From assembly GCA_963823665.1 (NCBI GenBank), contig CAWGMQ010000003.1:480001-544000 (forward strand): 64,000 nt of DNA, given 5' to 3'. Below are positions 1-64,000 of this stretch, one piece after another. Made by a program: the position numbers and the translations under genes. Numbering within the stretch: position 1 is the first letter of the stretch; every line of letters begins with the position of its first letter. The notes beneath the pieces are model-generated. The model was given only the letters and a program-made list of their open reading frames with translations. It was not told the origin of the DNA and did not search any database. This stretch comes from an uncultured Planctomycetota bacterium. Lineage in GTDB: Bacteria; Planctomycetota; Planctomycetia; Isosphaerales; Isosphaeraceae.

Positions 1-239
1 CGTGGTTATTCTACCAAGGATGAAGCGTCGGTTATATAGCGGGCGTCGTCGACCGCGACGGATCAAATCCACGTCGAGGTGGCGTACGTGACCGCGTCCA
101 CACGGAAGAGCCCGGTGGTCCAGACCATCCGCAGCGCGACTGAACGCGTGCGGGAGGGTCGAATGTTGCGATTCATTCTGTTAGTGTGATGTGAGCTCAT
201 CGACTCGGGCAGCCGAGCGAAAGCTCATAGGTCTCTGCA

Positions 240-626
240 ATGACACGGATCACGGTTAATCTGCCAGAAGACGTAGTCGAGCGCGCAAAGCGTCTCGCGG
301 AGCGATCCGGCCGACCGGTTGAAGATCTGCTCGCGGAAACGATTGAATTGTCTTTTCGACCGCTTGGGATGCAGTCTAGCGGTGACGGCCCAAACGCAGA
401 TTGGTCCGACCAAGAGGTTCTCGCCGCGGCAGCAACAGAGCTGCCGCCTGCGGACGACGTGCGCCTCAGCGACCTCCTCGAACGCCAGCAGGCCTCACTG
501 CTTGCTCCGGCGGACCGCACCGAGCTTGCGGTGCTCTTGGAGACCTACCAGTCCGGGCTCCTGCGTAAAGCCCAGGCGCTGCGGGAAGCAGTCAGCCGTG
601 GGCTACGGGAGCCGCTCAAGCCGTGA
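240..626 (+). CDS. Ribbon-helix-helix/CopG-like protein, putative antitoxin or regulator
   Basis: N-terminus MTRITVNLPEDVVERAKRLAERSGRPVEDLL has the RHH beta-alpha-alpha pattern. Its stop overlaps the next start (GTGA, 623-626). Confidence 0.65.
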   Translation: MTRITVNLPEDVVERAKRLAERSGRPVEDLLAETIELSFRPLGMQSSGDGPNADWSDQEVLAAAATELPPADDVRLSDLLERQQASLLAPADRTELAVLLETYQSGLLRKAQALREAVSRGLREPLKP

Positions 627-1053
627 GCGCCGACCAGATTTCTGAAGAGGTGCGCGCACGTATCCGAGAGCAAGCCGACAATCGCTGTGGGTACTGCTTG
701 AGCCCTCAGCATCTGGTGCTCGGCGTGCTCGAGATCGACCATCTCGTTCCGAAATCCAGAGGTGGGACGGACGACGAGGACAACCTCTGGCTCGCGGCAG
801 GCTCTGCAACGGGTTTAAAGCAGCTCAAACGCAGGGTCGCGATCCGGCTGGCGGGCGATTTGTCGATCTCTTCAATCCGCGTCGACAGCAGTGGCGAGAA
901 CACTTTCAGTGGAGCGAAGATGGGGCACGCGTTGTCGGTGCCACGCCCTGCGGCCGGGCGACGGTCATCGCACTTCAACTGAATAACTGGATCGCTGTCA
1001 TGGTCAGACGCGAATGGATACCTGCCGGCTGGCACCCGCCACGCCATGATTAG
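623..1053 (+). CDS. HNH endonuclease (frameshift near 796)
   Basis: RCGYC...EIDHLVPKSRGG..DNLWLA in the first frame. The shifted frame gives (C)RLCNGFK...LFNPRRQQWREHFQWS...GRATVIALQLN...WIPAGWHPP to TAG at 1051-1053. Confidence 0.85.
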
Positions 1054-1116
1054 ACCGCTCTGACCGACCCGCACGAAAGGAATCGCAGGGACCGGCCTTG
1101 AACACCACTCGAACAG

Positions 1117-4100
1117 CTATGGCTTTATCCCTGGATTCCTCTCCGCGTCCCGGCGAGCGTGCAGTTCCTTCCGCCACTTCGCTGCTTCGTCGGGCTTACT
1201 CGTCGCCTCGTAAAACTGAACGAGGCGTTCGACGGCTTCCTTCAGGCGAATTTTGCCTGCGGGCGGGATCTTGTCCTCCTGTTTCTTCATCCCGTCGTAA
1301 CCGCTCAAGAGCAGCGGCTCGCCTTCGGCGTACTTTTTCTCACCCAGTAGAGCCCCGCCGAGCATCGACTTGGTGTTAAACGTCAGCCACTCGTCGGGTT
1401 TCTGACTCTCGCGGATCGCCAGGCACTCGCGGAGGAGCGGCTCGGCCTCGGTCCATTTTTTCTGCTCCAGCAGGATTGAGCCAAACCGGGCGAGCGTGCC
1501 GGCCAACTGCGGGCTGTCCTTGGGCAGCGTTTTACGAGCCTCGGCCAATTGCTCCCGGCGCAAGTCGCCGAGCTTCGAGTTCTCACCCGCCTTCGCATAA
1601 GCGTCGCTCAATTCGTTTGCAACCCAGCGAAGCGTTGGGAATCTCTTCGCCGCTTGATGGGCTTCCTCGAGGAGTGGGATCGCCTCCTTGAGCCTGCCGG
1701 CATCCTTGTAGTTGACCCCAAGGTTGGCCACCGTGAACTGTGTATTCGGATGCTGGCGGCCAAGCTTGGCCTCTTGCCGCTTGAGCACGTCCTCGAACAG
1801 AGGCACGGATTTGTCGAGTTGCTTTGCCCGCCAGTACGCCGCGGCGAGGTTGCCGCGCGTGAGCAGGGTGTCGGGGTGGTCGGGGCCGAGCTTGGCGATC
1901 TGGGCGTCGCGGACGCGCTCGAACAGGGCGATCGCCTCGGGGAGCTTGCCGGCGGCCTGGTACGCCGTGGCGAGGTTGCCAAGCGTTGTCAGGGTATGGG
2001 GGTGGTCGGGGCCGAGCTTGGCGATCCGGGCGTCGCGGACGCGCTCGAACAGGGCGATCGCCTCGGGGAGCTTGCCGGCGGTATAGTACGCCGCGGCGAG
2101 GTTGCCGAGCGTGATCAGGGTATCGGGGTGGTCGGGGCCGAGCTTGGCGATCTGGGCGTCGCGGACGCGCTCGAGGAGGGCAATCGACTCCGGGAGCTTG
2201 CCGGCGGCCTGGTACGCCGTGGCGAGGTTGTGGAGCGAGGTCAGGGCGTCGGGGTGGTCGGGGCCGAGCTTGGCGATCCGGGCATCGCGGACGCGCTCGT
2301 TGAGGGCGATCGCCTCGGGGAGCTTGCCGACGTCCTGGTACGCCAGGGCGAGGTTGTTGAGCGCGGTCAAGGTGTCGGGGTGGTCGGGGCCGAGCTTGGC
2401 GATCATGCCATCGCGGACGCGCTCGAACAGGGCGATCGCCTCGGGGAGCTTACCGGCCGACCGGTACGTTTCGGCGAGATTGTTGAGCGTCGTCAGGGTG
2501 TTGGGGTGGTCGGGGCCTAGCTTGGCGATCGCGGCGTCGCGGACGCGCTCGAACAGGGCGATCGCCTCGGGGAGCCTGCCGACGGCCTTGTACGCCAAGG
2601 CGAGGTTGTTGAGCGCGGCCAGGGTGTCGGGGTGGTCGGGCCCGAGCTTGTTTGTTCGGGTTTCGCGAGCCTTGAGGAACAGCGGGATAGCCTGATCGGA
2701 CGCTCCCAAACTATCCAGCGACAGCCCGAGCGTCACTTGCATCTCGGCCACGGCCAGCGGATCGCCGATGGCGGTGCCTTCGAGGTCCTGGATGGCCCGG
2801 CTCAGATTGGCCTTGAGCGCGTCGCGCAGCTCAGACACCGTCGCGTAATTCTGCGTCGGGTTCAGATTCTCGAAGACCGAGCCGAGCAGTTTGTTAGCCT
2901 TCTTGGCGTAACCCAGGTTCGTCTCGGCGTCGCGTCGCTTCTGATCGGCATCGAGCTTGGCCAGCCGTTCCCCTTCGGCCCGCGCCGTCTCGGCGTTCCG
3001 CGCCTTGATGGCCACCCCCCGTTGGTACTCGGCCCGCACCAGGCCGATCGACGTGCCGATGATGCCGACCACCAAGGCGAGCAAGACCAGGCCCGCCGCG
3101 ATCACCCGGCCTTTGTTGCGCCGCACGAACTTCTGGAAGCGATATCCGGCCGACGGCGGCCGCGCCTCCACCGCGAGATCGGCCACGTAGCGCTCGATGT
3201 CGCGTGCCAGCGCGCTGGCCGTCTCGTAGCGCCGCTCGCGATGCTTCTCCAGGCACTTCATGATCACCCAATCGAGCTCGCCTCGCAGCAACGTCATCAA
3301 CTTGCGCGGCTCGGTCTGCCGCATCGCCGCCAGCGAAGGAAGCGAAGCATCGGTCGAGAGCCGCGTCGACGGCTTCGACGGCTCCTCTTCACGAATGATG
3401 CGGATCATCTCGGTGAGCGCGGCCTTCTTGAGACGAGCGGCGTCGAATGGTCGAAGGCCGGTGAGCAGCTCGTAGAGAATCACGCCGAGTGAGTAAATGT
3501 CGGCCCGGGTGTCGATGTCCTGGCCCGTGAATCCGGTCTGCTCCGGAGACATGTACTCGAACGTGCCCACGATCGCGCCGAACTGCGTGGAGAGCGATTC
3601 ATCGGTGAGCTTCCCGCCCGTCGCCTTGGCCACGCCAAAGTCGATCACTTTGGGCACGGGCCGGGCATCGACCATCGTGATCAGGATGTTCGCCGGTTTC
3701 AGATCGCGATGCACAATTCCCTTTTGGTGCGCATGCTGAACCGCCTGGCAGATCGGCACGAACAGTTCGAGTCGTTCTTTTGGCGTGAGCTTCAACTGAT
3801 CGCAAAACTTGTTGAGCGGCAAGCCGTTGACCAGCTCCATCACGAAAAACGGCTGGCCGCCAGGCGTCAGTCCGGCGTCGAAGACCTTGGCGATGTTGGG
3901 ATGGTCCATCATTGCCAGCGCCTGTCGCTCCTGCTCGAATCGCTGCAAGACAGCGCGAGAATCCATGCCCTCCTTGATCAGCTTGAGCGCAACTTTTCGT
4001 TTCACAGGCTCGGACTGCTTGGCGACCCAGACTTCGCCCATCCCGCCTTCGCCGATCTTTTCTCGCAGCGTGTAGCGACCCGCGATCTGCTCGTTCGGTT

Positions 4101-4405
4101 TCGCGCCGGCGTGAAAATCGACCGTCGCCGTGCGAGAGGCAGGACCGCCTTCGGGCTCGGAAGCATGCCCTCCGGCGGATTCTGTTTCCGGGTGTCCAGA
4201 GGCGGATCCGACGGTGGTGTCGATGCTTACCTGATCGACGAGCGCGACGTTCGAGCCGATCATCGCTCTCGAAATGAGCGCGAAGTAACGCCTCGATCCT
4301 TTTCTTCAGGTCTGGATTATCGGCGCGGGCCCGGTCGAGGAAGGCCGACCGCTCACTTTCGTCGGCAATCTGCAAGGCGGCGATAAACAGCTCGCGTTCG
4401 TTCAT
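1117..4405 (-). CDS. Ser/Thr protein kinase with TM segment and C-terminal TPR array (frameshift near 4260)
   Basis: Kinase motifs GEGGMGEV, VALKLIK, HRDLKPAN, DFG, GTFEYMSPEQ; hydrophobic VIAAGLVLLALVVGIIG; 42-aa LGPDHP repeats. The typical N-terminus MNERELFIAALQIAD...RIEALLRAH starts at 4405 in another frame. Confidence 0.9.
1760..2680 (-). repeat. Tandem 126-bp (42-aa) TPR repeats, 7 near-identical units plus 1 divergent
   Basis: The KLGPDHP-coding block (+ strand ...tcggggtggtcggggccgagcttggcgat...) recurs at about 1886, 2012, 2138, 2264, 2390, 2516 and 2642. Confidence 0.95.
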
Positions 4406-4503
4406 TTGAATGCTCCCCGGGCGAGGAATCCCAGACGTCTCATAACTCCATGCGCCGTTGGCAGCGATATCGCGCAAAGCCTCTCGAAATTTTCCCGCCG
4501 AGA

Positions 4504-5058
4504 TCAGGGTTTCATTTCCTCGCGCAGCCACGCCCTGGCGTATTTCCAGTGGAAATCGGCTGTTCTGGGGGAAATTCCCAGCACTTCGGCCGCTTGCGGA
4601 ATGGTCATCCCGACGAAGTAGCGCAGCTTCACCAGCTCGGCCACCGGCGGGTCCAATTTCGCCAGTTTCTCGAGTGCTTCGTCCAGATCGATCACGTACG
4701 CGTCGCGTTCCGGGGCGGAGATCGCCTCGGGATCGAAGTCTCGTCGATCGAGGTTGCCGCCCCGCTTCTTTCTCGACTTCGTGCGTGCGTTCTCCACCAA
4801 AATCCGCCTCATGGCCTCCGCGGCCGCCGCGAAGAAGTGGCCTCGGCCGTCCCACCGCTTCTCGGGATCGGAGGCAACCAATCTGAGATAAGCCTCATGA
4901 ACGAGCGCCGTCGCCTGAAGCGTTTGTCCCGGTGGCTCGCCCGCCAGTTTCTGCGCGGCCAATTTACGGAGCTCGTCGTACAAGAGCGGTAAGAGTTTGC
5001 TCGCCGCCTCCTGGTCTCCCTGCTCGATCGCGGCAAGGATGACGGTGACGTCAGACAT
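4504..5058 (-). CDS. ECF sigma factor, kinase-associated type (TIGR02999-like)
   Basis: MSDVTVILAAIEQGD...LLPLLYDELRKLA...QTLQATALVHEAYLRL...HFFAAAAEAMRRILV...RYFVGMT..AEVLGISPRT. Lies directly upstream of the kinase. Confidence 0.92.
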   Translation of the reverse strand: MSDVTVILAAIEQGDQEAASKLLPLLYDELRKLAAQKLAGEPPGQTLQATALVHEAYLRLVASDPEKRWDGRGHFFAAAAEAMRRILVENARTKSRKKRGGNLDRRDFDPEAISAPERDAYVIDLDEALEKLAKLDPPVAELVKLRYFVGMTIPQAAEVLGISPRTADFHWKYARAWLREEMKP

Positions 5059-5423
5059 CGCAGCACCCGCGGGAAGGCGTGATTGCTCGATCCGGCACAC
5101 ACACGACGTGCGACGACATTCTCAGCAATGGTTGGCCCGCCAGCAAGCCCGCTCCACCGAAGTTGCGAACCAGTTGTCAGGACGAAGAGTTCGTCCGACT
5201 ACACTCGCCGATCGACCGAATGCCGGAGAACGATCTAACCGGTAGCTGGCGCACGATCCATCCGTTACCATATTCCATGTCGGCGCCCAGGTTCACTCTT
5301 TCTCCACGATCACTTGATCAAGCACGGAGGCGACTTGGCGGCTACCGACGAGGGAAACTCGGACGGCGGCGAGTTCTCATCGTGACGGCCGGAGCTGGCA
5401 GAGTACGCTCGAGGAAAACCAGA

Positions 5424-7879
5424 ATGTCTGCTTGCGACGAGACACAAGGTCCTCGCGCCCATGTTCCTGCGGAGACAGTCCGGCAATCCGAGGCGGGGCC
5501 CCAGCGACTTCACGACCCCGCCCTTGGCCAGGCCGGTGCGCCGGCCAAAGCGAGAGGGGTCGCGAGCTATCGTGAGTTTGCCGACGCGCTCACCGATATC
5601 GGCCTGATCGACGCCGCCGAGCTCGAGCGGTTTGCCGTCGACTCCGCCGAAGGCGTGGTGGGGCTCTCGCGTGCCCTCGTCATGGCCGGCAGGCTCACTC
5701 CCTATCAGGCCGCCGCGATCTACCAGAATAAGAGCCGCGGCCTCTTGGTCGGCAATTATCTCATCCTCGACAAGGTGGGCCAGGGTGGGATGGGTATGGT
5801 TTTCAAGGCCCGTCACCGCAAGCTCGGTCGATTAGGCGCGCTCAAGATCCTTCCTCCGTCATTCACTCGGGACTCCGGCGCCGTCATGCGTTTCCGCCGC
5901 GAGTTCGAGGCGGCCGGCCGGCTCAAGCACCTCAACCTGGTCGCCGCCTTCGAGGCCGATGAAGACCGCGGTGTCCATTTCCTGGTGATGGACTACGTCG
6001 AGGGGATCAACCTGGAACGCGTCATCCGCGAGCATGGACGTTTGCCGGTCTCCGACGCCCTCGACTACCTGATCCAGTCCGCCCGCGGCTTGGAGGCCGC
6101 CCACGAACAAGGAATCATTCATCGCGATATCAAGCCCGGCAACCTCATGCTCGACCGCCAAGGCACGGTCCGTGTGCTCGACCTGGGCCTGGCCCGGATC
6201 GTCGACGCCAGCAATCCGTTCAGCAAGACCATCACCGGCCGCCTGACCCAGAGTCACACGTACATGGGAACCATTGATTACATGGCTCCCGAACAGGCTG
6301 AAGACTCGCACAACGTCGACCATCGCGCCGACATTTACAGCCTGGCCTGCACGTTTTTCTTTCTGCTGAGCGCCCGCGAACCGTTCGCCGGCAAATCCAT
6401 GCTGAAGCGAATGGTGGCTCACCAGGAGCACCCGGCACCATTCCTGCGCGACATCCGGCCCGACGTCTCGCCTGCTCTCGAGGCCGTCTACCTGAAAATG
6501 ATGGCCAAGAAGCCAGAGGATCGCCCAGCCTCGATGACCGAAGTCATCGCGCTGTTGCAGGCGTCGAAGCTCTCGACCGACAGCGACATGGGCACAGTGG
6601 CCCCGCCCCTCGCACCCACGGCGGCGGCCGAAGTCTGCAATCAGGCACCGCTTGAACGGGGGGAACCATTGCGGCCGATCGCCGAATCGGCGATCTTCGC
6701 CCGCCGCATCGAATCTGAAGACATGGTCACCGACGGCAAGCTAAACCTCTGGGACCTGTTGATGGACGTGCGATCGGATGTCAATGTCGGCGGCGAGCCA
6801 AGTGCCGACCCAGAAGAGCGCAAAGGCGCCTCCGACGACCATGAGTTGAACCTCAGGGAACTTGCGATGGCACTGGGGGAAGAGGCCGCTGCACCGGCCG
6901 CGCGAAAGCCTCTCGTCGCCGAAGCCCCGTCGCCGAAAGCGTCCGCACCGCCGCGGAAGGAAGAGAAGGCGTCCGCACCGCCGAAACCACCGGCCAGCGA
7001 ACGACAACCACTAAAACCGGCCGCATCAACCCGCCAAGAAGAGAAGCCGTCTGCCCGGCCGAAATCGCCTTCTGCCGAAGCCCCGCCGGCGAGAGGGTCC
7101 GCACCACCTCCGAAGGAAGAGAAGCCGTCGGCCCCGCCGAAACCGCCTGCCGCAGACGCCCAGCCATTGAAGCGGTCGGCACCACCGCAGCGAGCAGAAA
7201 TGCCGCCCGCCTCGCCGAAGCCCCCTTCCGCCCCCGCCCAGCCTCTGAAGCGGTCGGCACCACCGCAGCGCGCAGAAATGCCATCCGCTTCGCCGAAGCC
7301 CCCTTCCGCTGCCGCCGAGCCGCTGAAGCGGTCGCCACCACCGCAGCGCGCAGAAATGCCGCCCGCTTCGCCGAAGCCGCCTTCCGCTGCGCCCCAGCCG
7401 CTGAGACGATCCACACCACCGCAGCACATCGAACCGCCGCCAGACCGGCCGCAATCGCCTGCCGATGAGAGACAAACCTTGAAACCGAGCGCGCGGCGCG
7501 GTCCGGCGGCCTGGCCCAGAGCAGGCGTCTTGTGATTCTCGCGGTGATGGTGACCATCCTTCTCATCGTGGCTGTCGTGGTGTCGTTTTCAGATCGGACA
7601 GAATCCGTCATGAAAAAAGACACCTCAGCGCCCGCGCACGACTCAAAGGAGAGCGGGACTTCTCCGGTCGAAGCGCTTCCGCCGCCCGTATCGCGCGACC
7701 ATTCGGGCGAGAACCGAATGGGTGAACAGGAAAAAGCGCGACGAAGGCAACGCTTCTATGCCGATCCGCCACTGTCGCTTCACGCTGCTGGCCCGACTCT
7801 GCCGGACGGGATTGGTTACCCGCAGGGCTCCATCAAATCGGGGTCAGGCTCAGGCGTTGGGCTTCCGTCCAGCGAATGA
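5424..7879 (+). CDS. Membrane Ser/Thr kinase with Pro-rich repeat linker (probable frameshift near 7501 joins the TM tail)
   Basis: GQGGMGMV, HRDIKPGN, DLG, GTIDYMAPEQ; GAGG upstream of ATG 5424. The frame of ORF 7532-7879 reads SGGLAQSRRLVILAVMVTILLIVAVVVSF (TM) back to about 7502. Confidence 0.8.
6880..7500 (+). repeat. About 7-8 imperfect 78-bp (26-aa) Pro/Ala/Lys-rich repeats
   Basis: Units like QRAEMPPASPKPPSAPAQPLKRSAPP; gaagcggtcg recurs at 7169, 7247 and 7325. Confidence 0.9.
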
Positions 7880-7940
7880 CGATCCGCGCCTCGGTCGGTT
7901 CAGGGCGCGGCGAAGACGTCGGCAGGCAGATCGGGAATTC

Positions 7941-8991
7941 CCACCTTCGGTCGAGAAGGTTTCCTTGGCCCCAAAGATGATCTCGACCGCGTTACTTGCC
8001 GCCACATAGGAGACGGTGAAGCGATGAGAACTGCGCGGTGGTCCCTACGGTCCCGCCCGTGAACGCCACCGGTGGAAGGATGAGCTGATCGCCGTCCATG
8101 GTTACCGGCGCTCGCTCTTCGTCAAGACGCTCCGCTCATGTTGAGCGCAATGAACAGATCGCCGGATGAGTCGACGGCCAGTCCCATCGGTCCGTTCAGG
8201 AACGCCGCCGTGGCCGCCATTCCGTCACTCGTCGAGCCCTCGTAGTTGCCATTGCCTGCATACAACGTGATCATATCGGACGCGACGTTCACCGCGAAAA
8301 CCACGTTGTTCATGTTATCCGCGACGTAAACCGTTCCGCCCGAGACCGCGAGCCCGGCGGGATCTCCCAGCGCGACGCCGGTCGCCGGGCCTGTGTACGG
8401 GTAAGACGGGGCGGAGCCGTCGCCCGCGAACACGCTGACCGCACCACCCTGGCCCTCGACGACGTCCTGGTCGAACACACCGTACATCGAGACAAAGATA
8501 TCGCCGCCCGAGTCCGAGGCAACGAAACTCGTCGGGTCGCCGAACTCATCGAGTGCTATCGAGGAGTTGATCATCGCCGGTCCAGGCTGAGTGACGCTGC
8601 CTGCGTACGAGCCAGAGCCGCTGTACGCGGCCGTCACGACGTTCTGCCCCTGCGGCAAGCTTGACGTCTCGAAGTCAGCCATGCCGTCCCCCAGGCGCGC
8701 CTGACCGATCATCATCCCGTTATCGAAGAAGCTGACGGTCCCGCCCGCGAGCGGCTTGTTGCTCGGCGGGTTGGCCGTCACCATGGCCGTGAAGTCCTCC
8801 ATCTGCCCGGCCACGATCGAGCCCGCCGAATCCATAAGCTCGATCATCGTGGCGGTCAAGAGCAGCCTGCCCTCGAGCGGGTCCATCATTGGCCTCGCGC
8901 ACCGCGCCGCCCGGCAGAGCGCCGGTCTCGTAATCGACACCGGCGCTCGCGGGCATACAACATCGTATTGACGTTCATGATCTGCCTCCAC
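7941..8991 (-). pseudogene. Truncated surface protein (export motif, Ig-like group 3, NHL-like repeats) with a detached C-terminal remnant
   Basis: ORF 8122-8991 has DPLEGRLLLT, an Ig-like block (GTVSFFDNG...VTAAYSG) and NHL-like repeats, and ends mid-repeat. Minus-strand 8020-7941 reads FTVSYVAASNAVEIIFGAKETFSTEG, which resembles the C-terminus of the giant protein. Confidence 0.6.
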
Positions 8992-9089
8992 CGAGTAACG
9001 AGGACTGAATTGTTGCCAGCGAGGATCGGTTTCGCCACGGAATGACCATCGAGCGGCTCCCTCGGTGCGTAGCCATCAAGAGCCCGTCG

Positions 9090-12000
9090 TCACGACGGCG
9101 TGATCGTCGTCCCCTTCTTCGAGATCGTGAACGTGGTCGTGCCCGTCAAGGATGCGCCCGAGCCGCCTGTGACTCCGCCGGCGCCACCCACGATTGTGAG
9201 CTGCCCGCCGGTCGGGAACGTTTGCTTGCCGAGCAGCGTCAGATCCACCGTATCGGTCGACGGGACGTACGAAACCGTGAACGCGGTGATCGGGTGCAGC
9301 GTGATCTTCACTTTCTTTTTGACCTTCTTCGTCGTGACGTTATCGAGCTGGTAATTGAGGCGGTTGTTCGCGCTGGCCGGATTGAGCGGGGCGCTAAACG
9401 TCAAGTCGAAGCCGGTGAGGGTTGAAGGACCGACCGGCTTCCCCTTTTTGAGCTTGCGCACAAAGACCGGCTTTTCCATGATGATCGAAGGCGGAGCCGG
9501 TGGAACCGCCACGGTCGTCTTCGCCTGGGCAGTCTGCGGGGTCGGCTGGGCGATGCCGAGATTGTTGGTGGCGACGCTGTAGAAGCCGTAGGCGTTGCCC
9601 GCCTGGCCGGTAAACGTTGCAGACGTTGCCGTGGTCTGGATCAAGAATGGTGTGAAGGCGCCGCCGTCATCCGAGACGAAGATCTCGTAAGACTTGATGC
9701 TCGTGGCGCCGGTGCCCGGCGATCCGCTCCAGCTCAACGTGAAGCTCGTGCTTGCGGTCGTGGACGGCAGAGGACTGACCGTGCTGGATGGCGCGCCGAT
9801 TACCTTGGTGGTGGCCTGGGCAGCCGTCGGCGTGGGCTGAATATTGCCGACGTTGTCAGTGGCCACCGAATAGTATCCATACGTATGGCCTGCAACGCCC
9901 GTGAACGTTGCCGATGTGCTGGATGTGGCAGACTGCCAGAGGGTGAATGGCCCGCCGTTGTCGGAGGCATACACGTTGTAGAACGCGATACCTGAGCCGC
10001 CGGTATCGTCCTGACCTGACCAATTGACCGTGAAATTGGGACCACTGCTCGCCGGAAGTGGCGCAACGCTGCTCGCCGGCGGGCCGGTATCAATCGTGTT
10101 GAGGCTCGCCGGCGTCTGGATCGCCGAATTGGTGTCGAAGACGATCGAGGCTTGCTCCGTGATCGTGGTGCCTGTGGCAACACCGGCTTTCGGCTGGGCG
10201 GAGAAGGTGAAGTAGCCCTCACCGTCGTGGTTGGCGTCATCCACGGGCAGGAAGCCGGCGTTGATGCCGTCGGGCGGCTCCATCGTCGCCGGGTCGAGCG
10301 ACTGGAAAGTCACCGTGACCACGCCGGTTGCCTGGTCCAGGTCGAGCGTGACTGGCACCAGCAGGTCGATGCCATCCGGGCGAAGGTCGATGGTCGTCGA
10401 GTAATCCGACAGGCCCGCGGGTATGGTGAAGTTGTAAGCGCCGAACCCGAAACCGGTGAACTGGAAGGTGCCGGGGTCGAGATTTGGGTCGAGGGTCATG
10501 GTGGCGGTCACGACCTGCGCGGCGGCGGTGGCCTTGGTCGGGTCGTTCTCGAAATCGACCTCGTACGGCATTGTTTCCGGCTGAATAAAGCCCTGCGGGC
10601 CGTAGCCGGCGGGGCCGACCAGGTTGTTGGGGTCAACGGCGCCTCCGACCTGCACGGTAGTCGTGGGGCCGCCCGTATCACCCGGCGGGGGAATTACAGG
10701 CGAGACCTGAGGATCACTAGCCCGGCAGAGGGCCAGGTCTGTGTTGTAGTCATTCAGAGCCGAAGCGGCGTATCCTTCCGCGAGAATGTACAGGTCGGCG
10801 GCATTCTGGTCGCGCATGCCGACGCTGTTAATGTTATTGACCGCTGTGTTGTAGTCGGATTGAAGCGTGCCCCAGTCAGAGTAAGCGCTGAGGAGATCAT
10901 TGATAAGCCCGGCGATCGGGCTGGCTTTGCCCCACAATATCGCCACTTCGCTTTCGGCTTCTCCGAAAAGCGCGACGAAGTCGTCGAGCCCCTGTTTTAT
11001 GAAGCCGAGCAGGGTATTGAAATTGTCCAAAGTCGATGGCGAATTGCCCGCGGCGATCGCGGCGTTGTTTTCGTTGACTTGAGTGCGAACGGAGTTCACA
11101 AACTTGTCGAAGCGGTCGAAAGCGCTCTTGACGGCGTCGAGCGCCGCTTTAGCAGCCGAGCTCGACTCGCCCGCGATACCGTCGATGATGCTCGACAACG
11201 CCGACGGGAAAGCCTTGGCGATGCCCGCAATATCCAGCACGATGCTGGCCGCATCGCCCGAGAGCTTGAGCCCTTGCAGCGCGACCGTGCTTACGTTGAA
11301 GAACTGCGCGTTTTGGCCCGCGCTGTAATTCTCTTGCCAGATCGCAAAGTATTTATTGGCCAACTGTATGTAGTTCTGAATCATGATATAATCATTGACA
11401 ACCGATTGACAGGTCATCGCCGGCAGCGTCGGCAACTGAACTGCGTTCCCCAGCGGCTTTGGCGGCGACTGGTACTGGAGCAAGCTCAGGGCCCCGCTGA
11501 CGATACTGTCGGGGGTGGGGACGAAGTCGGGACTGACCGGGTCGATCGTGACGATCTGGAGAGCGAAATTCACGCCGGTCTGAGCAGCGCCGGCGGCAAC
11601 GGTGAGCGGCGAAAGGCTGACGGACGCGGCCCCATCCAGGGTGGCAGTGAGAGCGAACGTGCCGGCGGGCAGAGCGGTCAAAGTGTAGTCCCCGCCGGCA
11701 CCGGCGGCGGTCTCGGCAATGATATTTCCGGCGGCGTCGGTCGCCTCGACGACCGCCCCGGGCAACCCGCGCCCGGATGAATCGCTCACACGCCCGACAC
11801 GCTTATGGATGCCGGTTCCAGGCTGAAGGTTCGACCCAATTCGCTGCCCGAAATCGCCATTCCGCGTATAACTAGACTCTGGTATCCGGTCGCCGCGACC
11901 ACGATATCATAAGTGCCGGCAGGCAAGGTATCGAGCAGGAAGTTCCCCTGGGGATCCGAGACGGCCGTGTACCACTCAAGCGGTCCACTTTCGTTTCGTA

Positions 12001-15000
12001 CGGCCACGGTTGCGTTTGCTAGAGGCGCTGCCGCGCCGCTGCCCGTAACAGTGCCACTGAGGGTGATGCCGGCGGTGAGCGCGAAATTCAGGGTGGTTGA
12101 CCCGGAGGCGGGCAAGGTGACCTGCTGGGTCTGGTAAGCATAGCCGGTCGCGTTGGACGTGATGGTGAGCTGGTCGCCGGCGGGGCCTGCAAACTGGAAA
12201 TTGCCTGACGCGTCGGTGAGGGTGTCGGTCAGGCCATCGATGCCGGCGCCGGAAATGTGCAGCACGGCTCCTGCCACCGGGTCGCCGGTCACGGCATCGG
12301 TGACCGTCCCCGTGACCATCGGGACGCTTGCCACAAGCTGGACGCCCGCGAGATCCGTGCCCGCCGTGATGGCAAGCGGGGCTTGAGTACCATAGACCGC
12401 CGTTTCATCAGCGGCCACGAGGTAGTACGTGCCTGGCTCAAGGAGCAGAAACTGGAAGTTTCCGTTGTCGTCGCTGTCCTCCTGCAACAACGGATTGCCC
12501 GCGCTGTACAGGGTCACGGGAACATCCGGGACCGGCGTGCTGCCGTCGCTGGCAAGGGTAGTGCCGCTGATGGAGCCGATGACCGCCAGGACGAAGTTCG
12601 CGGTTGCCGAGGGACTCGCAGCGCTGAGCATCACACTGCTGCTCGCCGCCCCCTCGGACCCAATGGCGCCGACCGTCACATCGTAGGTGCCGTCAGCGAG
12701 ATTATCGATTTCGTAGTCGCCGTTGGCATCCGTCACCGCATAGTCCACGGCCGTACCGCCCGAGAAGATCGTCAACTCCACGCCCGAAAGCGCGGCCCCG
12801 GAGGACTGGCGCGTGACTTGGCCGGTGACGCTGCCCGCTGGCTCCACATTGAGCGCGGGCACGGTGGTCGTCTGGCCGGCGACAACAGCGGCGGTGGCTG
12901 AACCATTGAAGAAACCCGAAATGGCCGTCGTCACCGTGTAGATTCCGGGAGGCAGATTCGGCAGGCTAAATGAGCCATCGCTGTTGGCTTGCGTAGTTTC
13001 GACCAATTGGCTCCCGAGATCCGCCGTGATGATCGCAAAGGGGACCGGCGCACCGCTGCCCTGCGTCGTGACCACGCCGACGAGCGAGCCTGCTGCGGCT
13101 AGGGTAATATCGGGAGCGGTCATGGCCGCTCCAGCGGCAACAGTCACGTTATTGAGCGTGACCGTACCGAAACCGGCGGAACTGGCCTGAAGGCTGTACG
13201 TCCCGGCCGGCAGCCCCGTCAGGGTGTAAGCACCGGAGGCATTGGTCGTCGCGCCGTCGCCGACGGCATTGCCATCGCTGTCGTTCATCACCACGTAGGC
13301 GCCCGCGAGGCCCTCGCCATTCGCATCGAGCACGAGGCCCGTGACGGTCGCGGCCGTTGCCAACGCGAGGTTTATTTCGGGGACCAGCGCGCCTGCGGTG
13401 ATCGTGATCCCGGGCGCGTCCGTCTCAACATAGGAACCGCCACCGGCCTGCACGTCATAGGTGCCGGCGGGCAGGTTCTCGATTGTGTAGAGCCCGTTTG
13501 ACGAGGACACGCCTTGAAAGAGGTCGCCGTTTTCGTCGACCGCTGCTACCGGTACGTTGGGAAGCGGCGCACCTGAGTCGCTTTGGACGATCGAACCGCT
13601 AATCACACCGCCGGGGACAGCAACGATGCTGACTCCGGTCACATTTCCGGAGCCGACGACCACAGTCACGGGCGCCGCGAGCTGATACTCCTTGAGGCTA
13701 ACGTCATAAGTGTCCGGCACGAGGCCGGACACGAGGAACGAACCGTCTGTCAAGGCATTGGTGATGAAGACCTGTCCGGTCGTCCTCCCGGTCAATACGA
13801 TGCTCGCCGCACTCAGAGGATGAGCGGTATCATTGAGGAAGATCTGTCCCGACACGGACTGGCTCAAGGCCGCCCGCGCTTTGTTTACCTCCAAGTTGAA
13901 GACGGCCTGCAAGTCGTAGTTCAGCCCGAGCGGGGGCGGTAGCAACGTGGCATCCCGGGAGAGAGCGGCCACATAACCCGACCAAGAGGTTCCGATCTGG
14001 GCCTGAAGTTGCGGATAGATCGCAGCGAATTGAGCGGCGGTGAGGTTCGGAGGTTTGACGATAGAGGCGAGCTCGGCATAGTCGATCGGTGCGGCCGGGT
14101 ACTGAGCCGTAGAAACCTGGAGTGTGACGCTCCCCGTGGTGGACGATGTGCCGTAGATCGTGAGACTACCGCTTGCGCCGGGTGGCAGGATTCCTGCCGG
14201 TCCATTGGGGTTGATGGCGATCAGGTCGAGGCTCGTCGCCGGGTTGGAAAAATCGGAATAGAAGCTCAACTCCGCCGAACCGTTTCCGCTAACCACGAGC
14301 ACCGGCGCGAGCAAGTCGGTTGCGCCCACATTCTGGTAATTGACCGTCACCGTGAAGCCTCGGCCAACGCGCACTCCGCTTGGCGCGGAAATGCTCGTCA
14401 CTAGCTCACCCGGTTTACCTGCGGTGATATTGAAACCGTGCGACAACGTCTCTGTCGCGCCGCCGGTGTTCACCACCTGCACGTCGGCCGCGCCGGTCGG
14501 CAGGCCGGTCAGGTTGAAGGTCGCGGAGATCAGGCCCGAATCGGTGTAGTACACCGCGAGCGGTTTGATCGTGACGCCCGCGCTGTCCACCAGTTGCGGC
14601 TGAGAGTTGCCGTCGAACTGAGCACCATTGATCGACAGCGTCACCTGGCCGGTGTTGCTGCCCTGGGTGGGACTGATGCTAGTAATCGAGAAGCCGGGCG
14701 TGGTGGCAGTCAGTGTGAAGTTCTCGCCGGAGGGAATGTTGGCCCCATAGACGAGGACGTAGTACGTCCCTGCCTCTACGTTTGCCAGCGATACCGCCTG
14801 GTTGGCCGAGTTCGGCAGAATGCTGCGAGCGTCGAACGACTGCACGGTCGGTACGTCGCCAAACGAGACGAACAGCTCATTGGTATTTCCGTTGGACCCG
14901 GTGACCGACACGTTGAGATTGCCGCCCGCGGTGGTCGTCACCTGGTACAGCTCGCTCGAGCCGGTGGCCGCGAGCTGGCCAGTCTGAGGCGTTCCCACCG

Positions 15001-18000
15001 TCAGGACCGGCAGGCTCATGGCCACGGGAGTCGCCGAAGCCATGACGTTGTCGGCCAGCGCGCTGCCCTCGAAGACCTCGTTGAACGAATTGCAGCGCAC
15101 CAGGAAGTATTCATTGCCCGGGAGCACCCCAGGCAGAGTGAACGTGCCCGAGGCGTTGTAGCTCTGGCCCGGCCCCAGGTCGCCGGTGTGCTCCACGTTA
15201 CCCAGCAGGATGGCGTCCGGCGTGAAGACCGGGCTGGCCGACAGGTAGACAGCATCGTGCCACGAACCGGTCGCCGTCCCCGCGCCCACGCTCTCCACCG
15301 TCCAGTTGACCGTCACCGATTGGCCTTCGAGCCCGGTCGCCGGCCCGCTCACGGCTGTCGTTGCCAGATCCACGTTGGACGTCGCGACCTGCTGGGGCCA
15401 GTACGCCCCGATGTCGTAGCCGGACCCGTCGCCGCGGCCGGTGATGTTCGGGTCGTCAAACGGCGGGTTCCCCAGCACGTCGGTCGACGGGGCCGAGACT
15501 CCAGGGCTCACCACGCTGGTGCCGGCGCCAGCGACCGGCGAGGTGGGGTTCAGCTCGAGGTCTCCGTTTGCCTCGTTGAAATAGTCTGGGTTGACTTCGA
15601 GATTACCGTCGGTGCCGGTCGGATCGGACAGGCCGCTATAGTCGGGCGAGCTCGCACTATAAACGTCGCAATAGCTCATCATCAAGGTGGTCGGGCTGCG
15701 CTCGATCACCCCGGCCTGGCCGCTGTTGGTGATCAGGTCGTTGACCAGAGTGGCATTGGGTGAATCGAGAATGACGCCGTACACTTGGTTGCCGTCGATG
15801 GTGTTGTTGACCACTGTGTCGGTAGACCCGGCCTCGAGTTGCAAGCCGGTGGGGTTCTGCTCAAACACGTCGCTCTCCAGCGTTACGTCCGAGCCGGTCA
15901 AGGCGATCAGGCCCACGTGAACGCCGTTGCTCTCGATGCTGTTGTCCATTGTCAGGGCGCGCCGTCGGTTTCGATGCAGCCTAGGCCGTCAATGCCGACC
16001 TGCCCACCGTAGCGAACCTCGACGTAGTTCAGCACGTTAGCCGTGCTGGTGGATGTGAACTGGATGCCGCTCCAGTCGCCGGGCGAGGGCGGGCTGGCCG
16101 ACGAGCCGGCGTTGTTCGTGTTGCTCCCGGCAGACTCGTCCTGCTTCGAGGTGAAGATGATCGGCTGCGCGGCCGTTCCTTGAGCTTGCAAACTTCCTTG
16201 CACGACCAACTGGGTGCTGCCGAACAAGCCGCCGAACTTGAGCACCAGTCCAGGATCAATCACAAGAGTCGAGCCCTGTGGCACCGTCACGTTGGCATTC
16301 AGCCAGAACACGGCGCCGGGAAGGTTCCAGGTGGTGGTGCCGGCGCGCAGGCTGCCCCCTTCGACGCTCACGCCGTTGATGAAGTTGCCGGTGAACGTGA
16401 GCCCGCTCAACTCCGGTTGGGAAGCCTGGTCCATATCAAGCGCGCCGCTGCCGTCGCCGGGGAGGCCGTCATCCAGGAACGTGTCGTCCGTCAGGACCGC
16501 GTCGCTGTCGATGAGCTGCACGCCGAAGCTCCCTGAATTGTCGAAAGTGGTGTTTTCGACAGTAGGCGACGCGCCGGTGGCCACAACTTCGGTGCCGCCG
16601 TAGTTGATCAAGACATTGTCGAGAATGCTGCCCGTGCTGGTGGCGGTGAACTCGATGGAACCCCAATCGCCGGGTCCCGGGCTAGACTTCGACCCGTCGT
16701 TGTTGGTGTCGCCGCCGGCGGAGTCGTCTTTCTTGGACGTGAAGACGACGGGCGCTGCGGCCGTTCCCTGCGCGTTCAAGGTGCCATTTACGATCAAGTT
16801 GTTGCCGCTCTCGAAACCGCCGAGCTTGATCACCTGCGCGGGGCCGATAACGAGCGTCGCCCCCGCGGGCACGGTCACATCGGAATCCAGCCAGTAAACG
16901 ACGTCGGGATTGTTCCAGGTGGTCGTGCCCGAGGGCAGGCTGCCGCCGGTCAAGGCCACGCCGTTGAACTGGTTGTTGTCGGTGAAAGTGATACCGCTCA
17001 TGACCGGCTGGGAAGCCATGTCCATGTACATCGCGCCGCCGAACTCGTCGCCGAAGCCGTCATCCTCGAATGTGTCCCCGGTCAGGGTCGCGTCACTGCC
17101 GGTCAATTGCACGCCGAAGCTCCCTGCATTGTCGAAAGTGGTGTTTTCGACGTTAGGCGACGCGCCGGTGGCCACAACTTCGGTGCCGCCGTAGTTGATC
17201 AAGACGTTGTCGAGCATGCTGCCCGTGCTGGTGGCGGTGAACTCGATGGAACCCCAATCGCCGGGTCCCGGGCTGCTATTCGAGCCGTCGTTGTTGGTGT
17301 CGCCGCCGGCGGAGTCGTCTTTCTTGGACGTGAAGACAACCGGCTGCGTGGGGGTGCCGTTGGCTTGCAGCGTACCCTGCACGATCACGTTGTTGCCGCT
17401 CTCGAAACCGCCGAGCTTGATCACCTGGCCGGGGCCGATAACCAGGGTCGAGCCGGCGGGCACGGTCACATCGGAATCCAGCCAGTAAGCGATACCGGCA
17501 TTGCTCCAGGTGGTCGTGCCTGCCGGCAAGTTGCCGCCGGGCAAGCTCACACCGTTGTACTCGTTGTTGTTGGTGAAAGTGATGCTGCCCATGACCGGTT
17601 GGGAAGCCATGTCCATGTACATCGCGCCGCCGAACTCGTTCCCGAAGCCGTTGTCCAGGAACGTGTCCCCGGTCAGGGTCGCGTCGCTGTCGACCAGTTG
17701 GACGCCGTAGACCGTCGAGTAGGCAATGGTGCTGTTCTCGATGGTCGGCGACGCGCCGTTGGCCTCGATTTCCGCACCGCCGCCGTACTTGATGACGGCG
17801 TCATCGATCAAGCTGCCCGTACTGGTGCTGGTGAACAGGATCTGACCCCAATCGCCCGGATTGGCTGTGTTACTACCCCCCGAAGCCGAGTCGTCCTTGA
17901 ACGACGTGAAGACAATCGTCTGCGACGTCGTTCCCTGCGCGAGCAAAGTGCCGTCAACGGTCAGGCTCGTGCCGCTATTGAACTCGACAACCGTCCCCGC

Positions 18001-18243
18001 CTCGACAGTCAGCGTGACCCCCGGCTCGACGTCCACATTCCCAACGATGTTCTGGACCTGGTTGTTGGTGAAGGTCGTATTCGTCGTGAGCGGGCCCGAC
18101 CAGTTGGAGAGCACGATGCGGTCCTCGAGCATCTCCAGGCCAGGAAAGACGATCCGCGCGCGGAACGCCTTGTTCCAGCGCCGGTTGCGCACGATCGCGG
18201 GTCGGGGGTTCATCCTTCTCTTTGGCGTCAATGGGCGGAACAT
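9090..18243 (-). CDS. Giant (~3,050 aa) exported surface protein: beta-helix repeats, CARDB, PPC, IPT/TIG, carboxypeptidase-regulatory-like repeats, helical domain, DPN domain, FN3-like, C-terminal domain
   Basis: Three abutting ORFs (15952-18294, 11786-15949, 9090-11789) join by single-base shifts: DGA|ALTMDNS near 15958 and VSGV|VSDSSG near 11790. The N-terminus MFRPLTPKRR...GLEMLEDRIVLS is a planctomycete export-type motif. Confidence 0.8.
16030..17960 (-). repeat. Internal 591-bp (197-aa) beta-helix repeat units
   Basis: tagttgatcaagac occurs at 16601 and 17192 within long near-identical blocks. The motif FTS.(K/Q)D.SA...PGDW..I.F occurs four times. Confidence 0.9.
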
Positions 18244-18456
18244 GGGGGTACCTCTGAAACGGTGATCGCACTCAGCCAAGCCACTAAGGTCCAAAACCGG
18301 CGCGAACCGGACACTGTTGCGAAAAAAAAACGAAGGCGTCGGTTTTGATTTTCTGCGGCATCAGCACGTCTTGAGCCATACGCCGCCGCGACGATAGACT
18401 GATCTCCAGTCCCGGCCTGACGATAGGAACGGGGCGGGAACACGGGGGAACGGCTG

Positions 18457-19065
18457 GTGGCGGATCGTGCGGAAGAGGTCGGTGGCCTGCTGGCCGCGGC
18501 CCGGGCCGGGTCTCGCGAAGCGCTCGGTCGGGTGCTGGAGGGTTGCCGGCGGTATTTGCTGGGTGTGGCCGAGGGCGAGCTGGGCCATGACTTGCGGTCC
18601 AAGGGCGGCGCCTCCGACATTGTGCAGGAGACATTCCTCGAGGCCGGGCGCAATTTCGGCGGCTTTCAGGGCTCATCGCCCGAAGAGCTCCGCGCCTGGC
18701 TGCGCCAGGTGCTCTTGCACAAGGTCGGGGCGTTCACGCGGCGGTACCGCGACACCGGCAAGCGGGAGATTAGCCGCGAGATCGATTTCGACGCCGGCGG
18801 CTCGTGGGGCGGAATCGAGCAGGTTCCGGCCGGGTCGACTCTCTCGCCCAGCGGCGTCGTGATCGAGCACGAGCGAGCCCTGGCGCTTCGGCGCGCGCTC
18901 GACCAGCTTCCGGAGGAGTACCGGCGGGTCGTCATCTTGCGCTTCGAGGATCAGCGATCGTTCGAGGAGATCGGCCGCCTGACCGACCGGTCCCCCGAGT
19001 CCGCCCGCAAGGTGTGGTCGCGCGCGATGGAGCGGCTGCGCCAGGAATGGGAGCGCCAGACGTGA
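18457..19065 (+). CDS. ECF sigma factor, planctomycete type (TIGR02984-like)
   Basis: LRSKGGASDIVQETFLEA...ELRAWLRQVL...LPEEYRRVVILR...SFEEIG...RKVWSRA. Its stop overlaps the kinase start. Confidence 0.9.
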   Translation: MADRAEEVGGLLAAARAGSREALGRVLEGCRRYLLGVAEGELGHDLRSKGGASDIVQETFLEAGRNFGGFQGSSPEELRAWLRQVLLHKVGAFTRRYRDTGKREISREIDFDAGGSWGGIEQVPAGSTLSPSGVVIEHERALALRRALDQLPEEYRRVVILRFEDQRSFEEIGRLTDRSPESARKVWSRAMERLRQEWERQT

Positions 19066-21830
19066 CCCCCGGCGATCCGGCGACAGAGCGCGAGCCACGC
19101 GAGACCGAGATCGAGACCGAGGTCGAGATCGGGGACGATGAGTTTCCCCGCTGGCTGGCCGCTTGTGACGAGCAGCTCGCCGCCGGGGCTGATTTCACTT
19201 CGGTCGACCAGCTCGGCGCGCCCGAGGAGCTGCGATCGCGTCTGGAGCGCGAGGCTGCCTGGTGTGAGTCCGTCCGCGAGATGTGGGCCGTCGCCTCAAG
19301 TCTCGCGCCCAGCTTGAGGGTCAACGCGCCCGTCGATCCAACGGTGCTCGCAGAGCCAGTGCCCGTACGATTCGGCCGCTTCGAAGTTCGGCGCGAGCTG
19401 GGACGAGGAGCTTTCGGCATCGTCTCCCTGGCTTACGACCCCAACCTCCACCGCGAGGTCGCGCTCAAGGTGCCGCGCTCGGAGGTGCAGGTCACGCCCG
19501 AGCTCCGCGCGCGGTTCCGGCACGAGGCGATGGCCGCCGCGGGGCTCGACCACCCTAATATCGTGCCGGTCTACGAGGCGGGCGAAGAGGGCTCCGTCTG
19601 CTTCATCGCTTCGGCGTACTGCCGGGGGATCACCCTGTCGGCCTGGCTCCGCCAGCGCATCTACCCGGTGCCATGCCGCATGGCGGCGGGGCTGCTGGCC
19701 ACGCTGGCCGAGGCGGTCGACCATGCCCATGCCCGCGGCGTCCTGCATCGCGACCTGAAACCGAGCAATGTCCTCCTCGAGGATCCCTCGTCCGGCAGTC
19801 CCTCCGGCGACGGCGCGGACCTCGTCCCGCGCATTACCGACTTTGGCATGGCCAAGCTCCAGGATCCCCTCCCCGGCGGGGAAGGCGCATCCAGCCGGAC
19901 CATGACCGGGGTCATCATGGGGACCCCAAGCTACATGGCGCCCGAGCAGGCCGAGGGGAAGGCCGGCGCGGTGGGGCCGGCCGCCGACGTCTATAGCCTG
20001 GGCGTGATCCTCTACGAGGTGCTCACCGGCCGGCCCCCGTTCCAGGAAGACTCGGCGCTTGAGACCCTGGTCCAGGTGCGGACGCTTGACCCCGTGCCCC
20101 CCTCGCGGCTGCGCTCCCGTATTCCGCGCGACCTCGAAACGATCTGCCTCAAGTGCTTGAACAAGCCGCCGCAGGCGCGCTATGCGAGCGCCGCTGCGCT
20201 GGCCGATGACCTGCGGCGGTTCCTCGCCGCCGAGCCCATCCGTGCCCGCCCGACGCCGGCCTGGGAGCGCGCGCTCAAGTGGGTGCACCGCCACCCAGCG
20301 ATCTCGGCGCTGGCCGGCGCCGCCGTCGTCGCCGCGGTGACCCTGGCGGTCGTGATCGGCAGGGACAATGTGCGCTTGAAGCGCCAGCGCGATCTCGCCG
20401 AATCGAGCCGGCTCGAGGCCTTTGCGAACCTGCGGAAGGCTCGCGACGCGGTCGACCGCCTGCTCACGCGAGTCGGCGAGCTCCAGTTGAAAGACGTTCC
20501 CCAGGTCGAGCCGATCCGGCGCGCCCTGTTGGAGGACGCGCTCGAGTTCTACCGCGACATCGCCGCTCAGGCCCACGGCGACCCGGACGTTCTCTTCGAG
20601 GTCAGCATGGCGTACTCTCGCGTCGGCCGCGTGTACATTGACTCGCGGCGCACCGAGGACGCCGAGCGGTGTTTCCTCGAGGCGCAGGCGATCCAGCAGC
20701 AGCTCGCGAGCACGTTCCCGGCCACCGCGATCTATCGCAGAGAGCTGGCACGCTCCACCAGCGACCTGGGCCGCATCTTCATCGACACCGGGCGGACCAC
20801 CGAGGGCGAGGCGAGCCTTCGCAAGGCACTCGACCTGCTGGAGTCACTCGCCGCCGCCGACCCCGGCGAGCCGGCTTATCGCTTCCTTCAGGCCTCGGCA
20901 CACGAGATTCTCGGTGTCGCGTGGTTTAACGCGCATCGGGTCGCCGACTCGGCCCCCGAGTATCGGAAAGCCCTGGATTTGTTCGACGACCTGACCGCGC
21001 GTTTCCCGGACTCAGCCGACTACCCGCGCCGAGCGGCCTTGGCCCGCAGCAACCTCGCCGGCGCCCTGATGAAAAGCGGCCGCCTCGAGGAAGCCGAGGG
21101 AGTCCTCCGGGAAGTGGTCGCGTTCTGGGAAAAACAGGTGAAGAGCAACCCCAACAACTTCCTTGCCCAGTCCAGGCTGGCCCTCACCGTCGGGAACCTC
21201 AGCTATGTGCTGGAGAAACGTGGCCGGTTGCCTGAGGCCGAGCAGACCATGCGCCGCGCTGCCGACTTGCGGCTCGGTATGACGAAGAACTTCCCCAATA
21301 CTCCGCATCACTTTGACAGCCTCGGGCAGTTTCTGGCCGCACTTGGCCGATTCGCGAGCGACCGAGGCGACATCACCCAAGCCCGCCGGCTGCTGGATGA
21401 AGCACTCGCGAGCAAACGAAAGGCGCTCGCTCTCGCGCCCAATGATGCCGGCTGCCGCGCCTCCACGCGGGTCGTCTGCGCCAGTCTCGCCGAAGCTTTG
21501 ATCAAGCTTGGAGCCCACGAGGACGCCGCAAAGACGATCGCGGAGCTAACTGCCCTTTCTCCGACCGCGGCGGAGGAATCCGTCCGTGCCGCCAGGGTCC
21601 TCGCGCAGGGCATCCCGCTCGTGGCCGCCGACCCGAAGCTCGATGCCGCCGCGCGGGCCAAGCTTACCAAGGTCTATGGTGACAAATCCGTCGAGTTGAT
21701 TCGCGATGCGATCAAGAGTGGCTACCGCGACAGGCAAGCCTTGGAGAGCGACCACGCGTTTGATGCGCTTCGCAGCCGCGCCGATTTTCAGGCTCTCCTC
21801 GCCCCCTCAGCCACCCCGCCGAAACCCTGA
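19062..21830 (+). CDS. Ser/Thr kinase with TM segment and TPR-like C-terminus
   Basis: GRGAFGIV, VALKVP, HRDLKPSN, DFG, GTPSYMAPEQ, TM segment, helical TPR-like repeats. GTG 19062 overlaps the ECF stop. Confidence 0.9.
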   Translation: MTPGDPATEREPRETEIETEVEIGDDEFPRWLAACDEQLAAGADFTSVDQLGAPEELRSRLEREAAWCESVREMWAVASSLAPSLRVNAPVDPTVLAEPVPVRFGRFEVRRELGRGAFGIVSLAYDPNLHREVALKVPRSEVQVTPELRARFRHEAMAAAGLDHPNIVPVYEAGEEGSVCFIASAYCRGITLSAWLRQRIYPVPCRMAAGLLATLAEAVDHAHARGVLHRDLKPSNVLLEDPSSGSPSGDGADLVPRITDFGMAKLQDPLPGGEGASSRTMTGVIMGTPSYMAPEQAEGKAGAVGPAADVYSLGVILYEVLTGRPPFQEDSALETLVQVRTLDPVPPSRLRSRIPRDLETICLKCLNKPPQARYASAAALADDLRRFLAAEPIRARPTPAWERALKWVHRHPAISALAGAAVVAAVTLAVVIGRDNVRLKRQRDLAESSRLEAFANLRKARDAVDRLLTRVGELQLKDVPQVEPIRRALLEDALEFYRDIAAQAHGDPDVLFEVSMAYSRVGRVYIDSRRTEDAERCFLEAQAIQQQLASTFPATAIYRRELARSTSDLGRIFIDTGRTTEGEASLRKALDLLESLAAADPGEPAYRFLQASAHEILGVAWFNAHRVADSAPEYRKALDLFDDLTARFPDSADYPRRAALARSNLAGALMKSGRLEEAEGVLREVVAFWEKQVKSNPNNFLAQSRLALTVGNLSYVLEKRGRLPEAEQTMRRAADLRLGMTKNFPNTPHHFDSLGQFLAALGRFASDRGDITQARRLLDEALASKRKALALAPNDAGCRASTRVVCASLAEALIKLGAHEDAAKTIAELTALSPTAAEESVRAARVLAQGIPLVAADPKLDAAARAKLTKVYGDKSVELIRDAIKSGYRDRQALESDHAFDALRSRADFQALLAPSATPPKP

Positions 21831-22036
21831 CGGGCGTCTTGCCCGGGGCATTCACAGGGCTGGCACTCTCGATGGAGTTGATGGTCTGTAGAGATGGCGA
21901 GATCTCGGCGCTCGGGCCGTGTCCCGACAGAGGAGCTCACGCGCAACGCGCCGGGCGGCGTCTGCATAGGCGTTGGCCGCCGCTTCCGCGACTCTTGCCA
22001 GCAGACGGCCGCCCGGGCTCTCGAACTTGTCGGACG

Positions 22037-22198
22037 TTACCTCGATTTGTCCTTGATGTACTGCCCGGCCCCCTTGACTTTTTGCCCGGCGGTCTGGGCG
22101 GCTTCTTTCGTCTTGTCGACAGCCTTTTCAGTCGCTTGTTTCGCCTTACTGGCTGCGTTGTCGATACCCTCTTTGATCTTGTCCTTGGTGTCCGACAT
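22037..22198 (-). CDS. Small LEA/CsbD-like hydrophilic stress protein (53 aa)
   Basis: MSDTKDKIKEGIDNAASKAKQATEKAVDKTKEAAQTAGQKVKGAGQYIKDKSR with an AGGAG RBS. Confidence 0.7.
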   Translation of the reverse strand: MSDTKDKIKEGIDNAASKAKQATEKAVDKTKEAAQTAGQKVKGAGQYIKDKSR

Positions 22199-22478
22199 CG
22201 AAGTACTCCTGCTAACGAAAAGTTCAGAATTGCCCGCGTGGGCACATGCTTCCTCTACACGCAAATCGCAAGCCGAGACCCTGGATCACACTGCACTTCG
22301 GTCTTGAATTCGAGGACATCGCGCAGATTCGTGGGTGACCGATCCGGTGCTGGCGGCGTTCTTCCCGATGCGCTGTCAAACGGAGCCACGTGGCTCGACG
22401 GCGTCCGAATTGCGAGGGCATCGACGACCGATCAGAATCTCGGCTCGCGGCATGTGATGACCTGAAGCCGGCATTCCG

Positions 22479-23684
22479 CTACGTCCGGATCACGGGAAGC
22501 GGGTCGAACCGCCCGCCGAGCGCGCCGGCCGCCGGCAGCGCCAGCCAGTCCTGGAGCACGGCGGCGTAGATCCGCCGGAAGTCGACGGCCATCTTCAGGT
22601 CGCCGTCCTCGAGGTCGAGGAGGCTCGGGGTCTCACCGACCAAGCCGGCCCGCACATGCTTGCCGACGAGGAAGACGGGCCCGGCCGTGCCGTGGTCCGT
22701 CCCGCTCGAGGCGTTCTCGTGCACTCGCCGCCCGAATTCGCTGAAGCACAGGACCAGCACGCGGTTCGCCAGGCCGGACGCAGCCAGGTTGTCCTGGAAT
22801 TGCCGGAGCGCGTCGGATAGCTCGAGGAGCAGGCTCGCGTGCGGTCGAAGTTGACCGGCGTGCGTGTCGTAGCCGCCCTGCTGGGTGTAATAGACGCGCG
22901 CCCGGGCGCCGGACTTCATGAGCCGGGCGATGAGCGACAGCCGTCCGCGGAGGTCGGTGCCCGATCCCCCATCCTCCCGACCTCCGGCGCGGATCATCTC
23001 GGCCACGCTGTCGGCGGCGGTGTAGGCGTCGAGCGCCGTCCGGCGGACGAACGCGCCGACGTCGTCTCCGTCCGGAGCTTCGCCGATTACCCCTCGCGCG
23101 CCGGGCCCTCCCTTGAGGGCGAGGTCGTCGAGGCGCTCGAGCGTCGCCGGGATGCTGCGCCGCCCGATCAGCGCGGCGGGCGGCTGGCCCGTGCCCACGA
23201 AGGTGGTGCCCGAGGCGTCTCCCACCTCGAGCCGCTCGTCGAACGCACGCCCCAGCCAACCGGGCCCGCCGTGCTCTTCCGGGTCGCGGCGGGCGGTCTG
23301 CCAGATCGCCATGCTCCGGAAGTGCGACCGGCTCGGGTTCGGATAGCCGACCCCCTGCACGATCGCGAGCTCGCCCCGCTCGAGCAGCCTGGCTACGCCG
23401 GTGAGGCTCGGGTGGAGGCCGACCGCATCGTTGACCTTGTGCAACTTATCGGCGGACAGGCGGAGGGCCTTGCGGCTCTTGGCGTAGCCCTCGTCCTTGT
23501 AGGGGACGACCGTGTTGATGCCGTCGTTGCCGCCGTCGAGCTGGACGACGACCAGGACGCGGCCGTCCTGCAACGGCGCGGCGGCCCGTGCCGTCGCGGC
23601 GAGGAACCCGGGTACGGCCGGCGCCATCGCGAAGAGCGATGCGCCACGAAGTGACGTCTTCACAAAGTCGCGACGCGAGAGCAT
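22479..23684 (-). CDS. DUF1501 protein with Tat signal
   Basis: SRRDFVK twin-Arg; VVVQLDGGNDGINTVVP; SRSHF; GGYDTH; FSEFGRR; GTDHG; VDFRRIYA. Confidence 0.92.
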   Translation of the reverse strand: MLSRRDFVKTSLRGASLFAMAPAVPGFLAATARAAAPLQDGRVLVVVQLDGGNDGINTVVPYKDEGYAKSRKALRLSADKLHKVNDAVGLHPSLTGVARLLERGELAIVQGVGYPNPSRSHFRSMAIWQTARRDPEEHGGPGWLGRAFDERLEVGDASGTTFVGTGQPPAALIGRRSIPATLERLDDLALKGGPGARGVIGEAPDGDDVGAFVRRTALDAYTAADSVAEMIRAGGREDGGSGTDLRGRLSLIARLMKSGARARVYYTQQGGYDTHAGQLRPHASLLLELSDALRQFQDNLAASGLANRVLVLCFSEFGRRVHENASSGTDHGTAGPVFLVGKHVRAGLVGETPSLLDLEDGDLKMAVDFRRIYAAVLQDWLALPAAGALGGRFDPLPVIRT

Positions 23685-23714
23685 GAAACGGCTCCTTTCG
23701 TAACGGGATCGGGG

Positions 23715-25108
23715 TCAAGCGAGTTGAGCTTCGGGCGACGACAGGATCAGCGCGGCCGCCCGCCGCGCGGATTCGGAGAGAGACGTGGAGCCGGCCGACG
23801 CGGACCTCGCGATCCGATCGCGCCAGTCCGCGCCGGGATCGGCCCCCAGGAGGTGCTCTGCGATCGAGACGACAACCCGGTCGAGGCCCTCCTCCCGGCC
23901 GCCGCCTCCGGCCAGGCGGAGCACCTCGGGGGGCCGGTCCAGGCCCAGCTCGCGCCCGGATGTCAGGGCGGTGGCGAAGTTCACCCGGGCGATCATGCCT
24001 CGCGAATTGAGCCAGGTCCGCCCGCCCGCCCAGCCGCCGACGTTCCTCGGGTAGAACAAGTCCTGTCCGATCCGCGCGGCCCACGTGGCCAGTGACAGGG
24101 TGCTCGGAGCCGGGTCGAGGCACTGCAGCGCCCGGACCGCGCCGACGACGAACTCGACCGGTCCCACGACCCGCGTGCCGATGTTCGCCGTCGCGAAGAA
24201 GGCTCGCGATCGCAGGATCGTCGAGACTCCCCAGCCGATATCGAGGTGATGCGCGCGCAGACCCTCCGCCAGCTCGTCCACGCCCTCCGGACGGATGCCC
24301 CCCTCGCCCATGAACGTCTCGCAGAGCCGGCCGGCCAGCCGCCGCGCCGTGGCCGGATGCGTCGAGCAGCAGCCGGATGAGGTCGAGAGCCGGCCCACTT
24401 CCCGGACTGGCCGAGGATCGTCTTCTCGCCCGGGTCATGGTTCGCGGCGTATTCGAGGAACGCGCCGTCGGCAACGGTCCAGCCGGTGAGGGCCCGCGCG
24501 GCCTCCTTCACGTCGCCCTCGGAATAGTGGCCGATCCCGAGGGTGAACAACTCCATCAGCTCGCGGGCGAGATTCTCGTTCGGGTGCCCGTTGCGATTGG
24601 CCGGGGCGTCGAGCCAGATCAGGAGGGCCGGGTCCCGCATCGCGGCGTCCAGGAGGTCGCCGAACGGGGCCCGGGCGTATCTGCGGAACAGGTCGTTCTG
24701 CCGCCGCATGGCGGCCAGGTCGTTGACCTTCTGGTTGCCGGTGGCGAAGTGGTTGTGCCACATGAGCGCGAGCCGCTCGCCGAGCGGGTCGGGGCCGAGC
24801 AGCATGCGGAAGACCCACCACGCCTTGAGGCGGTCCGGATCGGCCGTCGCGACCGCCGCCTCGGCGATCGCCGCCGAGGCCCGTTCGAACTCGGCCGCGG
24901 CCCCGGCGGGGAGAATCCGGCCGGCCAGGAGCCGGTCGACGCTCGCCTCCGGGCCATCTTCCAGGTCGCGCCGCAGCTCCTCGCCTGTCGCGGCGAACCC
25001 CGCCCGTCGGTGGAGGTGGACGACGCGGCGGAGGTCCCAGGGCGTTTCGGGCGTCGGCCGAAAGGGGGCCCAGTAGCCCCCCGCGGGGCTGTTGTCGGGA
25101 TGATTCAT
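23715..25108 (-). CDS. DUF1800 protein (frameshift near 24390)
   Basis: HLHRRAGF, ERLALMWHNHFAT, PNENLARELMELFTLG, DVKEAARALTGW. The second frame gives HPATARRLA...GQDLFYP.NVGGW. Confidence 0.9.
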
Positions 25109-25130
25109 GATCCACGCTCCGGTCGTCGGT

Positions 25131-28100
25131 TCAATCCCCCGCCTTGATGTCACCCAGCTCCTTGACTTCGCCCGCCCGGATGCCCACGTCCTCGGCCGCC
25201 CGGCCGGCGAACCGGCCGTCCTTCCAGGCGGTCAGGGTGTATTTCAGGCCGGGGACCAGTCCCGAGGTCCGGAACCGCCCATCCTTGTCGGTCCTGATGG
25301 ACGGCGGGAGGGCCCCCTTGTCGAGCTCCGCACCGTCCTCCCGGAAGAGGATCGGGCGGTTGCATGTCAACAGGGCCCCGGCCTGGGGCAGGCCGCCGCG
25401 ATCGACGAGCCGGCCGGACAGGGTCCCGCACGGCTCGAGCTTGACGGTCAGGGGGCCCGCCTCGTCGGGCTTGACCACATAGGCCCCGGCGAGGTGTTTC
25501 GCCTCGTGATAGAAGAGCAGCCCGCGCTTCCGCTGGGTCCCGAGCGCGTGCACCTCGAACTCGGCCGTGGGAAGCGGTCGCTCAGACCATCTCTGGTAGT
25601 AGTCCTCCGCGCCCAACATCAGGGCGCCGGCCACCGGCTCGCCGTCGGGGCCGACGAGCTTGCCCTTGAGCGTCCGGCCGCGGTCGAGCCCGATGTCGAC
25701 CGTGACCGATTCTTCGCCCGGCTTGGGATCGATCTCGATCAAGGTGTTGAAGTTCGCCGGTATGATCCCGTTCGGGCGCGCATTGACAACCTCGAGGCCC
25801 CGGGGGTCCCGTCCCTTGATGTTTTCGAGCCCGGCTCCTATCCGATAGGGCCCGGCGGCCCAGGCGCCCAGGATGCCCCGGCCGGGGATGACCGCAATCT
25901 GGAATTCCCCGTTCTCGTCGGTTCGGAACGGCCTCAGGAACCGGAGCGTGCCGTAGCCCGGGTAGTCCTTCACGTGCGGATTGTCCTCGAGGATGAAGTA
26001 ATTGAGTTCCGCAGGGACCGGCCTGCCGGTCGAGCGATCGATGACCCGCCCGCGCGCCCAGGCGCCGCGACTCAGGGCGAAGTCCTTGCGGACCGAGGCG
26101 GGCCCGGGTGTGTCGCCGACCTGCTGGAGCGACGGAACGTAGGGCGGCCCCTCCTTCGCGCCGGCCAGGAGCTCCTGGGCCTCGCCGAACTCGTTCTTCG
26201 GGGGTAACCCCGAGAGCCGGTAATCACCCCGCGCGTCGGTGGTCGTCTTGAAGAAGCGGAACGGATTGCCGAAGGGGCTCGTCGTCTGCACGGTGATGCC
26301 GACCAGCGGTTTGCCGGTGTCCTTGTCGCGGACCGTCCCGATGATCTCAAGGCCGGGGCCGGCCGCGAGGTCGGGCGCTGCGCCGTGATACACAACGTCG
26401 CGTCTGGGCAGGTTGTCTCGCTCAAGGGGCTGGACCTTCACCGCCGGCATGTCCCGGGTCGCGGCGTACTCGAAGACTGTCTCGATGCCCGGACCGCCGA
26501 CGAGCAACGCGGCGATCCGCTCGCGGCCGACCCCCTTGAGCGTGAACTGTCCCTCGCGGTCGGCCACGACCACGGGGAACAGCGCCGGGATGTCGTCGCC
26601 GGACCAGAATCGGAGCGTCCTGGACTGGGCCGCGTAGGCGGCTCTCTCCTTCTTCAGGGCATCGAGCCACTCGTCGAGCGTGCCGGAGTTGGGCCGGAGG
26701 ATGCCGACGAGCTGGATCGTGGCCCCGGCGACGGGCCGGCCCTGGATGTCGATCACTCGCCCTCGGATCGGCACGTCGTCCCTGGCGAGGCGGAGCACCG
26801 GCGCGGCGTCGCCGCCCGCCGGCTCCAGGAACGCCGGCCCAAATCCCTCGGCCATCGCCACGATCTGGGCCGATCGGTCCCGGGCGGCCTTCATGTCCCC
26901 CGGCGACAGGCGGAACGAGCCGTCGGGGCCCGTGCGGGTCAGCATCACCGCGGCCTTCGGCCCACGATCGAGGGGATTGGGCTCGGGGTGGGACCGGTAC
27001 ACGGTCGCCCCCGCGACGGGCTTGCCGTCGGGGTCGAGCACCCGGCCAGTCGCCGCGGCTTCGTCTTCACGGCCGGCCCTCGCGCCGGGACCGAGGGCGG
27101 ATTGCGGGGCGGCGGTCGACCCGGGCGGATCGGCCCCGACGACGGATGGACGGAACGTGGTGAAGGAGAGCGCCAGGACGGCCAGGGCCGTCCCGGCGCG
27201 GACGCCGAGGCCCCAGCGCCTCGGGCACGTCGGCTCCACGCGGAAGTCGCGATCGAGCAGCATGATGATCCTCCTCTTGAGTTGCGAGGGACGCTCCCAC
27301 AGTGCCAGCGAGCCCGCGACCGCCAGCGGCAGCGGGCGGGGCATCCGCCTCGCCCACGACAGCAGCGCCTCGGCATAATCGACCCGCCCCTGGGCCGCCG
27401 CCGCGTCGGCCAGCAGCTCCTGGTCTTCGCGGGTCCGGCGGCGGAGCCACCAGTAGGCGGGGTGCGCGAAAAGGACCGGCATCAAGAGCCCCGAGAGGGC
27501 GATCCACCAGAGGTCCCAGTTGCGGAAGTGCACCCATTCGTGCGCCAGCGCGGCCTCGAGCCGGCATCGCGGCTCGTCCTCGACGAACCGCTCGGGCAGG
27601 ACGATGGCCGGACTGCAGCACGCCGACCGCGACGGGCTGGGCCAGCCGGTCGGAGACGAGCAGGTCCGGCGCGGTCCGGCCGTCGCCGACGATCTGTGCC
27701 AGCAGATCTCGCGACCATTGCGGCGCGGGTCGCGATCGGCGCCGGAGGACGGCCGTCTGCCACAAGCCGAGCCCGAGCCAGGCCAGCGCCAAGGCCCCGC
27801 CGGCCACGAACGCCCGGCCGGCGAGGTCCGGCCAATCGGACGTCCGTTCGACCGTCGGTATCCGGACCGATGGACCGACGCCCGGTTGCGTCGCTCGCGC
27901 CGCCGGGCCGGCTGCGCTGCTCAGCCGGCCGGGAGGAACGGAGCCGTCGGCATCGCGTCCAGGGGCCCCGGCCGGGTCCCGAGTTGAGCGGGCGACGTGA
28001 TTCCGGAATCCGGCCCCGACGCCGCGGCGACGGTCGGTCGATCGGGCTGCGTTCGCCCGGGCCGGCTGCGCCAGCCCGCCCGCGGCCAGCCGGGTAAGGC

Positions 28101-28271
28101 CGCCAGGACCGCGAGCATCACCAGCCCGACGACGGCCGACCGGGCGACGGAGAGGCGACGGGCCGGTTGCCGCAGCCGGCCCATGACCACGGCCGCCGCG
28201 GCCATGACCACCGTCGCGAGGGCGTAATAGTCCACGAGCCAGTCGCTCATCGTTCCTGACCAGGGTCTCAT
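25131..28271 (-). CDS. M56 (BlaR1/MecR1-type) peptidase with carboxypeptidase-regulatory-like C-terminal repeats (frameshifts near 27925 and 27612)
   Basis: PAIVLPERF...LAHEWVHFRNWDL (HExxH), QELLAD, YAEAL, LKRRIIML; GRVLDPDGKPVAGA repeats. ATG overlaps the BlaI stop (TGATG). Confidence 0.85.
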
Positions 28272-28681
28272 CACTTCCCCCCTTCTCTGTCGTCCCGCTC
28301 CCGAGCACGTTTCTTGGCCTCGGCGATCATCGCCTCCAGCTCCTCCAGCTCTTCCAGGCTGTGCCGGCGCGACTGGAGGGCACGGGCCACGTACTCGCCC
28401 ATCGCGCCGTCGAACACCTGGTCCAGGAAGCCCCCCGCGAGCTTGCGGAACACGCTGTCGCGCCGGACCTTGGCGTAGTAGGCGTAGGCCTTGCCGGCCG
28501 ACTCGTGACCCACCAGCCCCTTCTGCTCCATGGTCTGGAGGAGGGAGAGCACCGTCGTGTACGCCAGCTCGCCGTCGCGGGGCTTGAGCTCGCCGTAGAT
28601 CTCGCGCACGGTCACGCGCCCTCGCCGCCACAGGACCTTCAGCGCCTCCAGCTCGCGCGCCGTCGGTGTCACATCAGCCAT
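28271..28681 (-). CDS. BlaI/MecI/CopY family transcriptional repressor
   Basis: PTARELEALKVLW...TVREI...LAYTTVLSLLQTMEQKGLV...GKAYAY...FLDQVFDG. Confidence 0.93.
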   Translation of the reverse strand: MADVTPTARELEALKVLWRRGRVTVREIYGELKPRDGELAYTTVLSLLQTMEQKGLVGHESAGKAYAYYAKVRRDSVFRKLAGGFLDQVFDGAMGEYVARALQSRRHSLEELEELEAMIAEAKKRARERDDREGGK

Positions 28682-28717
28682 GATCCACTCCTACTGGAAG
28701 ACACGTATCAACGTCCT

Positions 28718-29720
28718 CTATAGTACGGCACGTCCCGTAGATGTCAAGAGGTTGGATTGCGTTTTTCGCGCGGCCGCGGAGCCGGGCATACGGGCGGATA
28801 AGGCGGCGACAACGCGGCGAGGCGCAATCGCACAGATCGTTTCGGTTACCTTGCCAATGATCGGTATCTCACGTCCCATTGAGTTTCGTCCTGTTGCGTA
28901 GCATGACGTTGCGCCGTCAGCTCTCCTACCACAGATCGTCTTCAACAGGTAGTTTGCAACCGAGTTGTTTCGCCATCCCCAGAGGTACCGCGCCGCTCGC
29001 TTGGTCGCATGTTGCTGCGTCTCGTCTCCGAGGGAGGGCAGGATCTCAAGCTCACCGAAACACCGATCGAACTGCTCGAGCACCGAGCCGGTCTTGATCT
29101 GGTCGGGCGGGACCCGGATCGCGCCGAAGGCAATCCGTCCCTTCACGCCGACGTACCACTGTTTTCCCTTGGTCTGCGGTTGGCTCGCCAGGATCGACTC
29201 GACGGCGTGGAGCAATTCAACCCGAGCTGGCATTGCGAAGTTCTTCAGGTCAGGCGACTTGATGAGAACCAGCACGGTGCCGTCGCCGAGCTTCGTGAAG
29301 ACGTGGTAATTGTCGGCCCTCGCTTCCTCGACGACGATCTTCCCAAGGGCGTCGAGGATCGCTTTCGAAAGGAGGGCATCGCCACTGAACGATGCTGAAT
29401 CGAGCATGCGTTCATCGGCGGTGAGCCGGGCCGCCCGGGGGCCTCCTTCCTACCCTCACCTCGACCACCAGCGCTAGCAGAGACATCAACACGAGCGGTG
29501 CCGCCCAGAACGGCAACGGGATGAAGAAGATCGCGGGAAATCGACCAATTTTCCCGTCCGGTCTGGCGCGGTACTTCCACCAGAGGCCAGCTCCGATCCA
29601 TACCGCCGCCGCGGTCGCTCCTCCGAGCGAAAACAATCCGCTCGCCACGACAACCAGCAAGCCCAGGAGCAGCCCAAGGCCGCCGACGATCAGCCCCGAC
29701 GGATTGTAAACAATGATCAT
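28718..29720 (-). CDS. Hypothetical membrane protein (frameshift near 29440; tail beyond about 29070 uncertain)
   Basis: ORF 29412-29720 has three TM-like segments and FFIPLPFW. The downstream frame reads RAARLTADERMLDS continuously into ORF 28718-29407. Confidence 0.5.
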
Positions 29721-29858
29721 TGCCTGACCCCGAAGACCAAGCTTGGCTCTGCGAAATGCGAATCATCAACATACAAACAATCAATCTCAGCCGACCGACC
29801 CGGCGAGCATGAACCTCGATGATACCAGAACCCGTTGCGAACCCGTCCGAGCAGAGCC

Positions 29859-30097
29859 GAGCATCGGCGACGACAGTAAGCCCCAATGTTCCACGAGCAG
29901 GGCGATCAACAGGCGACCGATGCGACCGTTGCCGTCCAGGAACGGGTGGATCGTCTCGAATTGAGAGTGGCTTGAGTTCCCTCGATCTGCGACGTGATGA
30001 CCGCTTCTTTTCGGACAAAGCCGTACAGGAACCAATCGGCGTCGGGGACCATCGTGCCGGCCACGCGCAGGCGAGCCACGGCGGCGACGGCCTCGGC
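29859..30097 (-). pseudogene. Fic family remnant with internal deletion
   Basis: The N-terminal block [29 protein letters not shown] abuts, out of frame, the catalytic block [22 protein letters not shown]. Confidence 0.85.
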
Positions 30098-30531
30098 GTT
30101 TCAGCCGCGCGAACTGCATGAGCATCTGTTGCGCGGGAGGCAGCTTCACCGCTCAGCCTTACAGGAGTTTGGACCTCGAAGCGGTCCGGCAGGACCTCGA
30201 GGGTTCGCATCATCTCGTCGATGGAGCGGACCTGGGCACGGCGGACGGTCTGCCCAGCCCCGCCGAGGATTCCGGACGGCGTCGCTCCTCGGTGGAACGA
30301 AAAAAAGGGGGAGTCGATTTTGTTCGCGTTCGGTGCGGAGAGACCAAGGAACAAGACGCTGTCGGTGGCGCTCGCTTGACGATCGAAATTGACGCTGAAT
30401 TCCCGATCGGTGTCCGTCGCGATTGTCCGAAACGACTTCAATCGCTGTGCATTTTCCTGCACGTTTGCCGTGAAGGACGCGAGGAAACCCAAACACTTGG
30501 CAGGCAAGTCGTCGCTTGCCTATCATCGCGA

Positions 30532-30630
30532 ATGGCAGATGTGTTTGAAGCAATAGTTGCACCCGCAAGGCGGGCGATACTCGACGAGTTGACCGAACGA
30601 AACGGTCAGACTTTGTTCGAGATCTGCGCG
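30532..30630 (+). pseudogene. ArsR-family HTH N-terminal fragment
   Basis: MADVFEAIVAPARRAILDELTERNGQTLFEICA; similarity is lost after this point. Confidence 0.65.
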
Positions 30631-30678
30631 ATTGATTGTTCGGCGGCACGTGTTCCTACACCCTCGGAGGACCAACGC

Positions 30679-31164
30679 ATGATCACGCTCACTCGTCTTG
30701 TCACCACGGCGGCACTCGTGACAACCATCGCTTGTGCCGATTCCAGCAAAACCCAACCGCGCGCGCAGGCCGATGCTGCCCCTAAGGCTTCCGGGACGGC
30801 AAAGGGAGGTCAAAAAACCATGCAGATTTACTACCTCGAGATCGTGACCAAGGAGGTTGACGCGGTGTGCGCCGCGTACGCCGCAGCAAATGGGGTGAAG
30901 TTCGGCGAGCCGGACGCGGGGCTCGGCAAGGCACGGACGGCCCCACTGCCAGGAGGTGGACTGGTGGGGGTACGGGCGCCTTTGCGCGAGAGCGAGGAGC
31001 CGATTGTGCGGCCCTACTGGCTGGTGGATGACATCGAAGCGGCTGTCGCAGCGGCGGTGAAGGCTGGTGGTGTGATCGCCCATCCGCCCATGAAGATCCC
31101 CGGCCATGGCACCTTCGCCATCTACATCCAGGGCGGCATCAACCACGGCTTCTGGCAGCGGTAG
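30679..31164 (+). CDS. VOC/glyoxalase-like protein with possible lipoprotein leader
   Basis: MQIYYLEIVT...RPYWLVDDIEAAVAAAVKAGG.IAHPPMKIPGHGTFAIY...GFWQ; GGAGG upstream of both ATG 30679 and ATG 30820. Confidence 0.85.
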   Translation: MITLTRLVTTAALVTTIACADSSKTQPRAQADAAPKASGTAKGGQKTMQIYYLEIVTKEVDAVCAAYAAANGVKFGEPDAGLGKARTAPLPGGGLVGVRAPLRESEEPIVRPYWLVDDIEAAVAAAVKAGGVIAHPPMKIPGHGTFAIYIQGGINHGFWQR

Positions 31165-31492
31165 ATACGTGCTTGTTCGGGGAGATGCAGGCCAAATGAC
31201 GCTGGGCGGCGGCAACCTCCTTGTGCACCGGACCCTCACCGCCGCCGGAGGCGGCACGTCTCCCAACAGGCGTTAAGATTCGACCGGGTGTTCACAATTA
31301 ACAAGGAAATCGCGCAAAGCCGTAACTCGTTGAGTTGCAGCCGTGTCGATTGAGTGTTTGCACTTTTTTTGAAGGGTTTTGTGGTCGAACGCAGGAAACC
31401 GGCGCACATAGTATATGGGAGTAAAAAGGGAAGCGCGATGCTCGCGCACCTGGACACGTCCCAAGTGGGTAACACCGCCCGGGAACAAGCGT

Positions 31493-31545
31493 GAAGCGGG
31501 AGCGAGACTAGCCGGAGTCCTCGCTTACGCTTCGGGTTAGTGTGG
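31493..31545. repeat. Degenerate REP-like inverted repeat
   Basis: gaagcgggagcgagact pairs imperfectly with agtcctcgcttacgcttc, followed by gggttagtgtgg. Confidence 0.6.
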
Positions 31546-31814
31546 TCGGCAGGACGGGTGCGCAGCGTGTTACCCGAAGAACGGCGCGATTGAACCAGGC
31601 CCGAAATGTGACGAACGAACCCAATTCAGCTCAGGTGGCTGGAAATGTGTAAGTTGGAATTAGAGTGAAGGTTGGATCACGAAAACACCCATGAACTGTG
31701 CCTTGACAACGTGGCTGAATTCCGCGAACGAACCCAAATCTGGCCGATTGGAGCGGCTGCCTGGGCGGATGAAAAGCGGGCTGTCTTGGCGAATTTGGAT
31801 GTGGTTGAACCGTC

Positions 31815-32087
31815 GTGCGTCCGGAAAAGGACGTCGCGAGTTGTCGCCGGCGCCTCGTCAGTCGCGCGCTCGGCCGGTTGACAAGGCAATCGACACGGGC
31901 GGCGGACACCATCGTGAGGATTGCCAGAGAGGGCGACTCGGACGAGGTCCAGTTGAAGGCAGCCCGGGCCGTTTTCTCGGACCTTATCGCGGTTGCCAAG
32001 TTCTCGGACCTGGAAGAGCGAATGCTTGAAATCGAGGAAACGCTTCGCCCGCCGAATGGGGCTGCGAGCGACTCGAGTTCGGGCTGA
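31815..32087 (+). pseudogene. Probable C-terminal remnant of a small helical hypothetical protein
   Basis: RRRLVSRALGRL...DSDEVQLKAARAVFSD...DLEERMLEIEE looks protein-like but lacks a convincing start. Confidence 0.35.
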
Positions 32088-32104
32088 ACGCTGACCAACC
32101 AATG

Positions 32105-32697
32105 TCAGGGAAGATTGTCGGCGACGGCAATTTGACCGACCTCAATGCCGTCGATCACAACGGGCGCAACGGAGCGCCGAGGAATGGTGCGTAGACGACC
32201 CTTGTTCCATACCCGGCCGCCGTCGGATCCGTATAAGCTTCCACCTGGCGGTCGACCAGGTTGACTATCCAGTAGACAGGAATGCCGCTTCGAGCGTAAT
32301 TGATCCATTTTTCGCCGCGGTCTCTTGGGAGCGTCGCGTCCGAAACTTCTACCAAGAGCGAGACGTCTTCCGGGCCAGGATGGCGATGCGCGTAGGCCTT
32401 GGGATCGCCACGCACGATGGCGATATCGGGGCGTGGCTCATCGAAGTCTGGGATCCGAACCGGCTTATCCTCTCTCACGAATCGACCGCTGGGAAGCATC
32501 GGTTGAATGCGTCCCTTGAGCAGTTCCGTCGCGAGCACGTGAGACGGCTTCATCTCGCCTCTTCCTACAATGTAGCCATCAATCAACTCGACCTGGTCGT
32601 CGTCGAGCGAATCGGCGATCCGTTCGAACTCATCCACTGTGAAGCGGTAAAAAGGGGCCGGCGATTGCAACAATTGCGACGGTGTGATCGTGGACAC
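32105..32697 (-). CDS. Uma2/DUF820 family endonuclease (frameshift near 32180)
   Basis: YRFTVDEFERI, VELIDG, EPRPDIAIV, LLVEVSD, YARSGIPVYWIVNL. The terminal PVVIDGIEVGQIAVADNLP is in the adjacent frame ending at 32105. Confidence 0.88.
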
Positions 32698-32926
32698 GAT
32701 CGAGGCCCCTTGAATCACGGTGTACGGCCAGGTGGCGATTCTTCAGAATTCTATCAACGCCGGCGACTGCCGGCCACCAGTTTCCGGGCTCTGCTCGCCG
32801 GCACCCGTGAAAGTTGCCCCGTCGTATCGGGCGCTGGTAAAGTACATGGCATTGCTTGAGCAGGTCGCCGGTCGCCTCAAAGAATTCTTCGACCCGACGA
32901 GTGGCTGACATTGATCGGGAAAATCG

Positions 32927-34624
32927 GTGCTGCGCGAACTTTCCGTGCAAAATCTGGCGCTCATCGAAGACGTGCGCGTCGAGCTCGAGGGTGGATATTG
33001 CGCCTGGACGGGCGAGACTGGCGCTGGGAAGAGCCTGCTTCTGACCGCGCTGGCGCTCGTGCTGGGCGGCAAGGCGTCCGCTGAGATGATCCGCACGGGC
33101 AAGACCGAGGCACGTGCGGCGGCGGTCTTCGATGTCGATCGACCTGCTCTCAAGGCCGAGATCGAAAGCACACTGGGAGGGGCGCTCGAGGACGGCGCGC
33201 TGATCATCACTCGACGGATCGCCGCGCAAGGGCGCGGCAGCGCCCACGTCAACGGGCTGCCCGTCACGATCAGCACGCTGGAAAAGCTGGGAGAGATCCT
33301 GGTCGACATCCACGGCCAGCTCGAGGGACGGGCGCTCCTCGACCCTGCTCGACAGCGTGACCTGCTGGACGCGTATGGGGGGCTCGGCGCGAAGCTCGCG
33401 GCTTACTCTCGGGCTCGGCAGAAACACGATGCCCTCCGCCGGCAGAGGCAAACGCTGCTCGAAGCCGTCGAGTCGCGCGAGCGGGAGCGCGCTTTGCTGG
33501 AGTACGAACGCGACGAGCTGGCTGGGGCGGAGCCGAAGCCAGGCGAGTACACCGAGCTGGCCCGCGAGGCCAATCTGCTGCGCAACGCCGGCCACATCCG
33601 ATCCGCAGCTTCGGCCGGTTATGCCCTGCTCTACGAAGCCGACCGATCGGCACAGGACGTGTTGACGCAGGTGGCACGATCGCTCGAGCCCTTGTCGGAG
33701 GCGGCGAACGAGCTGGCTTCGGCCGTCTCGACGCTCGAGCGGCTCGCTGATGAAACTCGCGAGGTCGCCTATAGCCTCCGCGGCCTTGCCCAGGGGTGGG
33801 GCGATGACCCCGGGCGGCTCGAGGCGCTCGAGACCAGAATGGCTGCCTACCGGCGGCTGGCCACGCGGTTTCACTGCACACCGGATGAGCTGGCGCCGCG
33901 ACTCGCCTCGACCGAAGCACGGCTCGAACGGTTGGAATGCGACGACGCCGAGCTGCGATCGCTCGAGAAACCGCTTGCCCAGGCTTGGACCGCGGTGAAG
34001 CATGAAGCGAACGAGCTCTCGATGGCGCGCCGGAAGCTCGCGAGGAACTTTCCGCGCGCCATTCAGAAACGGCTGGGCCCGCTCGGACTCGGCGGCTCGA
34101 CGGTCTCGGTTTCCGTGGAAACTCGCGAGCTGGGAAATGACCCGGCGGCACACACGCCGCCCGAATGGGGAGCGGATGAGGTTGAAATGCTTTTCTCGGC
34201 CAATCCCGGCGAAGTGCCGCGGCCGTTACGGAAGATTGCCTCCGGCGGCGAGCTCTCGCGACTCACGCTCGCCGTGAAAACGGTGCTGGCAGCCGTGAAT
34301 CGCGTGCCGACACTCATCTTCGACGAGATCGATACGGGCGTCGGCGGCCGGCTTGCACGGGCGCTGGGCCAGGCACTTGCCGAGCTGGCGCACCACCATC
34401 AAGTCATCTGCGTCACGCACCTGCCGCAGATCGCCAGCTTCGCAGAACGGCACTGGGCGGTTCGCAAGCGCATCGACCGCGGGCGCTCTCGCACCACGAT
34501 CACTCGTCTCGACGACAAGGATCGAATCGAGGAGCTTGCGGCCATGCTGCGCGGCGAATCCGCAGCCGAGGGCACGCGGAAGGAGGCCCTGGCTATGCTC
34601 CAGGAAGCGCGGGCGATCCGATGA
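32927..34624 (+). CDS. recN: DNA repair protein RecN
   Basis: Walker A TGETGAGKS, VDIHGQ, coiled coil, IASGGELSR, LIFDEIDTGVGG, ICVTHLPQIA; 565 aa. Confidence 0.97.
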   Translation: MLRELSVQNLALIEDVRVELEGGYCAWTGETGAGKSLLLTALALVLGGKASAEMIRTGKTEARAAAVFDVDRPALKAEIESTLGGALEDGALIITRRIAAQGRGSAHVNGLPVTISTLEKLGEILVDIHGQLEGRALLDPARQRDLLDAYGGLGAKLAAYSRARQKHDALRRQRQTLLEAVESRERERALLEYERDELAGAEPKPGEYTELAREANLLRNAGHIRSAASAGYALLYEADRSAQDVLTQVARSLEPLSEAANELASAVSTLERLADETREVAYSLRGLAQGWGDDPGRLEALETRMAAYRRLATRFHCTPDELAPRLASTEARLERLECDDAELRSLEKPLAQAWTAVKHEANELSMARRKLARNFPRAIQKRLGPLGLGGSTVSVSVETRELGNDPAAHTPPEWGADEVEMLFSANPGEVPRPLRKIASGGELSRLTLAVKTVLAAVNRVPTLIFDEIDTGVGGRLARALGQALAELAHHHQVICVTHLPQIASFAERHWAVRKRIDRGRSRTTITRLDDKDRIEELAAMLRGESAAEGTRKEALAMLQEARAIR

Positions 34625-34661
34625 GAGCTCGGTTTTCGGAGCACAGGGGAAACGCCCCGCG

Positions 34662-36523
34662 ATGACGGCATTTCGATTTCGCCCGAGCATTGCACGGATC
34701 ATATTATTCATCGCCGCCATCGGCGTCACGCTGGCGGCGGCCAGGTTCAAACTGCTGCTCGGCTGCCTGCTGGCGGCGGCGATCCTGGTGGTCGCCGGTC
34801 GGAACTTGCTCACCAATCTCCTCGAGGCTCTGAATCGCAGGAAGGTCGGACGACTTGGCGTCATCGTCTTGACGTTCTTGATTGCAGGGGCGCCGTACGT
34901 TCTTTTCTTCGACCCGGTTGATTACTGGCCCGGGCGCCGGCATGTCGCCCGGGAGCCACTGGCCTTGTACGTTCTGTTCAGCGACGACGTCCCGTACATC
35001 TCGGCCTCGCGCAACTGGGCGCGGACGGTGTCAAACCTGTTCGAGCCGCACAACACCCACATCGTGCCGGCATGGCGGATCTTGACCTGGGCGCTCGTGC
35101 GAGCCGCGGGAACTCTGGAGCGCATCCCTCAAGTCTTCGCAGTGGCGTCGTATTCGATCTTGGTTGCGGTGATGCTGCTGGCCGGCCGCGTGGCGGCGCG
35201 AGAGAGCGGGCGAACGGCGGTCGGCCTGGCGGCCATGGCGCTCATCGGGACGACATCGGTGATGCTCACACCCGCGAGCTGGTACTCGGCTGGTCAGCCC
35301 CTCTGGGCCGGGTTCGGGATCCTTACAGCCCTGTGGTATGTGCAGTCCTATCGGCGGTCGGGGAATCGATGGGCGCTGGCACTCGGAGGCGCGGCCACCG
35401 TGATCGCGGGGTGGCTGTGGACCATCGGCCACGTGGCCGGCCCGGCGGCGGCGGTTTATCTCTGGTGCGCGGGAAGCCGGCGATGCCGGCGTGCCGCGAT
35501 TGCCCCGCTGGCGGCGACCGCATTCGCGGTTGGCCTGGCGCTGGGCCTGGGTGGGCGCCATATCGACAGCACGATCAGCTTCCATGGCCGCGACGTGCGC
35601 TCCGCGGCGAACCCCGTTCAAGGGCTCGTTCATACCTGTCAGGCCATTCCGGAAAACCTGGTTTTCGCCAACCTGGGCCTGTCCGCCCAGACCACACCCA
35701 ACCAGGGCGTGCTGCTCTCGCTGCTCTTGTTCTTTGCCTGGAGCGCTCGTGCCTGGATCAGACGCCGGGCGGGAGGCGGAGAGCGGCCGTTTTCACCGCT
35801 GGAATGTGCGGGCTTCGCGATCATGATGATCGCATATCTCGTTGAATGGACTTTCCGTGGTTACATGGAGTTTCGGTATCTGCGCACGATCAACTTGCGA
35901 TTTACTGTTCCGTGGTACGACGCGGTCCCGCAGATCGGTGCGGTTCTCCTGGTAGCTGGGCTATGGACTCGGCATCGACCGGGCGGTCAGAAGTCGCCTC
36001 GTGCACCGAACTGGACTTCGCCGACGCAACTGGAATGCCTGGGCGTGTGTTTGCTCGTCGTTGTGCTGGTCGGGCTCAATCGTCCGCGAGTGGCAGCGCT
36101 CGTGAGGGCAAGCGTGCCGTCGCTGGCCCTGTCGGAGCGAAAGGCGTTCCCGGTCGCGCGGCTCCAGACCATGCGGGCAAACGTGTTACTGATGTACCGC
36201 GCCTCTGGCAGAGCCGGAACCTGGGCCAGCTCGTCGAGTGCGAGCAGTTGGCGAGCCGGATGGGATGGGGCCGCGACACGATCCGTGCCGCTTTCGGACA
36301 CCGATTCCTGCCGGGCGGGGGCAAACCGTCGCGTGTGGAGGATTATGATCACTATGACGCCGCCGCGCTACTGGATCTTCCTGACCGCGGCCAGCCGGCA
36401 GACCTTGCGAGTGTGCGGGAAACTCTTGAGGCGTTTTACGCGGTGGAACCCGAGCCGCGGCCGAGCTGGATCATGCCGAAGGAGCCCTGGCCGCCGGTGG
36501 ACGCCGGGGGTGCATCTCAATGA
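34662..36523 (+). CDS. Polytopic membrane protein, GT-C-like (frameshift near 36200)
   Basis: More than 10 hydrophobic segments and an early loop LFSDDVPY...PHNTHIVP. The C-terminus WQSRNLGQL...PWPP lies in the frame ending at 36523. Confidence 0.6.
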
Positions 36524-36544
36524 TTTGAATTCGCAGACAGCGTT

Positions 36545-37927
36545 TCAGAACGGCGATCCGCCGGCATCCATGGGGGGCTCGGCAATCGTGGCAAGGTTCT
36601 CGAACCGGGTGATCTTGTTGATGAATGCAAGTTTGGAGCTACCGGTCGCTCCGTTGCGGTTCTTGGCGACGATGAGCTCCGCGACTCCGGGCAGTTCTTT
36701 GGGGTCGTAATACTCGGGGCGGTGGAGGAGCAGGACGATGTCGGCATCTTGCTCGATAGCACCCGACTCGCGCAGGTCGGCCATCCGCGGTCTTTTGTCT
36801 TCGCGGTTTTCGACCGCTCGGTTCAACTGGGACAAGGCAATCACGGGAACCCTGAGCCTGCGAGCCATTCCCTTCAAGCGGCGGCTGATCTTGGCGATCT
36901 GCTCCTGCCGGCTATCGCGGGAGTCTTCCGCATCGACGAGCTGGATGTAATCCAGGATGATCAAGCGAACCTGGTGCCGGCGGCACATTCTGCGTGCGTT
37001 GGCAATCACCTGCAGCATGTTCCGGGTGGGTGTGTCATCGATGAACACGGTTGGCGGGTCCGGGGTCAGCTCGTTGAATGCCCTGCCGAGCTGTGTGAGC
37101 TCGTGGTGGCCCAGACTGATGCCCGTTCTGAGCTTGTGGCCGTCGACTCGGGAGCGGGAGCAGAGCATGCGCTCGCCGATTTCCAGGCGGCCCATTTCCA
37201 GGCTGATGAAGAGGACGGGGAGCTTGAGGTCGATGCCGGCATGTTCGGTGATGTTCAAGGCCAGCGCGGTCTTGCCCATGCTGGGGCGTGCGGCGAGGAT
37301 GATGAGCTGGCCGGGATGGAAGCCGCCGGTCAGGTCGTCGAGATCGAGCAGGCCCGAACCGACGCCGGTGACGGCGTGTCCACCGGATTCGGCGCGGATC
37401 ATGATCTGATCCATGGACTCCTTGACGATTTCCTTGAGCTCGAGCGTTTCGCCGCGGACCTGGTCCTCGGCGATGCTGAAGACTTTGTGCTCGGCCGATT
37501 CGAGCAGCTCCTGGGCGGTGAACTGGTTCGAATAACCGTCGCGGATGATTTCGGTCGCGAATTCGATCAACTGGCGGTTGGTCGCCTTTTCCTTGACGAT
37601 GTTGGCGTAGTAGGTGGCGTTGGCCGCCGTCGGAACGCTCTCCACGATCTCGGTCAGGATGTCGTGACCGCCGATCTGATCGAATTGATTGCGCTTCTTG
37701 AGCTCCTCGGCCAGGGTGACGGCATCGATCGCCTTACCGGCTTCATACAGGTCTCGAATGGCCGCGTAGATCACCTGGTGGGCGTCGCGGTAGAAATCCG
37801 ACGGGCGCAGAAAGCCGACGATGTCGTGGAGGGGCTCGTTGTCGAGCAGAATGCTGCCCAGAACGCTGCGCTCGGCTTCGAGGTTCTGGGGTGGAAGTCG
37901 GTCGCTCGGGGAGGGGGATCCTGTCAT
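36545..37927 (-). CDS. dnaB: Replicative DNA helicase
   Basis: PPQNLEAERSVLG, LAARPSMGKT, ISLEM, ILDYIQL, LSQLNR, DLRESGAIEQDAD, AKNRNG. Confidence 0.98.
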   Translation of the reverse strand: MTGSPSPSDRLPPQNLEAERSVLGSILLDNEPLHDIVGFLRPSDFYRDAHQVIYAAIRDLYEAGKAIDAVTLAEELKKRNQFDQIGGHDILTEIVESVPTAANATYYANIVKEKATNRQLIEFATEIIRDGYSNQFTAQELLESAEHKVFSIAEDQVRGETLELKEIVKESMDQIMIRAESGGHAVTGVGSGLLDLDDLTGGFHPGQLIILAARPSMGKTALALNITEHAGIDLKLPVLFISLEMGRLEIGERMLCSRSRVDGHKLRTGISLGHHELTQLGRAFNELTPDPPTVFIDDTPTRNMLQVIANARRMCRRHQVRLIILDYIQLVDAEDSRDSRQEQIAKISRRLKGMARRLRVPVIALSQLNRAVENREDKRPRMADLRESGAIEQDADIVLLLHRPEYYDPKELPGVAELIVAKNRNGATGSSKLAFINKITRFENLATIAEPPMDAGGSPF

Positions 37928-38185
37928 CGCCAGAAGCAGCTCCGCGGTAAGGCCGGTGCTTTTTCAATCTGCCGAGGCCGCGTGCGGCGAGGGCGACATG
38001 CGGGATCGGCCGCCGCCCGGTCGGGAGAGGCGGACGCTCGGCCAAGATATTTTAACCTATTTCGGGCTGCAAAATCTCAGCGAGCGGCCAAATCCGGTAG
38101 ACCGGCTTTCACCCGATCAACGATAATCGATTAACGAGACGATTGCTGTCGCAGAATCAGGGTCAAGACAAGGCGAAGCTTACCG

Positions 38186-39135
38186 ATGACGCGAATCGTT
38201 CTGAAAATCGGGTCGATGCTCCGGCGGCGGGATTGGTTCTGGCGGTCTCGGCCGCGGCGGCATTCCAATCGCCGAAAACGGCGGATCCGCCGCCGGCGCG
38301 GCGACCCAGATCGGCCGCTCGTTTCAGATACCTTACCGGCTCACTGAAACCAACCATTTCCTGGTGCGGGTGCGGCTGAACGGCAAGGGGCCGTTCAACT
38401 TTCTGGTCGATTCGGGTGCTCCGGCGCTCTACGTCGCGACCGAGACGGCCAAGAAGATCGGGCTGAAGTCCGGATCCGGCCGAATTCTGGACGCCCATCG
38501 ATCGGCTCGATCTGGAGGGCGGCGCGCGGCTCGACCGCGTCAAGGCTCGGGTTGAGGATCCGTTTCAGCTCGTCGGGATGAATGCCCTGGGGCTTCCCGG
38601 CGCGTCGATCGACGGAATTCTCGGGTTCACCATTCTGGCAAGATTCCGGCTGGAAATCGATCTGACACAGGACCGCATGACGTGGACGCGGCTGCGCGCA
38701 CGAGCCGCGCGACCCACCGGTGCCGAAGCGCCCGCCCGGCGGAAACGCACCCCAGCCTCCGCTTGGCGTCCGGGCGATGAGCAGCACTGGGGTCAGTCGC
38801 CAAGGGGCTGGCGCTCTTCGTCGGCAAGCAGCCGGAGGAGGAGCAGCGCGGGCGGGGCTTTCTCGGGCTGGAATGGACCGAGCAGGTCGAAGCAGGACGG
38901 CAGGAGGTCGAGGTCAGTCGCGTGCTGGCCGGCTCGCCGGCCTCGGGCGGCGGGCTTCAAGCCGGAGACCGGATCAAGAAGATCAACCGCCGCGAAATCG
39001 AGGGCATCAAAGGCGCTCGCGCCGCACTTGCGACGGCGCAGCCAGGCGATGTGGTCCGCATTCTTGTCCGCCGCGGATCGGGCACTGACCATCGCGATCT
39101 GGAGCTCGAGCCTCACCGTCGGGGAGGGACTCTGA
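38186..39135 (+). CDS. Retropepsin-like aspartyl protease with PDZ domain (several frameshifts)
   Basis: Pieces across frames: IPYRLTETNHFLVRVRLNGKGPFNFLVDSGAP, IDGILGFTILARFRLEIDL, GFLGLEW, VLAGSPA...LQAGDRIKKIN, LTVGEGL stop. Confidence 0.75.
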
Positions 39136-39137
39136 CC

Positions 39138-40113
39138 ATGGAGATCGAAACAATCGCCGCCTTCCCCGAGCCGCGGCCGGTGCGGCCCCGGCTGTACGGC
39201 CGATCCGCTATCTGGACCAGCGGCATCACCGCAGTCCTGGCTTTTTCCGCGGGTCTGGCCGAGACGACGACCTGTGTCGCATTCGACCCGCAGGCACCCG
39301 GCCCGGCAGCGACCGCCAAGGGGACACTCGCAACCAAGGCAGACAAAGCAGACCAGTCCAGGTCGAAGGCGACGGTTTCCTTCGAGATGCTGGTGACCAA
39401 TCACATGCTGGTTGACGCAAAGATTAATGGTAAGGGTCCGTTTCGCTTGATTTTCGACCTGGGTGCACCGGTGACTTTGCTGAGTAACCGAGCAAGCGAG
39501 GCTGCGGGAGTCGTCAAGCCCGATGCGCCGAAGTCGTTCTTGTTTGGAATGAGAGGAGAAGCCGAGGTCAACCGGCTGCAAGTTGGTGATCTGACGGCAG
39601 ATAAGTTGCCGGTCATCGTCCTGGACCACCCTGTGCTCTCGGCGCTCGAGGACGTGACGGGACGGAAGATCGACGGAATCATGGGCTTTACATTTTTCGC
39701 CCGCTTCAAGACCACCATCGACTACCACGCTCGGGAGATGAGCTTCGAGCCCATTACCTATCAGGTCCGCAACCTGCTCAAGGAGCTTCCAGACCGGTTG
39801 ATGGGTCCCAAGGTGGCCCAGCGGCGGGTGGTGGCGCCATCGGGACTGTGGGGGCTTCGTCTGGGTGAACAAGCCAAGGGTGTCCAATCCCAGGGTGCTG
39901 CCGATTCTGAAGGTCCTGGAAGGCTCCCCTGCGGGCCAGGCCGGGCTCAAGGCCGGTGACATCCTCACAACGATCGACGGGCGCTGGGTCACGTCCGTCG
40001 CGGATGCCTATCACGCCGCCGCGAAAGTTCCTCCTGGCCAGCAGGTCACGATCGTGATTGTGCGGGACGGCAAGGAACTTTCGCTCTCGATCAAACCAGC
40101 GAACGGAATATGA
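39138..40113 (+). CDS. Second retropepsin-like/PDZ protein (frameshift near 39895)
   Basis: NHMLVDAKINGKGPFRLIFDLGAP, IDGIMGFTFFARF; PDZ VLEGSPAGQAGLKAGDILTTIDG. Confidence 0.82.
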
Positions 40114-41250
40114 GCGATTCAACCACAGCGCTCTCAGGCTCCGCAAGGAGCGTGCTCGTTATCGGCGCGGGTGTCAGCGGGCTCACAAGCGCTCTTTGCC
40201 TGCTGCGAAGAGGCTTCGCGGTGACGGTGCTCGCGGATTCGTTCGCGCCGCGCGTAACCTCGGTTGTTGCCGGGGCCTTGTGGGAATGGCCTCCGGCCGT
40301 GTGCGGCTACCATCGCGACATCTTGTCGCTGGCGCGCTCGAAGGCGTGGTGCCGCTCATCACTTCAGATGTTCAGCGAGCTCTCGCTTCGACCAGCCGGA
40401 GACCGGCGTCTTCGTCAGACCCGTCTCCTATTACTTCAAGCGGCCGATCGAAGAGGATCCCTTCCATCTGGCGAAGATGGAAGACCTCAAGGACGAAGTT
40501 GCCGGTTTCCGGCATGATCGGGCGCTGATCGCGGAACACAGGGTCAACCCGGACCTGGGTCTGCAGGACGCGTACACTCATCTGGCTCCCATGGTCGACA
40601 CCGACACCTATATGCAATGGCTGTTTCGTGAGACTCGCAACGAAGGCTGCCGGGTCGTCGAAGGCAGGGTCAAGGGACTGCTTTCCGCCCAGGTACAGGC
40701 CCTGGCGGGGGAATTCAGGGCGGAGGCCATCGTCAACTGCGCCGGCCTGGGGTCCAGGGAACTCACCGCAGACTCGATGTATCCCCTTCGAGGTGCACTC
40801 GTGCGGGTGAAGAACGATGGGCGGGCCATGTCCCGGATCACCGACGCACATTGCATCTCACTGGACCACACTGGTCCGGAGCAGTCGTTCGTTTTCATCG
40901 TGCCGCGCGGCGAGGACATGCTGGTCCTCGGTGGCCTGGCAGAGCCGGACGAGTGGGACCTCGAGATTGGCCTGCATAATTACGATCCGGTCCGCCAGAT
41001 GTACCGGCGCTGCGTGCAGTTCATGCCGCGGCTGGCGAACGCCGAGATCGATGCTGCGGAGCCGGTTCGCGTCGGACTAAGGCCAATGCGCAACCCGGGC
41101 GTTCGCCTGGAAGCAGAGCCGCGGGCCCGCATCGTCCACAATTACGGACACGGCGGCTCGGGAGTGACGTTTTCGTGGGGCTGTGCTCTCGAGGTCGTCG
41201 ACCTGGTCGAACGCATGATCTGCTCCGAGGCGGCTGCCGGTCGCGCATGA
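40110..41250 (+). CDS. FAD-dependent D-amino-acid oxidase family protein (frameshift near 40386)
   Basis: VIGAGVSGLTSA, TSVVAGA, IVNCAGLG, VGLRP, IVHNYGHGGSGVTFSWGCA. Confidence 0.88.
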
Positions 41251-41330
41251 GAGAAACCTCACCCCCCCGCGAGCCGATTCGATCATCGGCCTCGGCCGGG
41301 TCGACAGCCACTTGTTGCGTACGCTCGCGA

Positions 41331-41972
41331 TCAGGCGTGTGGATCTTCGGAATGCGTGGGAACGACCCAGAGCTTGACCTCGCCGACGATGTCCGCCGCG
41401 AGCTGCACCTTGATGGAATAGAGGCCCAGCTCCTTGAGCGGCCCCTCGATGCGAACGCTCTCGGATTCGATAGGAAAACCTTCGCGCCTCAGCGTTTCCG
41501 CGATCTGGTCGGAGTTCACCGAGCCGTAAAGGTGACCTTCGGCGTTCGCGTTGGCCTCAATCGTGAGCGACCGCTGGCCGATCTGTGCCGCCAGATTTTG
41601 AAGGTCGGCCCGTCGCGCTTCCTCGAGAGCTCGCAGCCGCTGACGATGTTTCTCGACCATTCGCAGGTTATTTGCAGTCGCAAAGGTTGCCATTCCCTGC
41701 GGGACCAGGTAGTTGCGCGCGAAGCCGGGGCGAACCTTGACCAGATCGCCGGACTGCCCGACCAGGGGCACGGTCTGGGTCAGGATGAGCTGGATATAAC
41801 CGTGCTTCGCCCGGCTCGGGTGATTCTGGCGGCGCTCAACGCCCGGCTTACGCGGCGGACCGGCGGGCGCTGCTTGCTGAGAACCTTCTGCCGTTCGAGG
41901 GTGACTCTTTCCGGTCGCAGTCTTGGAGGAGGATTTCGGAGCCTTCGTTTTGGTATCAGTCGTCTTGGCCAT
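41331..41972 (-). CDS. rplI: 50S ribosomal protein L9 with N-terminal extension
   Basis: GDLVKVRPGFARNYLVPQG, EGHLYGSV, PLKELGLY, VKLWVVP. Confidence 0.96.
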   Translation of the reverse strand: MAKTTDTKTKAPKSSSKTATGKSHPRTAEGSQQAAPAGPPRKPGVERRQNHPSRAKHGYIQLILTQTVPLVGQSGDLVKVRPGFARNYLVPQGMATFATANNLRMVEKHRQRLRALEEARRADLQNLAAQIGQRSLTIEANANAEGHLYGSVNSDQIAETLRREGFPIESESVRIEGPLKELGLYSIKVQLAADIVGEVKLWVVPTHSEDPHA

Positions 41973-42024
41973 GAGAATCCCGATCTTGGTGATTCAACCG
42001 CACCCGAACAGGGCGGAAGCTGAT

Positions 42025-42143
42025 GTCAGGCGGAAAGCGTGACTGGCGGGGAAAGCCAGTGCCAGGCTTGAGCCTGAACGGCTGGAAACGAACGTCAGGC
42101 CAAAGCCTGACCCACGGGGACGTCAGGCAAGAGCCTGACCTAC
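42025..42143. repeat. Cluster of four GTCAGGC-N4-GCCTGAC REP-like hairpins
   Basis: Copies at 42025, 42061, 42094 and 42122 (the first two degenerate). The last ends in CTAC, i.e. GTAG on the minus strand. Confidence 0.75.
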
Positions 42144-42298
42144 AATTGGCGAACCCTATGTTTGTAACCTGGAAAGCGTCTTGAACCAAGGTGTGCATCT
42201 GTGCGCATCGGCTGAGAAAGGGGTCGCTCTCCCCCACATCGCTCGTCCGAATACGAGCGCCAGGGAACGCGACCGACGTCGGTGTGTATGGGGCGACA

Positions 42299-42877
42299 TC
42301 AGAAGGGAATGTCTTCCGCTTCATCGTCGCGGGCGACTGCTGCGGATGGTCTCGCAGACCCACCGCTCGGCTCGACGGAAGCATCGGAACCACCGGAACC
42401 ACCGGAACCACCGCGCACTGCGCTCGTGGCAGCGGATGAGCTTCGACTGGATGGGGACGACGAGCTGCGCCGCGGGCTCGACTCGCGTCCTGGGTTCATC
42501 TCGTCGTCAGAAGAGCCTCCTGGCTCACTCAATGAATCACCGCGACGGCTGTCGAGGAACTGCACGCGATCAGCCTGCACGCGAATTTTCGAGCGCTTTT
42601 CGCCGGTGCTCTTGTCCTCCCAGGTGTCCATCTTGAGCGAGCCCTCGACGTGGATCCCGCTCCCTTTCCTGAGACGCTCGCAGCAGATCTCCGCCTGGCG
42701 ATCCCACACGGTCACATCGATGAAGAGCTTTTCCTCGCGGCGCTCGCCCTCGCGCGACATCCACGAGCGGCTGGTGACCAATCGTAGTTCGGCCACGGCC
42801 GTACCGGAGGGAGTGCGGCGCAACTCGGGATCGAACGTCAGGCTGCCCATCAAGAAGACTCTGTTCAAGTCGGCCAT
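42299..42877 (-). CDS. ssb: Single-stranded DNA-binding protein
   Basis: MADLNRVFLMG.LT.DPELR.TPSG, LRKGS.IHVEG.L, Gly/Ser linker, acidic EDIPF tail, GAGGAG RBS. Confidence 0.97.
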   Translation of the reverse strand: MADLNRVFLMGSLTFDPELRRTPSGTAVAELRLVTSRSWMSREGERREEKLFIDVTVWDRQAEICCERLRKGSGIHVEGSLKMDTWEDKSTGEKRSKIRVQADRVQFLDSRRGDSLSEPGGSSDDEMNPGRESSPRRSSSSPSSRSSSAATSAVRGGSGGSGGSDASVEPSGGSARPSAAVARDDEAEDIPF

Positions 42878-42931
42878 CGCCAATTCTCCTCGGGATGAAT
42901 TCCTCGGCAACGAACTCAGAAACCTCGGGGC

Positions 42932-43849
42932 TTGCGCCATGGGAACTGCACCCGCCCATCAGTTCCACCGCAACATATACTAAACGGTTGTCCCCCATCG
43001 GGGAAATTATCACAATTGGGCTCGAGCGACAAGGGCCAAGGCCCCTCGCTCATGGGTGATTCGCAAACGATGGGTTATGGCGTCAGTGATGGCGCACAGT
43101 ATCCGAGCTTGATTGGCAAGACGCTCGAGGCACGCTTTGGACCGGACCGGTTTACAATGATCAACACGACGTTGGCCGGTATGGGGAACGGCCGGTGGAT
43201 CAAATTGTTGCGAGGGGGCGTTTGGGGGTTTCAGCCCCGGCTGGTGATCCTGCAACTCTCCAACACTGACTTTGGCGACAATGAACGGGAAGGGCTTTTC
43301 AAGCTGTCCCCTTCGGGTGAGCTGGTCGAGCTGCCCTTGCAGCCCGCTCCGATGATGCTCCAACTCGATCGGCTCGTCGACGCGATTCCTGGCCTGTCCT
43401 ATTCCTACACGATTGGGCTGTGCAAGCAGGTGGTCGCCCAGGTGATCTCCCAGCACGCCCGGACGATCGCTGCTGCCGGATCATTCAATCCGCCAGGGAG
43501 TCACCCACTGACCTACAAACTCGTCGAGGAGTCGATCGCGATGTGTCGGCGTGAGGGCTGGCCGGTGCGGTTGCTCGCGACCGATCATGAGCGAGAAGCC
43601 CTGGCGGAGATCGAGCAGTTTTGCAGCCGGCTCCATGTTCCGCTGGTTGCGGTGCCAACCAGACGCATGCGTCCGGACCTGTTTTATGCGATCGACCCTC
43701 ACTGGAACGTGGCGGGGCAACGCTATGTGGCGGACTTGATCGAAGCGCGGCTCGCAGCCGAAGGAATTCTGCTCGGCTCGCCGGAGCAGAAGAGTGAAGG
43801 CGGACGCCAGACGACCGCTGCGCTCAACTGCCGCGGCGACGCTCGATGA
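42932..43849 (+). CDS. SGNH/GDSL hydrolase family protein, 5' end probably truncated
   Basis: MGDSQTMGYGV (block I), SNTDFGDN, IDPHWN (block V); the N-terminal ~40 aa look non-native. Confidence 0.65.
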   Translation: MRHGNCTRPSVPPQHILNGCPPSGKLSQLGSSDKGQGPSLMGDSQTMGYGVSDGAQYPSLIGKTLEARFGPDRFTMINTTLAGMGNGRWIKLLRGGVWGFQPRLVILQLSNTDFGDNEREGLFKLSPSGELVELPLQPAPMMLQLDRLVDAIPGLSYSYTIGLCKQVVAQVISQHARTIAAAGSFNPPGSHPLTYKLVEESIAMCRREGWPVRLLATDHEREALAEIEQFCSRLHVPLVAVPTRRMRPDLFYAIDPHWNVAGQRYVADLIEARLAAEGILLGSPEQKSEGGRQTTAALNCRGDAR

Positions 43850-43989
43850 GTGATCGATGGAAAACGCAGGGGTTGACAGGTGGGATCGGCCGTGTTGAAG
43901 AGCATCGCTTCAGTAACAGAACGGCCGGGTGTTGGAGATCAAGACGGGGTAACGGAAGAAGGCTGCGGGTTGCGCGGGGGAACGCGTCC

Positions 43990-44751
43990 ATGACGACAGT
44001 CCTGGGAATCTCGGCACTCTATCACGACAGCGCCGCTGCTCTGACCGTTGACGGTGAAGTCGTCGCGGCCGCGCAGGAGGAGCGGTTCAGCCGTGAGAAG
44101 TACGACCCGCGGTTTCCAGCGCAGGCAGTCCGCTATTGCCTGGATGAAGCCGCGATCGGTCCCGAGCAACTCGATTATGTCGCCCTTTATGAACAACCCC
44201 TGACCAAGTTCGAGCGGCTGTTCGAGACCTACGTGTCCTACGCCCCGGACGGGTTCGCCAGCTTCCGGCAGGCCATTCCCGTCTGGCTGCGCCAGAAGCT
44301 GCACATTCCACGCGAAATTCGCCGCGGGCTGGAGGAACGGTACCGCGGCCAGATCTTCTTTCCCAGCCATCACGAAAGCCATGCCGCCAGCGCCTTCTTT
44401 CCCTCGCCGTTCGACGAGGCCGCCATCATCACCATGGACGCCGTCGGCGAGCGGTCCACTTCCGCCATCGGATTCGGCCGCGGCAACCACCTCGACTTGC
44501 TTCAGGAAATCCGCTTTCCCCACTTCCTCGGCATGTTCTACAGCGCCTTCACTTACTACTGTGGCTTCAAGGTCAACAGCGCCGAGTACAAGCTGATGGG
44601 CCTGGCACCCTACGGCGAGCCCAGGTTCGTCGACCTGATCAAGCAGAACCTGATCGATGTCAAGGACGACGGCAGCTATCGTCATCGGCCGCCGCCGGCC
44701 GGAGGGACAGAACGCGACATGATCACGTCCGGGCGAGCTCGCCAAACCTGA
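43990..44751 (+). pseudogene. NodU/CmcH O-carbamoyltransferase, N-terminal part only
   Basis: LGISALYHDSAAAL, AAQEERFSR.K, HHESHAASAFFPSPF, YKLMGLAPYG. Similarity stops at DGSYR (about 44680) and no C-terminal domain follows. Confidence 0.85.
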
Positions 44752-44777
44752 GTCCGAAGCACTTCAAGGAGCCAAAC

Positions 44778-44990
44778 ATGGATCCGCAACGTGCTGACCC
44801 GAATACGACCGACAATGAGCAACTGTTCCTGAAAGAGAAGAATCCTGGCTTCCTGGCTGGATTCTGGCATTTCTTGATGGAGAGCAAGAAGTGGTGGCTA
44901 GTTCCGCCCCTGCTCTTCCTGCTCTTGCTCTGCGTGCTGCTCGCGCTGTCTCAAACCGCGGCTGCGCCACTTATTTACACCCTGTTTTGA
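44778..44990 (+). CDS. DUF5989 (SxtK-like) small membrane protein
   Basis: FLAGFWHFLMESKKWWLVP...AAPLIYTLF; AAGGAG RBS. Confidence 0.85.
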   Translation: MDPQRADPNTTDNEQLFLKEKNPGFLAGFWHFLMESKKWWLVPPLLFLLLLCVLLALSQTAAAPLIYTLF

Positions 44991-45011
44991 GCGGGGGCGA
45001 GCCGAAGCGAT

Positions 45012-46461
45012 TCAAGGTTGGCCGGCGGCGGTGTATTTCCAGCCCGGGCCGCCGCCAAAGACACGGTTCGTGCCGGCCAGCGGCAAGCCAGTGATGAGCG
45101 AGGCTTCGAGCGAGAGCGCCCGAAGATCTTCGGGCTCGAGGTGGTGCACGTCGCTCTTGCCGCAGGCGCGGGCCAGAATCTGGATTTCCGAGGTCAAGGC
45201 GTGGAAGAAGTTGGCGACGCGCTCGGAGGCAGCCTCGACTTCCAGCCTTACGGCAAGCTCGGGATCTTGAGTCGTGATGCCGACCGGGCAGCGTCCGGTG
45301 TGACAGTGGTGGCACGAGTAGGGGGCAGCGCCGATCTTGTGGTAGTCTTCGATGAAGATCGGTTTGTTGCAGTTGAGCGCAATCAGGAGCGCCGTGCCCA
45401 GGTAGCAGGCGTCGGCGCCCAAGGCAAGCGCCTTGGCGCAATCGGAGCCGTGCCTGAGCCCGCCGGCGATCACGAGCTGCACCTTGCCGTAAAGGCCGAT
45501 GTCCTCGAGGGCGGCGCGTGCCTCACAGACCGCTGCGAGTGTCGGGATTCCGGTGTGTTCCTGCAGAAGCTCCGGCGAAGCTCCGGTGCCTCCTTCCATG
45601 CCGTCGACGACGATCACGTCGGCGCCTGCCTTCGCCGCAAGCCGGACGTCGTCGAAGACGCGCGACGCACCCATCTTGACGAAGATTGGTACTTCATGAC
45701 CGGTGGCCTCGCGCAGCTCTTCGATCTTCCAGATCAGGTCATCCGGACCGAGGAAATCAGGATGCCGGCACGGGGAACGTTGATCGACACCCGGGGGGAG
45801 ATCGCGGAGCCCGGCGATTTCCGCGGAAACTTTCGAGCCCAGAAGCAGACCCCCGGTGCCGGGTTTGGCTCCCTGGCCGATCGTGAGCTCGATCGCATCA
45901 GCCTGGCGAAGGTGCTGGATGTTGATGCCGTAGCGGCTGGGCAGGACCTCGTAGATCAGAACCCGCGACTCGGTGCGCTCGAGATCGAGCATTCCACCGT
46001 CGCCGGTGGTCGAAGACGTGCCGGCCATCCGCGCCCCGCGTGCGAGTGCCTGCTTCGCCTGCCGCGAAAGGGCCCCGTAGCTCATGCCGGTGACCATGAG
46101 CGGGATGTCGAGCTCGAGCGGCCTGGTGGCGAATCGCGTGCCCAGGACGGTGCGTGAGGAACACGCCTCGCGGTAGCCTTCCAGCGGAATGCGGGTGAGC
46201 GTGCCGGGCAGGAACGTGAGATCGTCGAAGGTGGCCCAGGTTCGCTCGCGGAGCGCGCCGAAGCCGCGGATGCGGTACCTTGCGCAGCTCGGCTTTGATC
46301 TGGATGTCCTCGATCACCGCGGGGCTGAACGTCGCCGAGGTGGCCGCGGGGGACGGATCGCCACCGATCCGGCGAGCGGTGTCCGTCGCGCCGAAGAATG
46401 GGGTACGCGGCTGCGAGGCCTGCGGCTGCCCGGCTCGGTCAAACGACTCGCCCGGGTCCAT
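45012..46461 (-). CDS. glxD: FMN-binding glutamate synthase family subunit, GlxD/MgsC (frameshift near 46280)
   Basis: YRIRGFG, FDDLTFL...RIPLEGYRE, GMSYGALS, TTGDGGM, GQGAKPGTGG, SPCRHPD, DGMEGGTGA, CHHCHTGRCPVGITTQ. Confidence 0.9.
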
Positions 46462-46477
46462 GAGTCCCCTCCCTCTC

Positions 46478-47377
46478 TCAGATCATGAACTCAGGAGCGA
46501 CCGGTTCCGAGCTTGCCGCCGATCCATTGGCGCCGGCGGAGGGAAGCCCGCGGGCAGTGCTCGATTCGCACTCGCGAAGGTATTGCTTCGCGGGCTCGGC
46601 GAAGTCGGAATGGTTGGTCAGCTTGAGCACTCGCTGAAAATCGGCGGCGGCCTCGCGCACGAGCCCCTTCCTGAGCAAACAGATGCCGCGGTTCAAGTGC
46701 GTGTCGGGGTCGTTTGCCCGCAGGGTCATCAGCATGCCGAAGTCGGCGAGGGCCGAGTCGAAGTCGCCGCTCTCGAGGCAAATCTTGCCGCGCTGCGTAT
46801 AAGCGGCGGTGAACCGCGAATCGCGCTCGATCGCCCGCTCGAAGTCGGCAAGCGCGAGCGTTTTCTCGCCCATTGTCTGATAGAGAGCGCCCCTGCGGAA
46901 ATAACCTTCCGCCAGATTGGGCGACGTCTTGATCGCCTGGTTGTACTCGCGCAGCGCGGCCGCATATTTCTTCTGGGCATGATGCCGCCGGCCCGCCCGG
47001 AGCCGGCTCGGCACGAGCTCACGGAGCCGGCGCCTGGTCGAAACTAGCACGGACGACATCACGACCGCAGCGACTGCCGGCAACGTCACCAGCCCGAGCA
47101 GCAGCGACAGACGCGACCGTTCGCTTTGACGGTACGTTGTGACCGCGATGTGTGCACTGCTCCGCACCGTGACGGTTTGCTCGCGAACTGTCCACATGAA
47201 AGCCACGATGGCCACGACGGCGAGGAGCCCGAAGGCCCGGGCCGTTTTCCTGAGCTTGCCGAGGCTCAGGCAGGCGACGGCAATCACCAGCAAGAGAGCG
47301 GCTACGCCCAGTGCCGCGAGCAGCGCCGTACGGCTCGGCCAATTGATGATACGATCATAATAATCAGCGAACGTCAT
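46478..47377 (-). CDS. Membrane-anchored TPR protein
   Basis: Three hydrophobic segments followed by TPRs (YFRRGALY...ALADFERAI; AYTQRG...ALADF; HLNRG...AAADF). Confidence 0.85.
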   Translation of the reverse strand: MTFADYYDRIINWPSRTALLAALGVAALLLVIAVACLSLGKLRKTARAFGLLAVVAIVAFMWTVREQTVTVRSSAHIAVTTYRQSERSRLSLLLGLVTLPAVAAVVMSSVLVSTRRRLRELVPSRLRAGRRHHAQKKYAAALREYNQAIKTSPNLAEGYFRRGALYQTMGEKTLALADFERAIERDSRFTAAYTQRGKICLESGDFDSALADFGMLMTLRANDPDTHLNRGICLLRKGLVREAAADFQRVLKLTNHSDFAEPAKQYLRECESSTARGLPSAGANGSAASSEPVAPEFMI

Positions 47378-47651
47378 TTTAGGAGAGCTCTCACCGCCGC
47401 CGTCCCCGTTGTCATCGTCGCGGGAGCACGCTTCGCTCTGCGAACACTAGAAGATTTTGACGATCAGTTCCCTGAACCCGCCTGGGGCCAGTTGTTGCGG
47501 CCGACGGATTGTTGATCAAAAGTCTGCAGGAAGGGTTTCGCCACCAGGATGAGTGCAGCCAGGCGCCGTTCACTCTACGGGGCGCGATGCGCGGTGTCAA
47601 TTGCGTCGAGCGGCGGCCCCACCAATTTTTCCCACTGGAGCTCCCACGCGA

Positions 47652-48380
47652 TCACAAGGCGGCTTTCCACAGTGCTCGCTCGCTCCGCTCGAAGTTCCAG
47701 AGCCTCCTGCCGGAAACCACCTTTTGAAAGCCCCCCGGCGGGGCAGTCACCTTGTAGCGCTCGAGCGAGGTCGCGATCAGCTCGAGGTCGGCGTCGGAAA
47801 CCTCTTCGTAAACCGCGTCGGCGCCGAGCTCGCTACAACTGCCGCCGAGAAAAACGGTGCCGGCATACATGCTGTCGGCGAGCCCGGCACCGGCGTCACC
47901 ACACACGACCAGCACGCCCTTCTGCATCATGAATCCGGCCATCGGGCCCACGCTGCCGGCCACAATGAGCATCCCGCCTTTCATCGCGATGCCGGCGCGA
48001 GTCGACGCATCGCCCCTGACCACAACCGTTCCAGCACGTATCGAGGCGGAGACGGCGTTGCCAGCGTTTCCGTCGATTACCACAGTGCCGTCACGCATGC
48101 TCTCAGCGGCACCCCACCCTGCTCCGCCGTGGACGAATAATGTGGCGCCGTCGTTCAAGCCCGCGACGTAGTAGCCGACGCTCCCCTCGATCGTGAGCTC
48201 GATGCCCTCCGGCAGGCCGACGCCCAGGTTGTGCCGGCCGCCGGGCCGAAGCAGGCGAATCGTCCTGTAACCCGAGGCGATCGCAGATCGAATCGCCTCG
48301 TTGATTGCGCGGACAGGTCCTTCGCCGCAGTCGACGACCTCCGCGTTCCCGTTCGACGGCAGCGACGCACTCGAGGTCAT
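47652..48380 (-). CDS. glxC: GXGXG-domain protein, GlxC/MgsB
   Basis: HNLGVGL, IEGSVGYY.AG, GDASTRAGIAMKG, GFMMQKG.LVVCGDAG..LADSMY, SGRRLWNF. Confidence 0.9.
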   Translation of the reverse strand: MTSSASLPSNGNAEVVDCGEGPVRAINEAIRSAIASGYRTIRLLRPGGRHNLGVGLPEGIELTIEGSVGYYVAGLNDGATLFVHGGAGWGAAESMRDGTVVIDGNAGNAVSASIRAGTVVVRGDASTRAGIAMKGGMLIVAGSVGPMAGFMMQKGVLVVCGDAGAGLADSMYAGTVFLGGSCSELGADAVYEEVSDADLELIATSLERYKVTAPPGGFQKVVSGRRLWNFERSERALWKAAL

Positions 48381-49312
48381 GCAGTCCTCAACGGATAGAA
48401 CAGTACCGAGCCTGGGGGCGGCTCGACCGCGATGTAATCCCCCGGTAATGCCCGCCGCAGCGCAATCTCTTCGGTTGCCACCGCGACGAAATCGTCTGTC
48501 TCCGCCAGCATGAGCGGTTTGAATCCGTAGCGGTCGCGCACGACCCCCAGGCCCTCGGTCGAAGCGACCAGGTAGTTGAATGCTCCGTCCAGGTCGGCAA
48601 CGGAATCGGCGAGCGCGCCCTCCAGGCTGCGCCCCTCTCCCATCCGATCGCGGAGGTAAACGCCGATCACCTCGGAATCATTGTCGGTGTAGAAGATCAC
48701 GCCCTGCTGCTCGTAGCGCCGGCGAAGCTGATGGAAATTTGTGACGTGGCCGTTGTGGACGGTGGCCAGGTCGGGGACTCCATGCACCCAGAACGGCTGG
48801 GAGTGGCTCAAGTCAATGCGGCTTTCGGTGGATAATCGAGTGTGGCCGATGGCCAGCGGGCCGGTCCAGGCGGCGATCGAATAAGCCGCCTCGAGCTGCG
48901 ACGGCGAGCCGACCTGCTTGACCAGATCGAGCCTGTGGCCGAGACTCAGGATTTCCAGTCCGCCGCGGCAGGCACCGAGTGCCTGTTCGAGAACGGTCGG
49001 CGTTACGCCGGGGTTGGGAACGAAGCGAGCGCGCAGCGAGGAGCCGGTTCGCTCGCGACGGGAACCGACCGGGAGCGGGACCAGCCGGCCCAGGTGCGCC
49101 AGCCGTTCAAACGGCGGCTCGTCCCGACCGGCAAAGCGAATGAACCAGGCACCGTCCAATCCCGAGTCGGCGTCGGGCTCCCTTCCGATCATCGCCAGCC
49201 CGGCGCCATCGGGCCCCCGGCAGGCCAGTGCCTCGAGCATCGTGAGCATGATGCGCCCGCTGGAGGCCGACAACCGCCCCGACTTGTCCCGGAACCCGAC
49301 GATTCCACACAT
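48377..49312 (-). CDS. glxB: Class II (Ntn) glutamine amidotransferase, GlxB/MgsA
   Basis: MCGIVG start, RGPDGAG, IGHTRLSTES, VHNG, TDNDSEV, RDRYGFKP. Its stop overlaps the glxC start. Confidence 0.9.
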   Translation of the reverse strand: MCGIVGFRDKSGRLSASSGRIMLTMLEALACRGPDGAGLAMIGREPDADSGLDGAWFIRFAGRDEPPFERLAHLGRLVPLPVGSRRERTGSSLRARFVPNPGVTPTVLEQALGACRGGLEILSLGHRLDLVKQVGSPSQLEAAYSIAAWTGPLAIGHTRLSTESRIDLSHSQPFWVHGVPDLATVHNGHVTNFHQLRRRYEQQGVIFYTDNDSEVIGVYLRDRMGEGRSLEGALADSVADLDGAFNYLVASTEGLGVVRDRYGFKPLMLAETDDFVAVATEEIALRRALPGDYIAVEPPPGSVLFYPLRTA

Positions 49313-49444
49313 GGCCCACTCTGGTAAGTTGAAAATCGGCCGGCCGCACGCCAATTCTACTGGCCCTGGCGGCGGCTGTCGCCAACAATCGTGTTTCGAA
49401 TGCATCGGCCGCTCGTCGCAGCAGAAGAAAGGACCTCACCCGGC

Positions 49445-50815
49445 ATGGCCCACCTCGAGGCGGAGCTAACCAGGCTCGAACACCGAATGCAGGACGACGC
49501 AATCGCCTTCCTGCTGATCCAGTTCGTTGACATCCACGGGTCGGCCAAGGTCAAGCTCGTGCCGGCGAGCACGCTGAAATCTGTGGCCGCATCCGGCGCC
49601 GGATTCGCAGGCGGCGCCCTGTGGGGCATGGGCCAAGGACCTCACTCACACGATCTATTCGCCCGGCCTGATCTGAGCTCGTATACCCCTCTGCCCTATG
49701 AGCCGGGCGTCGCACGGTTTGCCTCCGATCTCCATGTCGACGACCAGCCCCACCCTTACTGCCCGCGGGTCGCGCTCAAGCGGGTGCTCGAAGAGGCGCG
49801 GCGACGGGGCTACGTCTTCAACGCCGGCATCGAGCCCGAGTTCTTCCTGGTCGTCAAGAACCCGGACGGCTCGATTCAAGGCTGGGATCCGTACAACGTC
49901 GATGATCTGGCCAAACCCTGTTACGACTTCAAGGGAATCTGTGGCGCGCTCGACTTTCTGCGTGCGCTCGGAGAGGGACTCGATCGGCTCGGGTGGGGCG
50001 TCTACCAGAGCGATCATGAAGACGCCAATTATCAATACGAGGTGAACTTCCAGTACGCCGACGCACTGACGACGGCCGACCGCTTCACCTTCTTCCGCAT
50101 GATGACCGGGCAGCTTGCACGCCGCTTCGGCGCGATTGCGACCTTCATGGCCAAGCCCTTCTCGACCCGCACGGGCTCGGGTGCTCATATGCATTACCAT
50201 CTCGCCGATGCCGGCGGCGGGGGCAATCTCTTTCTCGATGCGGCAGACCCGCGCAGGCTCGGTCTCTCAAGGACCGCGTATCAATTCATCGCGGGCATAC
50301 TCGAGCATGCGCCAGCGCTTTGTGCGGTCACGTCGCCGACGGTGAATTGCTACAAGCGGCTGCAGATGGGCCCCGCGCTTACCGGGTCGCGTTCGGGATA
50401 CACGTGGACGCCGGCGTTCATCACTTACGGCGACAACAACCGAACGCAGATGCTCCGGGTGCCGGATGGGGGCCACATCGAGGACCGGTCGATTTCGAGC
50501 GCGTTCAATCCGTATCTCGGAATCGCGGCGTACGTGGCCGCCGGTTTGGATGGGATTTCCCGCGGGCTTGACCCCGGTGAGCCGAACCTGGGGAATCTCT
50601 ATACCGCGGATATCGAGACGATGGCGAGCCGCGGCGTGCGGACATTGCCGCAGAGCCTCGCCGAGGCGATCGGTTTTCTCGAGCGAGATCAGGTCGTTCG
50701 CGAAAGCTTGGGGCCGATTGCAGACGAATTCCTGCGGCTCAAGCGCGACGAGTGGCGTGAGTATCATGCGCAAGTGGAAACCTGGGAGATCAAGCGATAC
50801 TTATCGGTGCTTTGA
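49445..50815 (+). CDS. glnT: GlnT-type glutamate-amine ligase, putative gamma-glutamylmethylamide synthetase (GmaS)
   Basis: FVDIHG..KVKLVP, GAGFAG, GIEPEFFL, KPCYD, YQSDHEDAN.QYE.N, TFMAKPF...TGSGAHMH, YGDNNRT.M.R.P. Divergent from glxBC. Confidence 0.88.
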   Translation: MAHLEAELTRLEHRMQDDAIAFLLIQFVDIHGSAKVKLVPASTLKSVAASGAGFAGGALWGMGQGPHSHDLFARPDLSSYTPLPYEPGVARFASDLHVDDQPHPYCPRVALKRVLEEARRRGYVFNAGIEPEFFLVVKNPDGSIQGWDPYNVDDLAKPCYDFKGICGALDFLRALGEGLDRLGWGVYQSDHEDANYQYEVNFQYADALTTADRFTFFRMMTGQLARRFGAIATFMAKPFSTRTGSGAHMHYHLADAGGGGNLFLDAADPRRLGLSRTAYQFIAGILEHAPALCAVTSPTVNCYKRLQMGPALTGSRSGYTWTPAFITYGDNNRTQMLRVPDGGHIEDRSISSAFNPYLGIAAYVAAGLDGISRGLDPGEPNLGNLYTADIETMASRGVRTLPQSLAEAIGFLERDQVVRESLGPIADEFLRLKRDEWREYHAQVETWEIKRYLSVL

Positions 50816-50840
50816 GGGCGCGAGATCGAAAGGCGAATTG

Positions 50841-52046
50841 ATGGACGTCTACCACGAGAAGAATGTGATCGTCGGTGCCGGCGCAATGGGATCGGCCGCG
50901 GCCTATCATCTCGCGCGGCGCGGCGAGCCGGTACTGCTGATCGAACAGTTTTCGCTCGGTCACGACCGGGGAAGCTCGCACGGGGCGGCCCGGATCACAC
51001 GGCACTCCTACGCCGACGCGGCGTACGCCCGGCTCATGCCCGCGGCATTCCGCGCCTGGCGAGAGCTTGAGGCCTCCTCCGGCGAAACCCTCTTTTTCCG
51101 GACCGGCGGCGTGTCGTTCTCACCGCCGGGCGTCGATTACGTCGCGAAGGTCGCAGCCAACCTGAATGAACTGGGAATTCCCCACTGGCGGTCGTCGGGG
51201 AAAGACTGGAACGCACGTTGCAGAGCCTACACCCTGCCCGGCGATTACGACGTCGTGTTCGAGCCCGATGCCGGCATGCTAGCCGCGGCGCGGGCTGTCT
51301 CGCTCATGGTCGAGCTGGCCCGCTGCATGGGCGGCGCGGCAACCCGCGTTCTGGAGCAAACTCCGGTTCGACAGATCGATCTCGATGGCGATCACCCGGT
51401 CGTCGTGACCGACGCGTCGCGGATCATCGCCGATCGACTCATCGTCTCGGCCGGCGCCTGGGTGAAGCGGCTTCTACCCGGATTTTCTGTGCCGCTTCGC
51501 GCGACACGCCAGCAAGTGCTCTACGTCACGCCCGATGACCCGGCACCGTTCCGGATCGGGTCGTTTCCTGTTTTTATTTTCAAGGGCGCAAGCGATCTCG
51601 ACGCTTTCTACGGGATGCCCCCGTTCCTGAATCCCGGAGTCAAAACGGCTCGGCATGGCGGCCCGGAAGTCGACCCCGAGAACGTCGATCCCACGCCGTC
51701 CGAAGAGGCCATCGCCAGCGTCCGCCGCTTTCTGGGCGATCACATCCCGGCGCTCGAAGACGCTCGAATCAGCCAGACCGAAGTGTGTCTTTATACGCTC
51801 GCGCCCAACGATCAATTCCAGGTCGACTTCATGCCGGGACGCGACGACATGCTCATCGCCAGCCCTTGCAGCGGACATGGATTCAAATTCTCATGCTTGG
51901 TCGGACACGCATTGGCAGACCTTGCCACTTCTGGCGTAACCGAGCTCGACATCGACGCGTGGCGAATCGATCCGACCGACACCCCGCAGCGTTCCGAATA
52001 TCGCTCGCAGCAACATCCGGCCGCCACCGGGAAACCTGACGGATGA
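50841..52046 (+). CDS. solA: Monomeric sarcosine oxidase / N-methyl-L-tryptophan oxidase family flavoprotein
   Basis: IVGAGAMG, HDRGSSHG..RITRHSY, SAGAW, EVCLYT (flavin-linking Cys position), SGHGFKF. Confidence 0.88.
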   Translation: MDVYHEKNVIVGAGAMGSAAAYHLARRGEPVLLIEQFSLGHDRGSSHGAARITRHSYADAAYARLMPAAFRAWRELEASSGETLFFRTGGVSFSPPGVDYVAKVAANLNELGIPHWRSSGKDWNARCRAYTLPGDYDVVFEPDAGMLAAARAVSLMVELARCMGGAATRVLEQTPVRQIDLDGDHPVVVTDASRIIADRLIVSAGAWVKRLLPGFSVPLRATRQQVLYVTPDDPAPFRIGSFPVFIFKGASDLDAFYGMPPFLNPGVKTARHGGPEVDPENVDPTPSEEAIASVRRFLGDHIPALEDARISQTEVCLYTLAPNDQFQVDFMPGRDDMLIASPCSGHGFKFSCLVGHALADLATSGVTELDIDAWRIDPTDTPQRSEYRSQQHPAATGKPDG

Positions 52047-52377
52047 TGCGCGACCCATTCGCCCGTTGCGAAAAAACCACACATTTCTCGCGAGTTTTGG
52101 CGAGATCGATCCTAAATTGTCAATCCCTCGTATAAGTGCTAAGAATTCAGGTGACGAAGGAGACACAAAGCTGGAATAGCTTGCGAGAATCGGGATCGAT
52201 CGAGCGGCGAAATGCTATCATGCTATCAATAACTCAATGTATTAACCGCACAGGTATTGAGTGGGTGAGCGGTGATCGCGATAATGGAGCACGGAATGGA
52301 GCCCGGATATCGTTCAGGGCCGGTCGTGCGATTTCATTTCCATTCCTTTCCGCCGAGAAGCGAAAGTATCTGCGTCT

Positions 52378-53277
52378 ATGAAGAGCACTCTCGTCCCTAT
52401 GAAGGGGACAACCGTTGATGACGTGATCGACGTGCCGGCGAAGCGACCGGACCCGGAAATCTCCGGGGAAACGGGCCGGGGTCCCTCGTTGGGCACGCGA
52501 GCGCGAGCGTTCCAGGAATCAGTGGCGGCAGCCCTTGGCAACGCCGCCGCAACACCTCGGTCGTGGGTTGTCGTAACCTGTTTAATGCTCGGAATTTCAG
52601 GCGGGGTTCGGTTTTGGCGCGACTTTCAGTTCTACGGTATGAGCAAAGAATCCCGCAATAGCCCGTTTCCGCTGGCCGAATTGCCCAGAGTAGTTGGCGC
52701 GTGGCGAATGGACGAAGGAACGGAAGCCCCCCTCGATCCGCAGATCGCGCGACTCGCCGGGGCGAGCGACCACGTCACTCGGCAGTACACAAATACAAAG
52801 ACCGGTGAGACAGCGGTCGTTCTTGTCGTTTACGGCTTGGCCTCGGTCGTGAGCCTTCACACGCCGGAAGTCTGCTATCCGGCGGCGGGCTTCACTGCGG
52901 TGGCGACCGAGTCGGCCGGGGATCACGAGATAAAGATCCCGGGTGTGGACAAAACGGCCATCTATCGCCAGGTTTTCTACTCCAAATCGCTGGCCGGGCA
53001 TACGGAATATTCCGAGGCCGTTTATTCGTTTCGGCACGCGGGCGACTGGCTACCGAACGCAGTGACCCGATGGAAGTCGTTCAGGTATCGTCCAGGAGTG
53101 TTCAAGGTTCAGATCGGCCGGACGGTCACCGACTTGACCACCGAGAACAGTCCGGGCGCGGAGTTGCTTGGCGAGTTCATGCGCGAGATCGAGCTTCGGC
53201 TCGCTTCGGACGCGAAAGCGCCAGATTCGGCTATTGGGCCGGACCGCAAAGCTGCACCGGGGAAGGCAGCGAATTGA
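52378..53277 (+). CDS. Exosortase-associated EpsI family protein
   Basis: One TM, LAELPRVVGAW, HVTRQYTN, HTPEVCYPAAG, YSFRH.G.W, FKVQI. Confidence 0.8.
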   Translation: MKSTLVPMKGTTVDDVIDVPAKRPDPEISGETGRGPSLGTRARAFQESVAAALGNAAATPRSWVVVTCLMLGISGGVRFWRDFQFYGMSKESRNSPFPLAELPRVVGAWRMDEGTEAPLDPQIARLAGASDHVTRQYTNTKTGETAVVLVVYGLASVVSLHTPEVCYPAAGFTAVATESAGDHEIKIPGVDKTAIYRQVFYSKSLAGHTEYSEAVYSFRHAGDWLPNAVTRWKSFRYRPGVFKVQIGRTVTDLTTENSPGAELLGEFMREIELRLASDAKAPDSAIGPDRKAAPGKAAN

Positions 53278-53352
53278 TTGAGTGCGACCAGAAGCTTCCG
53301 GCTCAATCTGGAGCAGCCGCGAGGCTAGTCGTTCCAAGCGGATGCGTCACGG

Positions 53353-55357
53353 ATGACCAATCGGATCGATCTGCAACCTGTATCGATTCAATCGCGCCAG
53401 CGCCGGTGGTGGCGGGCCTCGCGGTGGGTTTCCGCGTCGCGACATCGCACGGTTCGCAGGCGGATCGCCCTGCTGGCCCTGATCGCGGTACCCGCGATCG
53501 TGGCGCTCGCCGTCGCACTGCGCCGGTTGCGCGAAGCTCCCAGGATCGAGCCGGCTTTTGAATCGATTGCGCACCAGCGGGCGGGTCCGATCAGCGATTT
53601 CGCCCTGCGGGACGCCAGTGGCGAACTCCGCACCGCGCACGAGTGGTCCGCGCATCGGGCGATCGTTCTGCTCTTTTGCAAGCTCGACCACCCCGGATCG
53701 GCCCAGGCCGCACGTGCGACCGCGAAACTTGCCGCCCTGTTCAAGCCACGCGGCATCTTGTTTCTGGCGGTATGCTGTGAGACCTCCGCTCTCGGGGAGA
53801 CAACGCGGGCGCTCGCAGCGGCAACAGGCTCTGAATTACCGATCGTCTTCGACCCGGAGCAGACCGTCGCGCGGCAGGCGGGCGTCCGTGCCCTTCCCGA
53901 AGCCGTGGTGCTCGCGCCGGACGGGCAGGTTATGTACCGCGGCGCAGTGATTCAAGCAGCGGACGCCCCGCGCAGCCGCAAGACGGCGGATGCACGATAC
54001 GACCTGGAATCGGCAATTCGATCGATTGACCGCGACGACCTCCCCGTGGTCTTCTCGACCCCCGAGGCGGCGGGAAGTCCGCTGCCCGCGCTTCCATCGC
54101 CTGAGGAGCCAGGCCCCTCTTCCGAGCCGCCGGTCGTGTTCACTCGGGATGTCGCGCCCATTCTGTGGAAGCACTGCGCATGCTGTCACCGCAGGGGAGA
54201 AGTCGGTCCGTTTCCGCTTGTGACTTACCAGGACGCCGCCAAACGCGCGAGTTTCCTGTGCGAGGTAGTCGAGGACCGAACGTATGCCGCCGTGGAAGCC
54301 CCACCCCGCGGCCGGCGTTTTTCTCGACGCGCCCCGGCTCTCCGTGATCGAGAAGGAGACGCTCGAGCGCTGGACATCGAGCGGATGTTTGCGCGGCGAT
54401 CCGCGCGACCTTCCCCCGCAACCGGAGTGGAGCGACGGCTGGCGGCTGGGTGAGCCCGACCTGGTTCTTTCCGCGCCGGAGCAGTTCGAAGTTCCGGCCG
54501 ACGGGCCGGACATTTACCAGACTCTCCCGTTGCGAGTGCCGGCCGATCGCGACCTGATCATCGCCGGACTCGAGTTTCGTCCCGGCAACCGCCGGGTCGT
54601 GCATCACAGCCGCATTCATCTGGATGTCACCGGTGCAGCGCGCCGGAACGCCGAGCAACATCGGGGCGCGGGCACGCGAATCATCGGCGTGGGTGGAGTC
54701 GACGCGCGCTCGATCGAACTGCCCTATCCGGGGCTCGGCGCCTGGACGCCGGGAATCACTCCGCGGCTGGCGCCGGAGGGGGTGGGCCGGTTGATCCCGC
54801 GGGGGTCGGACGTCGTGGTGCAGATTCACTACCATCCGACGGGAAGACCGGAACGAGATCAGTCCCGAGTGGCGCTCTTCCTCGCGAAAAAGCCGGTGAC
54901 GAAAACCATGGCCGGCTATTCGCTCTGCACGGACCAGATCGACATTCCCGCCGGTGCGAAGCGGCACAAGATCATTCTGAGCACGCGGCTGAAGGCCAAC
55001 GTTCATCTCTATTCCGCCGTGCCGCACGCCCACAACCTGTGCCGGGAGTTCCGCCTGGCTGCGACTCTGCCTGACGGAACGGTTCAACCACTCCTGTGGA
55101 TCACGGACTGGAGCCTCGACTGGCAAGACCAGTACACGTTCTTGAAGCCGGTGCGGCTGCCCGAGGGAACGGTGCTCACGCTGGCCGCTTACTACGATAA
55201 TTCCGCAGAGAACTCGCGCAACCCGAACCGGCCACCGAAGCGCATGCGGTACGGTGTCGAGACCAAGGACGAAATGTGCGCCTGCCACCTCGAGTTCCTC
55301 CCGGACGACACACGCGGATATGAGGCGTATCAGGCGCGGTCACCGTTTGGATTGTGA
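53353..55357 (+). CDS. Redoxin-fold + c-type cytochrome + Cu type II monooxygenase-like protein (frameshift near 54281)
   Basis: DFALRD, PEAVVL...YRG; VFTRDVAPIL..HCACCH (CxxCH)...GPFPL; MPPW, LGEPDL, VVHH, PHAH, W..DWQ..Y, DEMC. Confidence 0.85.
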
Positions 55358-56797
55358 GGAGAGAAGCCGCTCACCGCGGGCGGGCCGTCGCCGGGCATGC
55401 CGGGGATGGCCCGATCGAGCCCTGAAGTCACAAGGGGTCGAACGACACTCATCGGAATGACGATTGGAAAAAGACATTTCGCGATCTGGTAATGGCTGAG
55501 ATGAGATTCAAGCCACGGTCCAACCAGCATGGTTCGCCGTCGCCGACGCACGCGTTCAACAGATGCAGCCCGGCGTCATCTGCGTCATCTGCGTCATTTC
55601 TCACTCCAAGCTTCTGGATTGTAGCGATCGTTCCTTTGATTCAGTTTCGATCGGTGCGTTCCCTTCGCTCGAGCTTCTGTCCCCGGCAATCCAACGTCCC
55701 GCATTGACATCGCGGCTTCGCCCCGACGCGGCTGAGCGAGCGCCTGCATGGCCCGCCGCTCGAACGCCCCCCGCTGCACACACCTCGCTCCGATGCTCCG
55801 CGCCGGAACGCCTTCCCTGCCGCTCGTCGGCGCGCTCGACGATGACATCCTTTCGTCGCCGTCCTCCGCCCTCCGTCCTCCGCCCTCCGTCCTCGGCTTC
55901 ATGTTCGTTTTGTATTTTCGTCGCGCGTCCTTACGCCGCAAGGACTACGGGAATGCACTCGCTCGGTCGAGGTGGCGAACCATCGGCCGAATTCGAAGCC
56001 GAAACCCCGCCCGCGACCACGTCGCTTCGACCCAGAATCGCCACGGCGCGGCCCGCGTACGCGCTCCATCCCCCAAACCGTGGTAGACCACAATCCGCAA
56101 GTGCAAATGCGAAAACAACTTCGGCCGATCAAACAGCTTCTTTCCACCGGCTCGAAATGATATCTTTTGATAGCAAAAATCGAGACTCCTCGCCTTCCCC
56201 TCGCAGTTCAGAGTCCGGGGAGCGAACCCTGCTCTCGACCGACGACGCGGCAAAGCCGCCAGGGCGACAGAGTCAGCCCTGCGCAGCGGCCAGGTCTGCC
56301 TGGGTCTCGGTTTTGCGGCCTGGTTCAGATGATGGCTTCGGTCGATTCACGAGCCTCTCGCCCCCCGGTGCGAAATGATGCCAAAGTGATATCAATAAAT
56401 AAGCAAAAGCGAGCCGCCCATCGCGCCAGCATCGCGCGTTCGCAGACTCTGCCCTATGGATAATATGCGACCGGTTTCAGCGATCGGCAATAAAAGCACC
56501 CAAAAAAAAGTGCAATCAGTCGATCGACACGGCTGCAACGTCAGGAGCTGCGGCATTCCGGGTTCCAGTGACATGGGTGCTGCCTCGCGCCGACTCCAGT
56601 GTCGGCGATCGAGACTGAGCTATGTAGATTATGGGCCCACTTTCGCGATTCGGCCATTTCATCGACCAGAAAACCTGGGGTTTTTATTCCGATCGCAACG
56701 GATCCAACGATCAACGCGATCGCGGCCCCCGAATCGAAAGCCAACGCGCAGGTTCAATTGGGTCCATTCACCCGCCACACACCACCCGCAAGTAAGG

Positions 56798-59183
56798 TTA
56801 GCCCTGAGTGGGCGTGAGTGTTATCACGAATAATTGATTCGAAGCTCCAGTCTGTGTCGCTTCCACGACCGGATTATCGCTCGTTTGTGGGACTGTCGAG
56901 TAGATCCCGCCGTACATATAACCCAGCACAATGGGCCCGCCCCGGCGTTTGATTTTGACGACGCCGTTCGAATAGGTCGCCAACGAGGGGTTTACCACGA
57001 AGTCGGAGTAGGTTCCGTATAGTCCCGGCAGCGGGGGTAGGATGTACTCCTGGTCGAAGCCGCTCTTCTTCTGCACGAGCGCGGAGACATCGTCGACCCA
57101 GGCCGGATTGGGGGAATTGTTGACCAACTGGCCGTTTGAATAATCGTACTGACTGATTCCGCCCAGGAAGATCGTGCTCATCGCGCCGGTCCGCGCGTCC
57201 ACGACCGGGATACTCGCCGTGCTGTACTGATCGAAGAACTGTTGATAATTGGCCTGGACTTGAACACTTCCGTTGGAGTTGATCAGGATCGGCGAATTAT
57301 AGTTCGTACCCGCCGAGCCCGGAGTGAAGACGCCACCGTAGTACGTCAGGGCCTGCTTCCCTCCCAGGACAACCGGCCCCATATTTCCATCGCGACGGCG
57401 GAAGTTGATCGGATCTCGCAGCGCCTTGTAGTTCTTGATCGCCAGCCGATTGGGAGTGCTGACGATCTGGAAACTCCGGATTTCATCACTGTAGATCTGG
57501 GTGAAAGTCGGCGGAGTCGGGGTGAATGGGATATAACCGCCTTGGAAGTCCTGCCCGAAGACCAGATCCGTCCGATTGCCGATTGGCGCCATCACACCAC
57601 CCGTTACCTCGAACCTTGGGTCGGAAATCTGCCGGATTTTGGCTCCGGCAGCGACGTTCCCGCCGTTCATCACCGCGCCCGCCAGGCCGCTGACATTGAT
57701 CGCAGAGAGTGTGTCGTATGTTGTGTAGTTGGACGTGGAGGCGGTCAAGGAAACTCCGCTCGCGGTGGCCGTGGCGGGCTCGGAGAGCGTGATGGAGTTT
57801 CCGGAGATGGCGGTGATGGTCACGCCGGCGGGGTTCTGGGTGCCAGGCAGGAAAAGCGGAATTCCGGGCCCAGTGACGTTTTGACCAAGGGCCAGGCCCG
57901 TGATATCGGCGACCTGAACCGTGGCGCGTACCCAGCGCTGTGCTGCCGGTAAAGGTGATGGTATCAGGAACCGAGTATCCGCCCGCGGTAAAGAGGGTGT
58001 TTCCCTTCTGGTAGAACTCCTGATCCGCCGAGCTGAGCGAGTTGTAGACGCTCTGGGGTACAGCGGTCTCGCTCCACGGGACGGACCACGTTTTCCAGTT
58101 GGCAGGATCAATGACGATGATGTCCTGGTTCTGGAAATCCGTGGGGAAATTGGTCTCGCCGCTGGTCGTGAAGTTGTGCAAGCCGTTGGTCCGTCCGCCA
58201 AACACGAGCCAGAGGCCCGAAGGAAACGCCTTCGTCGGCGCGACCGCCGCGTAATCACCCGATTGAATTCCTGGCAGCAAGGGAGTGAGCGCGCTGTTCA
58301 CCGGAGAGACATTCACGGTGTACGGAAAGTTGGTGCCGGTGGCGACGACCGGATTCGGCGCCACGGCGGTCGGCGGCGGTGGGGGCGTCGTAAGCCCCTG
58401 CGTCAAGACGACGAACGATGCAGGCAGAGCGTTTGTGGCACCGTTGAGAGTGAGAGGCGTCGAGGTTGGAATCGTCACTGACCCGATATAAGCGGTACCG
58501 GTGCTTCCCTTCTTCTTGACGACCGAACCCGTGAGCACGCTGCCGGCCCCGCCGGCGACAACGCTCAACTGATCAACGTCGCCGTCGAGCTCGCGCCAGA
58601 CATTCGCCACGCCACCGTTGCTTACGCCGATTGCGACTTTGTCGCCGCTCGAGTCTGTGAACTTGAGCTTCTTGCCGAGTGCGAAGAGCCCGTAGAAGTC
58701 TCCGCCGGGAGTATCATCGTTGTCGCCGTCGAACAGGTCGCCGTTGATATCGGTCAACGGGTTCGACGCTGGATTCGTACTCATCGATGCCGGAGTTCCG
58801 TTGATGAAGACGCGGTAGAAGATGCCGGGCTGCAACGGCTTCTTGAGCGTGAGCGTGACCTGCGAGGAGTGCGCGTCGTTGTAACTGGCGGAGACGATCC
58901 CCACGTTTGCCCCGTGACTCGAGATGAGCTCAGGGCTTGGCAGCGCCTTCGTGATCTGATAGTTGGAAATAGAAGTCGCCGGGCCAGGATAGAGCGGACC
59001 ATCGAAGGTGATGACGAGCTGCGTGCTGCCGGGAGCTTCGGTCAAGGACTGCACGACGGGACCATTGCCGTCGGCAAAGGAAAGCAGCGTCAACCGCTCC
59101 AACTGCTCAAGCTCGGCCCGAACAGACCTCGAACCCGGACGGCGGGTCTTCTTCGACGACCCGGACGGTACTGAGAGGAACAT
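56798..59183 (-). CDS. Exported protein with Ig-like N-terminal domain and Kelch-like beta-propeller (frameshift near 57920)
   Basis: ELEQLERLTLLS export-type motif; WLVFGGRTNGLH, TAGGY, EVTGG, VFGQDFQG.Y, FRRRDGN, YGGVFT, IFLGGIS, YMYGGI. Confidence 0.75.
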
Positions 59184-59622
59184 CGGATGCCCCACCTTGG
59201 AGATCGCACCGGACTCTTCATCATCGAACGACTGCAAACAGACTCGCCCGCCGTGTCGGTCCTTCAACACGAACGATTAGACGCTATTATAAAGCTGTTT
59301 AGGCCACTAAGTCTACTTATTTTGACAAACTGGCGTAAATATGGCCTACTTATGCGCGTTTTCGGCCCCGGTAAGATGATCGATGCAGCTCACTGCGAGG
59401 TCAGAGGAACCCAGACATTCACTCTCCGGACCCGGCTCCGAGAAAAGCCAGGCACACGAGACTCGGAGCGGAGCCGCTCCCCCCTGCGCCGGCCGCCTTA
59501 GCGCAAGCAAAAAGCCCCGCCGCTCCCCGCGCCGGAGTGAATCTCCCGCGATGAGAATGACGAGGCCATGTGAACCGTGCTCCGCCCTTGGGCGGCACGC
59601 CGCCGCGTTGTGCTCATATTTC

Positions 59623-60849
59623 TCAGGAGATCCTGACCGACACGCGATCGTCGCCGCGGCAGAGCGATTGGAGAAACCCCTCGTACTGTTCCGCCAATTT
59701 GTCCCCTTGCCAGCGATTCGCCTAAGTGAGTGCGCGTCTCCGGTGCTCCGCCTCGAATTCGGGGTCATCCCAAAGTCGCTCGATCACGGCCAACCAGGGC
59801 GCCACTTCGTGTGCGGTCGGCACCATGCTGCTCGCCGGTGTGCACCGATCCGGAATCGTGAACACGAATCCGGCATCGCCCAGCGTCTCAGGAAGCGCTC
59901 CACGATCGCTTGCCAGTACGGGGGTCCCATTCGCCATGGCCTCGATCGGCACGCGGCCAAGCGACTCCCGCCAGAGTGACGGCATCAGGACTACCCGGCT
60001 CACTCGGTAGAAATCACGTGGGTCGGGCGTATTGGCCATCCGGTGCAGGTTAGTCAGCCCTGAGAGATCGACCGGCAACCCCGCCAGGCCGTCGGCGGTA
60101 CCGCGGCCTTCAACGACCAGGAGAGGGATATCCGGCCGCCGTCGACCGAGCTCGAGCGCAATCCGCGCAAAGACGGCGGCTCCTTTCTCTGGCTGCGGGT
60201 TGATGAACGTCACGTATTTCGGCTCGGAGTTCTCTGCAATGACCTTATCGAGCCGGATTGGGTCGGGAATGACAACGCCGTCGATACCGACTCGGCGCAC
60301 GTAGAGCCGGCGCGAATACTCGGACGGGAAAATAACGGCGTCGACGTCCTCGAATCCGCGCCGATCGTTGTAGCCAAAGTTGTGCAGGTGGAAAACGACC
60401 GCGGTGCCCCTGGCCCTGGCCTTGAGCATCAGCGAACGGCTGACCGGATGCCCGCCATAGGTCAGCAGGATCTCTGGCCGAAATCGATCGAGCACCGTAG
60501 TGGCCATGTCGATGTACAGAGTGCCGTCACGCGGGTTGGGTGCCTTATCGGCGCGGCTGGACGATGTGGGCAGGAGTGTGACGCGCACGCCGTTAACCTC
60601 TAGGTCAAAGACCTCAGCCTCGCCCCCAAGGCTGAGCGCCGCACCCGACCGCGCAGCCGGCCTCTCAATCGAAGCGAGAACATTTTCGATGGGGGTCCCG
60701 TTCTGGTAGTCAAGCACACCGCAAGTAAGTGCCCGGCAGTCCCACCCGCGCCCGGCGAGCAATTCGAGTAGCTCGCGGGTGGCGATCGCCGCACCGCTCG
60801 ATGGGTCGAGGTAGCTGTGAATGGACGCAAACAAAAGCCGATGAGACAT
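59623..60849 (-). CDS. GT4 family glycosyltransferase (in-frame TAG at 59722-59724)
   Basis: MSHRLLFAS...DPSSGAA, FINPQPEKG, LMPSLWRESLGRVPIEAMANG.PVLASDRGALPE. After the TAG the frame continues ANRWQGDKLAEQYEGFL to TGA at 59623-59625. Confidence 0.88.
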
Positions 60850-60865
60850 ATGAAGGCAACCCCCA

Positions 60866-61247
60866 AGCCGCGTAAGCGGCGACATCATATAGCCCGGCGG
60901 CGTAAGCCCCGGGTTTCCTGAAGTTCCCCAAAATGGCACCTACCAGCACGCCAGCCCCGAAGGGGCAACATCATATAGCCCGGCGGCGTAAGCCCCGGGT
61001 TTCCTGAAGTTCCCCAAAATGGCACCTACCAGCACGCCAGCCCCGAAGGGGCGACATCATATAGCCCGGCGGCGTAAGCTCCGGGTTTCCTGAAGTTCCC
61101 CAAAATGGCACCTACCAGCACGCTAGCCCCGAAGGGGCGACATCATACAGCCCGGCGGCGTAAGCCCCGGGTTCCCCGAAATGCCACCTACAAGCACGCC
61201 AGCCCCGAAGGGGCGACATCACGTAGCCCGGCGGCGTAAGCCCCGGG
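60866..61247. repeat. Tandem array of 5 double-hairpin REP-like units (periods 86, 86, 86, 76 bp)
   Basis: The acatca core occurs at 60882, 60968, 61054, 61140 and 61216. The unit is agccccgaaggggc-gacatcatatag-cccggcggcgtaagccccggg plus a conserved linker. Confidence 0.95.
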
Positions 61248-61327
61248 CTCTGTGGGCCTCGGTTCCCTCCACCGACGGTCCGCGCGACCAACATCACATC
61301 CGCCCGCACGCCCCGCAATGGCCGACC

Positions 61328-63688
61328 CTACGACCCAATATCGCCGAGCCGCGCAACCGCCGCCCTGTCCCCCGGGCACTCCGCCAGCACCGCGCGCCAC
61401 TGGCACCTGGCCTCTTCGAGATCGCCCCGCTCCTGCGCCAGCGCCGCAAGATTCCGCCGCGTAAGATGCCCATAAATCCCTTGATCCAAACTCGCAAACT
61501 TCCGCGGCCGCGAGAGCGTCAAGATCCGCCGCCAACATTGTTCGGCCTCACCCGAATCGCCACGACTCCGATGCACAACCGCCTTCCGGAACCACAGCTC
61601 CGCATCCTCGGCATCGAGCGAAAGACCCTCCGCACAGCTCGCCAGTGCCGCCGGATAATCGCGCATCATCTGGAAAGCCCGCGCAATGAGCGCATACAGC
61701 TTACGGACAATCGAATCAGTCGGTGCTGACCCCGCCAGGCTTCGCTTGAAATACCCGAGCGCCTCATTCCACTCGGCCCGTTCAATCGCGATCGACCCCA
61801 GATTGAACAACGTAAACGCATCATCCGGCCGTTCCGCCAGCTCCTCGCGCAAAATGCGGCAATCCCGCTCGAGCTTCCTGAATCGAAGCGCCCGGTCAGA
61901 ATACCCCGTATGCCGCACCGTGATATCCTTCCACACCACTGGTACCCCGGCGCGTTTCAACGCCGGCAGAATCTGCTCATGAACGCGATACGTCCACCGC
62001 ACGCCTTCGATCAGCGGAAACAGCCGGATGTGATCAACAACCGTGTCTCCCCCCGAACCATCAGGCCCCGGGTCACACGCACACCGGACGACAAAGGCGG
62101 GAGCAAAAGGGGACTGGCTCCGGCCAAGGACGCCGGTGCCTGTCCCCTTTTGCGGGCTTCCCAAACACGAATGGTCCCCCCGCAAGCCCCCAATCAACTC
62201 CTCCAACTTCGCCCGCTCCGGCGGCTCAATCAAATCATCCGCATCAAGCCAAAACGCATAATCACCTGTGGCTCGAGCCAGCGCCGCATTCCGAGCCGCC
62301 CCAAAATCATCAACCCACACAAAATCAAACACCCGCGCCCCAAACGACCGCGCAATCTCGACAGTTCGATCGCAGCTCCCCGTATCCAGCACAACAATCT
62401 CATCAAACACCCCGCGCACCGACTCGAGACACGTTGAAAGGTTGGCTTCCTCATTCTTGACGATCATAGTGAGCGAGACAGCGGCACGGGCCGAAGAGGC
62501 GACGGGACCAGATTGAAAAGATTGATCCACAGATGACGCAGATTTGCGCAGATCAAGAGGAGGAATTATCATTGTTGGAGGTGTGGCCGCGGCCTTTCCA
62601 TTTCTTGTTCGTCCCTGATCATCCCGGCTTTCATCTGCGCAAATCTGCGTCCTCTGCGAACAGAAACTCCCCTGTTCATGACTTCGCTTCGCCGTCCGCG
62701 GACTACCTTCGAACGGCTCGAGTGCCACCCTCCGCCCCTGCGGAACCGCGTCGCCCCATTTGGCCGCGAACCTCGCCGCATTCTCATTGAGCACGCGCTC
62801 GGCATCGACGCCGTTGCCCACAAACGTCCTGCTGCCATAGTGGTGCACGAACAGATCATGCGCCACCGCCAGGGCAAAGCCAGCCCGCCTTGCCCGCTCA
62901 GCCAGATCATCGTCATCAAAGAACCCGAGCCCAAACCGTTCATCAAGCCCGCCGATGGCGTCATAAACGGCGCGCTTCATGAGCAGGCAGAAACCAGAGA
63001 GCTTCCGCACGGTAGACCACTGCCCGCGATGGTCGTCGCGCCAGCGGCGTGCAAAGACCTTCATCTCCTCGAGGTCGTGGTAAGGAACACTCTCCACCAA
63101 TTGGGGCGGCGCGGCATAATTCGACATCGGCCCGACCAGACCGATCTTCTCACTCGCTTTCAACGGTCCGCTTGTCTCCGTTTCATTTCCCGGCGCAAGA
63201 TCGATCACGGCGATACTCTTACCGGGGAATGGACGTGTCTCTGGCGGTTGGAAATGATCCGAATCGGAACTGTGTGTATCCATCTTGGATTCGGGGCTCT
63301 GTCCGCTGGATTGGGAGGTTCGGTCGTCGTCCTTCTCCACCGTTGTGGACAGAGCGACGAGCTGATCCAGCCATCCGTCGGTGACGACGACGTCGTTATT
63401 CAGCAACACCAGATACTCACCGCGCGCGTATTGCAACCCCTGGTTGATAGCAGTAGGAAACCCGCGATTGGTGCCGTTGGCGATGACGGTGACGGGCACG
63501 GGCGAGACGTCCTGGACCCCACCCAGATAATCAGCCGTCCCATCGGTCGACCCATTGTTGATGACGATCAACTCCCAAGGTGGCCTCGTCTGCCGCATGA
63601 GGGCCGCGACGCAACGCCGGGTGAACTCAAGCTGGTTCCAGCACGGGACGATGATCGACGCGAGTCGGCGAACGGATTGATCACTCAT
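61328..63688 (-). CDS. Two-domain GT2 glycosyltransferase with C-terminal TPRs
   Basis: SIIVPCWN, NNGSTDGT, LLNNDVVV, GGLDERFGLGFFDDDD; second domain SLTMIVKNEE, LDTGS.D.T, DDFGAARN, WLDADD, RVHEQ, HTGY; then TPRs. Confidence 0.93.
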   Translation of the reverse strand: MSDQSVRRLASIIVPCWNQLEFTRRCVAALMRQTRPPWELIVINNGSTDGTADYLGGVQDVSPVPVTVIANGTNRGFPTAINQGLQYARGEYLVLLNNDVVVTDGWLDQLVALSTTVEKDDDRTSQSSGQSPESKMDTHSSDSDHFQPPETRPFPGKSIAVIDLAPGNETETSGPLKASEKIGLVGPMSNYAAPPQLVESVPYHDLEEMKVFARRWRDDHRGQWSTVRKLSGFCLLMKRAVYDAIGGLDERFGLGFFDDDDLAERARRAGFALAVAHDLFVHHYGSRTFVGNGVDAERVLNENAARFAAKWGDAVPQGRRVALEPFEGSPRTAKRSHEQGSFCSQRTQICADESRDDQGRTRNGKAAATPPTMIIPPLDLRKSASSVDQSFQSGPVASSARAAVSLTMIVKNEEANLSTCLESVRGVFDEIVVLDTGSCDRTVEIARSFGARVFDFVWVDDFGAARNAALARATGDYAFWLDADDLIEPPERAKLEELIGGLRGDHSCLGSPQKGTGTGVLGRSQSPFAPAFVVRCACDPGPDGSGGDTVVDHIRLFPLIEGVRWTYRVHEQILPALKRAGVPVVWKDITVRHTGYSDRALRFRKLERDCRILREELAERPDDAFTLFNLGSIAIERAEWNEALGYFKRSLAGSAPTDSIVRKLYALIARAFQMMRDYPAALASCAEGLSLDAEDAELWFRKAVVHRSRGDSGEAEQCWRRILTLSRPRKFASLDQGIYGHLTRRNLAALAQERGDLEEARCQWRAVLAECPGDRAAVARLGDIGS
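62103..62153. repeat. 51-bp palindrome inside the GT2 CDS
   Basis: 22-bp arms gcaaaaggggactggctccggc and gccggtgcctgtccccttttgc pair 20/22, with a 7-nt loop. Confidence 0.9.
62528..62658. repeat. Element with 26-bp inverted termini inside the GT2 CDS
   Basis: cacagatgacgcagatttgcgcagat and atctgcgcaaatctgcgtcctctgcg pair 24/26. Confidence 0.88.
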
Positions 63689-63703
63689 AATGAAGCCTCA
63701 CTT

Positions 63704-63735
63704 GTAGCAGGCACACTCCGTGTGCCGTCCGCCGC
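63704..63735 (+). repeat. GTAG-type REP hairpin just upstream of the GT2 start
   Basis: gtagca-ggcacac-tcc-gtgtgcc-gtccgcc. Confidence 0.7.
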
Positions 63736-64000
63736 CAAAGCGAACGGCCAAAAAAACAACCTAAGGCGCAGCGCTAGCGCGCCGGATCGCCTCTCAAGCG
63801 GACCGCCGCGCGCAACCAGCAACCGCTAGCGAGCGAGCGTGTGATTCGTGGTCAAAAATCTTGCTCAGCCTCGAGCGATCTGCGCACCTCATCCATGCCG
63901 ATCAGCATCATCCGCGGACAGCTCGGCCTGTTAAGACCTTCTGCGTCATTCTGTGCCATCCATGGTCAGAAGTCTCACACGCCCTCTGCTGCATTTTTCA

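Follow-up and report, generated by a model that had tools for sequence, protein, structure and literature searches.

A monomeric flavin oxidase as the candidate last enzyme of a variant N-methylglutamate pathway in the planctomycete family Isosphaeraceae

The gene arrangement described here, found in a 64,000-nucleotide stretch of DNA (the window) from a planctomycete of the family Isosphaeraceae, probably encodes a variant of the nitrogen-scavenging N-methylglutamate (NMG) pathway with a different last enzyme. Genes for gamma-glutamylmethylamide synthetase (GmaS) and the three subunits of N-methylglutamate synthase (MgsABC) are clustered with solA, which encodes a monomeric flavin oxidase and occupies the place where the mgd genes come after gmaS in relatives (locus L109). 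With a probability of roughly 0.6, SolA oxidizes NMG to glutamate, formaldehyde, and H2O2. This reading had already been proposed in the initial annotation, and it is favored by the lack of an mgd/sox operon in the genome, the linkage of solA to the cluster across the family, and a lysine (Lys248) in the predicted substrate pocket, with the qualifications that SolA is not a pathway-specific paralog and did not simply replace MgdABCD.

In the proposed pathway, GmaS would join methylamine and glutamate, after which MgsABC would form NMG (the subunit domains are present, and the reaction is taken from characterized homologs). The single-chain flavoprotein SolA would then oxidize the N-methyl group with O2, releasing glutamate, free formaldehyde, and H2O2. 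Here, the alpha-carboxylate would be bound by Arg54 and Lys349, as happens in monomeric sarcosine oxidase (MSOX), and the gamma-carboxylate by Lys248, which reverses the charge at the side-chain pocket's rim. The formaldehyde may be passed on to Fae and an H4MPT pathway whose genes lie outside the cluster, as was suggested earlier; genome searches recovered fae, mch, and an mtd-type domain, the link being one of co-presence. NMG is probably not the only substrate of SolA. The gene would be an old one in the family that stays after pathway loss, whereupon Lys248 often drifts to Met or another neutral residue.

Table 1. Features of the cluster, with positions in the window
Feature	Position	Strand	Evidence
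mgsC/glxD, FMN-binding subunit of N-methylglutamate synthase	45012..46461	-	PF01645 (Glu_synthase) E 4.7e-98; 86-94% identity to relatives; two frames
TPR protein, hydrophobic N-terminus	46478..47377	-	TPR family matches
mgsB/glxC, GXGXG subunit	47652..48380	-	PF01493; TIGR03122 below cut-off
mgsA/glxB, class II glutamine amidotransferase (GATase_6) subunit, starts Met-Cys	48377..49312	-	PF13522/PF13537
Divergent intergenic region, 132 bp	49313..49444	.	exact gap between mgs side and gmaS
gmaS, gamma-glutamylmethylamide synthetase (GlnT-type ligase)	49445..50815	+	TIGR03105 554.7 bits, cut-off 469.6
solA, monomeric MSOX/MTOX-family flavin oxidase, candidate N-methylglutamate oxidase	50841..52046	+	NF008425 306.8 bits, cut-off 257
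SolA Lys248 codon (= MSOX Glu247, TrSOX Asp246), proposed side-chain-carboxylate partner	51582..51584	+	alignments; pathway co-retention
SolA Cys316 codon, covalent-FAD cysteine by alignment (MSOX Cys315, TrSOX Cys312)	51786..51788	+	alignments

Profile matches and coordinates reproduce the six genes, their order, and their strands as first annotated, and the two spacings given for the divergent gap and for gmaS to solA (25 bp) are both exact. The start of glxD had been placed wrongly at 46097, as the gene spans the whole interval in Table 1 and carries one extra base. Sequence and alignment to relatives set the start of mgsA at 49312. The three clustered Mgs subunits comprise a class II amidotransferase, a GXGXG protein, and an FMN-binding glutamate-synthase domain. 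A promoter and terminator scan was uninformative: in the divergent region it gave a single weak match of sigma-70 type, located on the minus strand, and four sites against 1.4 expected are not evidence of function. The TPR gene occurs in 17 of 27 gmaS loci fetched and was rejected as a pathway component, since it also lies upstream of solA in 17/63 loci that lack the pathway; it is regarded as a passenger.

Both family and residue tests identify the ligase as GmaS, with a preference for methylamine predicted. The protein is nearer to solved GmaS structures (9QUR, 439 bits; 7CQL, 355 bits) than to glutamine synthetase (GS, 224 bits). In the alignment to 7CQL, it keeps the catalytic residues Asp177, Glu186, and Arg312, while Trp replaces the Glu flap and Ala replaces Asp50' of GS; these diagnostic residues were taken from PMC7948447.

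Targeted searches, on which all genome-wide statements here rest, detected no mgdA/soxB, soxD, or full-length alpha subunit and no mgd/sox operon in the source genome (G000, 92% complete), and MttB was likewise not found; the alpha-subunit query gave a full-length match in 4/4 positive-control genomes, whereas the SoxD search had no positive control. As defined by the presence of mgdABCD, the canonical NMG pathway was thus not recovered in this genome. Among 121 Isosphaeraceae genomes, mgsC is present in 37 and an mgdA-like gene in only three, leaving 34/37 pathway carriers without an mgdA match; an mgdA-like gene is also lacking in the near-closed carriers G098, G107, G108, and G111 (99-100% complete, two to seven contigs). 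The gene solA lies within the gmaS cluster in 32 of the 37 carriers and is unlinked or was not found in the other five; with this frequency, the arrangement is not due to chance. Among 80 metagenome gmaS loci, 42 have sox/mgd subunits and 13 have solA behind gmaS, one of these 13 having both. A search for an mgd/sox operon and for solA-gmaS linkage across genomes had both been proposed as checks: the absence of the former from this genome and the conservation of the latter both favor the earlier reading. A genome scan with the single SolA protein as query returned just one locus. A 696-aa GmaS-SolA "fusion" (P0109) proved to be a frameshift artifact, its linker being out of frame.

SolA belongs to the MSOX/MTOX family. 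Its predicted model (pLDDT 87.5) has the MSOX fold (TM 0.85-0.87), with 32-33% identity to MSOX of Bacillus (1EL5/2GB0) and to TrSOX of Thermomicrobium (7EXS), and its single chain contains the covalent-FAD Cys and the carboxylate-binding Arg, Tyr, and Lys. The equivalents of MSOX Arg49, Arg52, Tyr55, Tyr254, Lys265, His269, Cys315, Tyr317, and Lys348 are all kept. In contrast to MSOX and TrSOX, Met245 is replaced by Ile (Ile246), Phe100 by Tyr (Tyr100), and Glu247/Asp246 by Lys; the Met245/Phe100 pocket of MSOX is thus lacking, the score against the strict sarcosine oxidase model (TIGR01377) is 264.8 against a cut-off of 479.65, and the surroundings of solA showed no genes for creatinine or sarcosine. 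The protein does exceed the strict N-methyltryptophan oxidase (MTOX) cut-off of NF008425. Compared with E. coli MTOX (2UZZ), however, it shows 28% identity and a TM of 0.83 and falls into a separate clade; the E. coli enzyme has Glu at the Lys248 position, and its Thr239, which favors N-methyl-Trp according to the available excerpts of PMC12582975, corresponds to Ile246 here, so that the open pocket of that type is missing. PF01266 is the sole domain match of SolA, unlike the heterotetrameric MgdABCD with its folate-binding alpha subunit.

Lys248 sits, by alignment, on a pocket strand where the solved MSOXs are acidic; MSOX, TrSOX, E. coli MTOX, and 20/21 other planctomycete SolAs all have an acidic residue here. 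The counts cover 99 of 101 orthologs (G007 and G104 left out; one of the 99 is unreadable at site 248), with five distant-clade SolAs, the E. coli protein, and duplicates excluded. The lysine is kept in all 32 readable genomes with the pathway and without mgd, in 0/3 genomes with mgd (G062 has Met), and in only 36 of the 63 examined genomes without the pathway. Since the three mgd-bearing genomes form one clade, their loss of the lysine counts as one event. Independent pairs associate Lys248 with the pathway by 5.9 to 0.0, with a median p of 0.031 in the sign test; this ranks first among 127 sites of similar variability. Under late-change parsimony, none of 18 Lys248 changes falls on branches that keep the pathway (p 3e-4, first among 373 sites), and under early-change parsimony 2/18 do (p 0.008, rank 5), all for a residue chosen after about 36 pocket positions had been viewed. 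These patterns support a link of SolA to the pathway through this one residue, for which contact with the ligand is predicted. Arg71, which lies outside the known pocket positions, likewise follows the pathway across the tree (1/22 changes) but is kept in the mgd-bearing genomes. Arg271 was considered as a second carboxylate ligand and rejected, as it is kept whether or not the pathway is present and E. coli MTOX has Lys in its place.

Native TrSOX is weak on N-methyl-L-Asp (kcat/Km 12.6 vs 1003 for sarcosine), and removal of Glu251, a neighboring residue, raised kcat/Km for N-methyl-L-Asp 11-fold (PMC8892156). D-aspartate oxidase differs from D-amino acid oxidase in that a basic residue of the side-chain pocket, Arg216, binds the side-chain carboxylate and selects the acidic substrate (PMC8260693). 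It belongs to another subfamily than SolA, deaminates D-amino acids, and is cited here as a precedent.

SolA might instead be a general, sarcosine-type oxidase of N-methyl amino acids that has its place in the methylated-amine neighborhood but serves another step, for example the clearing of sarcosine or of side products such as N-methylglutamine, with NMG handled by an unlinked and unrecognized enzyme; we consider this unlikely, though it is the strongest competitor. In its favor, solA is a near-core, single-copy gene of Isosphaeraceae, retained as an ortholog in 65/84 genomes without the pathway and present as a single copy in 151 of 241 Planctomycetia genomes outside the family, and is thus not a pathway-specific paralog; the source genome also holds five further DAO-family flavoproteins. 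Moreover, solA stands between gmaS and mgdA in three Isosphaeraceae genomes and one of another family (G743, order gmaS-solA-mgdA). Of these, G062 has an intact mgdABCD directly after solA (called mgd rather than sox by context and a score below the TIGR01373 cut-off), while G045 and G046 have interrupted mgd copies. With both in one cluster in four genomes, solA did not simply replace mgd. Excerpts of PMC13236597 further report that N-methylglutamine builds up with NMG in marine bacteria. N-methylglutamine, however, has no side-chain charge, a general oxidase would leave the restriction of Lys248 to mgd-lacking genomes unexplained, and the 27 loci read show no other demethylase candidate linked to the cluster.

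Alternatively, the linkage may reflect inherited history, namely that mgs-gmaS was placed once, in an ancestor, next to a solA already there and was then passed down and lost many times, with GMA or NMG being what the cluster ultimately makes (for detoxification or as a solute) and no demethylase being needed. The flanks, hisG and dnaB, are the same with and without the cluster, and the 32 linked cases therefore represent one origin; solAs linked to the cluster are intermixed on the tree with unlinked ones, with 12 changes, at least seven of them forced (19 frameshifted or short rows left out). This explanation is nevertheless improbable, distinctly more so than a general oxidase, because the distribution of the lysine implies pathway-linked selection, by our own stoichiometric reasoning no net nitrogen is gained from NMG synthesis alone, and unrelated SolAs lie directly behind gmaS in the planctomycete family f5 and in Verrucomicrobia (in the latter by consecutive NCBI accessions). 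An AU test rejects a single clade of f5-linked and Isosphaeraceae SolAs (p 0.0019; group named after the tree was seen). In the f5 genus g442, solA is present in 7/7 genomes (unlinked in three) and mgdA in 0/7; across f5, solA was not found in six of nine mgdA carriers, while in G834 and G822, which have gmaS, neither solA nor mgdA was found. The gmaS-linked SolAs of both groups have Asp at the Lys248 position. An Arg in all 11 f5-linked SolAs was considered and rejected, as TrSOX, which is poor on N-methyl-Asp, also has it.

Taking SolA as the NMG oxidase, one may go further and propose an NMG-specific enzyme resting on Lys248, together with a last pathway step that is an interchangeable module, filled by MgdABCD, by a monomeric oxidase recruited on three or more occasions (Isosphaeraceae, f5, and Chthoniobacterales-type Verrucomicrobia), or by an MttB-family methyltransferase (f42). 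We advance this combined proposal tentatively, at somewhat less than even odds.

The reading frame of mgsC is split by one extra base near 46284-46285, at a motif that nine relatives read through in frame. The extra base is absent from one contig in each of three of the four sequencing runs compared; these contigs are those of relatives (depth 2-3.5, with about 95% identity for the listed one, and none spanning the stretch from end to end), and the run that comes closest to the strain has no coverage at the break. The base is likely an assembly error, although a strain-specific break is conceivable. That mgsC is a pseudogene and the pathway dead in this genome is very improbable despite the extra base, given its absence from related contigs, 86-94% identity of MgsC to intact copies, two other frameshift-split genes in the window (40110-41250 and 53353-55357), and scattered frameshifts in many large-contig relatives.

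The characterized NMG pathways that we read end in the four-subunit MgdABCD. According to excerpts of PMC5023235 and PMC6237917, Methyloversatilis universalis FAM5 and Methylorubrum extorquens DM4 have the same clustered GmaS and three Mgs subunits. Unlike in those strains, mgdABCD was not found here, the mgs genes and gmaS are transcribed divergently, the gene after gmaS encodes a monomeric oxidase, and the predicted C1 product is free formaldehyde with H2O2 instead of methylene-H4F. The oxidative N-demethylation proposed for SolA is that of MgdABCD/SoxBDAG, whose beta subunit has a DAO-type flavin domain like SolA, whereas SolA is a single chain without folate-binding, 2Fe-2S, or delta subunits (compare the G062 operon). 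A literature search by name for an NMG oxidase or this arrangement, with most subscription journals outside its range, found no paper; excerpts of PMC13236597 describe an isolate that, although it has no mgd, processes NMG precursors, and suggest an unknown alternative route.

If SolA is indeed an NMG oxidase, a one-gene enzyme would close the pathway in the Isosphaeraceae carriers without an mgdA match, and it would be handy for NMG measurement. Genome-based calls of methylamine use would change. Under the combined proposal above, many soil bacteria now scored as having an incomplete pathway would use methylamine as a nitrogen source. Finally, the reaction would provide a source of free formaldehyde for the Fae/H4MPT genes of planctomycetes.

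In the source genome G000 (GCA_963823665.1; 16.5 Mb, 12 contigs), the window lies on contig 3. The family is Isosphaeraceae, a label also borne by a SolA with 68% identity. All six genes of the N-methylglutamate (NMG) pathway cluster, mgsABC with a TPR gene divergent from gmaS and solA, were found in the order and at the places given by the initial annotation, and its gaps of 132 bp (divergent) and 25 bp (gmaS-solA) are exact. It had overlooked that mgsC carries one extra base, at a motif that is in frame in nine relatives; the base is absent from one contig apiece in three of four sequencing runs, frameshift splits also occur in two further window genes, and it is read as an assembly error. 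The Redoxin/AhpC-domain gene is kept downstream of solA in many relatives; the GDSL-like protein and carbamoyltransferase pair does not stand beside the cluster in the relatives' loci.

Coordinates of solA and other features (L numbers are fetched loci)
Feature	Location	Remark
solA	window 50841-52046 (+)	
Arg71 codon of solA	window 51051-51053	
mgsC	window 45012-46461	extra base near 46284
D-amino-acid-oxidase-like gene	window 40110-41250	split by frameshift
Redoxin/AhpC-domain protein gene	window 53353-55357	frameshift-split near 54300
GDSL-like protein and carbamoyltransferase genes	window 42932-44751	adjoin cluster; carbamoyltransferase with N-terminal domain only
~200-aa protein between gmaS and solA	L015:10127-10732	
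mgsABC, amino acid permease, gmaS, solA	L215:970-9512	also clustered in L218
MttB-type cluster	L105:2925-4397	
MttB-type cluster	L108:14395-15897	
MttB-type cluster	L243:5398-6825	

The first two pathway steps at this locus are ordinary. The ligase scores 554.7 on TIGR03105 (cut-off 469.6), its closest solved structures are GmaS structures, and it keeps the catalytic Asp177, Glu186, and Arg312 as well as Trp300 and Ala48', which distinguish GmaS from GS (excerpts of PMC7948447); judged by sequence, it is a GmaS. Domain content agrees with expectation for all three Mgs subunits, and the conversion of methylamine to gamma-glutamylmethylamide and NMG is known from characterized systems (excerpts of PMC5023235 and PMC6237917).

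For the demethylating step, targeted searches found no mgdABCD or soxBDAG elsewhere in the 92% complete genome. In G000, soxB/mgdA had no match better than 2e-9, and the alpha-subunit query, which gave full-length matches in 4/4 control genomes, retrieved GcvT-like C-terminal matches, none full-length; SoxD was not found there (in a search without a responding positive control), nor was MttB. Across the 121 compared Isosphaeraceae genomes, mgsC is present in 37, an mgdA-like gene in three, and gmaS in 28 at a strict threshold, with eight more counted by reading frameshifted or cut copies beside solA. Five further DAO-family proteins are encoded in G000, which leaves room for an unlinked demethylating enzyme.

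The linkage of solA to the pathway is conserved, with a same-strand solA after gmaS in 32 of the 37 family carriers (23 directly, nine past inserted genes); in the other five, the contig ends after gmaS (G086, G087) or solA lies elsewhere (G037, G054, G058). Outside the family this place is usually taken by mgd, as in G432 (mgsABC-gmaS-mgdABCD). Among 80 metagenome gmaS loci, 42 contain sox/mgd subunits and 13 have solA behind gmaS, one of the latter having both; 26 loci, many of them short, have neither. In nine genomes, a protein of ~200 aa without a Pfam match lies between gmaS and solA (L015, L016, L017, L019, L023, L027, L031, L064, L088).

The proposal that a SolA paralog completes a variant pathway thus stands as to conserved linkage and absent mgd. 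SolA is not a pathway-only paralog. A cluster-type solA ortholog occurs in 65 of 84 pathway-less family genomes, and a SolA-family gene in 151 of 241 genomes from other Planctomycetia families. Moreover, mgdA directly follows solA in all three mgd-plus family genomes (intact in G062, interrupted in G045 and G046), and the order gmaS-solA-mgdA recurs in G743 of family f5, so that SolA once co-existed with mgd. On the tree, copies linked to gmaS are scattered among unlinked ones, and the two kinds have common flanks, which argues that linkage within the family was one old event followed by many mgs-gmaS losses. The mgd operons of G046 (L113) and G045 (L112) are insertion-broken with duplicated soxB and soxD pieces, and G045 has gmaS and mgsC on different contigs. 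Upstream of solA, several pathway-less genomes have a large malectin/F5-8 domain protein where mgs-gmaS would stand (L042, L047, L048, L049, L051, L052, L056). A few family genomes carry SolA-like proteins of another, distant clade (L092-L096; identity 29-35%), and in genus g52 the cluster-type ortholog occurs only in the gmaS carrier G111.

The predicted SolA model has the MSOX fold (pLDDT 87.5, TM 0.85-0.87), and the covalent-FAD Cys and the carboxylate-binding Arg, Tyr, and Lys (as named in excerpts of PMC12582975) are kept. Two residues after the MSOX pocket residue Met245 comes a site that is acidic in MSOX (Glu247), in TrSOX (Asp246), and in E. coli MTOX, as well as in 20 of the 21 other planctomycete SolAs compared; here it is Lys248. 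Lys248 ends the predicted strand 244-248 and, by strand alternation and the neighboring TrSOX Glu251, would face the substrate pocket. Excerpts of PMC8892156 describe Glu251 as the top of the pocket; there, native TrSOX handles N-methyl-L-Asp ~80-fold less well than sarcosine, and the E251V change raises its performance on N-methyl-L-Asp 11-fold. D-aspartate oxidase offers a precedent for selection of acidic substrates by a basic residue in the pocket (excerpts of PMC8260693).

Surveyed in 99 of 101 solA orthologs, Lys248 is present in 32/32 readable pathway-plus/mgd-minus genomes, 0/3 mgd-plus genomes (a single loss event), and 36/63 pathway-minus genomes. On a tree built without the Lys248 region, independent pairs stood at 5.9 to 0.0 (median p 0.031), which puts Lys248 first among 127 sites of similar variability. 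Pathway-keeping branches carried 0/18 changes under late-change parsimony (p 3e-4, first of 373 sites) and 2/18 under early-change parsimony (p 0.008, rank 5), all p values being uncorrected for the choice of Lys248 among ~36 pocket positions. By this co-retention, Lys248 appears to link SolA with the pathway. Arg71 likewise changed almost exclusively once the pathway had been lost, with 1/22 changes on pathway-keeping branches, and, unlike Lys248, is retained in mgd-plus genomes.

The arrangement recurs in other lineages. In family f5, gmaS is present in 19 of 224 genomes, with an mgdA-like gene in nine, six of which had no detected solA, and solA in 11; its genus g442 has solA in 7/7, mgdA in 0/7, and gmaS-solA adjacency in 4/7 genomes. 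The f5 SolA is a separate lineage from that of Isosphaeraceae (tree; AU p 0.0019), and a third lies behind gmaS in L215 and L218 (proteins labeled Verrucomicrobia, consecutive accessions). These linkages support a functional gmaS-SolA tie; Asp at position 248 in both lineages gives no support for a general role of the lysine. The verrucomicrobial SolA lacks the covalent-FAD Cys (Ala in 55/55 near relatives), and its clade has several specific His residues.

In planctomycete family f42 and one metagenome contig, the cluster of mgsABC and gmaS also includes a gene for an MttB-family methyltransferase (PF06253) and another FMN-binding GlxD-like gene; mgdA was not found in 3/3 genomes with such a cluster. 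Here the pathway may have a third kind of ending, anaerobic and based on a methyltransferase. L105 and L108 also contain an ammonium transporter gene. Planctomycete GlnT-family ligases without mgs genes (L098, L100, L106, L107), whose neighbors are either a hydrolase gene plus a fatty-acid-desaturase-like one or a creatininase-family gene, probably act on other substrates.

Taken as a reading of genomic evidence, SolA as an NMG-demethylating oxidase has a probability of about 0.6. The enzyme would use O2 to oxidize NMG, yielding glutamate along with formaldehyde and H2O2, and the formaldehyde would pass to Fae, Mtd, and Mch. All three are encoded in G000, as the suggested feeding of H4MPT-linked C1 genes needs, but nothing ties them specifically to the cluster, and such genes are already known in planctomycetes (excerpts of PMC5020050). 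A literature search by name found no paper on an NMG oxidase, and no title or abstract on the NMG pathway paired with planctomycetes or solA described such an arrangement; in excerpts of PMC13236597, NMG removal is assigned to MgdABCD, and a single isolate that lacks this enzyme is noted. The single-oxidase ending would be a new version of the known NMG pathway. By stoichiometry, a route without a demethylase yields no net nitrogen gain. Since an oxidase wastes electrons, nitrogen scavenging would fit better than growth on methylamine carbon.
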